This document shows positions 1 to 64,000 of a stretch of 64,000 nt of DNA, one piece after another. The notes under the pieces are model-generated. The model did no database searches. It was not told where the DNA came from and was given only the letters and a program-made list of their open reading frames with translations. The stretch comes from an uncultured Thermoplasmata archaeon (GTDB lineage Archaea; Thermoplasmatota; Thermoplasmata; UBA10834): NCBI GenBank assembly GCA_963719945.1, contig CAVRDX010000004.1, forward strand, positions 224,001-288,000, in the 5' to 3' direction. Numbering within the stretch: the stretch's first letter is position 1; each line of letters begins with the position of its first letter. The translations under genes and the position numbers were made by a program.

Positions 1-184
1 CCTTCGTCTTGGGATCGACGGTGAGTGTGATTGGCACTTTCATGCCTGCGAAAGCCTTCGTCTTCTCGTTGATTGCGTTTACTACCTGTATCACGTTGAC
101 TCCCATTGGACCGAGCGCCGGACCAAGTGGTGGTCCAGGTGTTGCTTTTCCCCCGTCCACTAGGACTTCGAGTTTCTCTGCCAT
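1..184 (-). CDS. rpl11: 50S ribosomal protein L11 (5' part; runs off the window edge)
   Basis: Manual translation from ATG at 184: [30 protein letters not shown]..., the L11 N-terminal signature. Follows spt5 as in archaeal operons. Confidence 0.95.
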
Positions 185-189
185 TGAGC

Positions 190-1107
190 TCACTTCTCCT
201 TTTCAAGAACTCGGACGTGGTCTCCCCGTATCGTCACCGGGATCGGGACCATCGCCTCGAATAGTTCGACTGTTATCTCTTCCTTGTTCTGATCGATCTG
301 CTGGACCCTGGCCTTCTCACCCTTGAACGGTCCAGCTATGAGTTCGACTATGTCTCCCTCGACTATGCCGGCCACGATCGGCTTCGGCGTCAGGAAGTGC
401 TCGATCTCGGCGAAGGTGGTCTCTCCCTTGACCATGCCTCTCGTACGCCTTACTCCCTTCACCACTTCCCTGAGGGCGTCCGTGTTCATCGCCTCGACGA
501 AGACGTAGCCCCGGATAGTCGCCGGCGACAGGATCGCGAACACTCCCATCGGCTTCGGTTTCGCTCTGCTGGCGATGGAGTCTGCGACCGTCTTCTCGTG
601 ACCTATGGATGTCTTGACTGCCAGGATCGACTGTCTGGCCGTGGCCTGAATCGTGACGACGTCGTTGACGCCAGGATCGTCCTTCAGAGCCGCGCTGATC
701 AGCACGGTCACCTTGTCTCCGAACCTAGCACCAGAAGGCGAGTTGATCCTCAGGGTGAAGTTCTTCTCCTCGCCAGGCATGATGTCGAAAGAGGCTTCGT
801 TGGTCTGATCGGCCGTTGGCGTGTTCTCCCAGACAACACCCACCGCGTCGTAGAGTTTGACGAACCATTCCGGTGAGCCTTCCTCGGTCGCGGAGAAGAC
901 AGTATCGATCTTCAAAGAAACCGAATGAGTCTGCCCGTCGTCCATGATTTTCAGGTTCATCTCGCACTCGGTCGAATCGCCCGATGGGACCGACCTCTTG
1001 GTCTCCCCTTGGATGACGAACTGCAGATTCTTCGAGCCAGATGGTGCAGGGCGGTGCTCCTCCTTCTTCGGCTCCTGCTTTTTTGGATTTACATCAAACA
1101 ATCCCAA
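190..1107 (-). CDS. spt5: Transcription elongation factor Spt5/NusG with long N-terminal extension
   Basis: C-terminal half has NGN ([10 protein letters not shown]...GYVFVEA) and KOW ([18 protein letters not shown]) motifs. Likely TTG start at 1107 after GAGGG; lies between secE and rpl11. Confidence 0.93.
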
Positions 1108-1141
1108 AATAATCCCTCGTATCTCATAGTGTGCTGAAACC

Positions 1142-1381
1142 TCAGCTGAACGCCTTGACAATCATATCGGAACCGTATTCGAATATCCAATAGATCAGGA
1201 ACCCCAGCCCTCCGATCAGTACCAGTCCTATGGCGACTGTCTGAGTGACCTTGATGTACTCCTCACCTGTCGGCTTGCGCGCCATCTTCAGCACTCTGCC
1301 GTACTTGCCCTTTCCGACATGCTTGGTCTTCTCCTCGATCTTCCTCTGAAGATCCCAGGATTTGTCAACTATGTCTGCCAT
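1142..1381 (-). CDS. secE: Protein translocase subunit SecE/Sec61-gamma
   Basis: KYGRVLKMARKPTGEEY motif plus one TM helix; ftsZ-secE-spt5 synteny. Confidence 0.95.
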   Translation of the reverse strand: MADIVDKSWDLQRKIEEKTKHVGKGKYGRVLKMARKPTGEEYIKVTQTVAIGLVLIGGLGFLIYWIFEYGSDMIVKAFS

Positions 1382-1403
1382 CTTGTTCCTATCCTATTCA
1401 CAT

Positions 1404-2507
1404 CTACTTGATGAAATCCAGCCCCATCGCCTCGTTCTTCCTGTTCTTCTTGGGGCCCAGGATGTGCCTGGATTTCACTCCGGTTATGACGACCATGACC
1501 CTCACAGTCCTTTCGAGGGTCTCATCGATGGCCGCACCCCAGATGATCCTCGCACCCGGGCTGATCTTAGATTGGATGACTTCGGCGACCTGTTCGGCCT
1601 CGCTCACGGTCATGTCGGAGCCTCCCGTGACATTGACGAGCGCTGCGGTCGCTTCTGATATGTCCAGCTCTATCAACGGTGAGTTGATTGCTTCGGTGAC
1701 CGCTGCCACAGCCCTGTCGTCGTCGTCCGACTCGCCCAGTCCTATCATGGCGACTCCGCCAGCCTTCATGACGGTCTTGATATCGTTGAAATCCAGGTTT
1801 ACCAGTCCGGGTTTTGTGACTATTTCCGTGATGCCCTTTATGGACCTCATCAGGACCTCGTCCGCTACCTTGAACGCCGCGTTGAGGGATAGCTTGGGGA
1901 CGATCTCCAGTAGCTTGTCGTTAGGTATCACAATGACTGTGTCCGCGACGCTCCTGAGCCTGTCCAATCCCCATTCCGCATTCTCGGCCCTTATCGAGCC
2001 TTCCGCCTGGAACGGGTATGTGCATATTGCGATCGTGAGCGCTCCGCACTCCTTCGCCACCTGAGCGACGAACGGTGCAGAACCGGTCCCGGTACCGCCA
2101 CCGAGTCCGCATGTGATGAATACTATATCAGCTCCGACGACGGATTTCTTGATCTCTTCCTCCGCCTCCCTGGCAGCCTCCTCGCCGACCTGCGGCAAGG
2201 CGCCCGCCCCGAGCCCTCTGGTGACACGCCTTCCGAGGAGTATCTTGTGTGGTGCGCGCGTCATCAGGAGGTGCTGAGCGTCTGTGTTAGCAGCGTACAG
2301 TTCAGCTCCGATGATGCCCGCCTCGGCAAGCCTGTTTATCGTGTTGGAGCCGCCGCCACCGCAGCCGAAGATCCTGATTGTGGTCTTCAGACCTTGCAGT
2401 ATCTTCTGCAACTCCTCATCTTCCGCCGTGAAGGATTGGAAACCTTCCGGTCTCTTCATCTGATTTTCTTCAATTGCTATGAGGGCACTGTCGACGAGGG
2501 ACTTCAT
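1404..2507 (-). CDS. ftsZ: Cell division protein FtsZ (FtsZ1-type, copy A)
   Basis: [15 protein letters not shown] and NLDFND motifs; C-terminal GLDFIK. ATG at 2507 follows GGAGG. Confidence 0.96.
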
Positions 2508-2603
2508 CTCGGGCCTCCGTGGCATTGTACACGTATAGTGAACGTGACAAAGTGGCAACGGCGAGCCAAGCTCACCGGTTGAGTGGACCGTAGCTGATTG
2601 GGT

Positions 2604-2619
2604 ATCTTAAACGTTTCGG
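2604..2619 (-). promoter_or_regulatory. BRE/TATA promoter between the two ftsZ copies
   Basis: Minus strand reads CGAAAC-GTTTAAGAT, upstream of ftsZ copy A. Confidence 0.55.
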
Positions 2620-2634
2620 AGATATTTTGGGGCG

Positions 2635-3756
2635 TCAGCGGACCAAATCCACCTCGCCGATGCCCTTGTATCTCTTCTCCGTCGGCTTCCCGAGTATCTG
2701 AGCCGACTTGACTCCCGTAGCAACTATCATGACCCGGACGGTCTTGTCCAAGGCAGGGTCCACCGCCGCTCCCCATATTATGCGGGCGTTCGGTCCCACA
2801 CGCGCCTGTATCTCTTCCGCGGCGCGCTCCGCCTCTGATATCGTCATGTCCGTTCCACCTATGACATCGATTAGCACGCCATTGGCCTCGCTTATGTCGA
2901 CATCGAGGAGCGGTGAGTTGATCGCTTGTTCTATCGCTTCCATGATCCTATCGTCGCCGGGGGCATCCGATTCTCCGAGCCCGATCATTGCGACTCCGGC
3001 ACCCTTCATTATGGTCTTGACATCGTTGAAGTCGAGGTTCACCAGACCCGGTCTCGTTATGACCTCGGTGAGTCCCTTTATGGATCTCATCAAAACCTCA
3101 TCTGCTACCTTGAACGCCGCGTTGAGTGAGAGTCTCGGGACGACCTCGAGCAGTTTGTCGTTGGGTATTACAATGACGGTGTCAGCGGCATCCCTGAGCT
3201 TGTCCAGCCCCCATTCCGCGTTCTCCATCCTCATCTTGCCTTCTCCCTTGAACGGGAGCGTGGCGACAGCGATGGTGAGTGCACCCATCTCCTTGGCCAT
3301 GCGCGCGACGACGGATGCCGCGCCCGTCCCGGTACCGCCACCGAGACCGCAGGTGATGAAGCAGATGTGAGTGTCGGTGAGGATCTTCTTGAGCTCGTCC
3401 TCCGCCTCTCTCGCAGCCTCTTCACCTATCTGTGGGAGTGCACCTGCACCCAAGCCCCTCGTGACCCTGCGGCCCAAGAGGATCTTATGAGGTACCCTGA
3501 GAACGAGGAGATGTTGAGCATCCGTGTTGGCTGCGTACAGCTCCGCACCTATGATACCTTCATCATGAATCCTTGCAACAGTGTTGGTTCCACCTCCACC
3601 AACACCTATGATCTTGATGTTTGTCTTGAGACTCCGCAATATCTGCTCGAGCTCTGCGTCCACTCTTTGATCCTGACCCAGCATCCCCGCTTCGGCGATA
3701 CCAGTCCCAGGGCTTGCCTCTCTTGCGATTGCGTCTTCGACGAGTGATCTCATCAT
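2635..3756 (-). CDS. ftsZ: Cell division protein FtsZ (FtsZ1-type, copy B)
   Basis: [15 protein letters not shown] and NLDFND motifs; GGGGTGA ribosome-binding site upstream. Confidence 0.96.
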
Positions 3757-3856
3757 GTTGTTTCACCCCTATCAGAGGCGACAGCGTCTGTCTCGCTACG
3801 CCACTGGCTAGTGCATCCCACGCGCGCGTCGCGTACGTGATAAAATCGCGATGTGA

Positions 3857-3873
3857 GTATAAAAAATGTTCGC
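3857..3873 (-). promoter_or_regulatory. BRE/TATA promoter of ftsZ copy B
   Basis: Minus strand reads GCGAACA-TTTTTTATAC. Confidence 0.55.
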
Positions 3874-3963
3874 AAACTGATAGATGACCACAAGTGCCGA
3901 CGATTCTCTCGCGGAGGTATATCGCGCGCAATCTTTTTCCAGAGATACATAGATTTGATTTAA

Positions 3964-4239
3964 GTGAAGATACGCGCACACGTCGTTTTCGAAGGGCTCG
4001 TGCAGGGAGTGTTCTTCCGAGCGAACGCTCAGATATGCGCTCGACGCCACGGATTGACTGGATGGGTCAGGAACTTGTCCGATGGGAGGGTGGAGGCAGT
4101 GTTCGAGGGCGATGAGGGATCGGTCGATTCGGCGATAGAGTGGTGCTCCAACAGGCAGCCGCACGCGAAGGTTGAGCGGAGCACGGTCGACAAGTCAGAA
4201 CCGACCGGTGAGTACGGTGATTTCTCGATCACGCATTGA
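3964..4239 (+). CDS. acyP: Acylphosphatase
   Basis: GLVQGVFFR and GWVRNLSDGRVE signatures. Confidence 0.95.
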   Translation: MKIRAHVVFEGLVQGVFFRANAQICARRHGLTGWVRNLSDGRVEAVFEGDEGSVDSAIEWCSNRQPHAKVERSTVDKSEPTGEYGDFSITH

Positions 4240-4245
4240 ACCGGA

Positions 4246-5433
4246 TCACTTGACGATGATTATCGATGCGAGCGCGACCGCGGCGACGGTCATGCAGATC
4301 GAGGGGTCGGCCCCGACCAATAGCACTGCGATCAGGATCGCAATCCCGACACATTTGCCCGCGCTCAGATAGAATTCCCGGAGGAGCACACCCTTCTTCT
4401 TGAAACGCTCCAGCTTGTCGACCAGCATCGTGAATAGGAACGATGGTATCATGGCGATCCAGAAGTACGCCAAGCTCATGGCTGACAGGTACTCTCCGGG
4501 CCCGTTCGAGTAAGCAGCGTACAATGTGCTTATGGCTCCGAATGCCGCTCCTATCCTGACGATCGAAGTCCTGTCCTTCAGACGGTCCGACAGATAACCT
4601 AGCACTACGGTGGTCACCGCTCCCCAGAATGCAAACAGGGCGAGATAGCCGCTGAGAGTCACCTCGGATTTCGCGAACTCGAAGCTGATGAGCGGTACAA
4701 GCACCCAGAATATCCCGTCCTGTATCCCCTCGGCGAAGAGGGATGATTTGAGCCTCCAGCTCACCCCTTTCATGTCAAGGTCCACGTGCAGTTTCCCCAC
4801 CAAGTTGACCTTCATCGACTGGAGCAGTTCAGGTATGATGATCCGTTGCCTCAGCTCTGTGAATACGCCGAAGCCGGATATGTAGACCAAGTTGCAGATT
4901 ACGATGACCGCGGCAATGGCGAAGAGGACCTGGTACGAGCTGATCCCTATGATGAGTCCACCCGCGAGCGGAGCCGTGGTCGACACCAGCGGGAATATGA
5001 GGAAATATGCGCCCACTCCCGCACCTCTCTTCTTCCTCGAAGTTATGTGCATTATGAGCGCGTTGTAGGGTACCCAGAATGTGGCCATGTATGTCCCGAA
5101 GAAGATCGGTGGTATGAGTATCAGGTACCATCCTTCCAGGAACATTAGTAATATGTAGTATACGACGAGACAAACGAGCGCGGTCTCGATGGATGCAGGG
5201 AAACTGCGCATTATCGGTCTTGCCGCGAACGCTATCAAAGCGGTCGTCATGACCACGCTGACGAGGATGAACAGGGCGCATTGCTGATAGTCTGCCCCGC
5301 TCTTGTAGAGGTATATCAGGGCGAAGGCATTCGCCATCGTGTTGGATATGGCCACGAGAGTCTGCAGGATGATGAGCGAGCCATGCCTGTGAGACATCTC
5401 CAGGATGTAGTGTTTGAATTGAGAGCCCTGCAT
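4246..5433 (-). CDS. MFS transporter
   Basis: About 12 hydrophobic segments and a GYLSDRLKDR MFS motif-A-like loop; ATG at 5433 after AGGTGA. Confidence 0.8.
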   Translation of the reverse strand: MQGSQFKHYILEMSHRHGSLIILQTLVAISNTMANAFALIYLYKSGADYQQCALFILVSVVMTTALIAFAARPIMRSFPASIETALVCLVVYYILLMFLEGWYLILIPPIFFGTYMATFWVPYNALIMHITSRKKRGAGVGAYFLIFPLVSTTAPLAGGLIIGISSYQVLFAIAAVIVICNLVYISGFGVFTELRQRIIIPELLQSMKVNLVGKLHVDLDMKGVSWRLKSSLFAEGIQDGIFWVLVPLISFEFAKSEVTLSGYLALFAFWGAVTTVVLGYLSDRLKDRTSIVRIGAAFGAISTLYAAYSNGPGEYLSAMSLAYFWIAMIPSFLFTMLVDKLERFKKKGVLLREFYLSAGKCVGIAILIAVLLVGADPSICMTVAAVALASIIIVK

Positions 5434-5511
5434 GATATCACCTATCTCTCCGCCGACTGCCAATCGGTATCTGCCGCATGCTCAAATCAGTCTTTCTATC
5501 GCGACCCAACA

Positions 5512-6354
5512 TCACGCGAACGCTTTGCCATATACCTTGCGAGGGACATCGTTGTGTATCCGATGGGCCGCCTCCTCGCTCATGATCCCCTTATCCATGA
5601 GAGCCTTCGTCCGCTTGGGCACCGTTCCGATCGCAAGGACTGCGCCTGGTCGTGACGAGTCGTCCAAGAAGTCCGTCTCGAGCATGAACCGATCTCCCTT
5701 TGACAACGCCACCTGGACCGCAGATTTCCCTGCAAGCACCGAGGGTACGAGTCCGAAGTTCTCGTCCTCCTGGATCAGGGGAGGCGAATAGTGCTTCACG
5801 ACTCTGCCTGGTTCAAGGCCGACCGATTCCGCCATCTGGGCCAGCTCCTTCATGGATTCCGGGGTCGCTCCTTCCGTATGGAGTACGATCGCGCAGCCTG
5901 TGCGCCTAGCCAGCTGCATCCCATGGCGCAGGATATCGTTCGAGGCGTTCCAGACATCCGTGTCAACCGGGAAATGTGGTCGTCCAACCTCGCCTATCGC
6001 GAGGGCTTTTCCGTCGGCCACATATTCAGCGGCTATCTCCATGCCTTCCATCATGATCTGCTTGGCCGTCTCAAGCCCATATCTCCTCTGGAAACCAAGA
6101 AGCTCCACGGGATAGGGTCCGACCGTAGCGTACGCATGCAGCGAAGTCTCTTTGTTGACCCTGTCCTTGACGTTCACGGTCACATCGAAGGCGGTCCTGA
6201 AATCATCCGCCTTTGACACCTTGATGTGATCGTATGGAAGATGCGAGATTATCAGATGAGTGCCGCCGAGCTTCTCGAACTCCTTTGCCGAATCCACATT
6301 CCTTCCTTTGATAGGCTCCAAATGGACGTGGTTATCGAGTATTGGTATGGCCAT
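5512..6354 (-). CDS. TatD-family metal-dependent hydrolase (archaeal type)
   Basis: DNHVH, AIGEVGRPHF, LHTE, KHY and LETDF motifs. Confidence 0.9.
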   Translation of the reverse strand: MAIPILDNHVHLEPIKGRNVDSAKEFEKLGGTHLIISHLPYDHIKVSKADDFRTAFDVTVNVKDRVNKETSLHAYATVGPYPVELLGFQRRYGLETAKQIMMEGMEIAAEYVADGKALAIGEVGRPHFPVDTDVWNASNDILRHGMQLARRTGCAIVLHTEGATPESMKELAQMAESVGLEPGRVVKHYSPPLIQEDENFGLVPSVLAGKSAVQVALSKGDRFMLETDFLDDSSRPGAVLAIGTVPKRTKALMDKGIMSEEAAHRIHNDVPRKVYGKAFA

Positions 6355-6369
6355 AGTGTCTGCTCTCGG

Positions 6370-6495
6370 TCACTTGAAGAGTCCCGCAGATTTCAATTCT
6401 TCTGTTATCTTTTCGACAGCGGCTTCGACACCCTCAGGCTTCCTTGCCCCAGTGCAGATGAACTTGCCGCTTATGAAACGGGGTGTAGCTGTCTT
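6370..6495 (-). pseudogene. tbp: Remnant of a TATA-box-binding protein (C-terminal ~41 codons only)
   Basis: KTATPRFISGKFICTGARKPEGVEAAVEKITEELKSAGLFK* matches the end of a TBP repeat (LLFxSGKxVCTGAK/R...AVEKIxEEL). No recognisable TBP N-terminal portion upstream. Confidence 0.75.
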
Positions 6496-6724
6496 TCGCG
6501 ACGATATCTGGCCTTCGTATCGTCTTTTGTCGGACCATGGGTCAGTTTGCGCACCCCATCGTGCCATGCTCAAGCCTTTTTGTTGGTGGTCCATCTTCGA
6601 CCGCGACGGGATCGCTGCTCATAGTCCTCGGGTCCATGCAACTTATTTATCAGCACACTCCGTTCCCATTCCCTGCAGTTGGCCAGTCTAGCCTGCTGCG
6701 TTCGGGCATCAGAGGTGTTCGTGG

Positions 6725-8377
6725 ATGGGAGATATCGATGCATCGCCAAGTGGTCCGGGTGTATTCCTCAGAGCGACCACTGGCATGGTCAGGGAGATGA
6801 AATGGCACGATGCCCTTTTCATCAACCTGCTCAACATGAGTCTAGGGGTTGGCGCAGCGTTTGTCATATTCCTAGGTCCAGGAATATTCCCGGGAGCTAA
6901 TGTCACACTTGGCCTGGTTCTGTGCGCGATTGGCTGCTTCTTCGGGATGTACTGTTTCTCGGCACTCACGGCTGCAATGCCACGTAGTGGAGGCGACTAT
7001 GTCTTCGTCAGCAGAGTCCTCCATCCATCAATCGGGTTCGGCTCCAGCTGGATGTGGGTCTTCTGGAACGTCGTCTGGTGCGCCATCCTCGGAACTTGGG
7101 TCGTGACTTGGGGCCTCAGGGACCTCTTCGGGATGCTGGGGGTCGTGAACAACGACCCGAATCTGCTCGACTGGGCCGACCGGTTGAGCCAGCCGGACCA
7201 TCCGATCACCTTCACGCTCACAGCCATGGTCGTCATACTATCCGGCGTGATGTTGGCGCTGGGGACCAAGTTATACCTGAGGGTGCAGGCAGTCTGTGCG
7301 ATAATCGGCCTCATCATGCTGGTCGTGGTCGCGGCCATCTTCCTCACGACCTCAAATCAGGAATTCTCATCGACCTGGGACCAATACGCGACCGGTCAGG
7401 GCGCTGCGGACTACAGTGAGACAGTGGCGGATGCCGCCTATGATTCCCCGTGGTACAATTACAGCGACTGGCAATTGACACTTGCCATCCTGCCAATAGG
7501 GTTATGGTCCCTCGCATATCCGTACTTCACGTCGTTCGTGGGCGGCGAGCTGAAGACTCCGAGAAGGACCGCATTGATCGGCAACATGGGCGCGTTGGTC
7601 ATCGGCGCGGCGTTCATCATCGGACTATGGTCGATAGTCACGAATACTCTGGGAGATACTTTCATACAGGGCACCTATGTACAGTTCTACGAATATGGCG
7701 CGACGAGCTATGGGATGCCCAGCGTATGGTTCGACTTCCATGCCGGCATCGCTTCGAAGAGCAGCGCAGCGGTCTATGTCATAGGTGTAGGTATGGTCGC
7801 ATGGCTGCTCATGTACCCGGCTCTGGCCTGTATCGGCCAGACAAGGGCCGCATTGGCATGGTCCATGGATAGGATAGTGCCGTCGTGGTTCGGGAAGGTT
7901 AGCGATAGATGGAATTCGCCCGTGAACGCGATCGTCTTCTTCACGATAATCAACATGATATACCTGGCATTCTACGCGAGATTCTCCGACTACCAGAGCG
8001 GCTTCACGGCAGTTCTCGGCCAAGCGCTCGCGACATTCACGCTCGTCGGTTTCGCTGCCATTCTCCTGCCATACAGGAAGAAGACAAAGAAGATCTACGA
8101 ATCCTCAGGGATGAATCACAAGATATTCGGAGTGCCGTTGATCACAATCTCTGGCATAATCTGGGTCGCATTCCTTTCGGTGAGCATCTGGTACTTCATG
8201 GTCGACCCCAACCTCGGAGCGACGGATTATTGGAGTCCAGTGACCAGATATTTCTCGCTCTATCTCACAGTGGCGATATTCTGTGCGGGGTTCGCGCTGT
8301 ACTGGGTGTCGAGATGGTATCGGAAGAAACATGGCGTGAACATCGACCTCGCCTTCGAACAGCTCCCGCCGGAGTGA
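6725..8377 (+). CDS. APC-superfamily amino acid/polyamine permease
   Basis: FLRATTGMVRE start, AMPRSGGDYVFVSR, GELKTPRR and AFEQLPPE end; about 12 TM segments. Confidence 0.92.
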   Translation: MGDIDASPSGPGVFLRATTGMVREMKWHDALFINLLNMSLGVGAAFVIFLGPGIFPGANVTLGLVLCAIGCFFGMYCFSALTAAMPRSGGDYVFVSRVLHPSIGFGSSWMWVFWNVVWCAILGTWVVTWGLRDLFGMLGVVNNDPNLLDWADRLSQPDHPITFTLTAMVVILSGVMLALGTKLYLRVQAVCAIIGLIMLVVVAAIFLTTSNQEFSSTWDQYATGQGAADYSETVADAAYDSPWYNYSDWQLTLAILPIGLWSLAYPYFTSFVGGELKTPRRTALIGNMGALVIGAAFIIGLWSIVTNTLGDTFIQGTYVQFYEYGATSYGMPSVWFDFHAGIASKSSAAVYVIGVGMVAWLLMYPALACIGQTRAALAWSMDRIVPSWFGKVSDRWNSPVNAIVFFTIINMIYLAFYARFSDYQSGFTAVLGQALATFTLVGFAAILLPYRKKTKKIYESSGMNHKIFGVPLITISGIIWVAFLSVSIWYFMVDPNLGATDYWSPVTRYFSLYLTVAIFCAGFALYWVSRWYRKKHGVNIDLAFEQLPPE

Positions 8378-8409
8378 GGCTCGCTCCTCATTCGATCGCG
8401 ACGAACGGT

Positions 8410-9462
8410 CTAGTATAGTCTGGCGTATCGTTTCAGGATGGCCACCGCTATGATGGTTATCCACTGGTCCTTCTCGGGGTTCGGTCTATCGGACACATGC
8501 CAGAAGCCGTCCTTGGATCTTGCCGAAATGAGCCATTTCATGGGTCTTTCGAGGCGTTCATCCTCGGGACCGTAGCCTATCCAGGTCAGCATGTTCAGGA
8601 CCGAAAGCCCGCTCCCGAGGTATGTGGGATATTTCAGTATGGTCCAGTTCTTTTCGGACTGGTAGAACGATGGGTGATGGTTCCGTTTGAAGAATCGGTC
8701 GAGTATGAAATCCACCCCCTTCTGCACAGCAGCTGTCTTATGTGTCGTGGCGCTGTATGTGAGTCCTCTGATGGCCATCACCGTGCTCCACACACAGCTA
8801 GGGATGTCGCTGTATTCCTTTGGATCATATGGCGGTGCATCTTCCCCCTCGATAAGGTCCAGGAACTTGCGTTTCTTCATGTGACTGTACTTCGGGAGGT
8901 TCCAGACGTCTTGGATGTATGGGATGTTCCAGCCGCCATCCGGACGCTGCACTTTCAGGATCCATCGCATCAATTTTCTGGCTCTCGGATCATCATCCAG
9001 GCCGAACTGCTGCATATTCCTTAGCGCGAAACCGTTGTAATACGGGAGCGGGAAAGCCTTCGTCCACGGTCCCGGGATGTACCCTTCCTTGGCTTGCCAC
9101 CCGAATATCTTCTCGAAAGATTCGCGCACATGCCCTTCCTCGATGACGGTCTTGTAGTCTCCGAGCATGTACTGATTCCTGAGGATCGTCACATAGGTCC
9201 AACCGATCGGAGGTCCAGGCCCTTTCTCCTCCTCGAGCCTCCTCTGTCTGGATATCGGCCAGGTGCCATCATCGTTCTGCGCGTTCAGAAGGCGCAGCTT
9301 CGGCACATACTCGTCGCACTCCCTCCTCGTCTGTCTCAGTATCGAATCATCTTTCGCCTTCTCCATGATCGAGTCGAGAAGCCAGTATTTGACCGGCGGA
9401 GACGATATCTGAAGCAGTTTCCTGGACGAATCTTCGATGATCCCGTTTATCTCAGCGAGCAT
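8410..9462 (-). CDS. Prenyltransferase/squalene-oxidase (QW) repeat protein, paralog 1
   Basis: QNDDGTW, QRPDGGW and RSKDGFW repeats suggest an alpha/alpha toroid; no DxDD cyclase motif. Confidence 0.7.
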   Translation of the reverse strand: MLAEINGIIEDSSRKLLQISSPPVKYWLLDSIMEKAKDDSILRQTRRECDEYVPKLRLLNAQNDDGTWPISRQRRLEEEKGPGPPIGWTYVTILRNQYMLGDYKTVIEEGHVRESFEKIFGWQAKEGYIPGPWTKAFPLPYYNGFALRNMQQFGLDDDPRARKLMRWILKVQRPDGGWNIPYIQDVWNLPKYSHMKKRKFLDLIEGEDAPPYDPKEYSDIPSCVWSTVMAIRGLTYSATTHKTAAVQKGVDFILDRFFKRNHHPSFYQSEKNWTILKYPTYLGSGLSVLNMLTWIGYGPEDERLERPMKWLISARSKDGFWHVSDRPNPEKDQWITIIAVAILKRYARLY

Positions 9463-9534
9463 TTCCTTTGAGCCATGAACATCATACCATCTGATATCTT
9501 TTCGGTCGGTGGTTGACCAGCACGAACTGCCCGC

Positions 9535-10587
9535 TCAGTACATGTTCGCGTATCTGGAGAGCGTGCTGATGGCTATCTCCGTGATCCATTGATTCTTCTC
9601 AGGGTCCGGCCTCTCGGACCTGTACCAGAAGCCATCCTTGGACCTCATCTTCAGAAGCCACCTCGCTGCCTTCTCCATGCGCTCATCCTCAGGACCGTAT
9701 CCCAATATGGCCAGGATTTCCAGAGCAGAGAGCCCGCTGCCGAGATACGTCGGATACTTCAAAGTCGTCCAGTTCTTCTCAGACTGCAGGAATGTCGAGT
9801 GATAGTTCCTTTTGAAGAAGCCGTCAATGAGAAAATCGGCGCCTCTCAGGATCTCCCTCCTCTTTATCATGCCTGGGTCCCAGACTGCCCCTCTTATGAC
9901 CGCGAGTGTGCTCCACAGGCAGCTCGGGATATGCTCGTACTCATCGGGGTCGTAAGCTGGCAGGTCCTCGCTCTCGATCAGTTTCATGAAATTCTTCATC
10001 TTCATGTGGGCATACTCTGGTCGGTAGCGCATATCCTGCAGATACGGAATGTTCCAACCGCCATCATGCCGTTGCATGCTCAACAGCCATTTCATGAGCT
10101 TTTTCACTCTCGGATCGTCCCGCAATCCGAACTCGAGCGAGTTCCTGAGGGCCAATCCGTTGTAGTGTGGTATCGGGAATGCGGCAGTGGTGGGGCCAGG
10201 AATGTACCCATCCTTGACCTGCCAGCCAAGCATCTTATCGAAGGAAGCTCGCACGTTGCCCTCGTCGATCTTGGTTGCGTACTCTCCGAGCATCAACTGG
10301 TTCCTCAACATGGTCGTGTACGTCCACCCGATCGGCGACCCAGACCCACGCTCTTCCTCCATCCTTCTCAATTTCGATATCGGCCATGTGCCGTCTTCGC
10401 GCAACGAACCCAGTAGGCGCAATCGAGGAGGATATATCTCGCACTCTTTGATTGCCTGCTTGAGGATCGGATCGTCAGTGTCCTTCTTCATCACGTCTGA
10501 AAGAAGCCAAAATCTCACAGGAGGGATCGATATCTGAAGGAGCTTCCTTGCAGATTCGTCAACTGCTCTTCGAATCTCTGTCAACAT
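9535..10587 (-). CDS. Prenyltransferase/squalene-oxidase (QW) repeat protein, paralog 2
   Basis: Same length (350 aa) and collinear with paralog 1; QRHDGGWNIPY, LKYPTYLGSGLS. Confidence 0.7.
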   Translation of the reverse strand: MLTEIRRAVDESARKLLQISIPPVRFWLLSDVMKKDTDDPILKQAIKECEIYPPRLRLLGSLREDGTWPISKLRRMEEERGSGSPIGWTYTTMLRNQLMLGEYATKIDEGNVRASFDKMLGWQVKDGYIPGPTTAAFPIPHYNGLALRNSLEFGLRDDPRVKKLMKWLLSMQRHDGGWNIPYLQDMRYRPEYAHMKMKNFMKLIESEDLPAYDPDEYEHIPSCLWSTLAVIRGAVWDPGMIKRREILRGADFLIDGFFKRNYHSTFLQSEKNWTTLKYPTYLGSGLSALEILAILGYGPEDERMEKAARWLLKMRSKDGFWYRSERPDPEKNQWITEIAISTLSRYANMY

Positions 10588-10676
10588 GGCTGTGCCGGAT
10601 GGTCAATGTCCTCGTGGGAAATCTCTTTTTCGTAGGTCGAATCCGAAGTTTTGATCATCCAAATTCAGCTCCATGA

Positions 10677-10973
10677 TCATGATCGAAGCCCGCATTCAAC
10701 CGCGAACTTGAAGTCCTTACCCTCTTCTTCTTGAACCTTCTTGTAGAAGTCGCAGTTCATGCAGATGATCACTTTGGGCACGAACGAACCAGTGGGTTCT
10801 CCTCCACAGAGTGTGCCAGCGATTGCCCAGCAGATCCGTCCGCCATTTTTTCCATGATTCATCCCGTCCGTTTGAGAGTACGTATATGCAGGGCATACTC
10901 CGCATTCGGATATCTTGATTCCATCGGGAAGTCGTTCGCAACCTTTGAACTCCCAGCAGTTCTGCACCCCCAT
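10677..10973 (-). CDS. Two-CW domain Cys-rich small protein
   Basis: NCWEFKGC...CPA...GGRICWAIAGTLCGG...CMNCDFY pattern; ATG at 10973 after GAGGA. Confidence 0.85.
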   Translation of the reverse strand: MGVQNCWEFKGCERLPDGIKISECGVCPAYTYSQTDGMNHGKNGGRICWAIAGTLCGGEPTGSFVPKVIICMNCDFYKKVQEEEGKDFKFAVECGLRS

Positions 10974-11150
10974 TTCCTCACCGCTCCTCACGCGCATCAG
11001 ATCGAGCACGATCTGGAGCACGGGATGACGGTACATTTCTGATAAGTCTTGCCATGACTTGGACCGGATTATTCGCTGAGATGTGCACGTGCAGATTCAA
11101 TGTGCTGGCATACCCAGATTCATCCTACTTAATGCAACAATACCGGGACC

Positions 11151-11220
11151 AAGAAAGGTATAAATACTCACGAGTTTATACTGACATTTGTCTGACAATT
11201 CGAACAATATCGTCCGACGA
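11151..11220 (+). promoter_or_regulatory. Promoter of the cdrS-like/ftsZ operon with two palindromic candidate operators
   Basis: GAAAG-GTATAAATA at 11153-11166, then perfect palindromes TTGTC-T-GACAA (11188-11198) and TCGTC-C-GACGA (11210-11220). Confidence 0.65.
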
Positions 11221-11234
11221 CGGGAGACTTCCAA

Positions 11235-11549
11235 ATGGTCGAGTCAGAGCGGGTCACGATAAGACTACCGAATGAGCGCGTCCAGGCGCTCCAATCTCTA
11301 GTGGATCAGGGGAAGTTCTCCACGATATCCGATGCAATCAGAGCCGCTATCGACAAGTTCGTCGAGGGCGAGTTCACTCCGGAATATATAGAGAAGGTGA
11401 CGGTTGAGCTGCCTAAGGGCAACGTCGTGAACCTGAAGCAGCTGGTTCAGGACGGCGACTCCGTTTCTGTAGATGACGCCATCAGAAACGCTGTGCGCGA
11501 ATACATACGCAAGAGATTGTCACAAGCGATGCAAGAACTCGAAAGGTGA
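11235..11549 (+). CDS. Ribbon-helix-helix regulator, CdrS-like, with two RHH units
   Basis: ERVTIRLP...SDAIRAAI is repeated as EKVTVELP...DDAIRNAV; directly upstream of ftsZ like haloarchaeal cdrS-ftsZ2. Confidence 0.85.
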   Translation: MVESERVTIRLPNERVQALQSLVDQGKFSTISDAIRAAIDKFVEGEFTPEYIEKVTVELPKGNVVNLKQLVQDGDSVSVDDAIRNAVREYIRKRLSQAMQELER

Positions 11550-11644
11550 CGATCCCCAAAACGAGCGCAAAGGATGGGAATCAGATGGCCACGCACGCAT
11601 GTACGCATGAGCGAACGCCCTCTTCAGGGAGGTGCAATTAGCGC

Positions 11645-12694
11645 ATGCTCAACAAGTTGATCCAGGATGCCCTCGAGACGGAGCGTGACTTCGAGGCACA
11701 TCTTGCTCCGAAGATATGCGTCGTGGGCTGCGGTGGCGGCGGCTCTAACAGTGTGCACAGGATCAACAGGGTTGGACTAGAAGGCGTGGACACCATCGCC
11801 ATCAACACGGACAAGTTCCACTTGGCCAGAACCGATGCGATGAAGAGGATGCTCATTGGAGAGCATGCGACCTCCGGATATGGCACGGGCGGCGACCCGG
11901 AGATAGGCGAGAAGGTAGCGTATGACGCGATGGACAAGATAGAGGCGCTCGTGCGTGAATACGATATCGTGTTCGTCACAGCCGGCATGGGCGGCGGAAC
12001 GGGCACGGGAGTCGCTCCAGTCGTTGCGGAAGCAGCGCGCAGGCATGGCGCGATATCAGTCGCGCTCGTGACGATGCCCTTCGATATCGAGAAGGGAAGG
12101 TTGCGCGTAGCGTTCAACGGGATTGCGAAACTGAGAGAGAGAGCTCACAGCACGATCATACTCGACAACAACCGCCTGTTGAAGATCGTGCCCAAGTTGC
12201 CGGTCGAGCAGGCGTTCATGGTGATGGACCAGCTAATAGTCGAGGTCATCAAAGGCGTGACCGAGACGGTCTGCGAGACCAGCATGATCAATCTGGACTT
12301 CGCAGATTTCAGGAGCGTGATGCTCAAGGGTGGCGCGTCCACAGTGCTCTATGGTGAGAGCGAGGACGCCCAGAAGGTTGTCGCGGAGGCGATCAGCAAC
12401 CCGCTGCTGGATATCGACTTCGAAGGCGCAACAGGCGCGATGATCCACCTCACCGGTGGGCCATCGCTGTCCCTGCGGAAGGCGTACGAAGTCTTCAACG
12501 GAATCACGAACAAACTCGGTGATTGCGCTCACATCAAACTGGGTGCAAGAATAGATCCTGACATCGGCAACAGCATCAAGCTGATGGCGATAGTCACAGG
12601 CGTGCGGACGCCGGAAGATGCGGACGCGCTCAGACTCACAGGAATTGATGGGCTGAGCAGCACCCGGATCGCAATGGCAAACGTGTTAGGATGA
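11645..12694 (+). CDS. ftsZ: Cell division protein FtsZ (FtsZ2-type, divergent)
   Basis: [18 protein letters not shown] and NLDFAD motifs. Confidence 0.93.
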   Translation: MLNKLIQDALETERDFEAHLAPKICVVGCGGGGSNSVHRINRVGLEGVDTIAINTDKFHLARTDAMKRMLIGEHATSGYGTGGDPEIGEKVAYDAMDKIEALVREYDIVFVTAGMGGGTGTGVAPVVAEAARRHGAISVALVTMPFDIEKGRLRVAFNGIAKLRERAHSTIILDNNRLLKIVPKLPVEQAFMVMDQLIVEVIKGVTETVCETSMINLDFADFRSVMLKGGASTVLYGESEDAQKVVAEAISNPLLDIDFEGATGAMIHLTGGPSLSLRKAYEVFNGITNKLGDCAHIKLGARIDPDIGNSIKLMAIVTGVRTPEDADALRLTGIDGLSSTRIAMANVLG

Positions 12695-12725
12695 TATCCT
12701 CCCCCACATAAATAACACCAAAAAT

Positions 12726-12754
12726 GCGCCCCCTACCGTAACTTCGGGGGGCGC
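12726..12754. terminator. GC hairpin between convergent ftsZ and trmJ
   Basis: GCGCCCCC / GGGGGCGC 8-bp stem, followed by a T-run on either strand. Confidence 0.5.
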
Positions 12755-12771
12755 CACAGACTTTTCCGATA

Positions 12772-13551
12772 TCACGGTTCAAGCTCAGTCTTCACATCGT
12801 CCTTCTTGGTCTTGGACGAGGTCTTCTTCGGTCTCTTCTTCTTTGGTAGCTCTCCCTGTGTCGCCTTCTTTATGGCGTTGTCCAGGACCCCCATGAGCGA
12901 ATGGAATTCCCAGGTCGATGGAACCGATCTCGACACGATCCGTCTGAACATGACCTTCGTCTTCGCCTTCTTGTGTTTGGGCCAATCGATGCAGTCGAGG
13001 AGCATGGCGAAGTACTCGTGCAGTTTCTCAGTCTCCATCTCCGAGGCCAGCTGCGGTTCCCATCTCTCCACACCTGTTGCGAAGAGCTCGTAGAACACTA
13101 TCGCTGCGGCATGGCTGATATTGAGTATTGTGTATTCTGGATTGGCCGGGATAGTGACGAGGAAGTCGCAACGCCTGAGGAGTTCCTTGTCGAGTCCGAA
13201 ATCCTCTCGGCCGAAAAGGATCGCGACGGTGCCATCGAACTCCTTGATCTTCGCAGAGAATTCCTTCGGCGTCATCGATATCCTTGCGAAGTGCTTCTCG
13301 TTGCAGGTGTCTATTCCCGAGGTGGCAACCACGAAGTCCACTCCCTGGAGAGCCTCCTCGTCGGTGAACACTCTCTTCGCGTTCTTCAGGATATCCGTGG
13401 CGTGCATCGCACGCTTGGTCGCCTCCTCGCCGATTGCACACGGTCTGACGAGCACCAATTCCTCGAGCCCGAAGTTCTTCATGGACCGCGCGATCGCCCC
13501 GACATTGCCGTCGTGCAACGGTTCCACCAGTACTACCCTGAAATGAGGCAC
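12772..13551 (-). CDS. trmJ: tRNA (C32/U32) 2'-O-methyltransferase, TrmJ family
   Basis: VVLVEP...GNVGAIARSMKNFG, ILFGREDFGL and ILNISHAA SPOUT motifs. Confidence 0.92.
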   Translation of the reverse strand: MPHFRVVLVEPLHDGNVGAIARSMKNFGLEELVLVRPCAIGEEATKRAMHATDILKNAKRVFTDEEALQGVDFVVATSGIDTCNEKHFARISMTPKEFSAKIKEFDGTVAILFGREDFGLDKELLRRCDFLVTIPANPEYTILNISHAAAIVFYELFATGVERWEPQLASEMETEKLHEYFAMLLDCIDWPKHKKAKTKVMFRRIVSRSVPSTWEFHSLMGVLDNAIKKATQGELPKKKRPKKTSSKTKKDDVKTELEP

Positions 13552-13604
13552 GGCACCACGACAGATGCCCTAGGTATATAACTCTGTAGCAGATAATCTG
13601 GGGC

Positions 13605-14423
13605 GTGAGCAGCGAAGGGGAAATACGGGTCGCGCTTAAGGTCGCATACGATGGTACGAACTACTTCGGTTTCCAGAGACAGCCGGGCAGAGTGACAGTC
13701 GAAGGGGCACTCGTGACAGCGCTCGACAAGGTCGGTGCCATCAGCTCTCCGAGGGAGTGCGGGTACAGAAGTTCCAGCCGCACGGACCGAGGTGTGAGCG
13801 CCCTGGGAAACGTGATATCATTCCGCACATCATTCCCGCCGCGGTCCATATGCTCAGCGATCAACTCGGAGATGGAGGACATATGGGCGTATTCCATCGC
13901 TCGCGTCCCCGATGATTTCAATCCGCGGGCGGCAAGGCAACGATGGTATCGATATTATCTCCCCAAGGATGGGCAGAACCTTACAACAATGAAAGATCTG
14001 GCTGATAGATTCATCGGGATACATGATTTCTCGGCATATGCCACGAAGGCCGATAGGAATCCGATGAGGAAGATCGATTCGATCGACATCTCCGATGAGG
14101 GGATGTTCCATGCCATCGATTTCAGGGCGGAGAGTTTCCTTTGGAACATGATACGTCGGATCGTCTGGGTGATGAACGAGGGAAGCTCCGGCAGATTGGA
14201 CCTGGAGTCGATAGGGCCGGAGGCGAAGAAGAAGCTCATAAGGATCGGTCTTTCCCCACCCGAGTACCTCCTGTTAATGGATGTCGACTGTGGTGTGGAG
14301 TTCGAGCCGGACGAGCGCGCAAGGATACGCATAAGACGGATGGCAGAGCGGATGATGAAGAGCCATTCCATGAACCTGATATTCTCGAAGCATGTCCGCG
14401 ACCTATCTCTTCGCGGCTTGTGA
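13605..14423 (+). CDS. truA: tRNA pseudouridine(38-40) synthase
   Basis: AYDGTNYFGFQRQP, SRTDRGVSALGN and SFLWNMIRRIV. Confidence 0.93.
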   Translation: MSSEGEIRVALKVAYDGTNYFGFQRQPGRVTVEGALVTALDKVGAISSPRECGYRSSSRTDRGVSALGNVISFRTSFPPRSICSAINSEMEDIWAYSIARVPDDFNPRAARQRWYRYYLPKDGQNLTTMKDLADRFIGIHDFSAYATKADRNPMRKIDSIDISDEGMFHAIDFRAESFLWNMIRRIVWVMNEGSSGRLDLESIGPEAKKKLIRIGLSPPEYLLLMDVDCGVEFEPDERARIRIRRMAERMMKSHSMNLIFSKHVRDLSLRGL

Positions 14424-14459
14424 AGGTTGATATGTGCGGAGACTCGTACGCACGTTAAG

Positions 14460-14975
14460 ATGAAAGTGGCAGTGACCGGGACTCCGGGAGTCGGGAAGAC
14501 CTCCGCGACCGCCCTCGTCCGCTCCATTCGCGTGATTCGGGTCAATGATCTAGTCGAAGAGTTCGACGCGGTCACGGGCATTGACGAGGAACGCGGTTCG
14601 AAGGAGGTGGATATCGATAAGCTCAAAGCCGCCGTATCGAAGATGGATGGGGATATGCTGCTTGAGGGACATCTCTCACACCTACTAGGGGTCGATATCG
14701 CCATCGTCCTGCGCTGCTCCCCGACAGTTCTATGCGAGCGCCTGGGAAGTCGAGGGTGGAGCGAAGACAAGGTACGAGAGAACATGGAAGCCGAAGCCGT
14801 CGATATCATCCTTGTCGAGGCGTTGGAGATCGTGCCGAAGGTATGCGAAATAGACGTCACCGACATGCCTTCCGAGGCTGTTGCCAAAGCAATCGAGGAA
14901 ATCATTGCCGGAGAAAGTGAAAAATATCCAGTTGGCAATGTTGATTGGAGCCAGGAGGTTCTTAGCTGGTTTTAG
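14460..14975 (+). CDS. Adenylate kinase, AK6/Fap7 type
   Basis: TGTPGVGKT P-loop, EGHLSH, RGWSEDKVRENMEAE. Confidence 0.9.
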   Translation: MKVAVTGTPGVGKTSATALVRSIRVIRVNDLVEEFDAVTGIDEERGSKEVDIDKLKAAVSKMDGDMLLEGHLSHLLGVDIAIVLRCSPTVLCERLGSRGWSEDKVRENMEAEAVDIILVEALEIVPKVCEIDVTDMPSEAVAKAIEEIIAGESEKYPVGNVDWSQEVLSWF

Positions 14976-15589
14976 AAAAGTATCGCACAGAGGCCGACAG
15001 AGTGCTGGCACCTGCCGCCCAACAGCTTACCTCAGTCAACCCCAACCACATATCTGTAGCATCTCTGGTCTGCGCGCTGTTCGCAGGAATATTCTTCGCG
15101 CAGCAGAGGCCGGAGCTGTTCCTCCTGCTCGCATCAGCGTTCGTCGCGTTGAACGGATTGCTCGATGCTCTTGATGGAAAGGTCGCCAGGCTGATGGCCA
15201 AGGAATCGAAACGAGGCGACTTCGTCGACCACATCATCGACCGATACGCGGACATGTTCATACTTGCCGGTATCGCCCTCGGCGCATACTGTTCGTTGTT
15301 CGTCGGATTGTTCGCGGTCATAGGTGTGATGCTGGCCAGCTACATGGGCACGCAGGCCCAGGCGCTAGGCCTACGTCGAGAGTACAGAGGCGTGCTCGGA
15401 CGGGCAGACCGACTGGTGCTTCTGATCCTGATCCCAATACTCCAATACATCCTGTTGTGGCTTGGCGGGGACTTCAGCAACGATATCATGGGATTGACCG
15501 TCATCGGATGGATGATGGTATACTTCGGCATCGCAGGCAACATCACAGCCATTCAGAGAGCCTGGATGATCTGGAAGTCACTTCCGTGA
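14966..15589 (+). CDS. CDP-alcohol phosphatidyltransferase (archaetidylinositol-phosphate synthase-like)
   Basis: DALDGKVAR...GDFVDHIIDRYAD motif. Start proposed at CTG 14966; the ORF track starts at GTG 15002. Confidence 0.9.
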   Translation: MVLEKYRTEADRVLAPAAQQLTSVNPNHISVASLVCALFAGIFFAQQRPELFLLLASAFVALNGLLDALDGKVARLMAKESKRGDFVDHIIDRYADMFILAGIALGAYCSLFVGLFAVIGVMLASYMGTQAQALGLRREYRGVLGRADRLVLLILIPILQYILLWLGGDFSNDIMGLTVIGWMMVYFGIAGNITAIQRAWMIWKSLP

Positions 15590-16609
15590 CCGAGGTTTGA
15601 ACCTCTTCCCTTTCAGTTTGTAGTAAGTCAATGGATGATTCATCCAATCCTTCTTGCACAGCGAATCAGGGTCGAAGCAGATGCCATAGCTCTTCATGGT
15701 GCTGCATTCGGGTGGAGTGTACTCCGTCCCTGAGATCTCCCCAGTGATGTGCTGTATCTGGTACCGGGACTTGCTCTCGTCGAAGTCAGGGGCCGATGAG
15801 AACGTCTCCAGGACCTCGTCCGAGTTCATTCCCAACGTGTGCAGGAACGACACCAATGCGAACCTCCCGGTGTGCGGGACGTTCTCTCCGCCCTGTATCA
15901 TGCTGAGGAGCTTCTTCATGCATGGTGGGAATCTTATGATGCTCACCTTCCCCATGCTCCTCGCCTTGAACTCTGCCCGTTTCTCCTCCATGATCTTGCT
16001 TATGATCGCGATATCCTGGGAGAATGCGTTCATGATGTCATCGTTGACTGCGAGCGGAAGCTCGGACGAGATCTTCTCCGTGAGCATCTGCTGGATGAGT
16101 CTTACCAGTCGCTGCTTTGTGACGATGACCCTACCTTCGTGCAGCCGCTGATTGATCAGCTTCCAATCCTTGCTCCTCATCGCTGCCGAGAACCTCAGGA
16201 AGTCGGTGAAATCGACGGAGATGACATCCTCATCCACCGAGACATTCAGTCCGAGCTCCTCAGCGACAGATTTGATGAATGTCAGCTCTTCTGTCCTCAG
16301 ATGCTTGTCCGCCTTCTTCGCCTCGGCGATTGCGTACCTGTTCACAAGCATCTGATCGGTCACGGCCGATACTATCATCCTCGCGACGGGATAGCTCAAT
16401 AATTCGTTGTTCGCATCTACTGCCGACGCCATCGGATGGTCCTCGATCATGCCATTCTCCAGCGCTTCCATGACCCGCTCCTTACCCATGAACCGGGCCC
16501 TTTCATATGCCACGCTGGTCGTGAGCTTATTGAGATCGACTCCAGTCTCCTTAAGGTATGCAGATGCACCCTTCAGGAACGGATACTTCGCCGCCAGCTT
16601 GACATCCAC
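15578..16609 (-). CDS. priL: DNA primase large subunit
   Basis: AKYPFL start, FPPCM, PHTGRF and YTPPECSTMKSYGIC Fe-S motifs. Confidence 0.95.
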   Translation of the reverse strand: MDVKLAAKYPFLKGASAYLKETGVDLNKLTTSVAYERARFMGKERVMEALENGMIEDHPMASAVDANNELLSYPVARMIVSAVTDQMLVNRYAIAEAKKADKHLRTEELTFIKSVAEELGLNVSVDEDVISVDFTDFLRFSAAMRSKDWKLINQRLHEGRVIVTKQRLVRLIQQMLTEKISSELPLAVNDDIMNAFSQDIAIISKIMEEKRAEFKARSMGKVSIIRFPPCMKKLLSMIQGGENVPHTGRFALVSFLHTLGMNSDEVLETFSSAPDFDESKSRYQIQHITGEISGTEYTPPECSTMKSYGICFDPDSLCKKDWMNHPLTYYKLKGKRFKPRSRK

Positions 16610-16664
16610 GCCGTCCTCTCTCCTCTCTACTCGAATCGCTGCTCTGATTACAATAACTTGACTG

Positions 16665-18302
16665 CTACGTTCTCTCTACATCTCCGCACACCAGATATGA
16701 TCGTGCCGATGCGAGGGCGGTCTCCTCATCGAATATCTGCCAGAGGTCCTGGGGATCATCGAAGGGCCGCTTCCTCATTATCGTCATGGCCCTCTTCCTG
16801 CCTATCCCAGGGATCGCTTCGAGCATCGCCATCGATGCGGTGTTCGCATTCGTCGGATATGCTATCCCTGTCACGCTCCTTGGGCCGCTTCCGATGATCG
16901 CGACATCGATGTCCGCTCCTATCTCGAATGCATATGGCAGACCGACCAAGAGCGGGTATGTGCCGATCTGTCTCCCGAAGGTCCTTCCACCCTCCCTCAG
17001 TTCCGTATGTACACTCCTGAGAACGGAACCACTCGGCAGGAGTCTCTCCAGCATGGGCTGGTCGATCTGTTCCCTCACATCTCTCTTGAACTTCTCGAAC
17101 TCCTTGCGATGCCTGACGCCGGGTGAATCTGCACGGTAGGGTACCACCTGCCGTATGTTTATGCGTCTGAGGAGGAGCCCTTCGTCCACGACTCTCCTCA
17201 GGAATTGGAAATTGAGTGCATAGGTCTGCTTGGATTCCCCGTCGAGGCCACATACGAAATTGATGCCTGGCAGAACATGAGGCAGACCGGACGGACCGAT
17301 CGCCCTTCCCAATTCGTTGACGATCCTTATCGCTTCGATCGCCTGTTCCGCGGATGCGTTCAGATTGTTCGCCTCCGCGACCTTCGGGTCCGCTGATTCC
17401 AATCCGAAGGCAAGGACATTGCCGCTCGTGCAGTTCTCCACGATCGCCCTCAAGATCTTTCGCGACTCATCTGGATGCGATGCTATCACTGCGGGGTTCG
17501 CATTATCGAGATGGAACACCCTCGGGCACATCGTCTCCTTGACCCCTTTCAATAGGGATTCGATCGCCGACACGTTCGGCTTCGGCGTCTCGCTCTTGCC
17601 GACTTCTTCTGATTTGTAACAGAATACGCAGGACTGTGCGCCCAGTCTGATGTTCCTGACGCCCGCATCGGACAGAGCCGCGACCTCTCTCAAGATGTCC
17701 TTCGGTTCGCGAAAGACGACTTCCCCAGACAATGGCTCGATGCAGAACTTGCACCCGCCGCTGATGTACCTTACGCAACCACGATACATCTGTACCTCGG
17801 CGATAAGTGGCCCTCCCGCATCCGGATGGATCGATGAGACCACCGCTCCAGCCTCAAGCCAGGAATTCCATTCCTTCTGGTCTCTGCGTCTATCCTCGAA
17901 AGCCCCACTCGTGGCAAGATCGAAGAGTGCGGCATCGAGGTCCCCTGTCACGATCCGATCGAAGGAATCCCTCAGTGCATCTGGTAGCCTGCGCTCGTCA
18001 ACCCCAAGACTAGCCACTTTCAGGCCCTTGAACGATCCGCAAATCGTGACGAGTTCCTTATCGCTCGCTGGCATGCCCCTGAGATACTTGCCAGGGACTG
18101 CCACCCTTCTGATCACAGCGAGCAGGTCGAAGCCACTGAGATCGTCCTCTCCATTCCTCCACTGGTCGACTGTCCTGTAGTGGGCCTGCGCTCCCGCCTT
18201 CGCGAGCGCGCCGAAAGCCAGTCTGGCATAGGGAGAGATGTACGGCGGGACACCAAGGCACGCAGGCTCATCGGTGTACCCGTCGAGGACGAGGGCTCTC
18301 AT
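16665..18302 (-). CDS. Radical SAM protein with TRAM-like region and C-terminal helix-hairpin-helix (COG1031-like)
   Basis: LDGYTDEPACLGVPPYISPY N-terminus, CX7CX2C (CVRYISGGCKFC), RRINIRQV, IPGIGRKRA HhH. Confidence 0.85.
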   Translation of the reverse strand: MRALVLDGYTDEPACLGVPPYISPYARLAFGALAKAGAQAHYRTVDQWRNGEDDLSGFDLLAVIRRVAVPGKYLRGMPASDKELVTICGSFKGLKVASLGVDERRLPDALRDSFDRIVTGDLDAALFDLATSGAFEDRRRDQKEWNSWLEAGAVVSSIHPDAGGPLIAEVQMYRGCVRYISGGCKFCIEPLSGEVVFREPKDILREVAALSDAGVRNIRLGAQSCVFCYKSEEVGKSETPKPNVSAIESLLKGVKETMCPRVFHLDNANPAVIASHPDESRKILRAIVENCTSGNVLAFGLESADPKVAEANNLNASAEQAIEAIRIVNELGRAIGPSGLPHVLPGINFVCGLDGESKQTYALNFQFLRRVVDEGLLLRRINIRQVVPYRADSPGVRHRKEFEKFKRDVREQIDQPMLERLLPSGSVLRSVHTELREGGRTFGRQIGTYPLLVGLPYAFEIGADIDVAIIGSGPRSVTGIAYPTNANTASMAMLEAIPGIGRKRAMTIMRKRPFDDPQDLWQIFDEETALASARSYLVCGDVERT

Positions 18303-18525
18303 CGTCGCTGTGAACGATTCCGTCCACATAATATGTTCCTATTTCGTCGGCCATGTCTGACCCGTTCCACCAAGCGCCCTCGTGTAACATGATAATCTAT
18401 TAATCCGTCGAAATAATCATGTCTTCATAGCAATAACCGTAACAAACGACCATATCGGTTGTTCGAAATCGGAAAGTCAACCAACGAGTTTCGACATTAA
18501 CACAGACATAAAGGGGTAGAATCGA

Positions 18526-19962
18526 ATGGCAAAGAAATCCAAACCGGCCAGTAGGAAGGCCGTGAAGAAGGCGCCCGCCAAGAAGAAGGCGGTCAAGTCC
18601 AAGGCGAAGGCAAAGCCCGCGAAACCGGTATCCGTTGAAGACATGCTGAAGAAGGCATACGAACCGGCCAGACTCGCGATGATCTACCACCCGTTCTACG
18701 AGGGTAAGATCGAGATCACGCCCAAGTGTTGCGTGAGAGACTTCAACGACTTCGCCATCTGGTACACGCCAGGTGTGGCAGAGCCATGCAAGGCGATCAA
18801 CAAGGACAAGGAACTGTCGTACGTCCACACGAACAGATGGAACACGGTCGCTGTCGTATCCGACGGCACGAGGGTTCTGGGTCTCGGCGACATCGGCCCC
18901 GAGGCTGGAATGCCAGTCATGGAGGGCAAGTCTCTCCTGTTCAAGTACCTCGGCGGCGTCGACGCATATCCGCTATGCCTCGGTACGAAGGATCCAGAGG
19001 AGATCATAAACACGGTCAAGCTGCTGCAGCCATCCCTCGGTGGAGTCAACCTCGAGGATATCTCACAGCCAAAGTGCTTCTACATACTCGAGCGCTTGAG
19101 GAAGGAGTGCGAAATCCCAGTCTGGCACGATGACCAGCAGGGTACCGGCACGATCGTCGCTGCCGGTGCAGTGAACGCCGCGAAGATGGTGGGCAAGAAG
19201 CCATCCCAGATGAAGGCGGTCTTCATCGGCGCGGGTGCTGCGAACATCGCCATATCCAGGATCATGCAGGTCTCCGGATTCAAGTGGGAGAACATGATCA
19301 TGTGTGATTCGAAGGGAACCCTCCACCTCGGCAGAGAGGAAGTCAAGGCCGAGTTCAAGGAGAAGTGGTTCATGTGCGAGAACTCCAACAAGGAAGGAGT
19401 CGTCGGTACGCCACAGGATGCGATGAAGGGTGCCGATATCGTCGTCGCAGCTTCGAAGCCAGGCCCCGGCACAGTCAAGCCGGAGTGGATCAAGGGCATG
19501 GCAGACGACTCGATCGTGTTCGCCACAGCCAACCCGATACCTGAGATATGGCCATGGGAGGCGAAGGAGGCCGGCGCGAAGATCGTCGCGACTGGCAGGT
19601 CAGACTTCCCGAACCAGGTCAACAACTCTCTAGGGTTCCCAGGCATATTCAGAGGAACTCTCGATGTCAGGGCCAAGACCATCTCCGACACGATGTGTCT
19701 GGCAGCCGTCCTTGAGATCGCGAAGACCGCGGAGGACAAAGGCCTCACCGAGGAATACATCGTCCCGACCATGGACGAATGGGAAGTGTTCCCGAGAGAG
19801 GCGGCGGCCGTCGGTAGGGCAGCCATCAAGGAAGGCATCGCGAGGGTCAAGCTCAGCAGACAGGAACTCTACGAAAAGGCGGAGAATATCATCAGACGCG
19901 CAAGGAACCAGACCAAGTACCTGATGAAGGGCGGATACATCCTCCCGCCACCTAAGGCGTAG
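18526..19962 (+). CDS. NAD(P)-dependent malic enzyme with Lys/Ala-rich N-tail
   Basis: YTPGVAEPC, DGTRVLGLGDIG, MEGK, NLEDI, HDDQQGT and TGRSDFPNQVNN. Confidence 0.95.
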   Translation: MAKKSKPASRKAVKKAPAKKKAVKSKAKAKPAKPVSVEDMLKKAYEPARLAMIYHPFYEGKIEITPKCCVRDFNDFAIWYTPGVAEPCKAINKDKELSYVHTNRWNTVAVVSDGTRVLGLGDIGPEAGMPVMEGKSLLFKYLGGVDAYPLCLGTKDPEEIINTVKLLQPSLGGVNLEDISQPKCFYILERLRKECEIPVWHDDQQGTGTIVAAGAVNAAKMVGKKPSQMKAVFIGAGAANIAISRIMQVSGFKWENMIMCDSKGTLHLGREEVKAEFKEKWFMCENSNKEGVVGTPQDAMKGADIVVAASKPGPGTVKPEWIKGMADDSIVFATANPIPEIWPWEAKEAGAKIVATGRSDFPNQVNNSLGFPGIFRGTLDVRAKTISDTMCLAAVLEIAKTAEDKGLTEEYIVPTMDEWEVFPREAAAVGRAAIKEGIARVKLSRQELYEKAENIIRRARNQTKYLMKGGYILPPPKA

Positions 19963-19982
19963 GATCCTGGCCAACGGGCCCT

Positions 19983-20018
19983 TAAACCCTTTCAGAAAAC
20001 CCTTATTCTTTCAATTTC
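19983..20018 (+). terminator. Pyrimidine-rich terminator-like tract
   Basis: TAAACCCTTTCAGAAAACCCTTATTCTTTCAATTTC just after the malic enzyme stop. Confidence 0.5.
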
Positions 20019-20079
20019 TGAACCGATAGATCTTCTGCAGAGCATCCGCTATCTTCTAAACTGCGCAAGAATCTGATCT

Positions 20080-20346
20080 TCAGAGCAGTCCCATCTGGAC
20101 GATCTCCACGCTCTGGACGCCGTCGACTTCGGATATAGCTGCTTCCACCTGGTCGGCGCCGCCCTTCTTGTCGTCCAGGACGATGAGCACGTGCAACGCC
20201 TTCAGGCCGAATGCGACAGGTTTCGCTTCAGAAGTCTTGAAGATAGCTCCTTCTGGAAGTACCTTCTGGATCTCCTTCACCAGATTGTCCAGGTCGACCT
20301 CGACACTCTCCGGAAGGATCCTGTACTGTAGACCTACTTCTCCCAT
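20080..20346 (-). CDS. ef1b: Translation elongation factor aEF-1 beta
   Basis: MGEV...ILPES...PVAFGLKAL...GVQSVE. Confidence 0.93.
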   Translation of the reverse strand: MGEVGLQYRILPESVEVDLDNLVKEIQKVLPEGAIFKTSEAKPVAFGLKALHVLIVLDDKKGGADQVEAAISEVDGVQSVEIVQMGLL

Positions 20347-20356
20347 GAAAGGCACC

Positions 20357-20527
20357 TCAAGGTCCGGTGAATCCACATTCGGGACACTTGTACTTGACAC
20401 TCTGGTCCCTGCAGTTCATGCATCTGCCGATGACAGCGTTCCCGCACTTCGGGCATGGGAAAGTGGTCTCGGTCTTCCTAACGAGGCGGATGCCGCAAGA
20501 GGAGCATTTCTTTTCCTGGTCGCTCAA
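20357..20527 (-). CDS. Zn-ribbon small protein (DUF1610 / HVO_2753-like)
   Basis: Four CxxC pairs ending YKCPECGFTGP; TTG start; usual neighbour of aEF-1 beta. Confidence 0.9.
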   Translation of the reverse strand: MSDQEKKCSSCGIRLVRKTETTFPCPKCGNAVIGRCMNCRDQSVKYKCPECGFTGP

Positions 20528-20635
20528 AATTTTCGACCTCGGCGCTGAGGTATAAGCTATCTGTATATAACCCTTAGTGAGCTGGACAATGGTGTTAAAT
20601 CTCTTGGATACCATTTATGCCAGGGGCCGACGACT

Positions 20636-21103
20636 ATGAAGGGATTGGTCGTTTACGATAGCTACTACGGGAATACGAAGGCGGTGGCCGAAGCGATTGC
20701 CGAGGAGATCCGTGCGATGGGGCACGAGGCGGTGATGCAATCCGCAAGGGATGGCTTTCCGAAGGAGATGGATTTTGGTTTCGTGTTCATCGGATCGCCA
20801 ACGCGCATGACCAAGATGACGGGCCGCACGAAGAAGTTCGTGACGAAGCTCGGAAAGAGCTCTTGGGGATCCAAACCCGTGTACACATATGATACTATAA
20901 TGGCCGGAGTGATGGATAACAAAGGCCGTTGGGGTGGAACGGCAGCTCAGAAGCTGCACGATCTAGCCAGGGATGTCGGCCTCAATCCAGAGTCACCAGT
21001 CCTGCACACAGATGTGACCGAAATGAGGGGGCCGTTGGCAAAGGACGCTCTAGACAAGGCGAGAGCATATGTACGCGATAGGTTGTCGAAGCTCGACAAA
21101 TGA
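20636..21103 (+). CDS. Flavodoxin-like protein
   Basis: VYDSYYGNTKAVAEAI FMN-binding loop and IGSPT. Confidence 0.85.
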   Translation: MKGLVVYDSYYGNTKAVAEAIAEEIRAMGHEAVMQSARDGFPKEMDFGFVFIGSPTRMTKMTGRTKKFVTKLGKSSWGSKPVYTYDTIMAGVMDNKGRWGGTAAQKLHDLARDVGLNPESPVLHTDVTEMRGPLAKDALDKARAYVRDRLSKLDK

Positions 21104-21295
21104 CGATGCACCCACAATCTGATCATCTGGCTATGTGTAGAGTCGATGTCAGTCTTGTCAGCATGTCAAGTCGTGACAATGGTGCAGTTAATAATGTTTG
21201 CCCAAGAACACGATTATTATATTCCTATTATTATAGGGCGATACATCAAATATATGCCGTTCGGTGGAGGAGTCGGCTCAAACCAGTTGATGGGT

Positions 21296-21310
21296 GAAAG
21301 TCATTAAATA
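21296..21310 (+). promoter_or_regulatory. BRE/TATA promoter for tRNA-Lys (and probably the rpo operon)
   Basis: GAAAG-TCATTAAATA about 55 nt upstream of the tRNA. Confidence 0.6.
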
Positions 21311-21363
21311 CTTGAACGAACTACACGGCCTGCTAACGCAGCCTAGGGTATCTACGCCGCCCA

Positions 21364-21507
21364 GGGCCCGTAGCTCAGCTAGGTAGGAATCTCATGCATT
21401 CTCGATGTTATGGTTTCCCTAGAAAGAGCATCTGCCTTTTAAGCAGGTGGCCCGGGGTTCGAATGACTAAGCCATACAGACTAGTCTCGGAAATCCCCGC
21501 GGGCCCG
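21364..21507 (+). tRNA. tRNA-Lys(UUU) with two introns (21385-21424 and 21464-21493)
   Basis: Acceptor GGGCCCG/CGGGCCC, D-stem GCTC/GAGC, anticodon arm TCTGC-CT-TTT-AA-GCAGG, T-arm CGGGG-TTCGAA^T-CCCCG. Both inserts are flanked by BHB-like motifs. CCA is not encoded. Confidence 0.92.
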
Positions 21508-21593
21508 CCGGGCGTCGAATGCGGACCGATGGAGAAACGGAACGAATCCCACGGTTTCCATGTGGAATACCCTTCGCCAGTATGGTGATTTGG

Positions 21594-21851
21594 ATGGCCG
21601 GAGAATTTAACGTCTTGGAGCATGAGCTCGTACCCGAGCATCATCTTCTGTCGGAGAAGGAGGCCGAGAAGGTCCTTAAGCAGCTGAAGCTTACGAAGGA
21701 CCAGCTTCCGAAGACAAGGATAACTGACCCATGCATCCGCACGCTCGATGCGATTGCTGGGCCAGTCGAAGAGGGAATGGTAGTCAAGATCGTTAGGCGC
21801 AGCTCAACGAGCGGCGTGTCGATCTGTTATAGACTTGTAGTGCGGGGGTGA
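21594..21851 (+). CDS. rpoH: RNA polymerase subunit H (Rpo5)
   Basis: [15 protein letters not shown]...QLPK...DP...YRLVV. Confidence 0.96.
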
Positions 21852-21855
21852 ACCC

Positions 21856-24800
21856 TTGAGGGAACTTGTTGAAACCTATTTCAGGGAAAGAAGTATAGTC
21901 AACCATCACACAGCGTCGTACAATGATTTCCTGCCGACGATAGACCATCCGAACAGCAGGATGCAGACGATCGTGGATAACGTCCGCGCATCTCCCGACG
22001 AGGCCGACAGGGGGATAATCCGGCTCGACCCAGACCGAACCGAGGGCAAGATCATCGAGATCAGGATCGGTCGCAGAAGGGACGAGAAGACTGGACTCGT
22101 TGACCCGAGTGCCAGGCCGACGGTATCTGTCGGAAGGCCCGTGATCAAGGAGGCAAACGGTGCCACCCACGACCTCTATCCGATGGAGGCTAGGTTGAGG
22201 AACCTCAACTACTCCGCACCGATATATCTCGAATTCACAATCGTAGAGGACGGGATCGAACGTGAGCCAGAGAAGGTCCACATCGGCGACCTGCCCGTCA
22301 TGATACAGTCCAAGAAGTGCAACCTGCACAAGGACAACATCGACATGGATCGCGAGCCGACCGACGAGGACGTCCGCGCGTTCCACGTTAAGATGGGCGA
22401 AGACCTGTGCGACCCAGGCGGCTATTTCATCATAGGTGGGACTGAGAGGGCGCTGATATCCCTCGAGGACCTCGCGCCGAACAGGGTCATGGTCGAGATG
22501 AACGAGCGCTACGGCACCAGCCTGCACGTGGCGAAGGTCTTCTCGCAGAAGGAAGGTTACAGGGCGCTCACGCTGATGGAGAAGAAGAAGGACGGTATAC
22601 TGGTAGTATCAGTACCCGCTGCCTCTGGTCAGATCCCGCTCATAGTCCTCATGAAGTCTCTCGGGATGGAGAGCGATGAGGAGATCTACAAATCGATAGT
22701 GTCCGACCCACAGATGGCGAACATCGTGTACGCCAACATCGAGGAGTGTCAGAACAAGAAGCTGTATCCTCCGAACGGCATCTACACGACCGAGGACGCG
22801 ATACTGTTCCTCGAGAGGAAGTTCGCGACTGGCCAGGCGAAGGAATACAGGGCGAAGAAGGTCGAGAGCATAATCGACCGGTCCCTGCTGCCGCACCTTG
22901 GTGACACCGCAGATGCGAGGATGAAGAAGTCCATATTCCTCGGCCGTGTCGCAAGGACCATACTCGAACTCGAGCTCGGCAAGCGTAAGGAGGACGACAA
23001 GGACCACTACGCCAACAAGAGGCTGAAGCTCGCAGGCGATCTGATGGAGGACCTCTATAGGGTCGCTTTCACCAACCTCATCAAGGATCTGAAGTACCAG
23101 CTGGAGAGAGGGTACACGAGGAAGAAGGGCCTGAGGATCTCCTCGGCCATAAGACCGGATCTTCTCACCCACAGGCTGCTCCACGCATTCGCGACCGGTA
23201 ACTGGGTCGGCGGAAGGGCAGGTGTATCACAATTGCTGGACAGGACGTCCAACATGAGCGCGCTGTCCCACCTGAGGAGGGTGACATCGCCGCTCACCAG
23301 GAGCCAGCCTCACTTCGAGGCGAGAGACCTGCACCCCACTCAATGGGGCAGATTGTGTCCGAACGAGACTCCTGAGGGTCAGAATTGCGGTCTGGTCAAG
23401 AACTGCGCTCTCATCGTCGATGTGAGCGAGGGAACGGATGACAAGGAGGTCATCTGGCTCTTGCGCGACCTTGGCGTGAAGGAGGTCAGCGAGCAGCAGA
23501 CGACCGAGACCCGTGTCTACGTCAACGGTGACCTGATAGGTCTCCATGACAAGCCCAAGGAGCTGGTCGAGGAGATACGCCAGAGGCGCAGGTCTGGCCT
23601 GTTGTCGCACGAGGTCAACATACGTTTCGACAACAACATGAATGAGATCATTATCAACTGCGACGAGGGCAGGCTGAGGAGGCCTCTGCTCGTCGTCCGC
23701 CACGGCAAGACACTCCTGACGCGGAGGCACATCGAGGACATGCGTTCGCATAAGGCGAAGTGGTCCGACCTCATACGCGAGGGAGTCGTCGAGTGGATCG
23801 ATGCGGAAGAGGAAGAGGATTCGTATATCGCCGTGTTCGCACACGAGACGCCCCAGAAGTGTGAGCACTGCGGCAAGTTCCTGTCCGCACTCGATGTGGA
23901 GTGGCGCAACCCAGGAGAGGAGGGCAAGACCGTCCTGGAGTGCAAGACCTGCGGCGGCACGATGCAGATCGAATCGCAACTGAAGGACAACCACACTCAC
24001 CTGGAGATCGACCCGATGGTCATCCTGGGAGTATGTTCAGGTATGGTTCCATACCCAGAGCACAACTCCAGTCCGAGAGTCACCATGGGTGCGGGTATGG
24101 CCAAGCAGTCTCTGGGCCTGAGTTCGTCCAACTACCGCATAAGGCCGGACACCAGGAGCCACGTTATGCACTATCCGCAGCGGTCGTTGACTACCACGAA
24201 GACGATGGAGTTCGTCAATTTCATGCACAGACCCGCGGGACAGAACTTCGTTGTCGCGATAATGTCGTATCAGGGTTACAACATGGAAGATGCGATCGTC
24301 ATGAACAGATCCTCCGTCGAGAGGGGACTGGGACGCTCGACCTTCATGAGGACCTACAGGGCGGAGGAGCGCAGGTATCCAGGAGGTCAGGAGGACCACT
24401 TCGAGATACCGAGCCCAGATGTAAGGGGCGCCAGAGCCGATCTGTCCTACAGCAACCTAGGCGAGGACGGCCTCATAGGCCCGGAGACCAGGGTCGAGGG
24501 CGGGGACGTGCTCATAGGCAAGACATCGCCTCCGAGGTTCCTGGAGGAGGAAGCTGATTTCCTCACACCTCAGAAGAGGAGGGAGACATCCGTCACGGTA
24601 CGTCCAGGCGAGAGCGGCTGGGTCGACTCCGTCATGCTGACGGAGTCCGAGAACGGCTCGAGGCTCGTCAAGGTCAAGGTCAGAGATGAGAGGATCCCCG
24701 AGCTTGGGGACAAGTTCGCTTCCAGACACGGGCAGAAGGGTGTCGTCGGATTGCTGGTGCACCAGGAGGACATGCCGTTCACTGGTGATGGATTGATACC

Positions 24801-25442
24801 AGACTTGATCATCAACCCACACGCCATCCCATCCCGTATGACCGTCGCCCACGTGCTGGAGATGGTCGGCGGCAAGGTCGGCTCGATGGAAGGCCGGTTC
24901 ATGGATGGTACCGGGTTCAGCGGCGAGACGGAAGAGGCGATCAGGGACGCACTCGTAAGGAACGGATTCAAGCACAACGGCAACGAGGTCATGTATGACG
25001 GTGTGACTGGTCGTAAGATCGAGGCGGAGATATTCATCGGCGTGATCTACTACCAGAAGCTGCACCACATGGTGTCTGGGAAATTGCATGTCAGAAGCAG
25101 AGGGCCGGTCCAGATACTCACCAGACAGCCGACGGAGGGTCGCTCGAGACAGGGTGGTCTGAGGTTCGGTGAGATGGAGAGGGATTGTCTGATCGGTCAC
25201 GGGGCCGCGATGGTCATCAAGGACAGGCTCTTGGATGAATCGGACGGTACGCTGCAATACGTCTGTGGCAACTCGAGCTGCGGGCACATCGCAATCCTTG
25301 ATAGGAGAGGCACACTGAGGTGCCCGGTCTGTGGCAATAACTCGAAGATATACCAGGTCCAGACATCGTACGCATTCAAGCTGTTGCTCGATGAGCTGCT
25401 GTCGCTTGGTGTCGCCATGCGTCTTCAACTGGAGGACTTGAA

Positions 25443-25446
<4 letters not shown>
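21856..25446 (+). CDS. rpoB: RNA polymerase subunit B (Rpo2, unsplit)
   Basis: [43 protein letters not shown]. Confidence 0.98.
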
Positions 25447-29674
<4,228 letters not shown>

Positions 29675-29676
29675 AC

Positions 29677-29955
29677 ATGATAGATATCGCGAGAGCTCTG
29701 AAGACAGCGGCTGCATCGGGAGACGTCAGGTTCGGCCTCGCAGAGACAAAGAAATCACTGAAGAACGGCGAAGCTAAGATGGTCGTCGTGGCAAGCAACT
29801 GTCCCGAGAAGGACGCGTTGCAGACGACCTCGAGCGTCAAGGTGATCGCATTCCCTGGCTCGAACCTCGAACTTGGTTCGGCATGCGGGAAGCCCTATCC
29901 GATCTCCGCGCTCGCTGTAATCAGCCCTGGAGAATCGAACATACTATCCGCCTGA
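29677..29955 (+). CDS. rpl30e: 50S ribosomal protein L30e
   Basis: ELGSACGKPY...PGESNIL; follows rpoA2. Confidence 0.95.
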   Translation: MIDIARALKTAAASGDVRFGLAETKKSLKNGEAKMVVVASNCPEKDALQTTSSVKVIAFPGSNLELGSACGKPYPISALAVISPGESNILSA

Positions 29956-29967
29956 AGAGTTGGTCCA

Positions 29968-30393
29968 ATGGGAGACATCACCTTTACGGAGGACACCCTC
30001 CGGTACATTTCTCTTTTCGAGAAGATAACTGGCACCCAGGTCAAGGACTGTCTGGAGACTGAGGAGAAACTCGTCTTCGTGGTCGAGAAGGGTCAGGGGT
30101 CCAGGGCCGTTGGTAAGAAGGGCGAGAATGTCATCCGCCTGAAGAACCTCACGAGCAAGAACATACACGTGATCGAGTACTCGGAAGATCCCGAGACCTT
30201 CGTGAAGAACGTGTTCCACACTTACAGTGTGCAGTCCGTCGCGATCGAGGACCGCGGGAACATCGTGCACGCAACGGTCACGGTGGACCCCAAGGTCAAG
30301 GGGAAGGCGATAGGCAAGAACGGCCGCAACCTCAGGATCGCTCGGGAGATAGTCAGCAGGCATCACAACATACAGAGCATCAGCGTCGCTTGA
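29968..30393 (+). CDS. nusA: Archaeal NusA (two KH domains)
   Basis: AVGKKGENV and AIGKNGRNL GxxG loops; operon position. Confidence 0.95.
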   Translation: MGDITFTEDTLRYISLFEKITGTQVKDCLETEEKLVFVVEKGQGSRAVGKKGENVIRLKNLTSKNIHVIEYSEDPETFVKNVFHTYSVQSVAIEDRGNIVHATVTVDPKVKGKAIGKNGRNLRIAREIVSRHHNIQSISVA

Positions 30394-31441
30394 GCGGCGA
30401 GCGCTCGACCTCGAGCCTGTCCGCGGTCGGATATTCTTCGACGATGAATGATTCCAGCTCGAGCTCTCCCGCGATCTCTTCCAGCACCCACGGGGCGACC
30501 TCGAGCCTCTTCTTCTCGAGGTCGATGAACATGAGTCTTCTGGGCACCTCGAACCTCTGCCTCAGCATCTCCATGGTCCCGGCGATGTCTTTCGTCTCTA
30601 TGACGCCCTTGAGCAGGGTCGAATCGTGAGTTATTATCTCGTGAGGCTTCCGGACGTTCCGTGCCCTCCTCGCTATCCTGTTCCGGAGCTGGACGCCGTC
30701 CTTGAACGCGGACGAGCAGTAATGTATCGGAACCGATACGTCCAGTCTCAACAACTCGAGTGCGGACTCCTCGCTTCCGGCGACCCCGGAAGACACATCG
30801 TCCTTGACATCGAACCCGCGAGCTCTGAGCGCCTGCCAGTTGGTCTCGGAGAACTCCAGTTCGTTGAGGTTGACGAAATCGAGCCCGGAATCATCGGCAA
30901 ACATTATCGCAGCTTCCAACCCGTCCGCGCATGTCGGCAGTGACGGGATCTCGAGCCCGGTGACCATGCCTCTCTTCATGGCTAGTTTCGTCGCGGAGAC
31001 GAACATTGATCGGTCCAACTGCTTCCAGATCACCGGGGTGGGATGGAATCGTATCTCATCGAGTCCGGCCCTGGCAACCTTGTCGATCCTCTTCGTATCG
31101 GTCGTAGAGGTGTACAGATGTATCTGGTGGTCGTCTCCGAAATGCTTCTTCAGCATCCGGATGGCGTCCACGGTCCTGTCGATGGACAGTAAAGGGTCCC
31201 CTCCAGTGATTCCCGTTCCAAGAGCGTCGATGAGTTCTGCCTCTCCTATCATTTCATCGAGGGACCTGATCTTCCTCTCGTTCGCGAAGATGAAGTCCTT
31301 CCCCTTCTTCTTGATCGACAGAGGGCAGTAGTAACATCTCTTCATGCACCTGCCAGTTATCAGAAGCACGAGCTTGGCACCTTTCTGGCACATGATGCAG
31401 CCAGGCGCAAGCTTCCCAGTATATGCCGAACCTTTCTGCAT
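30380..31441 (-). CDS. Radical SAM protein (COG2108-like)
   Basis: GCIMCQKGAKLVL, CMKRCYYC, ITGGDP, LDEIRFH and NLNELEFSETN. Exact start uncertain. Confidence 0.85.
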   Translation of the reverse strand: MQKGSAYTGKLAPGCIMCQKGAKLVLLITGRCMKRCYYCPLSIKKKGKDFIFANERKIRSLDEMIGEAELIDALGTGITGGDPLLSIDRTVDAIRMLKKHFGDDHQIHLYTSTTDTKRIDKVARAGLDEIRFHPTPVIWKQLDRSMFVSATKLAMKRGMVTGLEIPSLPTCADGLEAAIMFADDSGLDFVNLNELEFSETNWQALRARGFDVKDDVSSGVAGSEESALELLRLDVSVPIHYCSSAFKDGVQLRNRIARRARNVRKPHEIITHDSTLLKGVIETKDIAGTMEMLRQRFEVPRRLMFIDLEKKRLEVAPWVLEEIAGELELESFIVEEYPTADRLEVERSPLKRR

Positions 31442-31554
31442 GCGTCGGATCCTTGTCACGTCCACTGATATCGGGGTTTTGGTAATTGAATGGATGCTGT
31501 AGCCATCCGGTCGTTTGCAAAGGATTAACGGCACGGTCGACGATTCGCAGACCC

Positions 31555-32196
31555 ATGGAGAAGAACACTAGGATAATTCTGGCGCTAGATGTCACTTCCA
31601 GAGACGATGCCATGCGCGTGGTCAGGGCAGTCAAGGACCATGTCGACGGGATCAAGATAAACTGGCCATTGATCCTTGCAGCAGGTCCGGATATAATACG
31701 TGAAATGTCAGCCGTCAAGGACGTCATATGCGACATGAAGATCGCGGACATACCGAACACCAACCGTCTGATCGTAGAGCAAGCCATGAGCCTGGGGGCG
31801 TCCGCCGTCATCGCCCATGGCTTCACTGGTGACGACTCCGTGAGGGCATGCGTGGAGGCCGCGAATGGTCAGGTGTTCGTCGTGACTGAGATGAGCCATC
31901 CTGGTGGGAAGCAGTTCACAGCGCCTTTGGCAGACAAGCTGGCATCTCTTGCCAAGACTGCAGGTGCAAGGGGCATCGTCGCACCAGCTACGAGGCCGGA
32001 GCGGATCGCGGCCCTCAGAAAGGTCATTGGTGATTTGGAGATAATCAGCCCTGGTGTGGGTGCTCAGGGCGGGAAGGCATCGGACGCTCTAAAAGCAGGT
32101 GCTGACTACATCATCGTCGGAAGGGCGATATACGAAGCCTCGGACCCGGGGAAGGCTGCATCGGATTTGGCCGCAGAGACCAAGTCCTGTATATGA
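31555..32196 (+). CDS. pyrF: Orotidine-5'-phosphate decarboxylase
   Basis: LALD, DMKIADIPNT, SPGVGAQGG, IVGRAIY. Confidence 0.97.
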   Translation: MEKNTRIILALDVTSRDDAMRVVRAVKDHVDGIKINWPLILAAGPDIIREMSAVKDVICDMKIADIPNTNRLIVEQAMSLGASAVIAHGFTGDDSVRACVEAANGQVFVVTEMSHPGGKQFTAPLADKLASLAKTAGARGIVAPATRPERIAALRKVIGDLEIISPGVGAQGGKASDALKAGADYIIVGRAIYEASDPGKAASDLAAETKSCI

Positions 32197-32337
32197 TGCG
32201 CGTACATCAGAGGTGCACGTTCCGAATCCATGACCTTGGCAATGCCAGATATTCGACTTCCGGGTCACCACGTCCGTAGGACGTGACCCCTAACGCTTAT
32301 ATAGTGCCCCAAGCATCGCTGGTGCTACTATCACTAG

Positions 32338-35300
32338 GTGGAATTATCGTTGGCCGAAACAAGGGATAGTCCTGCTAGGTCCCTGTTTCCCAAGCTATTG
32401 AAGGGGGAGCGGGGTCCGAGCGAATTTGGTAAGTGGATGAGGGCGAATTGGACAGCACTGCTCATGCTGTCCTTCATATTCCTCCTGGCGCTCTTTGTAC
32501 GGTCGTATTTCGCATACGACACATCCGTGAACAACGGGTACTTAGTATCAGGTGGATCTGACTCGTATTACTGGGACAGAATCATCAACTACCATGTCGA
32601 AACGGGCGATAGCCTCTATTTCGACCCGATGTTGAACTATCCTTACGGCGGTATCAACCCGAGACCTCCGGTCTACAGCATGGCCATTGCCATCCCGGCG
32701 GTGCTCTCACAGGGTCTGTTCACATCGATCGATGATGCGACTGGGTTCATGATCGTCTGGTCGACCGCTTTCTGGGGCGCCCTGACGATAGTGCCAGTCT
32801 ACTTCCTTGGGAAGGAGACATTCGGAAGACGCGCAGGTCTCGCCGCGGCGTTCTTCTTCGCCCTTATGCCTGCTCACGTCCAACGTAGCGTGTTATCCAA
32901 CGCGGATCACGATGCCCTGATCCTATTCTTCATAGTGCTCATATTCTACTTCCTGCTCAAGTCGGTCAAGATCCAGGAACACAGGAGATGGGTCCAGGGT
33001 TGGAGGAGCTGGTCAAGCTTCAAGGCTGGCATGAAGGACTACTTCGCGAACAGCCACGCTCCGATTCTCTACGCGCTTCTCGCGGGTATCGCCTATGGCG
33101 TGCTGATGATGACTTGGGTGGGATTCGCATATGTGACGGTCCTTATACTGGTCTATTACATCGCGCAGTTGATCTTCAACAGGTTCAAGAACCAAGATTC
33201 GACAAGCGTGACCATTCTGATGCTCTTTACGTTCAGCATCGGCTACATCATTGCGCTCCCGTACTACATCAACTACTACGACTCCTTCATGGAGATCCGT
33301 TTCCTCGTGCCAGTCTATCTGACGTTCGGTGCTATGCTCTTCGGCGGGATGTTCGTAATCACCAGGGACTATCCATGGACATTGAGTTTGCCCGCGATTG
33401 GTGGAGTACTATCCGTCGGTGTCCTGAGTGTGCTGATACTCTACCCTGAACTGGGTGAGGCGATCATCACTGGTGCAGGTTACTTCCAGACCAGCAAGCT
33501 GTACTCGACCATCGCAGAAGCGCGTGCACCGATATTCTCCGAGCTCGCGTTGTCTTTCGGCATCGTGACATTCTTCATGTCGCTGGTCGGGCTCGTATGG
33601 GCAGTCCTCAAACTCCCGAAGCGTGCGACGACCGAATACATGTTCATAGTCGTCTGGCTCGCAGCATCAATCTTCATGGCGATCTCAGCTGGCAGGTTCA
33701 TGTTCAACGCTGCGCCCGCCTTCGCCCTATCTGCCGGTTGGGTGCTGATATTCATCGTCGACGGACTCGATTTCGAGAGTGTGCGCAAGACCATGATGGG
33801 TGCCGGCGGCTCTTTCCTGACAGTGTTCAGGAAGAGCGTGAAGATCAGGCATATCGTAGGTGTGCTCTTCCTCGCATTCCTTATCGTTCTGCCGAATGTC
33901 TGGTACTCCGTGGACGCGGGAATGCCTTCGGAAGTCAAGCGGATGTACGATAAACAGGTCTATTCGACACTGCCAGACTTCATGCAGCAGAGCGATTACG
34001 ACGAGATAAACGGGACTTACTGGTACTTCGGTGCCTTCGGCTACTCGTTGCCTCTGCCGACATACTACTATCCTGCCGCATGGTCTTGGTTCTCAGAACA
34101 GGATTCAGGAGTTTATCCGGATTCAAGCAAACCCGCCTATGTTGCATGGTGGGACTACGGTTTCGAAGCCATCGATGTGGGCGAACACCCTGCGGTGGCA
34201 GATAACTTCCAGAACGGCTATCGTATGACTGGTAATATCATCCTGGCGCAGAGCGAGGAGGAAGCCATCGCTCTGTTCGCATACCGGCTGATCGAAGTGG
34301 GCCTCTCCGAGGGCGGGGACATGGAAGTCGGCATCAATGCGCTTCTCGAGAGATACGGCATCTCGTCCGAGAGGATGTCAGAAATCCGGTTTGGTTCCGG
34401 GCAGGCGCTCATAGATGAGGTGCTCGCGGGTCCAGATGTGTACGGTCCGATGTCACAGGACCTGGATGTCGAGAACGCCCGCATAACCGTTGCGCGTGTC
34501 GAACTCGCGAAGATAGGCATGGACGGCCTGGTGGCACTGTACGATGACCTGTGTACCTTCACAGGCTGGGAGATCAGGTACTTCAATGTGGATTCCAGGA
34601 TGTTCCCTCTCTCAGGGTCGAGCACCGGCATATTCTACGCTCCTGCGAAACTGGCTGACCGGAGGTTCGCGGAAGGGTCCTCGATACCATACGACTTCTT
34701 CCGTATCGTTGCCGTGGACTCCAGCGGTGTCCAGCACGAGCTCGAGGATCTCACTTACAATATGAACATCGTGAGCTACGAGGTAGTCTACACTGAGATG
34801 TTCTACAACAGCATGTTCTACTCTGCCATGTGTGGATTCAGCGGCTCCGACCTCGGCCTCGAGAACACGGGTCTCCCTGGTTACTCGGGAGATATCCAGG
34901 GCGAGACACCGATGCCTGGATGGAACATGACACACTTCAGGATGGTCTACAGGACCGCCTATTATAACCCGTACCCGACGGACGAGATACCTTATCACTC
35001 CGACGCGACCATCGCGATAAGCTACGACGAGGCGCTCGAGATCAGCAAGAAGATCGCAGCTGGCGAGATGGAAGGGTACGTGTACGCTCCCGCTTCGGTC
35101 TACCAGAGTGGGACAGTGTTCTTGGAGTACTACCACGGTGCATACGTTAACGGTACCGTCACTACTGAGGAAGGATACCCGGTCGAGGGAATGGTTGTGA
35201 CTGTACTGGACGAGTACGGCATACCGCACCAGGTGACCACGACCAACGCCGTGGGCGAGTATTCTCTGCTCGCTCCGTTCGGGAACGTCACAGTCGTGAT

Positions 35301-38300
35301 CTCGCAAGGTTCGTATTTGACGACCTCGCTGATAGGCACAAACGAGATCGATTTCGTTCAGTTCAATGTCACTGACGACCAGGCCATGCGCGTGAAGCAG
35401 GACCAGAACGGCGACGGGATACTCGACTACATAATCACCAAGGACTTCGTGATGACCAGCACACCAGTGTCCGGCGACATCTTCTGGGATGTCGACAATG
35501 AGGGCAATTACACCGCGGGCACGGACGAACTCATCTCCGATGTGACGGTGGTCGCGGTCGACACGGTCTCTGGCAGGGCATACACATTCGACGCATCCGA
35601 TGGCACCTATGAGGGCACGCTTCCACCAGGTCAATACGACTTCAGTGCGATCGTGTTCGGCAAGAACCTGACGAACGCCGCGATGGCTAATGTCACATCC
35701 GGCTCCGAATTCACACTCAACCTGCCGATCGTTCCAGGTGGAATCACCGGCTACGCCAGCTATGCAGATGGTGAACCAGCCGCGGGCGTGGAGTTGGTAC
35801 TTTCCGACATCGCATCCGATATGCAGTTCGTCACTGTCACGGACGAGAGTGGCGAATATCTGTTCGACAGGGTCATCGAGTCCAAGTACAGACTTCAGAC
35901 GACGGATCCGGGACTGATAGTGTTCGACGAGAAGTTCCTCGTCACCACCTACACAGAGGGGCGGAACATCACTATTTGTGACAAGATTTCGATATCGTAC
36001 AGAGCATCGACCATTGACGGCGTCTCCGCGGCCTTTGCCTCGTATCTGCTTTCGGATGACTATGATGCATCCGAATTCCTGACGGGAAGCGCGGATAGAT
36101 ATGGTCGGATCAGCCTCGATCTGCCGGTGGGACATTACAGCCTGTACGTCACATACAATTCTGGTGATGTGACCTATGCAGGCGCAATCGCGATAGATGC
36201 GAGCACATCGTCGACAGGCACACTCACACTCGCCGAAGCCTACAGGATCGTTGGCGGACTCACGTCCCCTAGTGGGTCAGTTGCGAAGAGTTGCTATGTC
36301 ACATTCACATCGCAGAACGGCGCAAGGACCCCAGTCCTGAGTGATAAGTATGGCAGTCTGGAGACATGGCTCCCGGCCGGCATATACGCCGTAACGGCAG
36401 CCTCTGAGACGTACAGCGGCATCTACTCCTCCTCCCTCACTGTCAGTTCGGACATCGTGGGAACCAGCTTCAAGATGTCCAGCGCGATCACGATATCCGG
36501 GACTCTGTACATGGACTCCAATAGCGATGGGGCGATATCCATGTCTGAGGTTGGATCGGGCGGACTAATGATCTGCACCGACTCCTTCGGAAGGATGCAC
36601 TACTGGAGAGCGGATTCCGGCGGGGCGTTCTCTATCATGATCCAGAAAGGCATCAATACGGTCCTCACGAGTGGAAATGATGGATACTCGTCTTGGTCCA
36701 GCAGCATCCTCTTCGGAGACGATGTCTCAGACACCTCCCTAATAATGGTGCCTGACCAAGTCGTCGTCACTGGCAAGGTGACTTCGGGCTCCCTCGGCAT
36801 CAGAGGCGTCGATGTCTTGTTCGACCCGACGAGCACCAGCATATCCCCAGTCACTGTGGTGTCTGGAACGAACGGATACTTCTCCGTGGCAATCGATCCA
36901 TCGGAGTACACGGTCATAATCGATCAGGAATCATCCAGTGTTGAGGGCCAGTGGTATCAGTACGAATCGGATGTCGAGATACTGCCGAGTTCGGCATCCA
37001 TGACCCTGAATATTCCGGTGACCACGCGAGTCGAGGTTTCCGGCAACATCATCGGGGCATCGTCTGATCTGAGTGTCCGCTTCACGGGGCCTGAAACCAA
37101 GGAACAGTCGCTCGACCTATTCAGCTATTCCTTGCTTCTGATCCCTGGCACATATGACGTGTACGCAAGCGGGCTCACGGGAAGTTCCAGTTACGCCAAG
37201 ATGCTCTCTTTCGAAGTATCTCTCGACTCTAGGGTGTGTGATATCCATCTCGAGCTTGCACGCGACCTGTCGGGGACCATCACTATCGAGAGCTCCACTG
37301 TGACCAAGCCGGTCACTGTCACGGCTACCTCGCTGCTGGGCGTCCAGATATCCGAAGAATCCTCGAATTCTGGAGTCTACAGTCTGATTCTGCCACAAGG
37401 GACCTATGTCGTCTCGTACCTTCTGGAGAGCACTCTGGCAGATGCATCCGGCACGAAGTACATCGAATACTACGACGAGTCGATCATCGAGGTGAGTTCG
37501 GCTGACGTCATCGAGAGTCCAGAACTCAGCATGCGGTTCGACAACACGACCCTGAGTGGACAGGTCGTCAATGAATATGGCACGCCTGTGACGGCGTTCA
37601 TCCAGCTGACTCCTAATGGTAACAACGGCATCGCAACATCGTTCGCGACATCGTCATCAGGTTCGTTCTCGGCCAAGGTTCAGCCGGGAGACTATACGAT
37701 GTATGTTACTCGATCGACTGACAAGCGTGTATCTATCAGCTATATGCACATCGAGAGGAACACGCCCGTCGAGCAGACGGTCGCTCTCTCGGTCGGTGTA
37801 TACCTGAAGGGCACACTGACAGTCGCAGGTTCGGCATCGCAGGAGACTGTACTGATCTCCAATGGGGAGACGCAATTGTCCCTCGTCCCTGGAGCAGACG
37901 GATTCTTCAACGCGCTCGTGCCTAATGGCGAGTACACGGTCAGCTCTTCGGCCTCCAGGGTCGAAGGTGGCATGACTGTGAGTTACGGCCTCTCGAAAGA
38001 CGTGGTCATGAACAAGAGCGATGTCTTCGTCGATCTCTTCCTGGTGCGAAACACGAAGCGCTCGGTCGTCGGCAGCTGGGATTCCACTGCACTCAAGACG
38101 GTCGCGCTCGGAGGAGAGATCAGCTATGTGATCTCCCTTGATAACACGGGGAACGTCGCAGATACCTACACGCTCTCATCCTCGAACAGCGACTTCGAAG
38201 TGACCTTCGAGCCAGCCGAGGTGTACGCCGACTTCGGCACTTATGGCGATAAAGTATACGTCATCGCGAGGATAACGATCGGCGCCTCGCTCGAAGCGGG

Positions 38301-38922
38301 GAACAATACGCTTACCGTGACAGCGAAATCGAATTCCCAGAGCAGTGTCCGGACCGATATCAGCATGATCGTGAACGTACTGCCATCCCACTCAGTGACG
38401 ATAGAGAGCACGGGCACTGGCAGCCCCGTCAATGGGAACAGCACCGCCACGACCTTCGTCGTGACCAACACTGGCAATGTCGCTGATGAGTTCACGCTCG
38501 AAGTGTCCAACCTGCAGGCGCTGGAGTCCTCTGGCTGGACGGCTAAGGTCGTGGATGTCGGAACAGGTGTGGAAGTGACATCCGTCGAGCTCGAAGCATA
38601 TGAGGAAGCGGAGTTCAAGGTGATGTTCACAAGCATTCGCGCGACCCCGGACCCGAAGGCTGAAGCGGTCGTTCTGGCCGTCTCAACCGTCAACGACGGT
38701 GTCGAGGTGCAAGGCACGATCGCAGTCAAGCTGCCGGACCTGGTAGTGGGTGCTGGCGACCTCGAGGTCGATCGGGACGATGTTTCGTATGTGTACGATT
38801 CGAGCCGCATGTACCTTGATGTGATACTAGCAGCGATGCTCGCAGCTCTTGTGGCGATGTTCTTCATAATGAGGCGCCGCAAAGGTCTAGGCAGATCATC
38901 CGACAAGGGGGGTAAGAAATGA
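32338..38922 (+). CDS. aglB: Oligosaccharyltransferase AglB (STT3) with very long beta-rich C-terminal extension and second membrane anchor
   Basis: N-terminal multi-TM region with SDSYY, DHD, TIAE, WWDYG and DNFQ motifs, then repeated G-x-V...G-x-Y/F beta modules and a terminal TM + RRRK. Start may be TTG 32350. Confidence 0.92.
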   Translation: MELSLAETRDSPARSLFPKLLKGERGPSEFGKWMRANWTALLMLSFIFLLALFVRSYFAYDTSVNNGYLVSGGSDSYYWDRIINYHVETGDSLYFDPMLNYPYGGINPRPPVYSMAIAIPAVLSQGLFTSIDDATGFMIVWSTAFWGALTIVPVYFLGKETFGRRAGLAAAFFFALMPAHVQRSVLSNADHDALILFFIVLIFYFLLKSVKIQEHRRWVQGWRSWSSFKAGMKDYFANSHAPILYALLAGIAYGVLMMTWVGFAYVTVLILVYYIAQLIFNRFKNQDSTSVTILMLFTFSIGYIIALPYYINYYDSFMEIRFLVPVYLTFGAMLFGGMFVITRDYPWTLSLPAIGGVLSVGVLSVLILYPELGEAIITGAGYFQTSKLYSTIAEARAPIFSELALSFGIVTFFMSLVGLVWAVLKLPKRATTEYMFIVVWLAASIFMAISAGRFMFNAAPAFALSAGWVLIFIVDGLDFESVRKTMMGAGGSFLTVFRKSVKIRHIVGVLFLAFLIVLPNVWYSVDAGMPSEVKRMYDKQVYSTLPDFMQQSDYDEINGTYWYFGAFGYSLPLPTYYYPAAWSWFSEQDSGVYPDSSKPAYVAWWDYGFEAIDVGEHPAVADNFQNGYRMTGNIILAQSEEEAIALFAYRLIEVGLSEGGDMEVGINALLERYGISSERMSEIRFGSGQALIDEVLAGPDVYGPMSQDLDVENARITVARVELAKIGMDGLVALYDDLCTFTGWEIRYFNVDSRMFPLSGSSTGIFYAPAKLADRRFAEGSSIPYDFFRIVAVDSSGVQHELEDLTYNMNIVSYEVVYTEMFYNSMFYSAMCGFSGSDLGLENTGLPGYSGDIQGETPMPGWNMTHFRMVYRTAYYNPYPTDEIPYHSDATIAISYDEALEISKKIAAGEMEGYVYAPASVYQSGTVFLEYYHGAYVNGTVTTEEGYPVEGMVVTVLDEYGIPHQVTTTNAVGEYSLLAPFGNVTVVISQGSYLTTSLIGTNEIDFVQFNVTDDQAMRVKQDQNGDGILDYIITKDFVMTSTPVSGDIFWDVDNEGNYTAGTDELISDVTVVAVDTVSGRAYTFDASDGTYEGTLPPGQYDFSAIVFGKNLTNAAMANVTSGSEFTLNLPIVPGGITGYASYADGEPAAGVELVLSDIASDMQFVTVTDESGEYLFDRVIESKYRLQTTDPGLIVFDEKFLVTTYTEGRNITICDKISISYRASTIDGVSAAFASYLLSDDYDASEFLTGSADRYGRISLDLPVGHYSLYVTYNSGDVTYAGAIAIDASTSSTGTLTLAEAYRIVGGLTSPSGSVAKSCYVTFTSQNGARTPVLSDKYGSLETWLPAGIYAVTAASETYSGIYSSSLTVSSDIVGTSFKMSSAITISGTLYMDSNSDGAISMSEVGSGGLMICTDSFGRMHYWRADSGGAFSIMIQKGINTVLTSGNDGYSSWSSSILFGDDVSDTSLIMVPDQVVVTGKVTSGSLGIRGVDVLFDPTSTSISPVTVVSGTNGYFSVAIDPSEYTVIIDQESSSVEGQWYQYESDVEILPSSASMTLNIPVTTRVEVSGNIIGASSDLSVRFTGPETKEQSLDLFSYSLLLIPGTYDVYASGLTGSSSYAKMLSFEVSLDSRVCDIHLELARDLSGTITIESSTVTKPVTVTATSLLGVQISEESSNSGVYSLILPQGTYVVSYLLESTLADASGTKYIEYYDESIIEVSSADVIESPELSMRFDNTTLSGQVVNEYGTPVTAFIQLTPNGNNGIATSFATSSSGSFSAKVQPGDYTMYVTRSTDKRVSISYMHIERNTPVEQTVALSVGVYLKGTLTVAGSASQETVLISNGETQLSLVPGADGFFNALVPNGEYTVSSSASRVEGGMTVSYGLSKDVVMNKSDVFVDLFLVRNTKRSVVGSWDSTALKTVALGGEISYVISLDNTGNVADTYTLSSSNSDFEVTFEPAEVYADFGTYGDKVYVIARITIGASLEAGNNTLTVTAKSNSQSSVRTDISMIVNVLPSHSVTIESTGTGSPVNGNSTATTFVVTNTGNVADEFTLEVSNLQALESSGWTAKVVDVGTGVEVTSVELEAYEEAEFKVMFTSIRATPDPKAEAVVLAVSTVNDGVEVQGTIAVKLPDLVVGAGDLEVDRDDVSYVYDSSRMYLDVILAAMLAALVAMFFIMRRRKGLGRSSDKGGKK

Positions 38923-39719
38923 AGACCTTGGCAGTCCGAGCGATGACATTGGCAGTGCTGACCGTCATGGTCCTGGCACTGTGCGTGGTCGCAGTTGATC
39001 GCGCATCGACCAACGCGGCTGCATACTCCCCGATATCGGTCTCAGTCGAAGTGGCCACCGCGGCAGAGAAATCCGCCGTCATCCCGTGCACGATCACGAT
39101 CGCAGGCGGGCCAGCATCAGATGCACCTGGCAATTACTCGTACAAGGCGGAGATCATTGCCGACAACAAGACCGGCTCATCCGTCACTTCTAGCACGGGC
39201 ACATCCTCATCTGGCAAGTTCAAACTGAACATCACCATGCCTGGATACGGTCCGCAGACAATCACGCTGAAGGTCAACGCGACCTCGAAGAACTCGGTCA
39301 CTGGCGACAGCGTCAACAAGATAAGTGAAGTGACGATCAAGGTCGTCGATCCGATCATCCTGAGAGTCACCGTACACAACACGGGTGTGGTCGATGCCAA
39401 GAACGTCACCGCTAAGTTCTACGCTGACGGGATACTCCTGAACACGCAGATATTCAATGTCTCTGCCGGTTCGTCCAAGGTGCTCAAACAGAACTGGACC
39501 TGGGTCAATATCGCTGATGGCAAGCATGTCGTATCCGTGATAATCGACGATCCGAACGGAATCGTCGAGTTCAGCGACGGGAACAATATCTATTCGATGA
39601 CGATCTACATCGGAGAGCAGAGCAACCCGATCGGTGGTGTGCTGACGGTCGGCGTGATCATTATGTCCTTGTTATTGGGATTGACCATGATGACCAAGCC
39701 GTCCCGCAGGAAGAAGTGA
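38919..39719 (+). CDS. Membrane-anchored CARDB/Ig-like surface protein
   Basis: Signal peptide, TVHNTGVVDAKNV...IDDPNGIVEFSDGNN CARDB pattern, C-terminal TM + RRKK; overlaps the aglB stop. Confidence 0.82.
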   Translation: MKTLAVRAMTLAVLTVMVLALCVVAVDRASTNAAAYSPISVSVEVATAAEKSAVIPCTITIAGGPASDAPGNYSYKAEIIADNKTGSSVTSSTGTSSSGKFKLNITMPGYGPQTITLKVNATSKNSVTGDSVNKISEVTIKVVDPIILRVTVHNTGVVDAKNVTAKFYADGILLNTQIFNVSAGSSKVLKQNWTWVNIADGKHVVSVIIDDPNGIVEFSDGNNIYSMTIYIGEQSNPIGGVLTVGVIIMSLLLGLTMMTKPSRRKK

Positions 39720-39811
39720 TGGCGAGCGAGACTCGGGCCGGCATGATTGCCTATCTGGGATAGATATTATATCGCAGAAGCTCTTTGTGGCCAGTCAAGG
39801 ATGTGAGGCTC

Positions 39812-40135
39812 CTGTCAGAAGATATCGTACATCTTACAGATGCGAATTTCGAGACCGTCGTGAAATCCTCAGAAAAGCTGATAATCGACTGTTGGGCGCC
39901 ATGGTGCGGTCCTTGCAGGATGCTCGCACCGACGTTCGAAGCGCTCGCGAAGGATTACAAAGGCAAGGTCACCTTCGCCAAGCTCGACACAGACGAAGCC
40001 CCCAAGACTGCGATGTCGATGGGCATCAACAGCATACCGACCTTGATATTCTTCAAGGGCGGGAACCAGGTCGAGAGGATGACCGGTGCTCATCCGAGGG
40101 CGAACATCGAGAACACGATGAAGAAGCACTTCTGA
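39812..40135 (+). CDS. trxA: Thioredoxin
   Basis: WAPWCGPC and SIPT. Start proposed at CTG 39812; GTG 39803 is the alternative. Confidence 0.95.
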   Translation: MSEDIVHLTDANFETVVKSSEKLIIDCWAPWCGPCRMLAPTFEALAKDYKGKVTFAKLDTDEAPKTAMSMGINSIPTLIFFKGGNQVERMTGAHPRANIENTMKKHF

Positions 40136-40156
40136 TGGTCTCGGAAATATCGCACT

Positions 40157-40774
40157 TCAAAACTTCTTCAATACTTCTTCCAACTTTTCCTGAAGGTTCT
40201 TGGCGCTAGCGGCGACCGCCACCTCTCCACGTGTCTTCTCCAGCAGACTCCTCGCGATGTCCTGCTTCCGCCTTATGGCGACGATGGCGTCGGGATAATC
40301 GAACCTCATCAGTGCTGTGTACAGATCCTCCATCCTGTCGAGGAAGTAGTTCGCCCTGATGACGTTACTTCTCTTCAGCTCGTCAAGGGCAAGACGCCTC
40401 AACTCTCCGACCGAATCTCCGAGCGCGAGCAGATAGGCGACGCTGGATACCCCCAACTCCTCCGGTGATGGCACATCGTCCCTTTCCAGCAGTGATAGGA
40501 TAATTCCAACCTCTGCATACTCCTGGAACGCGCTCTCCACATATCCGGCGGACCATAGGTCCGGATGGTCCGCTAGCAGGCTGGACAGCATCGAAGCCTC
40601 ATCCTTCAGCTCGTCCAGGGCCTCGGCGATATCCTCGTCCCTGTGGATGCTCTTCATTATTCCTCCTGACAGTCTTACAACGGCCCTGGACGATTTCAAG
40701 GCGACCTCCCTGATCTGATCCTTCTCATCCAGTTCCTCTTCTATCTTCGTGACTACTTTCTCCAGGTTGATCAT
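40157..40774 (-). CDS. Translin/Trax-family protein
   Basis: REVALKSSR, FQEYAE, YLLALGDSVGELRR and RRKQDIARSLLEKTRGE. Confidence 0.88.
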   Translation of the reverse strand: MINLEKVVTKIEEELDEKDQIREVALKSSRAVVRLSGGIMKSIHRDEDIAEALDELKDEASMLSSLLADHPDLWSAGYVESAFQEYAEVGIILSLLERDDVPSPEELGVSSVAYLLALGDSVGELRRLALDELKRSNVIRANYFLDRMEDLYTALMRFDYPDAIVAIRRKQDIARSLLEKTRGEVAVAASAKNLQEKLEEVLKKF

Positions 40775-42099
40775 CTTGAGCACCCTCTGATACCATTCAT
40801 CCTGACGACTTTCGCTTCCAGCATGACCCGCTTGCCGATGTCGTGTCTCACGAATATCTTGCCAGAGACATGCCTGATCGCGTTCTCTGCGATCCTCTCA
40901 GCCTCGTCTATCTCCTCCGAGACACCGACGATGCCCACAGACCTCGACGTGGTGGTGTAGACCTTCCCATCCTTCTCGTTCACGCTAGCATAGTACAACA
41001 CCGCGCCCTCGTCCGATATCGCCTTCTCATCGACCTTGATCTCCTCTCCTGCGAGAGGTTTGGAGCCGTATCCTGCAGGGACGACGTACTTACAGACGGA
41101 GGCTTTTCTGTGGAATTGATTGAGACCGTTCGCGAGGTTTCCGTCTGCCATCCCCTGGCATATCTTCACGAAATCGCCACGCAACAATGTGAGGACGTTC
41201 ATGGCTTCGGGGTCTCCGAACCTCGCATTGAATTCTATGACCTTGGGGCCATCCTTCGTCAGCATGAACTGGCCGTACAGGGTCCCCTTGTACGGCGCCC
41301 CCTCCTTCTTGAGGGCGCCGACGGTCTGCTCTATTATGGACACCGCCTGGTCATAATCCCCCTTGGTCAGGAACGGCAGGAGCCCATCGGACTGCGAGTA
41401 TGAGCCCATGCCTCCGGTGTTGGGCCCTTTATCTCCCTCATAGGCCCTCTTGTGATCTTGGACCGCTGGCATGGGCAGTATCCTGGTGCCATCGCAGAAT
41501 GCCTGAAGCGTGAACTCCTCGCCGACGAGCTTCTCTTCGAGGACGATCTTGCTGCCGCCTATGCGGCTCGATATTATCTCCTCCGAATAGCGCAGGATGT
41601 CTTCCTTGGTCATCATGTGTTCGCCAAAGACCTTCACTCCTTTCCCGCCTGTGAGTCCTGTCGGCTTGACGACGATCTCGTTCCCGAGCGCGTCCAGGCC
41701 TGACACGACTTCGTCCATCGTATGGGCCTCGATGAATCTCACAGATCCCTTCACACCGTATTTCTTCATCAGGTTCCGCATGAAGATCTTCGAGGTCTCT
41801 ATCCTCGCAGCGTCCTTGGACGGACTGGCTGTGGGTATGCCCGCATTCTCGAGCCCGTCCGCCAGACCGACCTCGAGAGGCGCCTCCGGCCCTACGACCG
41901 CAAGCTCGACACCCTTCCCCTTGGCGTACTCGACCACCTTCGCCACATCCATCTCGTCAACATAGAATGTGTCCTTAGCGATCCTAGCGATGCCGGGATT
42001 CCTGTTCTTCATTGCGACGAATACATCAGCGCCCGATCTCGCGAGTCCGCTAACGATCGCGTGCTCTCGGGCACCTCCCCCAACGGCCAGCACTTTCAT
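40771..42099 (-). CDS. purD: Phosphoribosylamine--glycine ligase
   Basis: GGGAREHA, QDHKRAYEGDKGPNTGGMG, EFNARFGDPE. Confidence 0.97.
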   Translation of the reverse strand: MKVLAVGGGAREHAIVSGLARSGADVFVAMKNRNPGIARIAKDTFYVDEMDVAKVVEYAKGKGVELAVVGPEAPLEVGLADGLENAGIPTASPSKDAARIETSKIFMRNLMKKYGVKGSVRFIEAHTMDEVVSGLDALGNEIVVKPTGLTGGKGVKVFGEHMMTKEDILRYSEEIISSRIGGSKIVLEEKLVGEEFTLQAFCDGTRILPMPAVQDHKRAYEGDKGPNTGGMGSYSQSDGLLPFLTKGDYDQAVSIIEQTVGALKKEGAPYKGTLYGQFMLTKDGPKVIEFNARFGDPEAMNVLTLLRGDFVKICQGMADGNLANGLNQFHRKASVCKYVVPAGYGSKPLAGEEIKVDEKAISDEGAVLYYASVNEKDGKVYTTTSRSVGIVGVSEEIDEAERIAENAIRHVSGKIFVRHDIGKRVMLEAKVVRMNGIRGCSR

Positions 42100-42233
42100 T
42101 ATATGCAACCGGCCAGGGCATCAGGCTCAGGTCTTAAGAAGATTTTCTATGGACCGGTGTTTTTTCGGTCATTCTTCTCTCCTTGCTGATGCCCAGCAAA
42201 TCATTTAAGACGACTAACACCTTCTACTGCCCG

Positions 42234-43523
42234 ATGACCTATTCTGGCCTCATCGGAAAGCTCCTGGAGGCTACAGGAACTTCCGTCGGCGATGTGATAT
42301 CCGTCACCCGTGGCAAGGAGAAGATTACGGGCGTTCTGATGCCGCACCACGAGTTCAGTTCGGAATCGGTCATCACGCTAAAGTTGTCGAACGGTTACAA
42401 CATCGGCGTCCGTATCGACAGCAATTCGCGCATCGAACTGGTTTCAAAGAAGGCTGCCAAGATATCGGTGAGTCGATCGATGCCAGCGAAGGATTCAAAG
42501 AAGGATGTCGCAGTCATAAGCACTGGCGGGACGATCGCATCATATGTCGACTATAGGACCGGCGCGGTCCATCCAGCGAAGTCTGCGGAGGAGCTGGTCT
42601 ATTCTGTGCCTGAGCTGATGGACCTGTGCAATATCCGTGCGAAGGTTCTATACTCGATTCTAAGCGAGAACATGACCGTGAAGCATTGGCAAGGCTTGGC
42701 GAACGCGGTCGCGGACGAACTCAACGCGGGAGCAACGGGCGTCATAGTGCCCCACGGCACGGATACGATGGGGTTCACTTCAGCAGCTCTTTCGTTCATG
42801 CTCAGGAACCTCTCCGGACCTGTGGTCTGCGTGGGTTCCCAGCGCTCATCTGACCGCCCCTCATCGGACGCTAGGATGAACCTGCTTGCAGCCACTCGCC
42901 TATGCGTCGACTCGGACCTGGGCGAGGTCGTCGTGGTAATGCATGGCGAATCCTCCGATTCTTATTGTCATGTCCATCGAGGCACCAAAGTCCGCAAGAT
43001 GCATTCGTCCAGAAGAGATGCCTTCAGGAGCATCAACATCGACCCGATCGCGAAGATCGAAGGGCCAGAGATGAGTTTCATGGGGAAGTATTCCAAACGC
43101 TCATCTGGCCCGGTAGAGGTGCGGGACAAGATGGACCGGAAGGTCAGCCTCCTGTACTTCTATCCCGGTTTCGAGGGAGAGCATTTCGACCTCATCGCGA
43201 GCCATGTGAAAGGCGTGGTCGTGGCTGGCACGGGACTCGGCCATGTGTCCGAGGAGATCACGAAGTCTATCAAGACGGCCGTGGACAATGGGGTCCACGT
43301 GGTCGTGACGAGCCAATGCCTGTCCGGCACAACCAATCTCAATGTCTATTCGACTGGGAGGGACATGGTCGCTGCTGGCGCCCTGCCTGTCGGTGACATG
43401 CTGCCGGAGACGGCGTACGTTAAACTCATGTGGGCACTTGGCCAGGCCAAGGACCATGCGGAAGTCAACAAGCTCATGCTGACCAACATATCCGGAGAGA
43501 TATGCTCGCGGAGGGAGGTCTGA
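42234..43523 (+). CDS. gatD: Glu-tRNA(Gln) amidotransferase subunit D
   Basis: KLSNGYNIG, TGGTIAS, HGTDT, SQRSSDRPSSD. ATG 42234 sits just downstream of a TTTAAG box. Confidence 0.97.
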   Translation: MTYSGLIGKLLEATGTSVGDVISVTRGKEKITGVLMPHHEFSSESVITLKLSNGYNIGVRIDSNSRIELVSKKAAKISVSRSMPAKDSKKDVAVISTGGTIASYVDYRTGAVHPAKSAEELVYSVPELMDLCNIRAKVLYSILSENMTVKHWQGLANAVADELNAGATGVIVPHGTDTMGFTSAALSFMLRNLSGPVVCVGSQRSSDRPSSDARMNLLAATRLCVDSDLGEVVVVMHGESSDSYCHVHRGTKVRKMHSSRRDAFRSINIDPIAKIEGPEMSFMGKYSKRSSGPVEVRDKMDRKVSLLYFYPGFEGEHFDLIASHVKGVVVAGTGLGHVSEEITKSIKTAVDNGVHVVVTSQCLSGTTNLNVYSTGRDMVAAGALPVGDMLPETAYVKLMWALGQAKDHAEVNKLMLTNISGEICSRREV

Positions 43524-43524
43524 C

Positions 43525-45399
43525 ATGGACTACAAGAACCTCGGTCTCAGGGTGGGCATCGAGATACACCAACAGCTGAGCACGGGTAAGCTGTTCTGTA
43601 ATTGCGATTCGGAGCTCGTAGACGAGCATCACAAGGAATTCGTGAGGAACCTTCGGCCCACGCAGAGCGAGCTGGGCGAGATAGACAAGGCTGCGCTCGA
43701 AGAGGCCGAGAGGAAGCTCCAGTTCAGGTATCAGACTGTCCCGTGCTCGTGCCTGGTAGAGGCGGACGAGGAGCCGCCGCACGACGCCAACAGGTTGGCG
43801 ATCGAGGCGTCCTTGGAGATGGCTCTGCTCCTGGGGACGATACCGGCGGACGAGATACACTTCATGCGGAAGATCGTGATCGATGGATCCAACACGGGAG
43901 GGTTCCAGCGAACCGCGCTCATAGCCACGAAGGGGAGCTTGGAGCTCCATGGTAAACGGTTCGGCATGTCCTCGATATGTCTCGAGGAGGACGCTGCGAG
44001 GAAGATGACCGAGCACGCGTCCGAGGTCACATACAGGTTGGACCGGCTCGGGATACCGCTGATAGAGATCGCGACGGATCCTGACATGTCGACACCTGAG
44101 GAGGCCAGGGCCGTTGCAGCCAGGTTGGGCGCGCTGTTGAGAGCTACCAAGAAGGTCAGGCGCGGCATCGGCACGATCCGCGAGGACCTCAACATATCCA
44201 TCGCTGGCGGAGCGAGGGTGGAAATCAAAGGCGCACAGGACCTGCGCCTGATACCAGTATATGTCGAGGAGGAGGTCAAGAGACAGCTCGCACTCCTGGA
44301 TGTGAAGGATGTCCTGAGAAAACGAGGTGCGAAACCCGTAACCGCCGATATCAAGGACCTGTCCGGACTCTTGAGGGGCACAAGCTGCAAGGTGCTACGG
44401 TCTGCTCTGGATTCAGGCGGCAGGGTGCTTGGCATCAGACTTCAGAAATTCGCAGGCACCCTGGGACGAACGGATGCAGGTGTCAAACGGCTGGGCGCCG
44501 AGATTGCCGCACACGCTCGTGTGGCCGGAGTCAAAGGGCTGTTCCATTCGGATGAGCTTCCAGGATATGGCATAAGCCGGTCGGAGGTCGAGGATATCGG
44601 CACGATGTTGTCTGCGGAGGCTGAGGATGCATTCGTGCTCGTGGCTGATTCCGAGGAGAGATCGAGGGCCGCCCTCATCCGCGCGGTGGACCGCGCAAAC
44701 GTCGGCATATCCGGAGTTCCTGAGGAGACCAGGGACCCGCTTCCGGATGGTCAGTCCGTGTACAGCAGACCGCTCCCGGGAAAGGATAGGATGTACCCCG
44801 AGACGGATGTGAAACCTATCCTGATCTGCGAGAAGGTGCTGAAGTGCATCGAACTCAACCTCCCCGAGTTGCCTGAGGAGAAGATCTCAAGGTTGGCGAA
44901 GGTGTATTCCATCAACAAGGAGCAGGTCGAAGCGCTGATCAACAACGCCAACGATGACGAGTTCGAGCTGCTCGCCGGTAGCATGGGAAACGCCCCAGTG
45001 GTCGCGAGGATATACCTCAACATATTCCCTGAGCTAGAGAAGGCCGGTCTGGATCCGAGCAACGTGAAGGTGGAGATAGTCCGTGAGCTGCTCTCCGCCC
45101 TCGATAAGGGGTCCTTCGCGAAGGAGGCGATTCCGGACATACTGCTCTGGATGCTCAAGAACAATGTCTGGGACGTCGAGAAGGCATCCGAGTCGCTCGG
45201 AGTGTCATCCGTCGAACTGTCCGATGTGCGCTCGATCTGCGAGCGAGTGGTGAAGGAGCGCGAGACTTTCATAAAGGAGCGGGGCAAGAGTGCCCTGGGG
45301 CCGATAATGGGTATCGTTATGAAGGAACTCCGCGGAAGAGTTGACGGAAAGGTCATCAGTGAGATTTTGAACGAGAAGATAGAACAGCTCCTGAGTTGA
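43525..45399 (+). CDS. gatE: Glu-tRNA(Gln) amidotransferase subunit E
   Basis: GIEIHQQL, RKIVIDGSNTGGFQRT, RPLPGKDRMYPETD. Confidence 0.97.
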   Translation: MDYKNLGLRVGIEIHQQLSTGKLFCNCDSELVDEHHKEFVRNLRPTQSELGEIDKAALEEAERKLQFRYQTVPCSCLVEADEEPPHDANRLAIEASLEMALLLGTIPADEIHFMRKIVIDGSNTGGFQRTALIATKGSLELHGKRFGMSSICLEEDAARKMTEHASEVTYRLDRLGIPLIEIATDPDMSTPEEARAVAARLGALLRATKKVRRGIGTIREDLNISIAGGARVEIKGAQDLRLIPVYVEEEVKRQLALLDVKDVLRKRGAKPVTADIKDLSGLLRGTSCKVLRSALDSGGRVLGIRLQKFAGTLGRTDAGVKRLGAEIAAHARVAGVKGLFHSDELPGYGISRSEVEDIGTMLSAEAEDAFVLVADSEERSRAALIRAVDRANVGISGVPEETRDPLPDGQSVYSRPLPGKDRMYPETDVKPILICEKVLKCIELNLPELPEEKISRLAKVYSINKEQVEALINNANDDEFELLAGSMGNAPVVARIYLNIFPELEKAGLDPSNVKVEIVRELLSALDKGSFAKEAIPDILLWMLKNNVWDVEKASESLGVSSVELSDVRSICERVVKERETFIKERGKSALGPIMGIVMKELRGRVDGKVISEILNEKIEQLLS

Positions 45400-45574
45400 A
45401 GTCCTTCTTCGCGAGCACCGTGAGGAAGTCCTTGCAGTACTCGATTGCTGCCCCAGAGTTTTTCTCTTGGCAGGTCAGGAAGCTCTTGCAGAGCTCGTCG
45501 AGGTCTTCCTGGTTGTTGTACTTCCTCTTCTTCTCAACGGTCACGGGAACCCTCTCCTGAAGGGATTCTCCCAA
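45356..45574 (-). CDS. Small hypothetical protein (72 aa)
   Basis: Coding-like codon usage; GAGAAG-TATTATT promoter-like element just upstream of the TTG. Confidence 0.5.
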   Translation of the reverse strand: MGESLQERVPVTVEKKRKYNNQEDLDELCKSFLTCQEKNSGAAIEYCKDFLTVLAKKDFNSGAVLSSRSKSH

Positions 45575-45611
45575 TCGGGGCTGTGCCTAATAATACTTCT
45601 CGCTTACATTC

Positions 45612-46217
45612 TCAAGGACTGCCAATCTTCCGAACCAGTCTGTACGCGAATATCGACTCGAAGAACATGTGCTTCTCCTCGATCATCACAGTCTCGTACT
45701 GCTCCCTAGCTGCCCTGAGAATGCTCCTCAAGCCTCCAAGAGATGAGAGGATCATGAATATCTCCCCTTTCGGTGAGAGATGTCTCCACGCGTCGCCTAG
45801 GAACCCGATGATGACGTCCGACCCGTCCCCCCCTCCTGCCCAGGCCTTCTCCATCCAGCTGGGTGGTCCATCCTCGTCCGGGAGATAGGGTGGGTTGAAC
45901 ACGATCACGTCGAACAGTCCCGGGACCTTCTCGAAAAGGTCACTCTCGACCACATCCATCTTCAAGTCGTTCCGCAACGCGTTCGACCGCGCACACTGGA
46001 CCGCATTCGGGTTGATGTCGACAGCGGTCACCAAGGCCCCGGATTTTGCTGCATGGAGCGCCACTATCCCGCTGCCTGTGCCCATGTCTAGGAGCCTCTT
46101 GTTCGGAGAAATCTCAGTGACCTCCAGTATCAGGTAGGAATCATCACTGGGGTTGTACACTTCTGCGGCGACCTGTATGTCTATCGAATGATCGAGCTTC
46201 ACATGGTCGGTATGCAC
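45612..46217 (-). CDS. HemK2/PrmC-type protein methyltransferase
   Basis: VYNPSDDS, LDMGTGSG, FNPPYLP. Confidence 0.92.
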   Translation of the reverse strand: MHTDHVKLDHSIDIQVAAEVYNPSDDSYLILEVTEISPNKRLLDMGTGSGIVALHAAKSGALVTAVDINPNAVQCARSNALRNDLKMDVVESDLFEKVPGLFDVIVFNPPYLPDEDGPPSWMEKAWAGGGDGSDVIIGFLGDAWRHLSPKGEIFMILSSLGGLRSILRAAREQYETVMIEEKHMFFESIFAYRLVRKIGSP

Positions 46218-46275
46218 GCCTCCACGATTAAGACTTTACCGAAAGAGGGCATTCTCCCCATCCGGAAGCAGAACA

Positions 46276-47151
46276 ATGGAAGTATACGCCTTCGTCATAG
46301 TGGCTGCAATCATCGCTGCTATCGCCTACTCCTATCTGAAGCAGTTCAGTTTCTCCCTGGTCGCCAGCGCAACCTGCGGTGCAGTGTTCCTGTTCATGCT
46401 TATCGAGGCGGGAAGCTCGAGCCTGATACACTCACAGGCAATCTCAGAGCTCGGCCTCAAACAAAGGGACATAATCGACCCAGAGAGGTTCTACACGGTG
46501 CTCACATCTATGTTCACCCACGCCAGCTTCTTCCATGTATTCATGAACGTGCTCGCCCTGGCATTCCTCGGCATGATCCTGGAACAGCGTATCGGGACTC
46601 GTCAATACATCCTGATATTCTTGTTCGCTGGGGTGTGCGGGACACTCTCATTTGTAGCATTCAGGTGGAACGAGCCAGCAATCCTGGTCGTGGGGGCTTC
46701 CGGGGCGATAAGTGGCATATTAGGCGCGTTGCTCAGACTGTATCCACAGGAACGCATGACTCTGATGTTCTTCCCCGGGATGCCTTTGCCGCTCTGGACA
46801 ATAGTCTTCGGATTCCTGCTTCTTCAGCTTGTTATGCTGGTCGGCGATTACGGAGTCGCGGTGGAATCTCATCTGGGCGGTTTGGTCGCCGGAATGTTCG
46901 CAGCACCTTATTTCGCGAAGGCGCAGATCCGTGGCAGGGAGAAGAGGACAATCCCCGTCTCAGCATTGAGGAAACTAGCCACCACACCGGAGTTAAGAGC
47001 CATGCTGGCTAGGATAGAGGATGAGGAGATCTTTGATGTCAGGAGCGCATGGATCGAGAAGTACATCTCCGTCGCCAAGTGTCCTGTGTGCGGGGCTCCT
47101 CTGAAGTCCCGGAAGGCTGGTCTGTTCTGTGATCGAGGGCACATCCTATGA
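46276..47151 (+). CDS. Rhomboid intramembrane serine protease with C-terminal Zn-ribbon
   Basis: HASFFHVFMN, GASG, SHLGG; C-terminal CPVC...CDRGH. Confidence 0.92.
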   Translation: MEVYAFVIVAAIIAAIAYSYLKQFSFSLVASATCGAVFLFMLIEAGSSSLIHSQAISELGLKQRDIIDPERFYTVLTSMFTHASFFHVFMNVLALAFLGMILEQRIGTRQYILIFLFAGVCGTLSFVAFRWNEPAILVVGASGAISGILGALLRLYPQERMTLMFFPGMPLPLWTIVFGFLLLQLVMLVGDYGVAVESHLGGLVAGMFAAPYFAKAQIRGREKRTIPVSALRKLATTPELRAMLARIEDEEIFDVRSAWIEKYISVAKCPVCGAPLKSRKAGLFCDRGHIL

Positions 47152-47741
47152 CCGAGCGGACTTCCCATCCGATCGTAAGGGTTCTCCACCATGGATGGAT
47201 CATCAGGGATGGTCCTAGAGTCGTGGATGCCTCTTCATCCGTCACCCTCATCGAGGAGGATGACCGCTGTTTCCTGGTCGATACGGGAGCGTCCACGGAC
47301 TCGCGCGCGCTCATACGCGCGCTTTTAGAGAACGGCCTTTGCCCTGAGGATATAAACGATGTGGTGAACACTCATCTGCACACCGACCATTGTGGCTGCA
47401 ACGACCTGTTCACCAACGCCCGGTTCCATGCGCACGAATCCGAGTCTCCTCCTATGGGAACCATTCGATTGACCGGGGATGTCGATCTCTCCCCCCATAT
47501 CCGCGTGGTCCATACACCGGGTCATACGAGGGGGTGCGTGTCCGTCTTCGTGGAATCGGATACAAGGTATGCGATATGCGGAGACGCCCTTCCCACGGAG
47601 GCCAATTATCTGTCATGGGGGCCTCCAGGGATACATTTCGACCGCTCCCTCGCCTTGGCGAGCATGGGGCTCATCGTCGGCTGGGCCAAAACCGTGGTCC
47701 CGGGTCACGACAAGCCCTTTAGAGTCATGGGAAAGAAGTAA
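47148..47741 (+). CDS. MBL-fold metallo-hydrolase
   Basis: THLHTDHCG, TPGHT, GD, PGH. Confidence 0.9.
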   Translation: MTERTSHPIVRVLHHGWIIRDGPRVVDASSSVTLIEEDDRCFLVDTGASTDSRALIRALLENGLCPEDINDVVNTHLHTDHCGCNDLFTNARFHAHESESPPMGTIRLTGDVDLSPHIRVVHTPGHTRGCVSVFVESDTRYAICGDALPTEANYLSWGPPGIHFDRSLALASMGLIVGWAKTVVPGHDKPFRVMGKK

Positions 47742-47766
47742 GACCAAGGACCGCAATGGACTCGTG

Positions 47767-48420
47767 ATGAAAGCAGTACCTGCGTCCATATCCGCCGAAT
47801 GTCCTATATGTCGGGAGGAGACCCTTCACGAGATACTCACGGGCAAGGTGGCAGGCAAGTCCAAAGCGGTCTTGGACTGTACCGCCAAATGTCGTCAGTG
47901 CGGACAGGTTCATCATGTCGTCTTGAGCGAGGACAAGCCGGTCGAGATACCGGTCATCGTCAGCTGGCTCGAGTCTTCCAAGAAGACCTCGGTGGTTTTC
48001 GGTCCGGACGAGATGATATTCGTGGATGATGAGATCATGTGTGCGGAGATTCCAGCGCTCATAACATCCATCGAGTCCAAGGGCGCCCGCGTGAAACGAT
48101 GCAAGGCCAAGAACATCGATACGATCTGGGCCAAGAAGTTCGACAAGATCCGCGTACCATTTTCCATCAATCATCAGGGCAAGAGCCGCTCCGATCATGT
48201 CATGGCGCTCCCGGACGAGGAGTTCTACATCGGTGACATGCTCGAGATCAGCAAGAGGCAGGTCGTCATCCACTCTATAAAGATCGAACAGAGGGTCCTC
48301 AGACGCGGCTCGGCGCTGGCCAGGGACATAGTCAGGGTCTACGGCAACATAGTCAGGAGGACGGATCAGAACATGCCGCGTCCTCCACGCCCTACGCGCC
48401 CTCCAAGGTTTAAATCGTAA
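47767..48420 (+). CDS. Archaeal Zn-finger protein (HVO_0476-like)
   Basis: CPIC...HEIL...CRQCGQVH followed by two beta-rich repeats (ITSIE / IHSIK). Confidence 0.8.
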   Translation: MKAVPASISAECPICREETLHEILTGKVAGKSKAVLDCTAKCRQCGQVHHVVLSEDKPVEIPVIVSWLESSKKTSVVFGPDEMIFVDDEIMCAEIPALITSIESKGARVKRCKAKNIDTIWAKKFDKIRVPFSINHQGKSRSDHVMALPDEEFYIGDMLEISKRQVVIHSIKIEQRVLRRGSALARDIVRVYGNIVRRTDQNMPRPPRPTRPPRFKS

Positions 48421-48440
48421 TAGCCCCCTCTTATCGTACG

Positions 48441-49103
48441 ATGGACTTCGAAAGGGCTAGAACGGAGCTCGTGGCGCATCTGAGGCGGAGCCGCTTCCTC
48501 AAGGATGATCGGGTAGCGGATGCGATGCTGAAGGTGCCTAGGGAGGAGTTCGTCCCGAGCTCGATGCGGGAAGAAGCGTACACTGACTCCCCGCTCCCGA
48601 TCGGTTCCGGGCAGACTATATCCGCCCCTCACATGGTCGCCATGATGGCGGAAGCATCGCAGCTCAAGAGTGGGCAGAAAGTGCTCGAGATAGGCGCCGG
48701 GTCTGGATATCACGCGGCTGTGGTAGCTGAGCTTGTCCGACCAGGTGGGAAGGTGTTCACGGTCGAGCGGATATCGTCTCTGGCGAGATTCGCGGATGAC
48801 AACATAAATCGCACTGGATATGGCGATACCGTGCGGATAATCTGCGGCGACGGCTCAAACGGTCTTCCGGAGGAGGCACCTTTCGACAGGATATTCGTCG
48901 CGTGCGCCGCGCCTGATATACCTGGGCCGTTGAAGGCTCAGCTGACCGATGGCGGGAGATTGTTGGTGCCTGTCGGAGGTCGATATTTCCAGAACCTGAT
49001 GCTTGTGGAACGTAAAGGTTCGAAGTTCAATCAGGAGGATCTCGGAGGTTGCGTGTTCGTTCCGCTCATAGGTGACCACGGCTATCGAACATCGTTTATG
49101 TGA
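48441..49103 (+). CDS. pcm: Protein-L-isoaspartate O-methyltransferase
   Basis: GQTISAPHM, LEIGAGSGY, APFDRI, FVPLIG. Confidence 0.96.
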   Translation: MDFERARTELVAHLRRSRFLKDDRVADAMLKVPREEFVPSSMREEAYTDSPLPIGSGQTISAPHMVAMMAEASQLKSGQKVLEIGAGSGYHAAVVAELVRPGGKVFTVERISSLARFADDNINRTGYGDTVRIICGDGSNGLPEEAPFDRIFVACAAPDIPGPLKAQLTDGGRLLVPVGGRYFQNLMLVERKGSKFNQEDLGGCVFVPLIGDHGYRTSFM

Positions 49104-49729
49104 TCCAGTATTCTGCTGAGGTCCCGTCCCTCTACCACGATATCCGCCCGCGCCCTCACATCTTCATCCTCCGGAGAGAACGCGATGCCTATCGAAGAAG
49201 CCTCGAACATCGTGACATCGTACCGGGAGTTGCCCACGCTCACGATGTCCTTCTGTTCTATCCCGAGGCGACGGGCGGTTTCGGTGACAGTGTTGCCTTT
49301 GTCCATCAGCCTCACTCGCAAGATGCCTTCACCGGACAAGCGGTCCTGGGCATCCGTCTCGAGGCCGTTTGCGAATTGCATGTCCATGCCTAGCTGCTGG
49401 CATATGCGTTCGGAAAGCAGGTCGATGCCGGCCGATACTATGATGGTTATATGACCCGCCTCCTTCAGGAGCGAGACCGTCTTTTCGGCTCCATTCATCA
49501 GGGGCGCATCATCGAGCATCTTCCTGATGGCCTCTCGCGTGATCCCTGGGTCCTTCTCACGCCACAGCTCGATGTCCCTTCGGATGAACTCGCGGTCGTC
49601 TATCTCACCTCTGAGATACGCGTAGAGTGAATGGTTGTTGTTCACGCCGAACTTGCGGTGGACGAAGACCCAAGAGCTGTCGACATCGGCGAGCACACCG
49701 TCCATGTCGAACACTACCAGCTTTGTCAC
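49082..49729 (-). CDS. HAD-IB family phosphatase (SerB-like)
   Basis: FDMDGVL motif I, IVSAG, GNSRYD motif IV. Confidence 0.88.
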   Translation of the reverse strand: MTKLVVFDMDGVLADVDSSWVFVHRKFGVNNNHSLYAYLRGEIDDREFIRRDIELWREKDPGITREAIRKMLDDAPLMNGAEKTVSLLKEAGHITIIVSAGIDLLSERICQQLGMDMQFANGLETDAQDRLSGEGILRVRLMDKGNTVTETARRLGIEQKDIVSVGNSRYDVTMFEASSIGIAFSPEDEDVRARADIVVEGRDLSRILDHINDVR

Positions 49730-49783
49730 AGCCAGCCAATGGAACGAAGGTTTATTAAAAGCATCTTCCGATGGAGACCGTCG

Positions 49784-50488
49784 ATGATAACGCTGGTCGG
49801 AGTCGGGCACGTGTTTGCCATATCAGACAATCTGAAGGATATCATTCGCTCGAAGAACCCCGAAGTGGTGTGCCTGGAACTCGATGCAGCGCGGTTCAAT
49901 TCGTTGATGAGCAAGAACCAGAGCAAGAAGGTCCCGCTGCAGTACATGGTGCTTGCCAGCATCCAGCGCCGCATGGCCAACAAATTCGGGTCCGAGGTCG
50001 GCGACGAGATGTTGGCGGCCTTTGGCGCCGCCCGGGAGATCGGTGCAAAGGTGGCGTTGATCGACATGGAGGCCTCGATGGTCTTCAACAAGATGTGGCG
50101 CGCGATGTCTCTGAAGGAGAAGGTCAACTTGTTCATTGGGGCGCTCATAGGTCTGGTGGCCTCCAAAGAGAAGGTCGAGCACGAGCTGGATGCGTATGCG
50201 GGTAACGAGGCGAAGTACCTGGACACGTTGGGGGAGCAGTTCCCGTCCATCAAGAGGGTGCTCCTGGACGACAGAAACGTCTACATGGCGGAGCGCCTAG
50301 TATCGTTGGCGACCAAGCATCAGAATATACTGGCAATCGTCGGAGATGGCCACATCTCAGGCCTGACCGCTGCTTTGGCCGGCCAAGAGGTAGAGACCAT
50401 CAGACTGAAGGATGTGCGGGATGGGTCTGCAATACCCGAGGGCTCGTCCACTGATTATTCAATCAGCTACCGGTACGACATCCAGTGA
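49784..50488 (+). CDS. TraB/GumN-family protein
   Basis: LVGVGHV, CLELDAAR, GDEM, LLDDRNVYMA, IVGDGH. Confidence 0.88.
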   Translation: MITLVGVGHVFAISDNLKDIIRSKNPEVVCLELDAARFNSLMSKNQSKKVPLQYMVLASIQRRMANKFGSEVGDEMLAAFGAAREIGAKVALIDMEASMVFNKMWRAMSLKEKVNLFIGALIGLVASKEKVEHELDAYAGNEAKYLDTLGEQFPSIKRVLLDDRNVYMAERLVSLATKHQNILAIVGDGHISGLTAALAGQEVETIRLKDVRDGSAIPEGSSTDYSISYRYDIQ

Positions 50489-50590
50489 TCCGCCGCGCGG
50501 TCCATCTTCGCCGTCAGTCATATCCGGCATCCCTCGTGAAAAGCATTTAGGTAGGTAAGTGGTTTAGCGGGACGCTCAGCGGGGATATCC

Positions 50591-51307
50591 TTGAATGTGA
50601 GATTGCTGAACTACACCAAGAACCCGGACAAGGTATGTGCGGCAGCGGCACAATCGTGCTACTCTGAGAAGGGTGCTGGTGAACTGTTCGATACTACGGC
50701 CGATGAGCGTGCCGAGAAGATGATCACGAAGGTCGTCGGTATGGGACATCTATCGGTCGTGGAGCACGCCTATTTCACATTCAGCATCGAGGGTGTATCC
50801 AGATCCCTCACGCACCAGCTCGTCAGGCACAGGATCGCCTCCTATTCTCAGCAGAGCCAGAGATATGTCGGCATGGCCAAGGCCGAATATGTGCTCCCTC
50901 CGTCGGTAGCGGGCGATGATGATGCGAGGAGGAAGTACACGCAGGCGATGGACGCGGCCTGGAAGGCCTATCGTGAACTCGCCGAGATCGTGCCCAAGGA
51001 AGATGCCCGATACGTGCTCCCGAACGCATGCCACACGAACATAACGGTCACCATGAACGCGCGCGAGCTCTGGCACCTGTTCAGGCTCCGATGCTGCCGG
51101 AGGGCACAATGGGAGATACGCATGATGGCCTGGAAGATGCTGGAAGAGGCGAAGAAGGTCGCTCCCATACTCTTCGAGAACGCAGGACCTGGCTGCTTTG
51201 CTGGACCATGCCCTGAGGGGGAGTATTCGTGCGGAAAACCCTACAGGCGCGGTCAGATGCCCTCGGACGAGGAATTGCTGGTCGAGAGCGCCAAACCAAG
51301 TGGTTGA
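50591..51307 (+). CDS. thyX: FAD-dependent thymidylate synthase
   Basis: HQLVRHRIASYSQQSQRY signature; EDARYVLPNA; AQWEIR. Confidence 0.97.
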   Translation: MNVRLLNYTKNPDKVCAAAAQSCYSEKGAGELFDTTADERAEKMITKVVGMGHLSVVEHAYFTFSIEGVSRSLTHQLVRHRIASYSQQSQRYVGMAKAEYVLPPSVAGDDDARRKYTQAMDAAWKAYRELAEIVPKEDARYVLPNACHTNITVTMNARELWHLFRLRCCRRAQWEIRMMAWKMLEEAKKVAPILFENAGPGCFAGPCPEGEYSCGKPYRRGQMPSDEELLVESAKPSG

Positions 51308-51395
51308 ATATTCTGGCTATTATCACAACGGGAAGGCCGCTGTCCGCAAACCATATATATACCCTTCTCATTCGGAGAGTTTCACGGTGAGCCTC

Positions 51396-51587
51396 ATGGG
51401 AAACATCAGGCCGACATACATCAAGAGGGTAGCAATCGAACTGGTTCAGAAGTACCCTGAGCAGTTCTCTGGTGACTACCAACACAACAAAGAGATGGTG
51501 TCAAAACTCACTGATGTACGGTCGATCTCAATGAGGAACAAGATTGCTGGGTATGTGACGCGATACCGTACCCACTACGAAGCCTGA
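51396..51587 (+). CDS. rps17e: 30S ribosomal protein S17e
   Basis: MGNIRPTYIKR...RNKIAGYVTR. Confidence 0.95.
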   Translation: MGNIRPTYIKRVAIELVQKYPEQFSGDYQHNKEMVSKLTDVRSISMRNKIAGYVTRYRTHYEA

Positions 51588-51686
51588 TATTGCGCCTATC
51601 ATCGGCGGTCCTCAAACCGGTTGATATTTTCATCTGGGCGTACCACGCCTATATAGCCATCAAATGATGTTCGAGTGTGCATAACT

Positions 51687-52664
51687 ATGCATCAATACGC
51701 GGTCGAAACACAATCACTGACACGTGTCTTCACACCAAAGAAGCGAGACGGGGAACCAGTCCACGCCCTCAACTCAGTCGATCTCAAGATAGAGACCGGA
51801 GAGCTGTTCGGCCTGCTTGGCCCGAACGGGGCCGGCAAGACCACGCTTCTCAAGATACTCTGCACACTGCTTCTGCCGACATCGGGCAAGGCATTCGTTG
51901 CGGGTCTTGACGTCGAGACTCAGTACCATGGTATACGAACGAAGATCAACATGGTCAGTGGCGGTGAGATGTCCGGGTACGGGCTACTGACGGTCAGGGA
52001 GAACCTGTGGATGTTCTCGCAGTTCTACGGCATCAAGAGCCAGGTCGCCAAGGACAAGATAGACGGCCTTTTGGAGACCTTCGGGATGACTGACAAGAGC
52101 AAAGCGAAGTTGAGGACGCTGTCCACTGGTCAGCGCCAGAAGATGAATGTGATAAGGGGCTTCGTAACCGACCCTGATATCATATTCCTTGACGAACCGA
52201 CACTTGGTCTGGACGTCAATGCCAGTCGCGTCATCAGGACATTCATCCTCGACTGGCTTAAAGACAACCCCAGCAAAACTGTCGTTCTCACGACCCATTA
52301 CATGGCAGAGGCCGACGAGCTCTGCGACAGGATCGCCATCATCGACCAGGGTGGGATACTCGCATGTGACACCCCTGAGCGGCTGAAGCGGACTGTCAGG
52401 ATGAACACGACCCTCAGCATGGATGTGACCCTGATGAAGAACAGGAAGGTCTTCGAGGGGTTGAAAGGGGTCGAGCAAGTAACGTTCATCGATGATTCAG
52501 AACGCAATCAGACGCATGTGAAATTCGTCGTTCAGGACGATTCCTGCGTCTCGGACATAGTCTCTGGCGTGCTCGATCAGGGTTCCAAGATAATCTCGCT
52601 TCAGAAGACTGAACCGACCCTCGAGGACGTGTTCATCAAGATGGTTGGTAAGGGATTCGAATGA
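51687..52664 (+). CDS. ABC exporter ATP-binding subunit (DrrA-like)
   Basis: GPNGAGKTT, LSTGQ, FLDEPT, TTHYM. Confidence 0.93.
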   Translation: MHQYAVETQSLTRVFTPKKRDGEPVHALNSVDLKIETGELFGLLGPNGAGKTTLLKILCTLLLPTSGKAFVAGLDVETQYHGIRTKINMVSGGEMSGYGLLTVRENLWMFSQFYGIKSQVAKDKIDGLLETFGMTDKSKAKLRTLSTGQRQKMNVIRGFVTDPDIIFLDEPTLGLDVNASRVIRTFILDWLKDNPSKTVVLTTHYMAEADELCDRIAIIDQGGILACDTPERLKRTVRMNTTLSMDVTLMKNRKVFEGLKGVEQVTFIDDSERNQTHVKFVVQDDSCVSDIVSGVLDQGSKIISLQKTEPTLEDVFIKMVGKGFE

Positions 52665-53482
52665 CAGATGGTTGGCTTATCAAGAACATGAGGGCCATCC
52701 GGGGCCGTGCATATCCTAGGGTGATCGGTGCGGGCAGGGAGCCCAGCTGGATCTTCTTCGAGATAGTGTTGCCCCTGTTCACAGTCGCCGCCTACGCGTA
52801 CATCTATAAGTTCATGGACGCGCGCGCGGAGCTGATCGGATATGTCGTGCTGGGCGGTGCCATGACCGCCTTCTGGTTGAACGTGCTCTGGAACATGGCA
52901 TCCCAATTCTACTGGGAGAAGGAGATAGGGAACCTCCAGTTGTACATGATAGCGCCTATCTCCAGGATGTCTGTGCTGGCGGGAATGGCCCTGGGCGGCA
53001 TGTTCTCGACCACACTGCACGCCGCATCGACATTGCTGATAGGGACGATGCTGTTCAACATCGCGTTCCAGGTCGTCGACCCGATCATGTTGATACTGAT
53101 ATTCGCCACGACGCTTGTGGCCCTTTACGGCATGGGCATGATGTTCGCCTCGATGTATCTGTTATTTGGTCGCGAGGCTCATCATCTCTCCAACCTGCTG
53201 ACGGACCCAGTGTATCTGGTATCGGGTTTCTATTTCCCGGTGAATTCCCTTGGGAAATATGCTGCAGCCGGCGCTTCGTTGATCCCGGTCACCTTGGGCC
53301 TCGACGCGTTGCGTCAACTGTTCTTCTCGAATGTCTCAGGGGATGGGTTCCTGCCTCTCAACATCGAGCTACTCATACTCGTCGGACTTAGCATCCTGTT
53401 CATGGTGCTCGCGAAGTACTCGCTCTCGTACATGGAGTACCTGGGCAAGACGACTGGGAGGTTGACTTTGAGATGGCAATAA
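52661..53482 (+). CDS. ABC-2 type permease
   Basis: About 6 TM segments, EKEIGNL, SGFYFP; overlaps the ATPase gene. Confidence 0.88.
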   Translation: MTDGWLIKNMRAIRGRAYPRVIGAGREPSWIFFEIVLPLFTVAAYAYIYKFMDARAELIGYVVLGGAMTAFWLNVLWNMASQFYWEKEIGNLQLYMIAPISRMSVLAGMALGGMFSTTLHAASTLLIGTMLFNIAFQVVDPIMLILIFATTLVALYGMGMMFASMYLLFGREAHHLSNLLTDPVYLVSGFYFPVNSLGKYAAAGASLIPVTLGLDALRQLFFSNVSGDGFLPLNIELLILVGLSILFMVLAKYSLSYMEYLGKTTGRLTLRWQ

Positions 53483-54351
53483 TCCACGACCTCCGGACGC
53501 TCAAGAACGCCGCATGGCTCGGCTGGCAGATGGAGGCGAACTGGACCGACCCGTTCCTGTTCGCCACTTATTCGATAGTGAAACCCATCAGCGCGACCTT
53601 GATCCTGGTGTTCATGTACATGGTAGTGACCGGCGGGGAGACATCCACGCCCTTCTTCTCCTACATGTACATCGGGAACGCCCTCTACATGTACGTCGCC
53701 GAGGTGCTGTTCGGCGTGACTTGGGTCATCCACGACGATAGGGAGCACTACATGACCCTGAAACAGGTGTACATCGCCCCCATCAAGTTCTACATGTACA
53801 TACTCGGCCGTTCAGCGATAAAGATCGCGATAACCTCCGCGGGCGTGTTCATTACCCTCCTCTTCGGAGTGATCGTGCTAGGGGTCGGGATAGACATTGG
53901 AGCGATAGACTGGCCGCTGTTCGCAGTCTCCATGCTCCTCGGTATGAGCTGCATATGCGTGCTCGGCCTTGCGCTGGGTGGGGTCACGTTCCTCACGGCG
54001 AAGCACTCGATCGGCATAAACGAAGGTGTCGCCGGCGTGTTCTATGTGCTCTCAGGAGTCATATTCCCTATCACCGCCCTTCCCGGATGGGCACAGTCGA
54101 TATCCAAGGTCCTGCCGGTGACCTACTGGATGGATTCGATGCGCCGGGCGCTGATGCCGGAGACGATGAACGAGCTCAACTCCCTGTCGGGCATGGACGT
54201 GACCGGTCTGGGCACGTTGGACAACCTGTTCATAATGTCGTTCCTGGCACTATCCACCGCCGTCTTCTTCATGTTATCCATGGGCGTGTTCAAGTATGCG
54301 GACAACGTCGCCAGGAGGAAGGGCAAGATAGACTGGACCACTTCGTACTGA
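53473..54351 (+). CDS. ABC-2 type permease
   Basis: About 6 TM segments, SGVIFPITALPGW...LPVTY. Confidence 0.88.
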   Translation: MAIIHDLRTLKNAAWLGWQMEANWTDPFLFATYSIVKPISATLILVFMYMVVTGGETSTPFFSYMYIGNALYMYVAEVLFGVTWVIHDDREHYMTLKQVYIAPIKFYMYILGRSAIKIAITSAGVFITLLFGVIVLGVGIDIGAIDWPLFAVSMLLGMSCICVLGLALGGVTFLTAKHSIGINEGVAGVFYVLSGVIFPITALPGWAQSISKVLPVTYWMDSMRRALMPETMNELNSLSGMDVTGLGTLDNLFIMSFLALSTAVFFMLSMGVFKYADNVARRKGKIDWTTSY

Positions 54352-54422
54352 CGCCCCAGGGAATGGTTAGTTATTTCTACCGTTCCCCGCATGGAGGTGT
54401 CCGCTCAATGAGCGCAATCATT

Positions 54423-54496
54423 GCCCGAGTGGGGTAGCTTGGATATCCTAGAAGCCTGCGGAGTTTCAGACCTGGGTTCGAATCCCAGCTCGGGCG
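54423..54496 (+). tRNA. tRNA-Arg(GCG)
   Basis: GCCCGAG/CTCGGGC acceptor, GAAGC-CT-GCG-GA-GTTTC anticodon arm, GGTTCGAATCC; no intron. Confidence 0.93.
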
Positions 54497-54556
54497 CCTC
54501 CTTCTTTCGAATCGCAGGGCAAGAGCCATCTACACCTTAGCTCAATCCCTTGTACG

Positions 54557-55447
54557 ATGCGTCCTGAATTCGATACCATATTGAACGATCTCAGGGGAGA
54601 CAACCTCTCGGGTGCAACCGCCCTGACCATCGAGGCTTCAAAATCGCTCTGGAGAATATGCAGCGACCCGAAGACAAAACTCCAACGAAATGATGTCTCG
54701 GAGCTGGCAGTCGCTCTCGTAAGGGCCCAGCCGAACATGGGTTGCATCTGGAGCCTTGCGGATTCGTTGCTGAAGGCCGATCCCACCCCGATTGAGATAT
54801 CTCGGATGTGCGAATCGACGATCACTCATCACATGTCCGCTCCAGGCAAGCTGGCGGACATCGTCCTACCATCCATCAAGGGGAAGACCATCCTCACGAG
54901 CAGCTCTAGCAGCGCGGTTTTCAACGCACTCGTGAAAGCATCATCGGATTCGCAACTCTCGGTCTTCGCGTGTGAGTCCAGACCTCTGCGGGAGGGCGTG
55001 ATCATGGCGAGAGAACTGAGCAGCCTGGGGGTCGAAGTGACCGTGATCGCCGATGCCGCATTGGCGAAGTATTCTGCCAAGGCCGATGTCATGCTCGTGG
55101 GCTCGGATATGGTCAATGCGAACGGTGCCATCGGCAAGATCGGTATCGCTCACATGGGCCTCTCCTCCAGAGCCTATGGAACTCCGCTGCTGGTCCTGTC
55201 AGATTCCTCGAAGTTCGTGCCCGCTCCCCTCGTGGATGATTCGCGAAGACCGGACGAATTGCTCGAACCAGGTCTCACTTCAGTACGGGCGGAGAACTTT
55301 TATTTCGAGGAGGCCCCCCACGGAGCGATCTCGTCGATATTCACGGAATCCAGACAGATGACTGGTCCTGAAGCCGCCAAGATCGCTTCCGAGGTGCTGT
55401 TGGACGAGCGACTATCGGCTCTCATCGGCCGTTCTGGATCTTCCTGA
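54557..55447 (+). CDS. eIF-2B alpha/beta/delta-family protein
   Basis: SGAT, AQPNM, ESRPLREG, VGSD...KIG, DSSKF, FEEAP, IFTE. Confidence 0.85.
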   Translation: MRPEFDTILNDLRGDNLSGATALTIEASKSLWRICSDPKTKLQRNDVSELAVALVRAQPNMGCIWSLADSLLKADPTPIEISRMCESTITHHMSAPGKLADIVLPSIKGKTILTSSSSSAVFNALVKASSDSQLSVFACESRPLREGVIMARELSSLGVEVTVIADAALAKYSAKADVMLVGSDMVNANGAIGKIGIAHMGLSSRAYGTPLLVLSDSSKFVPAPLVDDSRRPDELLEPGLTSVRAENFYFEEAPHGAISSIFTESRQMTGPEAAKIASEVLLDERLSALIGRSGSS

Positions 55448-56855
55448 AGAACTCGTCCAGCTTCGACAGCTCTTCCTTCGTCATCAGAGGCGTCTTCGGC
55501 TTGCTCAGTATCCTCTTCACCTCTTCGCTCGCCCTGCTGATGAGCAACCCGCGCTTGCATTCCCTCATCCTGTGCTCGATGGACGCTTCTGGACGTGCTG
55601 ATGCGATAATCTCCTTTCTGAACCTCGACATCGTATGCCTTTTGCCGATGAAATTGCCGTCCTTCGCTGCGTCCCTGATCGTGTCAAAGGAGATTGCATC
55701 GTCATCGGTGTCGAATCTTCTCGCGAACTCTTTCGCGACATCCCAGACCCACGCATCAGCCACCAGCTGCTCGAACGAGGCCCCGGTCGCCATGTCAATC
55801 CCACCGAAACCTGAGGCGAGATCCGATGGCACCATGCTCTGGATCGAGATGTGCGGCACACCCTCCCATACATTGCTCATGCCGTGTGCCAGATTCTCCA
55901 GGCCGACACCTATCACCATTGTCGGAAGTCCGTAGAATCTCCCCATCTGTCCCGCGCCGACCCTTATGAGTGGCACTTCTAGAGCGCCATAATCTATCGA
56001 GCCTGTCTTGAGGTCTCCTGGACTCGAGTCTGTGCTGTATATGAACGGGGATCCGTGCTTCGCCACCTGTGATATGACGAGGCTGGCCAGGTTCTCCGCA
56101 TTGACTTGGGCCAATGTGCCCGAAATTGTCACAGGCGAAGTCAGGCCGGTGACCGATGCGGCCATCGCGACTATCGGTATGCCGCCACGCGAGAGTTCGA
56201 CCTGCCCTTCCACCAATCCTTTCTCGAAGGTCAGAGGCGATATCGGGCATTCCACGGCCGAGAAGATGGGTCTCTTCGCGAGCCCCTCCTCCCCACCAGT
56301 GAAGATCGAGGCCATCTCGATCATCCATCGAGCCTCCTCAGTGCCGGTTGCCATGGCCTGGATGTGTTTCGTCGTGTGCATCAGTGAGATCTTGAGTTCG
56401 GTTATTCCCTTGAGCCTCACGGACTGTTCGAGTGCCCCGACCATGGGCCAGAAGAAATCTATCTGGGGGAGTTCGTTGACCAGTATAGCGAAATCCCTGA
56501 GATCATCGGATGTGGCCTGCCTCGACTCACCGGTCACCAGGTCCTTTACGAAGACCCCTTCGCCGCCGTTGGTGACATACATCCTATCGAGTGAGGGTAT
56601 GCTGATGTCGTTCTTCCCGTCCCTGGATGCCAGAAGCACTGGTCGCTTCGCATCGGCTACAGCCGACATGACGATCCTCTCGTCCAGAAGCAATCTCTTG
56701 CCGTCGTCAGACCGCCGGGCGCCTGCCTTTTCGAGCATCTCAGACACTTGCTGGCTATGGACAAGTATGCCCACTTCGTTCAGCAATCTCAACGATGTCC
56801 TGTGTATGCGCGCTATCTCCTCCTTGTCCAAGAACTCCATACGCCCTCTCGCCAT
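55422..56855 (-). CDS. Trimethylamine methyltransferase (MttB superfamily), non-pyrrolysine
   Basis: IHRTSLRLLNEVGI, PISPL, TSPVTISGTLAQVNAENLA, GQMGRFYGLP, SFEQLVAD; no in-frame TAG. Confidence 0.9.
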   Translation of the reverse strand: MARGRMEFLDKEEIARIHRTSLRLLNEVGILVHSQQVSEMLEKAGARRSDDGKRLLLDERIVMSAVADAKRPVLLASRDGKNDISIPSLDRMYVTNGGEGVFVKDLVTGESRQATSDDLRDFAILVNELPQIDFFWPMVGALEQSVRLKGITELKISLMHTTKHIQAMATGTEEARWMIEMASIFTGGEEGLAKRPIFSAVECPISPLTFEKGLVEGQVELSRGGIPIVAMAASVTGLTSPVTISGTLAQVNAENLASLVISQVAKHGSPFIYSTDSSPGDLKTGSIDYGALEVPLIRVGAGQMGRFYGLPTMVIGVGLENLAHGMSNVWEGVPHISIQSMVPSDLASGFGGIDMATGASFEQLVADAWVWDVAKEFARRFDTDDDAISFDTIRDAAKDGNFIGKRHTMSRFRKEIIASARPEASIEHRMRECKRGLLISRASEEVKRILSKPKTPLMTKEELSKLDEFFRKIQNGR

Positions 56856-57037
56856 CAGCAACACCTCTCCTCTAAGCGGAACACCTGAAGCTTTCCATTT
56901 TGAATAATGTTTTGCTATTTTCGTCATTTTTGGCCAGATGTCGGTCGGATTCCGTTCAGCCGTATCGTGGATAGTGCGCAATCGATGATACTTTGATATT
57001 GACTGGCACCATTAGGCCAGCGAGGAGAATCCGGTAC

Positions 57038-57346
57038 ATGGAAGCTGAATGGCGCAAAGCCCTGTTCAGATTTCTTCTGAACAACATCGGGCAGCTCGAT
57101 CAGGACGAGTTCGATGCATGGGTCGACGATGATTTCGATATGGCGCCTCTGCTCGCTCCGTTCCTGAAGACGATGTCTGCGCATAGGGACAGGATATTGG
57201 CGGAAATGCATCAGATCTTCCCTGCAGAGGTGTTCGACAGGTTCAAGGTCGAACACCCGGAGATCGCTATCGCATCGGCGGACAGGGTTGTATTCAAGAT
57301 CGGCAAGGAACTTGAGGCGATAAAGTCCATCGTGAGTTCGCTGTGA
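57038..57346 (+). CDS. Hypothetical protein (about 102 aa, helical)
   Basis: Open frame with host-like codon usage and GAGGAG upstream of ATG 57038; no motif recognised. Confidence 0.65.
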   Translation: MEAEWRKALFRFLLNNIGQLDQDEFDAWVDDDFDMAPLLAPFLKTMSAHRDRILAEMHQIFPAEVFDRFKVEHPEIAIASADRVVFKIGKELEAIKSIVSSL

Positions 57347-57660
57347 TGACTAATTCTACGTGCGAACATCGTCGTTAGAATCCGTCTACTGCCAGTGTAT
57401 TCGACCTTTTCTGGACGTCTTGGCCTAATGTTGTACGTATCGGATGTTCACGCCCTTCGTTGATGGAGAATGAATGAATCGCATACGCATCTTGATCATT
57501 TACGGATGCCAGCTATCGGTTTGGCGGACTTGTGTGTACGTGCAAAACCGTTATTATTCGGAATGGGATTTTGTTAATGAACCAGATGACAAATAATGAA
57601 GATCAGTCTGTTGATGCGGACAAGAAATGTCCATCAAAATCTCATTTTAGCCCACATTTG

Positions 57661-59511
57661 ATGGCCGATTGGCAGGAAAAGTACCGCGAGAAAGTGCGAA
57701 CGGCCGAACAGGCGATATCCACCATCCGTAGGGGAGACAAGGTCTTCATCGGGTCAGGTGCCGCAGAACCCCAGCACTTGGTCAAGGCATTGATAGATTC
57801 TGCGGGGAGGCTCGCAGATACCAGGATCATGCACATCATGACCCTCGGTGTCGCACCATACACTGAGGAGAAGTTCACGGACCAGTTCAGACATAACGCG
57901 TTCTTCATCGGCGCCAACACTAGGAAGGCGGTTTCAGAGGGAAGGGCAGATTACACTCCAGTGTTTCTATCGGAGATACCTGCGTTGTTCCGTTCGGGTC
58001 AGAGCCCGATCGATGTCGCACTTATACAGGTCTCACCACCAGACAAACACGGCTACTGCAGTTACGGAGTCTCCACAGATGTCGTGAAATCGGCTTCGGA
58101 GTCTGCCACTAAGGTGATAGCTGAGATCAATCCGCAGATGCCACGAGCACTTGGGGACTGTTTCATCAACATGGATGAAATCGATCTGGTCATCCCGATA
58201 GATGCGCCGCTCCTCTATTCCAAGCGGGACCGGGCGGATGATATTGCGAAGAAGATCGGGAAGAACATCGCAGACCTGATCGAGGACGGATCAACGATCC
58301 AGATGGGCATAGGAACGATTCCCGATTCGGTGCTGTATTATCTCACCGACAAGAAGGATCTGGGTATACACACTGAAATGTTCTCTGACGGACTTATGGA
58401 GCTTGCTCAGCGGGACGTCATCAACAACTCGAAGAAGACCTTGCACAAAGGAAAGACGATAGCATCGTTCTGCATGGGCAGCCGCGCGCTGTACGATTTC
58501 GTGGACGACAATCCTGCTATCGAGTTCCACCCGACAGAATACACGAACGACCCGTTCATCATATCGCAGAACGACAAGATGGTTGCGATAAACTCCGCAA
58601 TCGAAGTCGACCTCACAGGCCAGGTATGCGCCGACTCACTCGGTACCATGTTCTACTCCGGCATAGGAGGTCAGGTCGATTTCGTCCGTGGGTCGGCTAG
58701 GTCAAAGGGCGGGAAACCGATCATCGCACTGCCCTCGACCGCCAAGGACGATACGGTCTCCAGAATATCCGTGCACCTCCACGAGGGCGCTGGCGTCGTC
58801 ACGACTAGGGGAGATGTCCACTATGTGGTGACCGAATATGGAGCTGCGTACCTGCACGGAAAGAACATACGTGAGAGGGCGATGTCGCTCATCAGCATAG
58901 CACATCCCAAGTTCCGTCAGGATCTGATGGAAGCTGCGAAGGAACTGAACTACGTCTACGGCGACCAGAAGCTCGCGCCTCAGACGACCAGGTATCCAGA
59001 GGAATTCGAGACGGTCATGCGAGAGAAGCAGGGTAGCGATCTCCTCGTGAGACCGATCAAATCGACTGATGAGGAAATGCTCAGCGACATGTTCTACGAT
59101 CTGAGCGATCAGACTATCATCAACCGTTTCTTCAGCATGCTCAAGTCGATGCCGCACAGGAGACTCCAGGAGTTCTGTGTGATAGACTACGAATCTGAGA
59201 TATCCCTGGTGGTTCTGAAGGGCAAGGGGCCGAAGCAGAAAATGATTGGCGTGGGAAGCTATCACCTGAACCCTTCCACAAAACGCGCGGAAATAGCATT
59301 CCTTGTCGCCGATGAATGGCAGGGAAGAGGTATCGGGACATACTTGATGCATGAGCTGGTCAAGATTGCGCGACAGAAGAAGATCAGGGGATTCACCGCG
59401 GAGGTCCTGAGGGACAATGTGGCGATGATAGCCCTGATGCACAAGTCCGGCGTTCCGCCGAAGTCCGCGATTGTGAATGGAAGCTATCTGTTCACGATGG
59501 ACTTCGAATAG
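57661..59511 (+). CDS. Acetyl-CoA hydrolase / 4-hydroxybutyrate CoA-transferase fused to a C-terminal GNAT domain
   Basis: GRADYTP, QMGIGTIP, GIHTEMFSDG, SGIGGQVDF, VVTEYG; then RPIKSTD...RFF, EIAFLVADEWQGRGIG. Confidence 0.92.
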   Translation: MADWQEKYREKVRTAEQAISTIRRGDKVFIGSGAAEPQHLVKALIDSAGRLADTRIMHIMTLGVAPYTEEKFTDQFRHNAFFIGANTRKAVSEGRADYTPVFLSEIPALFRSGQSPIDVALIQVSPPDKHGYCSYGVSTDVVKSASESATKVIAEINPQMPRALGDCFINMDEIDLVIPIDAPLLYSKRDRADDIAKKIGKNIADLIEDGSTIQMGIGTIPDSVLYYLTDKKDLGIHTEMFSDGLMELAQRDVINNSKKTLHKGKTIASFCMGSRALYDFVDDNPAIEFHPTEYTNDPFIISQNDKMVAINSAIEVDLTGQVCADSLGTMFYSGIGGQVDFVRGSARSKGGKPIIALPSTAKDDTVSRISVHLHEGAGVVTTRGDVHYVVTEYGAAYLHGKNIRERAMSLISIAHPKFRQDLMEAAKELNYVYGDQKLAPQTTRYPEEFETVMREKQGSDLLVRPIKSTDEEMLSDMFYDLSDQTIINRFFSMLKSMPHRRLQEFCVIDYESEISLVVLKGKGPKQKMIGVGSYHLNPSTKRAEIAFLVADEWQGRGIGTYLMHELVKIARQKKIRGFTAEVLRDNVAMIALMHKSGVPPKSAIVNGSYLFTMDFE

Positions 59512-59550
59512 GTTATACACCTCGTACGCAGATTACCGTCCGGGTTTCCG

Positions 59551-60393
59551 ATGCTATTGGGCGCGCATGTATCCATCACGGGAGGCGTTCAGAACGCTCC
59601 TCAACGCGCACGTGAGGTCACGTGCGATTGTATGCAGATATTCTCTAAGAACCAGATGCAATGGAAATCGAGACCTCTCGAGGCGACCGAGATCTCCCAC
59701 TTCAAAGAGGACATTGGGAAGTTCGAGATTCGCGAGACAGTCATACACGATTCATATCTGATCAACCTAGGAAGTCCTGACAAGGAGCTATTGGCGAAGT
59801 CGAGAAACGCCTTCCTGGACGAAGCGGTCAGGGCGGATCAGTTGGGTGTCAGATATCTGATATTCCACCCTGGCGCCCATGTGGGTTCCGGCGAACAGAC
59901 CGGGCTGAAGACCGTTGCGGAATCGTTGAACTGGGTGCGGAAGGAATTGGGTTCGAGCCAGGTGGAGTTCATAATCGAGATAACAGCAGGTCAGGGCAGC
60001 GTCCTCGGCCATTCTTTCGAGCAGCTTTCAAAGATAATAGATATGTTGGACGATCAGAAGCGCGCGGGCATATGTTTCGACACCTGTCACGCGTACGCTG
60101 CCGGGTACGATGTGAAGACCAGGTCCGGATACGAGAAGACATTCGTCCACCTGGACGAAGTCTTGGGGGTAGATATGGTCAAGGCCATGCACCTCAACGA
60201 TTCCAAGGGCAAGTTGGGGTCCCATCTCGACAGACACGACGAGATCGGGAAGGGTTTTCTCGGCATCGAGTGTTTCAAGCATATCGTGAACGACGACCGG
60301 TGGGAGTCCGTGCCTATGGTCCTCGAGACGCCTCAGGCCGAAAAGAATTATGCCAATGAACTCAAGACTCTCCGTTCACTCATCGAGAAGTGA
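59551..60393 (+). CDS. nfo: Endonuclease IV
   Basis: GAHVS, HDSYLINL, FHPG, CFDTCH, HLNDSK, DRH, LETP. Confidence 0.96.
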   Translation: MLLGAHVSITGGVQNAPQRAREVTCDCMQIFSKNQMQWKSRPLEATEISHFKEDIGKFEIRETVIHDSYLINLGSPDKELLAKSRNAFLDEAVRADQLGVRYLIFHPGAHVGSGEQTGLKTVAESLNWVRKELGSSQVEFIIEITAGQGSVLGHSFEQLSKIIDMLDDQKRAGICFDTCHAYAAGYDVKTRSGYEKTFVHLDEVLGVDMVKAMHLNDSKGKLGSHLDRHDEIGKGFLGIECFKHIVNDDRWESVPMVLETPQAEKNYANELKTLRSLIEK

Positions 60394-62302
60394 GTTCCTT
60401 GATGTCGATACCCGAGCTCTCCAATATGTCGACATCGCCTGGGGGCATGATGCTCTGTATCTCTTCAATCGGCACTCCGAGCCTGTCTGCCAGCACCTTC
60501 GCGAACCTGTTCTTCTCTAGCTGACCTGGGCGAATGACCACGAACTTCGTGCACTTCGCTTTGATCGCGGAGACGGGCCCACACATCATCTTGCGTTCGT
60601 TCTCGAAAATGATCTCGCCGACTGCGAGTTTGATATCGATCTTGTCGGTGTAATTCCTCTTACCTCGGATCACGAAAGCTCCCTTGGCGAGATACTCTCC
60701 ACTCTGCGGGGTCTTGCTGACCTGTTCTGGAAGCACCCAATAACCGGCCGCGGATCCTATCTTCGCGTTCCATGCTTTCGAGGTTGCGACCGCGAACTCG
60801 CATGCCTCTCTCAGGGTCTCCTCGCCCACGCCATCCTTCATCTTGACGACGATGCTCGGAGCACCGTGCATGTCTGCATGGGCGTACCTATCGCCATCGT
60901 CGAGATGCTTCTTGACAAGCATGTCGTTGCTCTTCGCGTCCTTCCCGCCGAGGACGACCGCGCCCTCGCTTGATATGAACCATCTGTATCTCTCGAACCA
61001 GAATCTCTTGGTCGGTTTGTGCTTGGTCTTCTCTGCATCGGAGGCCTTCATCTTCTTCTGCTGTTCTATCTCCTTTCTCGTCTCCACAAGGACGACGAGG
61101 AGGCCTTCGAGCTTCTTCTTGGCCTTCTTCGCATCTTCATAATATCGTTGAGCGTTGGATTCGACAGTTCCTTTTATGTCGAGCTTGTATGTTGAATCGG
61201 CGATCTTCACGGTCAGGATCGAGGACTTCTTGTCGAACGAAACCACACATGGCATGTCGCCCACTTCTCCAGATGCGTCGACGTTCCGTTTCGCAGTCGC
61301 AATGATCGTGTTGACCTCACCATATATCGCGTACAACGCATCTCCAGCAGCCTGCGAATCATTGCTCTCATTCTGGAGGCTCGTCACTGCAGCTTCCTGC
61401 TGAGCAATCTTCCTCTTTAGCTTTCCGGAATCCTTCGATTCTTCGGCGACCTTCTCCTTCTTGGTCGCGGGTTTCATCGATATGTATCCTTCAATAGCTT
61501 CCGAGAACGATGGGAATTCGCTCGTCTCTCCACCATCGTATGTCTTCATGTTGATGGGGACGACGTCTTCTACCACACCGCCTTTCTTGACGATTATCCC
61601 CTTCTCCGATTCCTTCGCCTCTTTCATCAGAGTTTTTATCATGCCGAGGATAGCGGAGGATTCCTCCACCGAGACATTCGCTGCCTCAGTGTGTGGATCA
61701 ATACCGAGTCGAGCGCACGCTTCCTCGCTGTATCTCCCTCCGAGGTTCATCCTGGTCGCTAGGGTCCTCACGATGTCTGCATCGGATGCTCTCATCATCT
61801 CAGAGATCGATTCCTGGGTCATCTCGGAAGGGTCCGGTATGGGCGGCGGGAACGCGAACTCCCTCCTCGCCCTGACGATCCTATGCTTCCAAGTACGGCT
61901 GATGAGTGGTTGGACTATGATGCCATCCTTCACGAGGACGACGTTCCCCTCGGCGAAGAGTTCCAGGACGAGTTCGTACCTGCCATCCTTCTCGAGCGTG
62001 AGCACGACTATCCTCTCGAAGCCCTGCTGTCTCACACCCGTCAACCTGGCGTTCGACACCCTCTTCCTGAGCATCATCGCGAAGTCCGTAGGCTGCTGTG
62101 GCATCTCCTTTGATTTGGCTGACCTAAAAAGCCATTTTCCGACGAAGAAATGTATGAACTCCTTTCCCTCGCCACGGCTCTTCAAGGCGAGGATCAGATG
62201 TTCCCTCGTAGGCTGATATACCTTGTCGAGGTTCCAATCGACGTACCGCTGGAGTTCCTTCACGACCGCGGTCACATCGAAACTGCTCAAGGCTTCCTTC
62301 AT
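60380..62302 (-). CDS. rqcH: Ribosome quality-control protein RqcH/Rqc2 (NFACT)
   Basis: FAMMLRK, FERIV, ELFAEGN, WFERYRWF, GGKDAKSND, GEYLAKGAFVIRGKRN. Confidence 0.93.
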   Translation of the reverse strand: MKEALSSFDVTAVVKELQRYVDWNLDKVYQPTREHLILALKSRGEGKEFIHFFVGKWLFRSAKSKEMPQQPTDFAMMLRKRVSNARLTGVRQQGFERIVVLTLEKDGRYELVLELFAEGNVVLVKDGIIVQPLISRTWKHRIVRARREFAFPPPIPDPSEMTQESISEMMRASDADIVRTLATRMNLGGRYSEEACARLGIDPHTEAANVSVEESSAILGMIKTLMKEAKESEKGIIVKKGGVVEDVVPINMKTYDGGETSEFPSFSEAIEGYISMKPATKKEKVAEESKDSGKLKRKIAQQEAAVTSLQNESNDSQAAGDALYAIYGEVNTIIATAKRNVDASGEVGDMPCVVSFDKKSSILTVKIADSTYKLDIKGTVESNAQRYYEDAKKAKKKLEGLLVVLVETRKEIEQQKKMKASDAEKTKHKPTKRFWFERYRWFISSEGAVVLGGKDAKSNDMLVKKHLDDGDRYAHADMHGAPSIVVKMKDGVGEETLREACEFAVATSKAWNAKIGSAAGYWVLPEQVSKTPQSGEYLAKGAFVIRGKRNYTDKIDIKLAVGEIIFENERKMMCGPVSAIKAKCTKFVVIRPGQLEKNRFAKVLADRLGVPIEEIQSIMPPGDVDILESSGIDIKELTSR

Positions 62303-62430
62303 CTGGATGATGAATCCTTGGACTCGCTATTAAATTATGTGTATGCGCCCAGTATGGTCAAAATAGGCCCCTCCGTCCTCAACAACCTTTTAATATGCCC
62401 GGCAAGATGACTTGCGGCCGGGCGCAGGAT

Positions 62431-62505
62431 GCCACTGTGGCTTAGAGGTATAGCGACGCCTTGGTAAGGCGTAGGTCGAGGGTTCAATTCCCTCCAGTGG
62501 CTCCA
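62431..62505 (+). tRNA. tRNA-Thr(GGU)
   Basis: GCCACTG/CAGTGGC acceptor, ACGCC-TT-GGT-AA-GGCGT anticodon arm, encoded CCA; TTTTAAT box upstream. Confidence 0.94.
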
Positions 62506-62602
62506 TCTCTTCTCCGATATCCTGCAATTTCGCTTTCTACATCTCACATATCGAAAAATACGAAAATTGAAAGGGTTTTCAGAGTTTTCGACTACCGCCA
62601 GC

Positions 62603-64000
62603 TCACTCGACCACGGTTATCAGGATCTCGATCCTGAACATGCTCGAGGATCCGAGGAACCCGAAGGTCGCCGCACCAACATATGTCCCAGGGATGGCGG
62701 GCATGCTGTAATCGATGCTGAACGAGTACAGGCCAGACGAAACTAACGGTTCTATCCCGATCGCTGTTGTATAGGTCCCTTCGACACCTATCTGGACGTT
62801 CAGTCCGAAGTATCCAGGGTTGCCGACCACCGTGTAGCCGAGAACCTTCACCAGGTATGTTCCATCAGCCACATCCCTCAAGGTGAGGCTCTCGTCCGAT
62901 CCGCCTGCTCCGACATACCAGTACGGCTCCGTCAATGACGCTATGCCGTCCTCGTTGGCATCGTACCAGACTCCCATATCGATGTCCGGGCAATCAGACA
63001 CTTCCCATACCGACACCTTCAGCAAGGCTGCGCTCTCGACATAGATCGGCATCGTGTATTCTGCATTCGCAAGGTCGGAGTCGAAGTTGCTGCTTAGGAC
63101 GCCCTGGTATATGGGCTCGTTCTCCCACAGGTACGATCTGGTCGGGTCCTCGCCGCTTCCGCTAGCCTCTATCTCGCCGTCAAGGTTCACATCGAACCAC
63201 GCAGGTATTGATCCCGCCAACGGATCTCCATCCGAGAGGTCCAGTTCGAATTCGACCGCGGACGGTTCAAGACCGTTCAGAACGATCATCTTCGTGTATC
63301 CTTCGAGTGTCTCTGTCGGCGCATCGCCTGATATGAGCGGACACCTTGTGACGACCGCGAACGGAGCAGGAGAGCCTACTGCGGTCTCATATGCACCTAG
63401 TGGAGCTGCTATCGCTTCCTTAGGTCCGCCCGTGTTCGTCCATGAGCCGAATATGCCCGCGCCCATGTACCGCTCGTCACTGGATGCGATACCTGTCTCA
63501 TAGTATCCCGGTCCATATGGGTCATCGAACACTCCACTCCATTCGCTCTCTGGATCAGTCGCGACTGGCGCGAGGATGTGTATGTTTATGTCGGTCGGCA
63601 GGTCTGTCCATTCGACGCATGTCAATAGGTACGCGTTCGGATCGGGCAGTTCCGTCGGAAGCGACCAGTATATTCTCCAGTCGCCTACCTCGAACCTCCA
63701 GTATTTGTCAGTCACACCAGTCACCTCGTTGTTGTATGGAGTGTCGAAGTAGGATTCACCGCCGAATTCGAACTCGTATGATTGCGCAGGCACGTGTATG
63801 ACGATCGGCATGCATTGCATCCTCTCGCCATCGTCTATGTAGACAGCTGCACCGTACGAGCCAACATATGCATCATCGGGTACCGAGACGAGCAGTTCCC
63901 ACGCGAGTTGTCCTCCCGCTGGGACTGTTGCGGTCAGGCTGGATGACCATTCCCCCGTCCCTGCCGCCCTCACTTTCGCCCATGGGAATTCGTCCAGTTC
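62603..64000 (-). CDS. C-terminal part of a large acidic extracellular protein, probably an S8 (pyrolysin-like) peptidase
   Basis: Frame is open to the window edge; beta-rich with a PPC-like module (DIDMGVWYD...ESLTL...GTYLVKV). The catalytic domain is not visible here. Confidence 0.55.
   Translation of the reverse strand, partial: ELDEFPWAKVRAAGTGEWSSSLTATVPAGGQLAWELLVSVPDDAYVGSYGAAVYIDDGERMQCMPIVIHVPAQSYEFEFGGESYFDTPYNNEVTGVTDKYWRFEVGDWRIYWSLPTELPDPNAYLLTCVEWTDLPTDINIHILAPVATDPESEWSGVFDDPYGPGYYETGIASSDERYMGAGIFGSWTNTGGPKEAIAAPLGAYETAVGSPAPFAVVTRCPLISGDAPTETLEGYTKMIVLNGLEPSAVEFELDLSDGDPLAGSIPAWFDVNLDGEIEASGSGEDPTRSYLWENEPIYQGVLSSNFDSDLANAEYTMPIYVESAALLKVSVWEVSDCPDIDMGVWYDANEDGIASLTEPYWYVGAGGSDESLTLRDVADGTYLVKVLGYTVVGNPGYFGLNVQIGVEGTYTTAIGIEPLVSSGLYSFSIDYSMPAIPGTYVGAATFGFLGSSSMFRIEILITVVE

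What the first reader, a model, noticed from the sequence alone, without database searches (positions are those of the whole stretch)
21364..21507. tRNA-Lys(UUU) with two non-canonical introns (D-loop 20/21 and T-loop 59/60) and none at 37/38
Seen directly: intron 1 (21385-21424, 40 nt) has central helix CTAG/CTAG with bulges GT^A and AA^A. Intron 2 (21464-21493, 30 nt) has central helix TTCG/CGGA with bulges AA^T and AA^T. Cutting after the second bulge base, the standard rule, rebuilds GCTCAGCTAGGT-AGAGC and TTCGAA-T, a normal 74-nt cloverleaf. Both motifs are relaxed, with one flank an internal loop. Established: multi-intron, non-canonical tRNAs are typical of Thermoproteales and some DPANN, which have broad-specificity (alpha-beta)2 or epsilon2 endonucleases, while Thermoplasma-type alpha2 enzymes prefer strict BHB. 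Inference: this lineage has a broadened or acquired splicing endonuclease and possibly mobile tRNA introns. Standard annotation could miss this gene.
Basis: partly seen in the sequence, partly recalled or inferred. Interest (0 to 1): 0.82.

Follow-up and report, generated by a model that had tools for sequence, protein, structure and literature searches.

The report
Twice-interrupted lysine tRNA gene, Thermoplasmata
This is a real and apparently the only lysine tRNA(UUU) gene of an uncultured Thermoplasmata archaeon, split by two short protein-spliced introns in unusual places (D-loop and T-loop); the kind of gene is known, but its only splicing enzyme is of the type described as too strict for such introns.

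Summary
Observation confirmed at the stated coordinates. Removing 21385-21424 (40 nt) and 21464-21493 (30 nt) gives a perfect 74-nt tRNA-Lys(UUU) cloverleaf. ARAGORN and Rfam find nothing unless both inserts are removed. Each insert has a 4-bp central helix, one clean 3-nt bulge and one splice site in a small internal loop, so both BHB motifs are relaxed.

The gene is kept in all four genera of the family and in the sister family. The D-loop intron occurs in 98 of 401 sampled genomes of the class, including Methanomassiliicoccales and Ca. Sysuiplasma. Relatives carry 0, 1, 2 or 3 introns. Helices covary strongly (0 of 500 shuffles reach the score).

No other Lys(UUU) gene was found and AAA codons are used. 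At least four more tRNA genes here have introns outside 37/38.

The inference of an acquired or visibly broadened endonuclease is not supported. There is one two-repeat alpha'2-type EndA without the CSL/ASL/L3 loops, plus RtcB. These two introns are old and fixed in position, not visibly mobile.

This is a new member of a known kind. Earlier notes of this scan describe the same pattern in other Thermoplasmata genomes. tRNAscan-SE 2.0 Table S7 already lists a few such introns in Methanomassiliicoccales.

The parts
21302..21310 (+). TATA-like box (CATTAAATA), about 54-62 nt upstream of the tRNA 5' end
   Evidence: Read. Conserved as CATTAAATA, CATTATATA, TATTAAATA or TTTTATATA in 17 relatives. 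Promoter function is inferred.
21328..21363 (+). Conserved 5' leader with a small hairpin (CUGC-UAAC-GCAG); its 3' end pairs with the trailer
   Evidence: Conserved across family f1 and sister family f2. Leader-trailer duplexes of 5-9 bp, -8.4 to -21.7 kcal/mol, in every relative tested.
21364..21384 (+). Exon 1: acceptor 5' strand, U8-A9, D-stem 5' strand, D-loop nucleotides 14-20
   Evidence: Invariant or covarying with exon 3 in 60 diverse genes.
21385..21424 (+). Intron 1 (40 nt, between 20 and 21, D-loop), relaxed BHB
   Evidence: The central helix is kept (the C16-G pair in 79/87 unique introns, the others in 87/87). The first three inner pairs hold in 87/87, 87/87 and 84/87 with GC<->AU and AU<->CG swaps. 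All 4 inner-helix pairs show double-sided changes.
21425..21463 (+). Exon 2: A21, D-stem 3' strand, anticodon arm (loop CUUUUAA, anticodon UUU), variable loop, T-stem 5' strand, T-loop nucleotides 54-59
   Evidence: Anticodon-stem and T-stem pairs covary.
21464..21493 (+). Intron 2 (30 nt, between 59 and 60, T-loop), relaxed BHB
   Evidence: Central helix UUCG/CGRA: the C56-G and G57-C pairs are kept in 70/70 unique introns, T55 pairs (A or G) in 70/70 and T54 in 69/70. All 5 inner-helix pairs show double-sided changes.
21494..21507 (+). Exon 3: U60, T-stem 3' strand, acceptor 3' strand, discriminator G73; CCA is not encoded (next bases are CCG)
21510..21514 (+). Trailer segment GGGCG, complementary to leader CGCCC (21358-21362)
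   Evidence: The pairing changes in step between relatives, for example CGCGCCGCC with GGCGGCG.
21519..21851 (+). rpoH (RNA polymerase subunit H/Rpb5), starting 12 nt after the tRNA and followed by rpoB (21856-25446): genomic context
   Evidence: Pfam PF01191 at 1.5e-25, and the Rpb2 domains.

Best explanation
Window 21364-21507 is the functional, apparently single-copy gene for tRNA-Lys(UUU). It is transcribed as a precursor of about 180 nt from a TATA-type promoter.

The precursor folds so that D-loop nucleotides 16-18 pair with the 3' end of intron 1, and T-loop nucleotides 54-57 pair with the 3' end of intron 2. This forms two bulge-helix-bulge-like motifs. The genome's only splicing endonuclease, a two-repeat alpha'2-type homodimer, cuts after the second nucleotide at each of the four sites. 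RtcB then joins the three exons into a 74-nt tRNA, and CCA is added afterwards.

Shown here: the anatomy, the restoration of the cloverleaf, conservation and covariation, the single EndA gene and the RtcB gene. Inferred: transcription, cleavage by EndA at these exact bonds, the order of intron removal, and ligation.
For: - The spliced product is a perfect cloverleaf with anticodon UUU.
- An intron-free orthologue (L032) reads the same across both junctions as the predicted product: D-loop AGCTAGGTA and T-loop TTCGAAT.
- The two-intron gene is 90-99% identical in 4 genera of the family and 80-82% in the sister family.
- The D-loop intron pattern occurs in 98/401 class genomes in at least 14 families, with 0 hits for the reversed-pattern control. 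One of these genomes, G116, is unpublished; no claim depends on it.
- Of 130 parsed genes, 115 have both introns, 6 have only the D-loop one, and 6-9 have three.
- Covariation on 60 diverse genes: 95.3% of cells paired against 87.0% shuffled; score 0.246 against 0.098 (0/500); slid controls 0.086 or less. All 9 pairs of the two intron inner helices change on both sides. T-stem and acceptor pairs split by the introns also covary.
- Own-arm against swapped-arm pairing is 6.4 against 4.8 of 8 for intron 1, and 6.7 against 4.5 for intron 2.
- No other Lys(UUU) gene was found. AAA makes up 3216 of 14207 Lys codons in long ORFs.
- There is one EndA with catalytic Y290, H298 and K329, and RtcB scores 605 bits.
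- A conserved TATA-like box lies upstream.
Against: - There are no RNA data, so splicing is inferred.
- Both motifs depart from the strict hBHBh' form. The literature says alpha'2 enzymes cleave relaxed motifs poorly (PMC5829648, PMC6379350, PMC3488258).
- In the thermodynamic fold, slipped registers (5-bp helix plus 2-nt bulge) at the intron 1 5' site and the intron 2 5' site are about 2.5 kcal/mol better than the BHB register.
- The assembly is only 87% complete, so a second Lys(UUU) gene on missing DNA cannot be excluded for this genome itself.
Confidence: 0.92

Rival explanations
1. It is a decaying pseudogene: a former tRNA-Lys gene disrupted by two insertions, no longer expressed or needed.
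For: General tRNA finders do not recognise it. The assembly is incomplete at 87%.
Against: Exons are invariant or change only by compensatory pairs across many families, while intron loops drift. No other Lys(UUU) gene was found here or in a 98%-complete single-contig relative. AAA codons are in use. A conserved promoter-like box and leader lie upstream.
Confidence: 0.02
2. The introns are removed, but not by EndA alone. The loop-less alpha'2 enzyme cuts only the two clean bulges. The two relaxed sites need a helper (a protein cofactor or another nuclease), or recognition of the mature tRNA body, or removal in a fixed order that remodels the second motif.
For: A. fulgidus alpha'2 and loop-less M. 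kandleri EndA cut mostly at the clean bulge of an HBh' D-loop intron and leave intermediates (PMC5829648). A. fulgidus EndA barely cuts a relaxed T-loop intron (PMC3488258). It can cut a BHL motif at 37/38 only in full-length pre-tRNA (PMC6379350). This EndA has no CSL, ASL or L3 loop.
Against: No second EndA-like gene is present. No candidate helper was identified. The relaxed geometry is conserved class-wide, which suggests it is a good enough substrate as it stands.
Confidence: 0.25
3. The inserts are not removed. They stay as D-loop and T-loop expansions in a functional or regulatory RNA.
For: None beyond the absence of RNA data.
Against: Inserts of 30-40 nt at G18-G19/T-loop would destroy the tRNA elbow. 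Orthologues exist with 0, 1, 2 or 3 inserts and identical exon junctions. Insert length and sequence vary freely (20-45 nt), and only the BHB-forming parts are kept.
Confidence: 0.01

Closest known systems
Methanopyrus kandleri pre-tRNA-Glu(UUC) (Kaneta et al. 2018, PMC5829648)
   Same: A euryarchaeal tRNA with two introns, one a relaxed HBh' motif in the D-loop next to A21. The host EndA lacks every known specificity loop. The fused M. kandleri enzyme (PDB 5X89) is the best solved match of this genome's EndA (3.8e-36 over the full length).
   Different: The second M. kandleri intron is canonical (37/38), while here it is in the T-loop. M. kandleri EndA is made from two genes as (alpha-beta)2, while here a single two-repeat polypeptide. 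There it is one organism; here the arrangement is conserved across much of a class.
ARMAN-2 (Ca. Micrarchaeum) pre-tRNA-Cys(GCA) with a relaxed T-loop intron (PMC3239211, PMC3488258)
   Same: An intron in the T-loop with a relaxed BHB that uses the conserved T-loop sequence as one strand of the central helix.
   Different: ARMAN-2 has a three-unit epsilon2 EndA whose ASL loop (K161) is needed for that cut. Here there is no insertion at that loop.
Multi-intron tRNA genes of Thermoproteales and Thaumarchaeota (tRNAscan-SE 2.0 census, PMC8450103 Table S7)
   Same: Two or three BHB introns per tRNA gene at non-canonical positions. Such genes are hidden from simple tRNA finders.
   Different: Those lineages have (alpha-beta)2 EndA with the CSL/L1 loop and many more such introns. 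I recall, without checking here, that their introns show signs of transposition. Here the introns are few, old and fixed in position.
Methanomassiliicoccales rows of tRNAscan-SE 2.0 Table S7 (3 genomes: 13 canonical and 6 non-canonical introns, one two-intron tRNA)
   Same: The same class. Many MAGs titled Methanomassiliicoccales or Methanomassiliicoccaceae carry this very Lys(UUU) arrangement, so the tabulated two-intron gene may be this one (inference).
   Different: The table gives counts only. I found no description or discussion in the searchable literature.

Membership tests
Functional archaeal elongator tRNA-Lys(UUU) | Cloverleaf with 7-bp acceptor, 4-bp D-stem, 5-bp anticodon stem, 5-bp T-stem, 7-nt anticodon loop with U33 and anticodon UUU | tested here: met
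   ARAGORN on the joined exons.
Functional archaeal elongator tRNA-Lys(UUU) | Conserved tertiary nucleotides (U8, A14, G18-G19, A21, G53-C61, U54-U55-C56, A58) | tested here: met
   Read from the spliced sequence. These columns are invariant in 60 genes.
Functional archaeal elongator tRNA-Lys(UUU) | Under purifying selection, with compensatory changes in stems | tested here: met
   Acceptor pairs 5-68 and 6-67, anticodon-stem pairs 27-43 and 31-39, and T-stem pair 49-65 change on both sides.
Functional archaeal elongator tRNA-Lys(UUU) | Mature spliced, aminoacylated RNA exists | not testable with these tools
   No transcript data are available.
Strict hBHBh' archaeal intron | Two 3-nt bulges on opposite strands, separated by exactly 4 bp and each flanked by a further helix with nothing unpaired opposite | tested here: not met
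   The intron 1 3' site lies in a 2x3 internal loop and the intron 2 5' site in a 3x1 loop. The same geometry is seen class-wide for intron 1.
Relaxed BHB (hBH / HBh') archaeal intron at a non-canonical position | 4-bp central helix, at least one canonical 3-nt bulge, second splice site in a loop at the symmetric distance; removal restores the tRNA | tested here: met
Relaxed BHB (hBH / HBh') archaeal intron at a non-canonical position | Cleavage by EndA at these bonds and ligation by RtcB | not testable with these tools
   Only the genes are shown.
alpha'2-type (homodimeric, two-repeat) EndA | One polypeptide with two tandem endonuclease repeats | tested here: met
   PF02778 twice and PF01974 twice in one 351-aa ORF.
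alpha'2-type (homodimeric, two-repeat) EndA | Catalytic Tyr-His-Lys triad only in the C-terminal repeat | tested here: met
   Y290, H298 and K329 align with the M. jannaschii triad and are invariant. The N-terminal repeat has Phe106 in place of the Tyr (read from the alignment).
alpha'2-type (homodimeric, two-repeat) EndA | Forms a homodimer | not tested
   Not examined. Inferred from the architecture.
Broad-specificity EndA, (alpha-beta)2 or epsilon2 | Separate alpha and beta genes, or a three-unit epsilon protomer | tested here: not met
   A single gene with two full repeats.
Broad-specificity EndA, (alpha-beta)2 or epsilon2 | Inserted Lys-bearing loop (CSL/L1 or ASL/L2) between the 'YG' and 'LxLSL' segments of the catalytic unit, or L3 around the catalytic His | tested here: not met
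   The loop FGKMIGA has the same length as in M. jannaschii and A. fulgidus. A. pernix alpha has 10 extra residues there. The Tyr-His spacing is 7 residues, against 9 in M. jannaschii and 10 in A. fulgidus (loop positions from PMC3488258).

The most novel reading that the evidence does not exclude
The plain two-repeat (alpha'2) EndA of Thermoplasmata, which lacks all three loops held to confer broad specificity, nevertheless cleaves relaxed BHB motifs in the D-loop and T-loop efficiently. If so, broad specificity has a third, so far undescribed structural basis. One candidate is the invariant Lys211 in the short FGK loop; another is recognition of the tRNA body. The accepted rule that only (alpha-beta)2 and epsilon2 enzymes handle such introns would then fail for a whole euryarchaeal class.
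Probability: 0.45. Interest if true: 0.6.

Novelty: new member of a known kind. Interest (0 to 1): 0.42.

Why it matters
Practically, essential tRNA genes in this large, mostly uncultured class are missed or mis-typed by common annotation tools. That distorts tRNA-complement and completeness estimates. In this genome Lys-UUU, Arg-CCG and Arg-UCU were missed and Thr-CGT was mis-typed.

Conceptually, the published picture is that disrupted tRNA genes co-evolved with EndA types that carry inserted specificity loops. Here is a class-wide, long-conserved set of relaxed, non-canonical introns served by a single loop-less alpha'2 enzyme. That gives a clean natural test case, one enzyme with one or two substrates, for what really sets EndA substrate range.

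Tried and rejected
- ARAGORN with its intron option and Rfam tRNA at E up to 1 do not see the gene. I therefore wrote a cloverleaf finder that tolerates inserts. It recovered this gene plus Arg(CCG), Arg(UCU) and Thr(CGT).
- Looser motif scans for the still-missing Asp(GUC), Leu(UAA) and initiator Met genes gave only noise. They may lie in the missing 13% of the assembly or be disrupted in ways my scan cannot see.
- I looked for a link between EndA form and the introns. The long ~350-aa form occurs both in lineages with the Lys introns (f1, f30) and without them (f6, f25). The short Thermoplasma-like form (~290-300 aa) was seen in f14 and f19, where the D-loop intron was not found. With only 6 genomes this is not a test.
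- I considered whether the leader-trailer helix forms a third BHB. It does not: it has 1 nt opposite 3 nt directly at the acceptor end, with no 4-bp spacing.
- Leader CCUAGGG could pair with the 3' end of intron 1, but it varies (CCUCGGG) without a matching intron change, so I rejected that pairing.
- By eye I saw no C/D-box motifs in either intron; this was not tested with a tool.
- Literature searches for a description of these introns in Thermoplasmata or Methanomassiliicoccales found only the count table of PMC8450103.

Full report
**What is there.** Exon 1 (21 nt), exon 2 (39 nt) and exon 3 (14 nt) join into a 74-nt RNA. ARAGORN folds it as tRNA-Lys(UUU) with a flawless cloverleaf, D-loop AGCUAGGUA and T-loop UUCGAAU. 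ARAGORN (with or without its intron option) and Rfam's tRNA model see nothing in the genomic sequence, or when only one insert is taken out.

**Splice motifs.**

| Feature | Intron 1 (21385-21424, 40 nt) | Intron 2 (21464-21493, 30 nt) |
|---|---|---|
| Central helix | exon CUAG (16-18) with intron 3' CUAG | exon UUCG (54-57) with intron 3' CGGA |
| Clean 3-nt bulge | 5' site G19-U20\|A, then inner helix GGAA/UUCC | 3' site A-A\|U60, next to the T-stem |
| Relaxed site | 3' site A-A\|A21 faces unpaired A14-G15 (2x3 loop closed by the D-stem) | 5' site A58-A59\|U faces one unpaired U (3x1 loop), then inner helix GACUA/UAGUC |

All pairs were checked by script. An unconstrained fold gives -56.9 kcal/mol (z = -3.2) and recovers all cloverleaf stems and both central helices. 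At the intron 1 5' site and the intron 2 5' site, each beside that intron's inner helix, it prefers a slipped register (5 bp plus a 2-nt bulge) over the BHB register, which scores -54.4. So both motifs are relaxed in the sense used in the literature (hBH / HBh'; PMC5829648).

**Is it real?** Comparative evidence is decisive.
- The two-intron gene is 90-99% identical across the four genera of the family and 80-82% in the sister family.
- Other families of the class carry the same gene with no intron (L032, which reads the same across both junctions as the predicted product), with only the D-loop intron (L029), with both (L030), or with three: 20/21, 37/38 and 59/60 (L031).
- A pattern for the D-loop intron matches 98 of 401 sampled class genomes in at least 14 families. 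The reversed-pattern control gives no hit. One of those genomes, G116, is unpublished; no claim depends on it.
- In the named collection the hits are Thermoplasmata, Thermoplasmatota, Methanomassiliicoccales or Methanomassiliicoccaceae MAGs, Ca. Sysuiplasma and Ca. Saliniplasma.
- Of 130 parsed genes, 115 have both non-canonical introns, 6 have only the first, and 6-9 have three.
- On 60 diverse genes, 95.3% of pair cells are standard pairs against 87.0% shuffled and at most 54% slid. The covariation score is 0.246 against 0.098, reached by 0 of 500 shuffles.
- All nine pairs of the two inner intron helices change on both sides. Exon stems that the introns split (T-stem, acceptor) covary too.
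- Intron loops and lengths (20-45 nt) drift freely.

**Is it needed?** No other Lys(UUU) gene was found by ARAGORN, Rfam, BLAST with the mature sequence, or my insert-tolerant scan. A 98%-complete single-contig relative shows only the interrupted form. AAA is 23% of Lys codons in long ORFs. A conserved TATA-like box and a conserved leader precede the gene.

**Genome context of the phenomenon.** My scan found three tRNA genes that the finders missed and one that ARAGORN mis-typed:
- Arg(CCG), with a strict BHB intron at 59/60.
- Arg(UCU), with a 37/38 intron and a 59/60 intron.
- Thr(CGT), with a D-loop intron. ARAGORN calls this one Gly-gcc.

Gln(CUG) has a 21-nt intron at 38/39 or 39/40. That makes six introns outside 37/38 among 44 tRNA genes found, beside about twelve in the anticodon loop whose exact positions I did not check one by one. 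The Thr(CGT) D-loop intron is kept full-length in 18/18 family genomes and 3/3 sister-family genomes. The Arg(CCG) T-loop intron varies more. Asp, Leu(UAA) and initiator Met genes were not located; the assembly is 87% complete.

**The enzyme.**
- The genome has one EndA gene (G000:C4:182534-183589, outside the window). It is 351 aa with two full repeats, each PF02778 plus PF01974. RtcB is also present.
- The best solved match is the fused M. kandleri enzyme 5X89, aligned over the full length.
- The catalytic C-terminal repeat aligns with M. jannaschii EndA with only two small gaps in the query (1 and 2 residues) and no insertion. The triad is Y290, H298, K329.
- The CSL and ASL specificity loops sit between 'YG' and 'LxLSL' (position from PMC3488258). 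At that point this protein has FGKMIGA, as short as in the narrow enzymes, while A. pernix alpha has ten more residues.
- Tyr and His are only 7 residues apart, so there is no L3-type loop.
- The same long form, with an invariant Lys211, occurs in class members with and without the Lys introns. A short Thermoplasma-like form occurs in two other families.
- Nothing in the architecture marks this enzyme as broadened or acquired.

**Comparison with what is known.** Reviews state that only (alpha-beta)2 and epsilon2 EndAs, by virtue of inserted Lys-bearing loops, remove relaxed or non-canonical introns efficiently. They also state that 'Cluster II' Euryarchaeota have strict alpha'2 enzymes (PMC5829648, PMC6379350).
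- The nearest precedent is M. kandleri pre-tRNA-Glu(UUC), with an HBh' D-loop intron and a loop-less enzyme that cuts it slowly.
- T-loop relaxed introns are known from ARAGORN-independent work on ARMAN-2 (PMC3488258).
- The tRNAscan-SE 2.0 census lists 25 non-canonical introns in 144 euryarchaeal genomes, 7 two-intron tRNAs and no three-intron tRNAs. The three Methanomassiliicoccales genomes hold 6 non-canonical introns and one two-intron tRNA (PMC8450103 Table S7).

So the kind is known and is thinly on record for this class, but I found no description of it. Earlier notes of this scan report the same Lys(UUU) arrangement, T-loop introns and the plain EndA in other Thermoplasmata genomes. 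My results agree with them and were obtained independently on this genome.

**Verdict.** This is a real, conserved, very probably essential tRNA gene with two relaxed BHB introns: a new member of a known kind. The idea of an acquired or visibly modified endonuclease, and of mobility for these two introns, is not supported. The open and testable point is how a loop-less alpha'2 EndA copes with the relaxed sites.

Noticed in passing
G000:C1:495517-495615 (+) = L158:101-199: Hidden tRNA-Arg(CCG) with a 26-nt intron at 59/60 in a strict hBHBh' motif (UUCG/CGAA central helix, bulges AA|A and AU|U). ARAGORN missed it, and Rfam gave only a 21-bit partial hit.
   Followed up: partly
G000:C3:13645-13764 (-) = L159: Hidden tRNA-Arg(UCU) with two introns: 24 nt at 37/38 and 22 nt at 59/60. 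Its T-loop intron resembles that of Arg(CCG) at both ends (AG.CG...CG.CCGAAAU). Whether that reflects shared descent or copying was not tested.
   Followed up: no
G000:C4:108105-108204 (-) = L160: tRNA-Thr(CGT) with a D-loop intron of about 27 nt (central helix GCGG/CCGC, clean 5' bulge). ARAGORN mis-calls it Gly(gcc) with an 8-nt intron. It is conserved full-length in 18/18 family genomes and 3/3 sister-family genomes.
   Followed up: partly
G000:C3:110214-110306 (+) = L161: tRNA-Gln(CUG) carries a 21-nt intron one or two nucleotides 3' of the canonical site (38/39 or 39/40). ARAGORN reports it as a 95-nt intron-less gene.
   Followed up: no
L031 (G040:C6), L049, L050, L112, L145: Three-intron tRNA-Lys(UUU) genes (20/21, 37/38 and 59/60) in other Thermoplasmata families. 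The tRNAscan-SE 2.0 census lists no three-intron tRNA in Euryarchaeota.
   Followed up: partly
window 21328-21363 and 21508-21518: The 5' leader of the tRNA is conserved across two families, holds a small hairpin, and its last bases pair with the 3' trailer. The pairing covaries between relatives and extends the acceptor stem. Function is unknown; it may guide end processing.
   Followed up: partly
window 21507-21519: rpoH starts 12 nt after the tRNA 3' end, followed by rpoB. The tRNA may be co-transcribed with the RNA polymerase operon and cut out of its leader.
   Followed up: no
window 21387-21403 (5' half of intron 1): Within the family the 5' half of intron 1 (AAUCUCAUGCAUU) is nearly invariant while the 3' half of the loop drifts. 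This is more conservation than the BHB needs, and it is unexplained.
   Followed up: no
G000 whole genome: No genes for tRNA-Asp(GUC), tRNA-Leu(UAA) or initiator tRNA-Met were located by any method used. They lie either in the missing 13% of the assembly or are disrupted in ways not covered here.
   Followed up: partly
G039 and G050 (L155-L157): Two families of the class have a short (292-299 aa), divergent, Thermoplasma-like EndA instead of the ~350-aa full two-repeat form. The D-loop Lys intron was not found in the 8 and 43 genomes sampled from those families.
   Followed up: no
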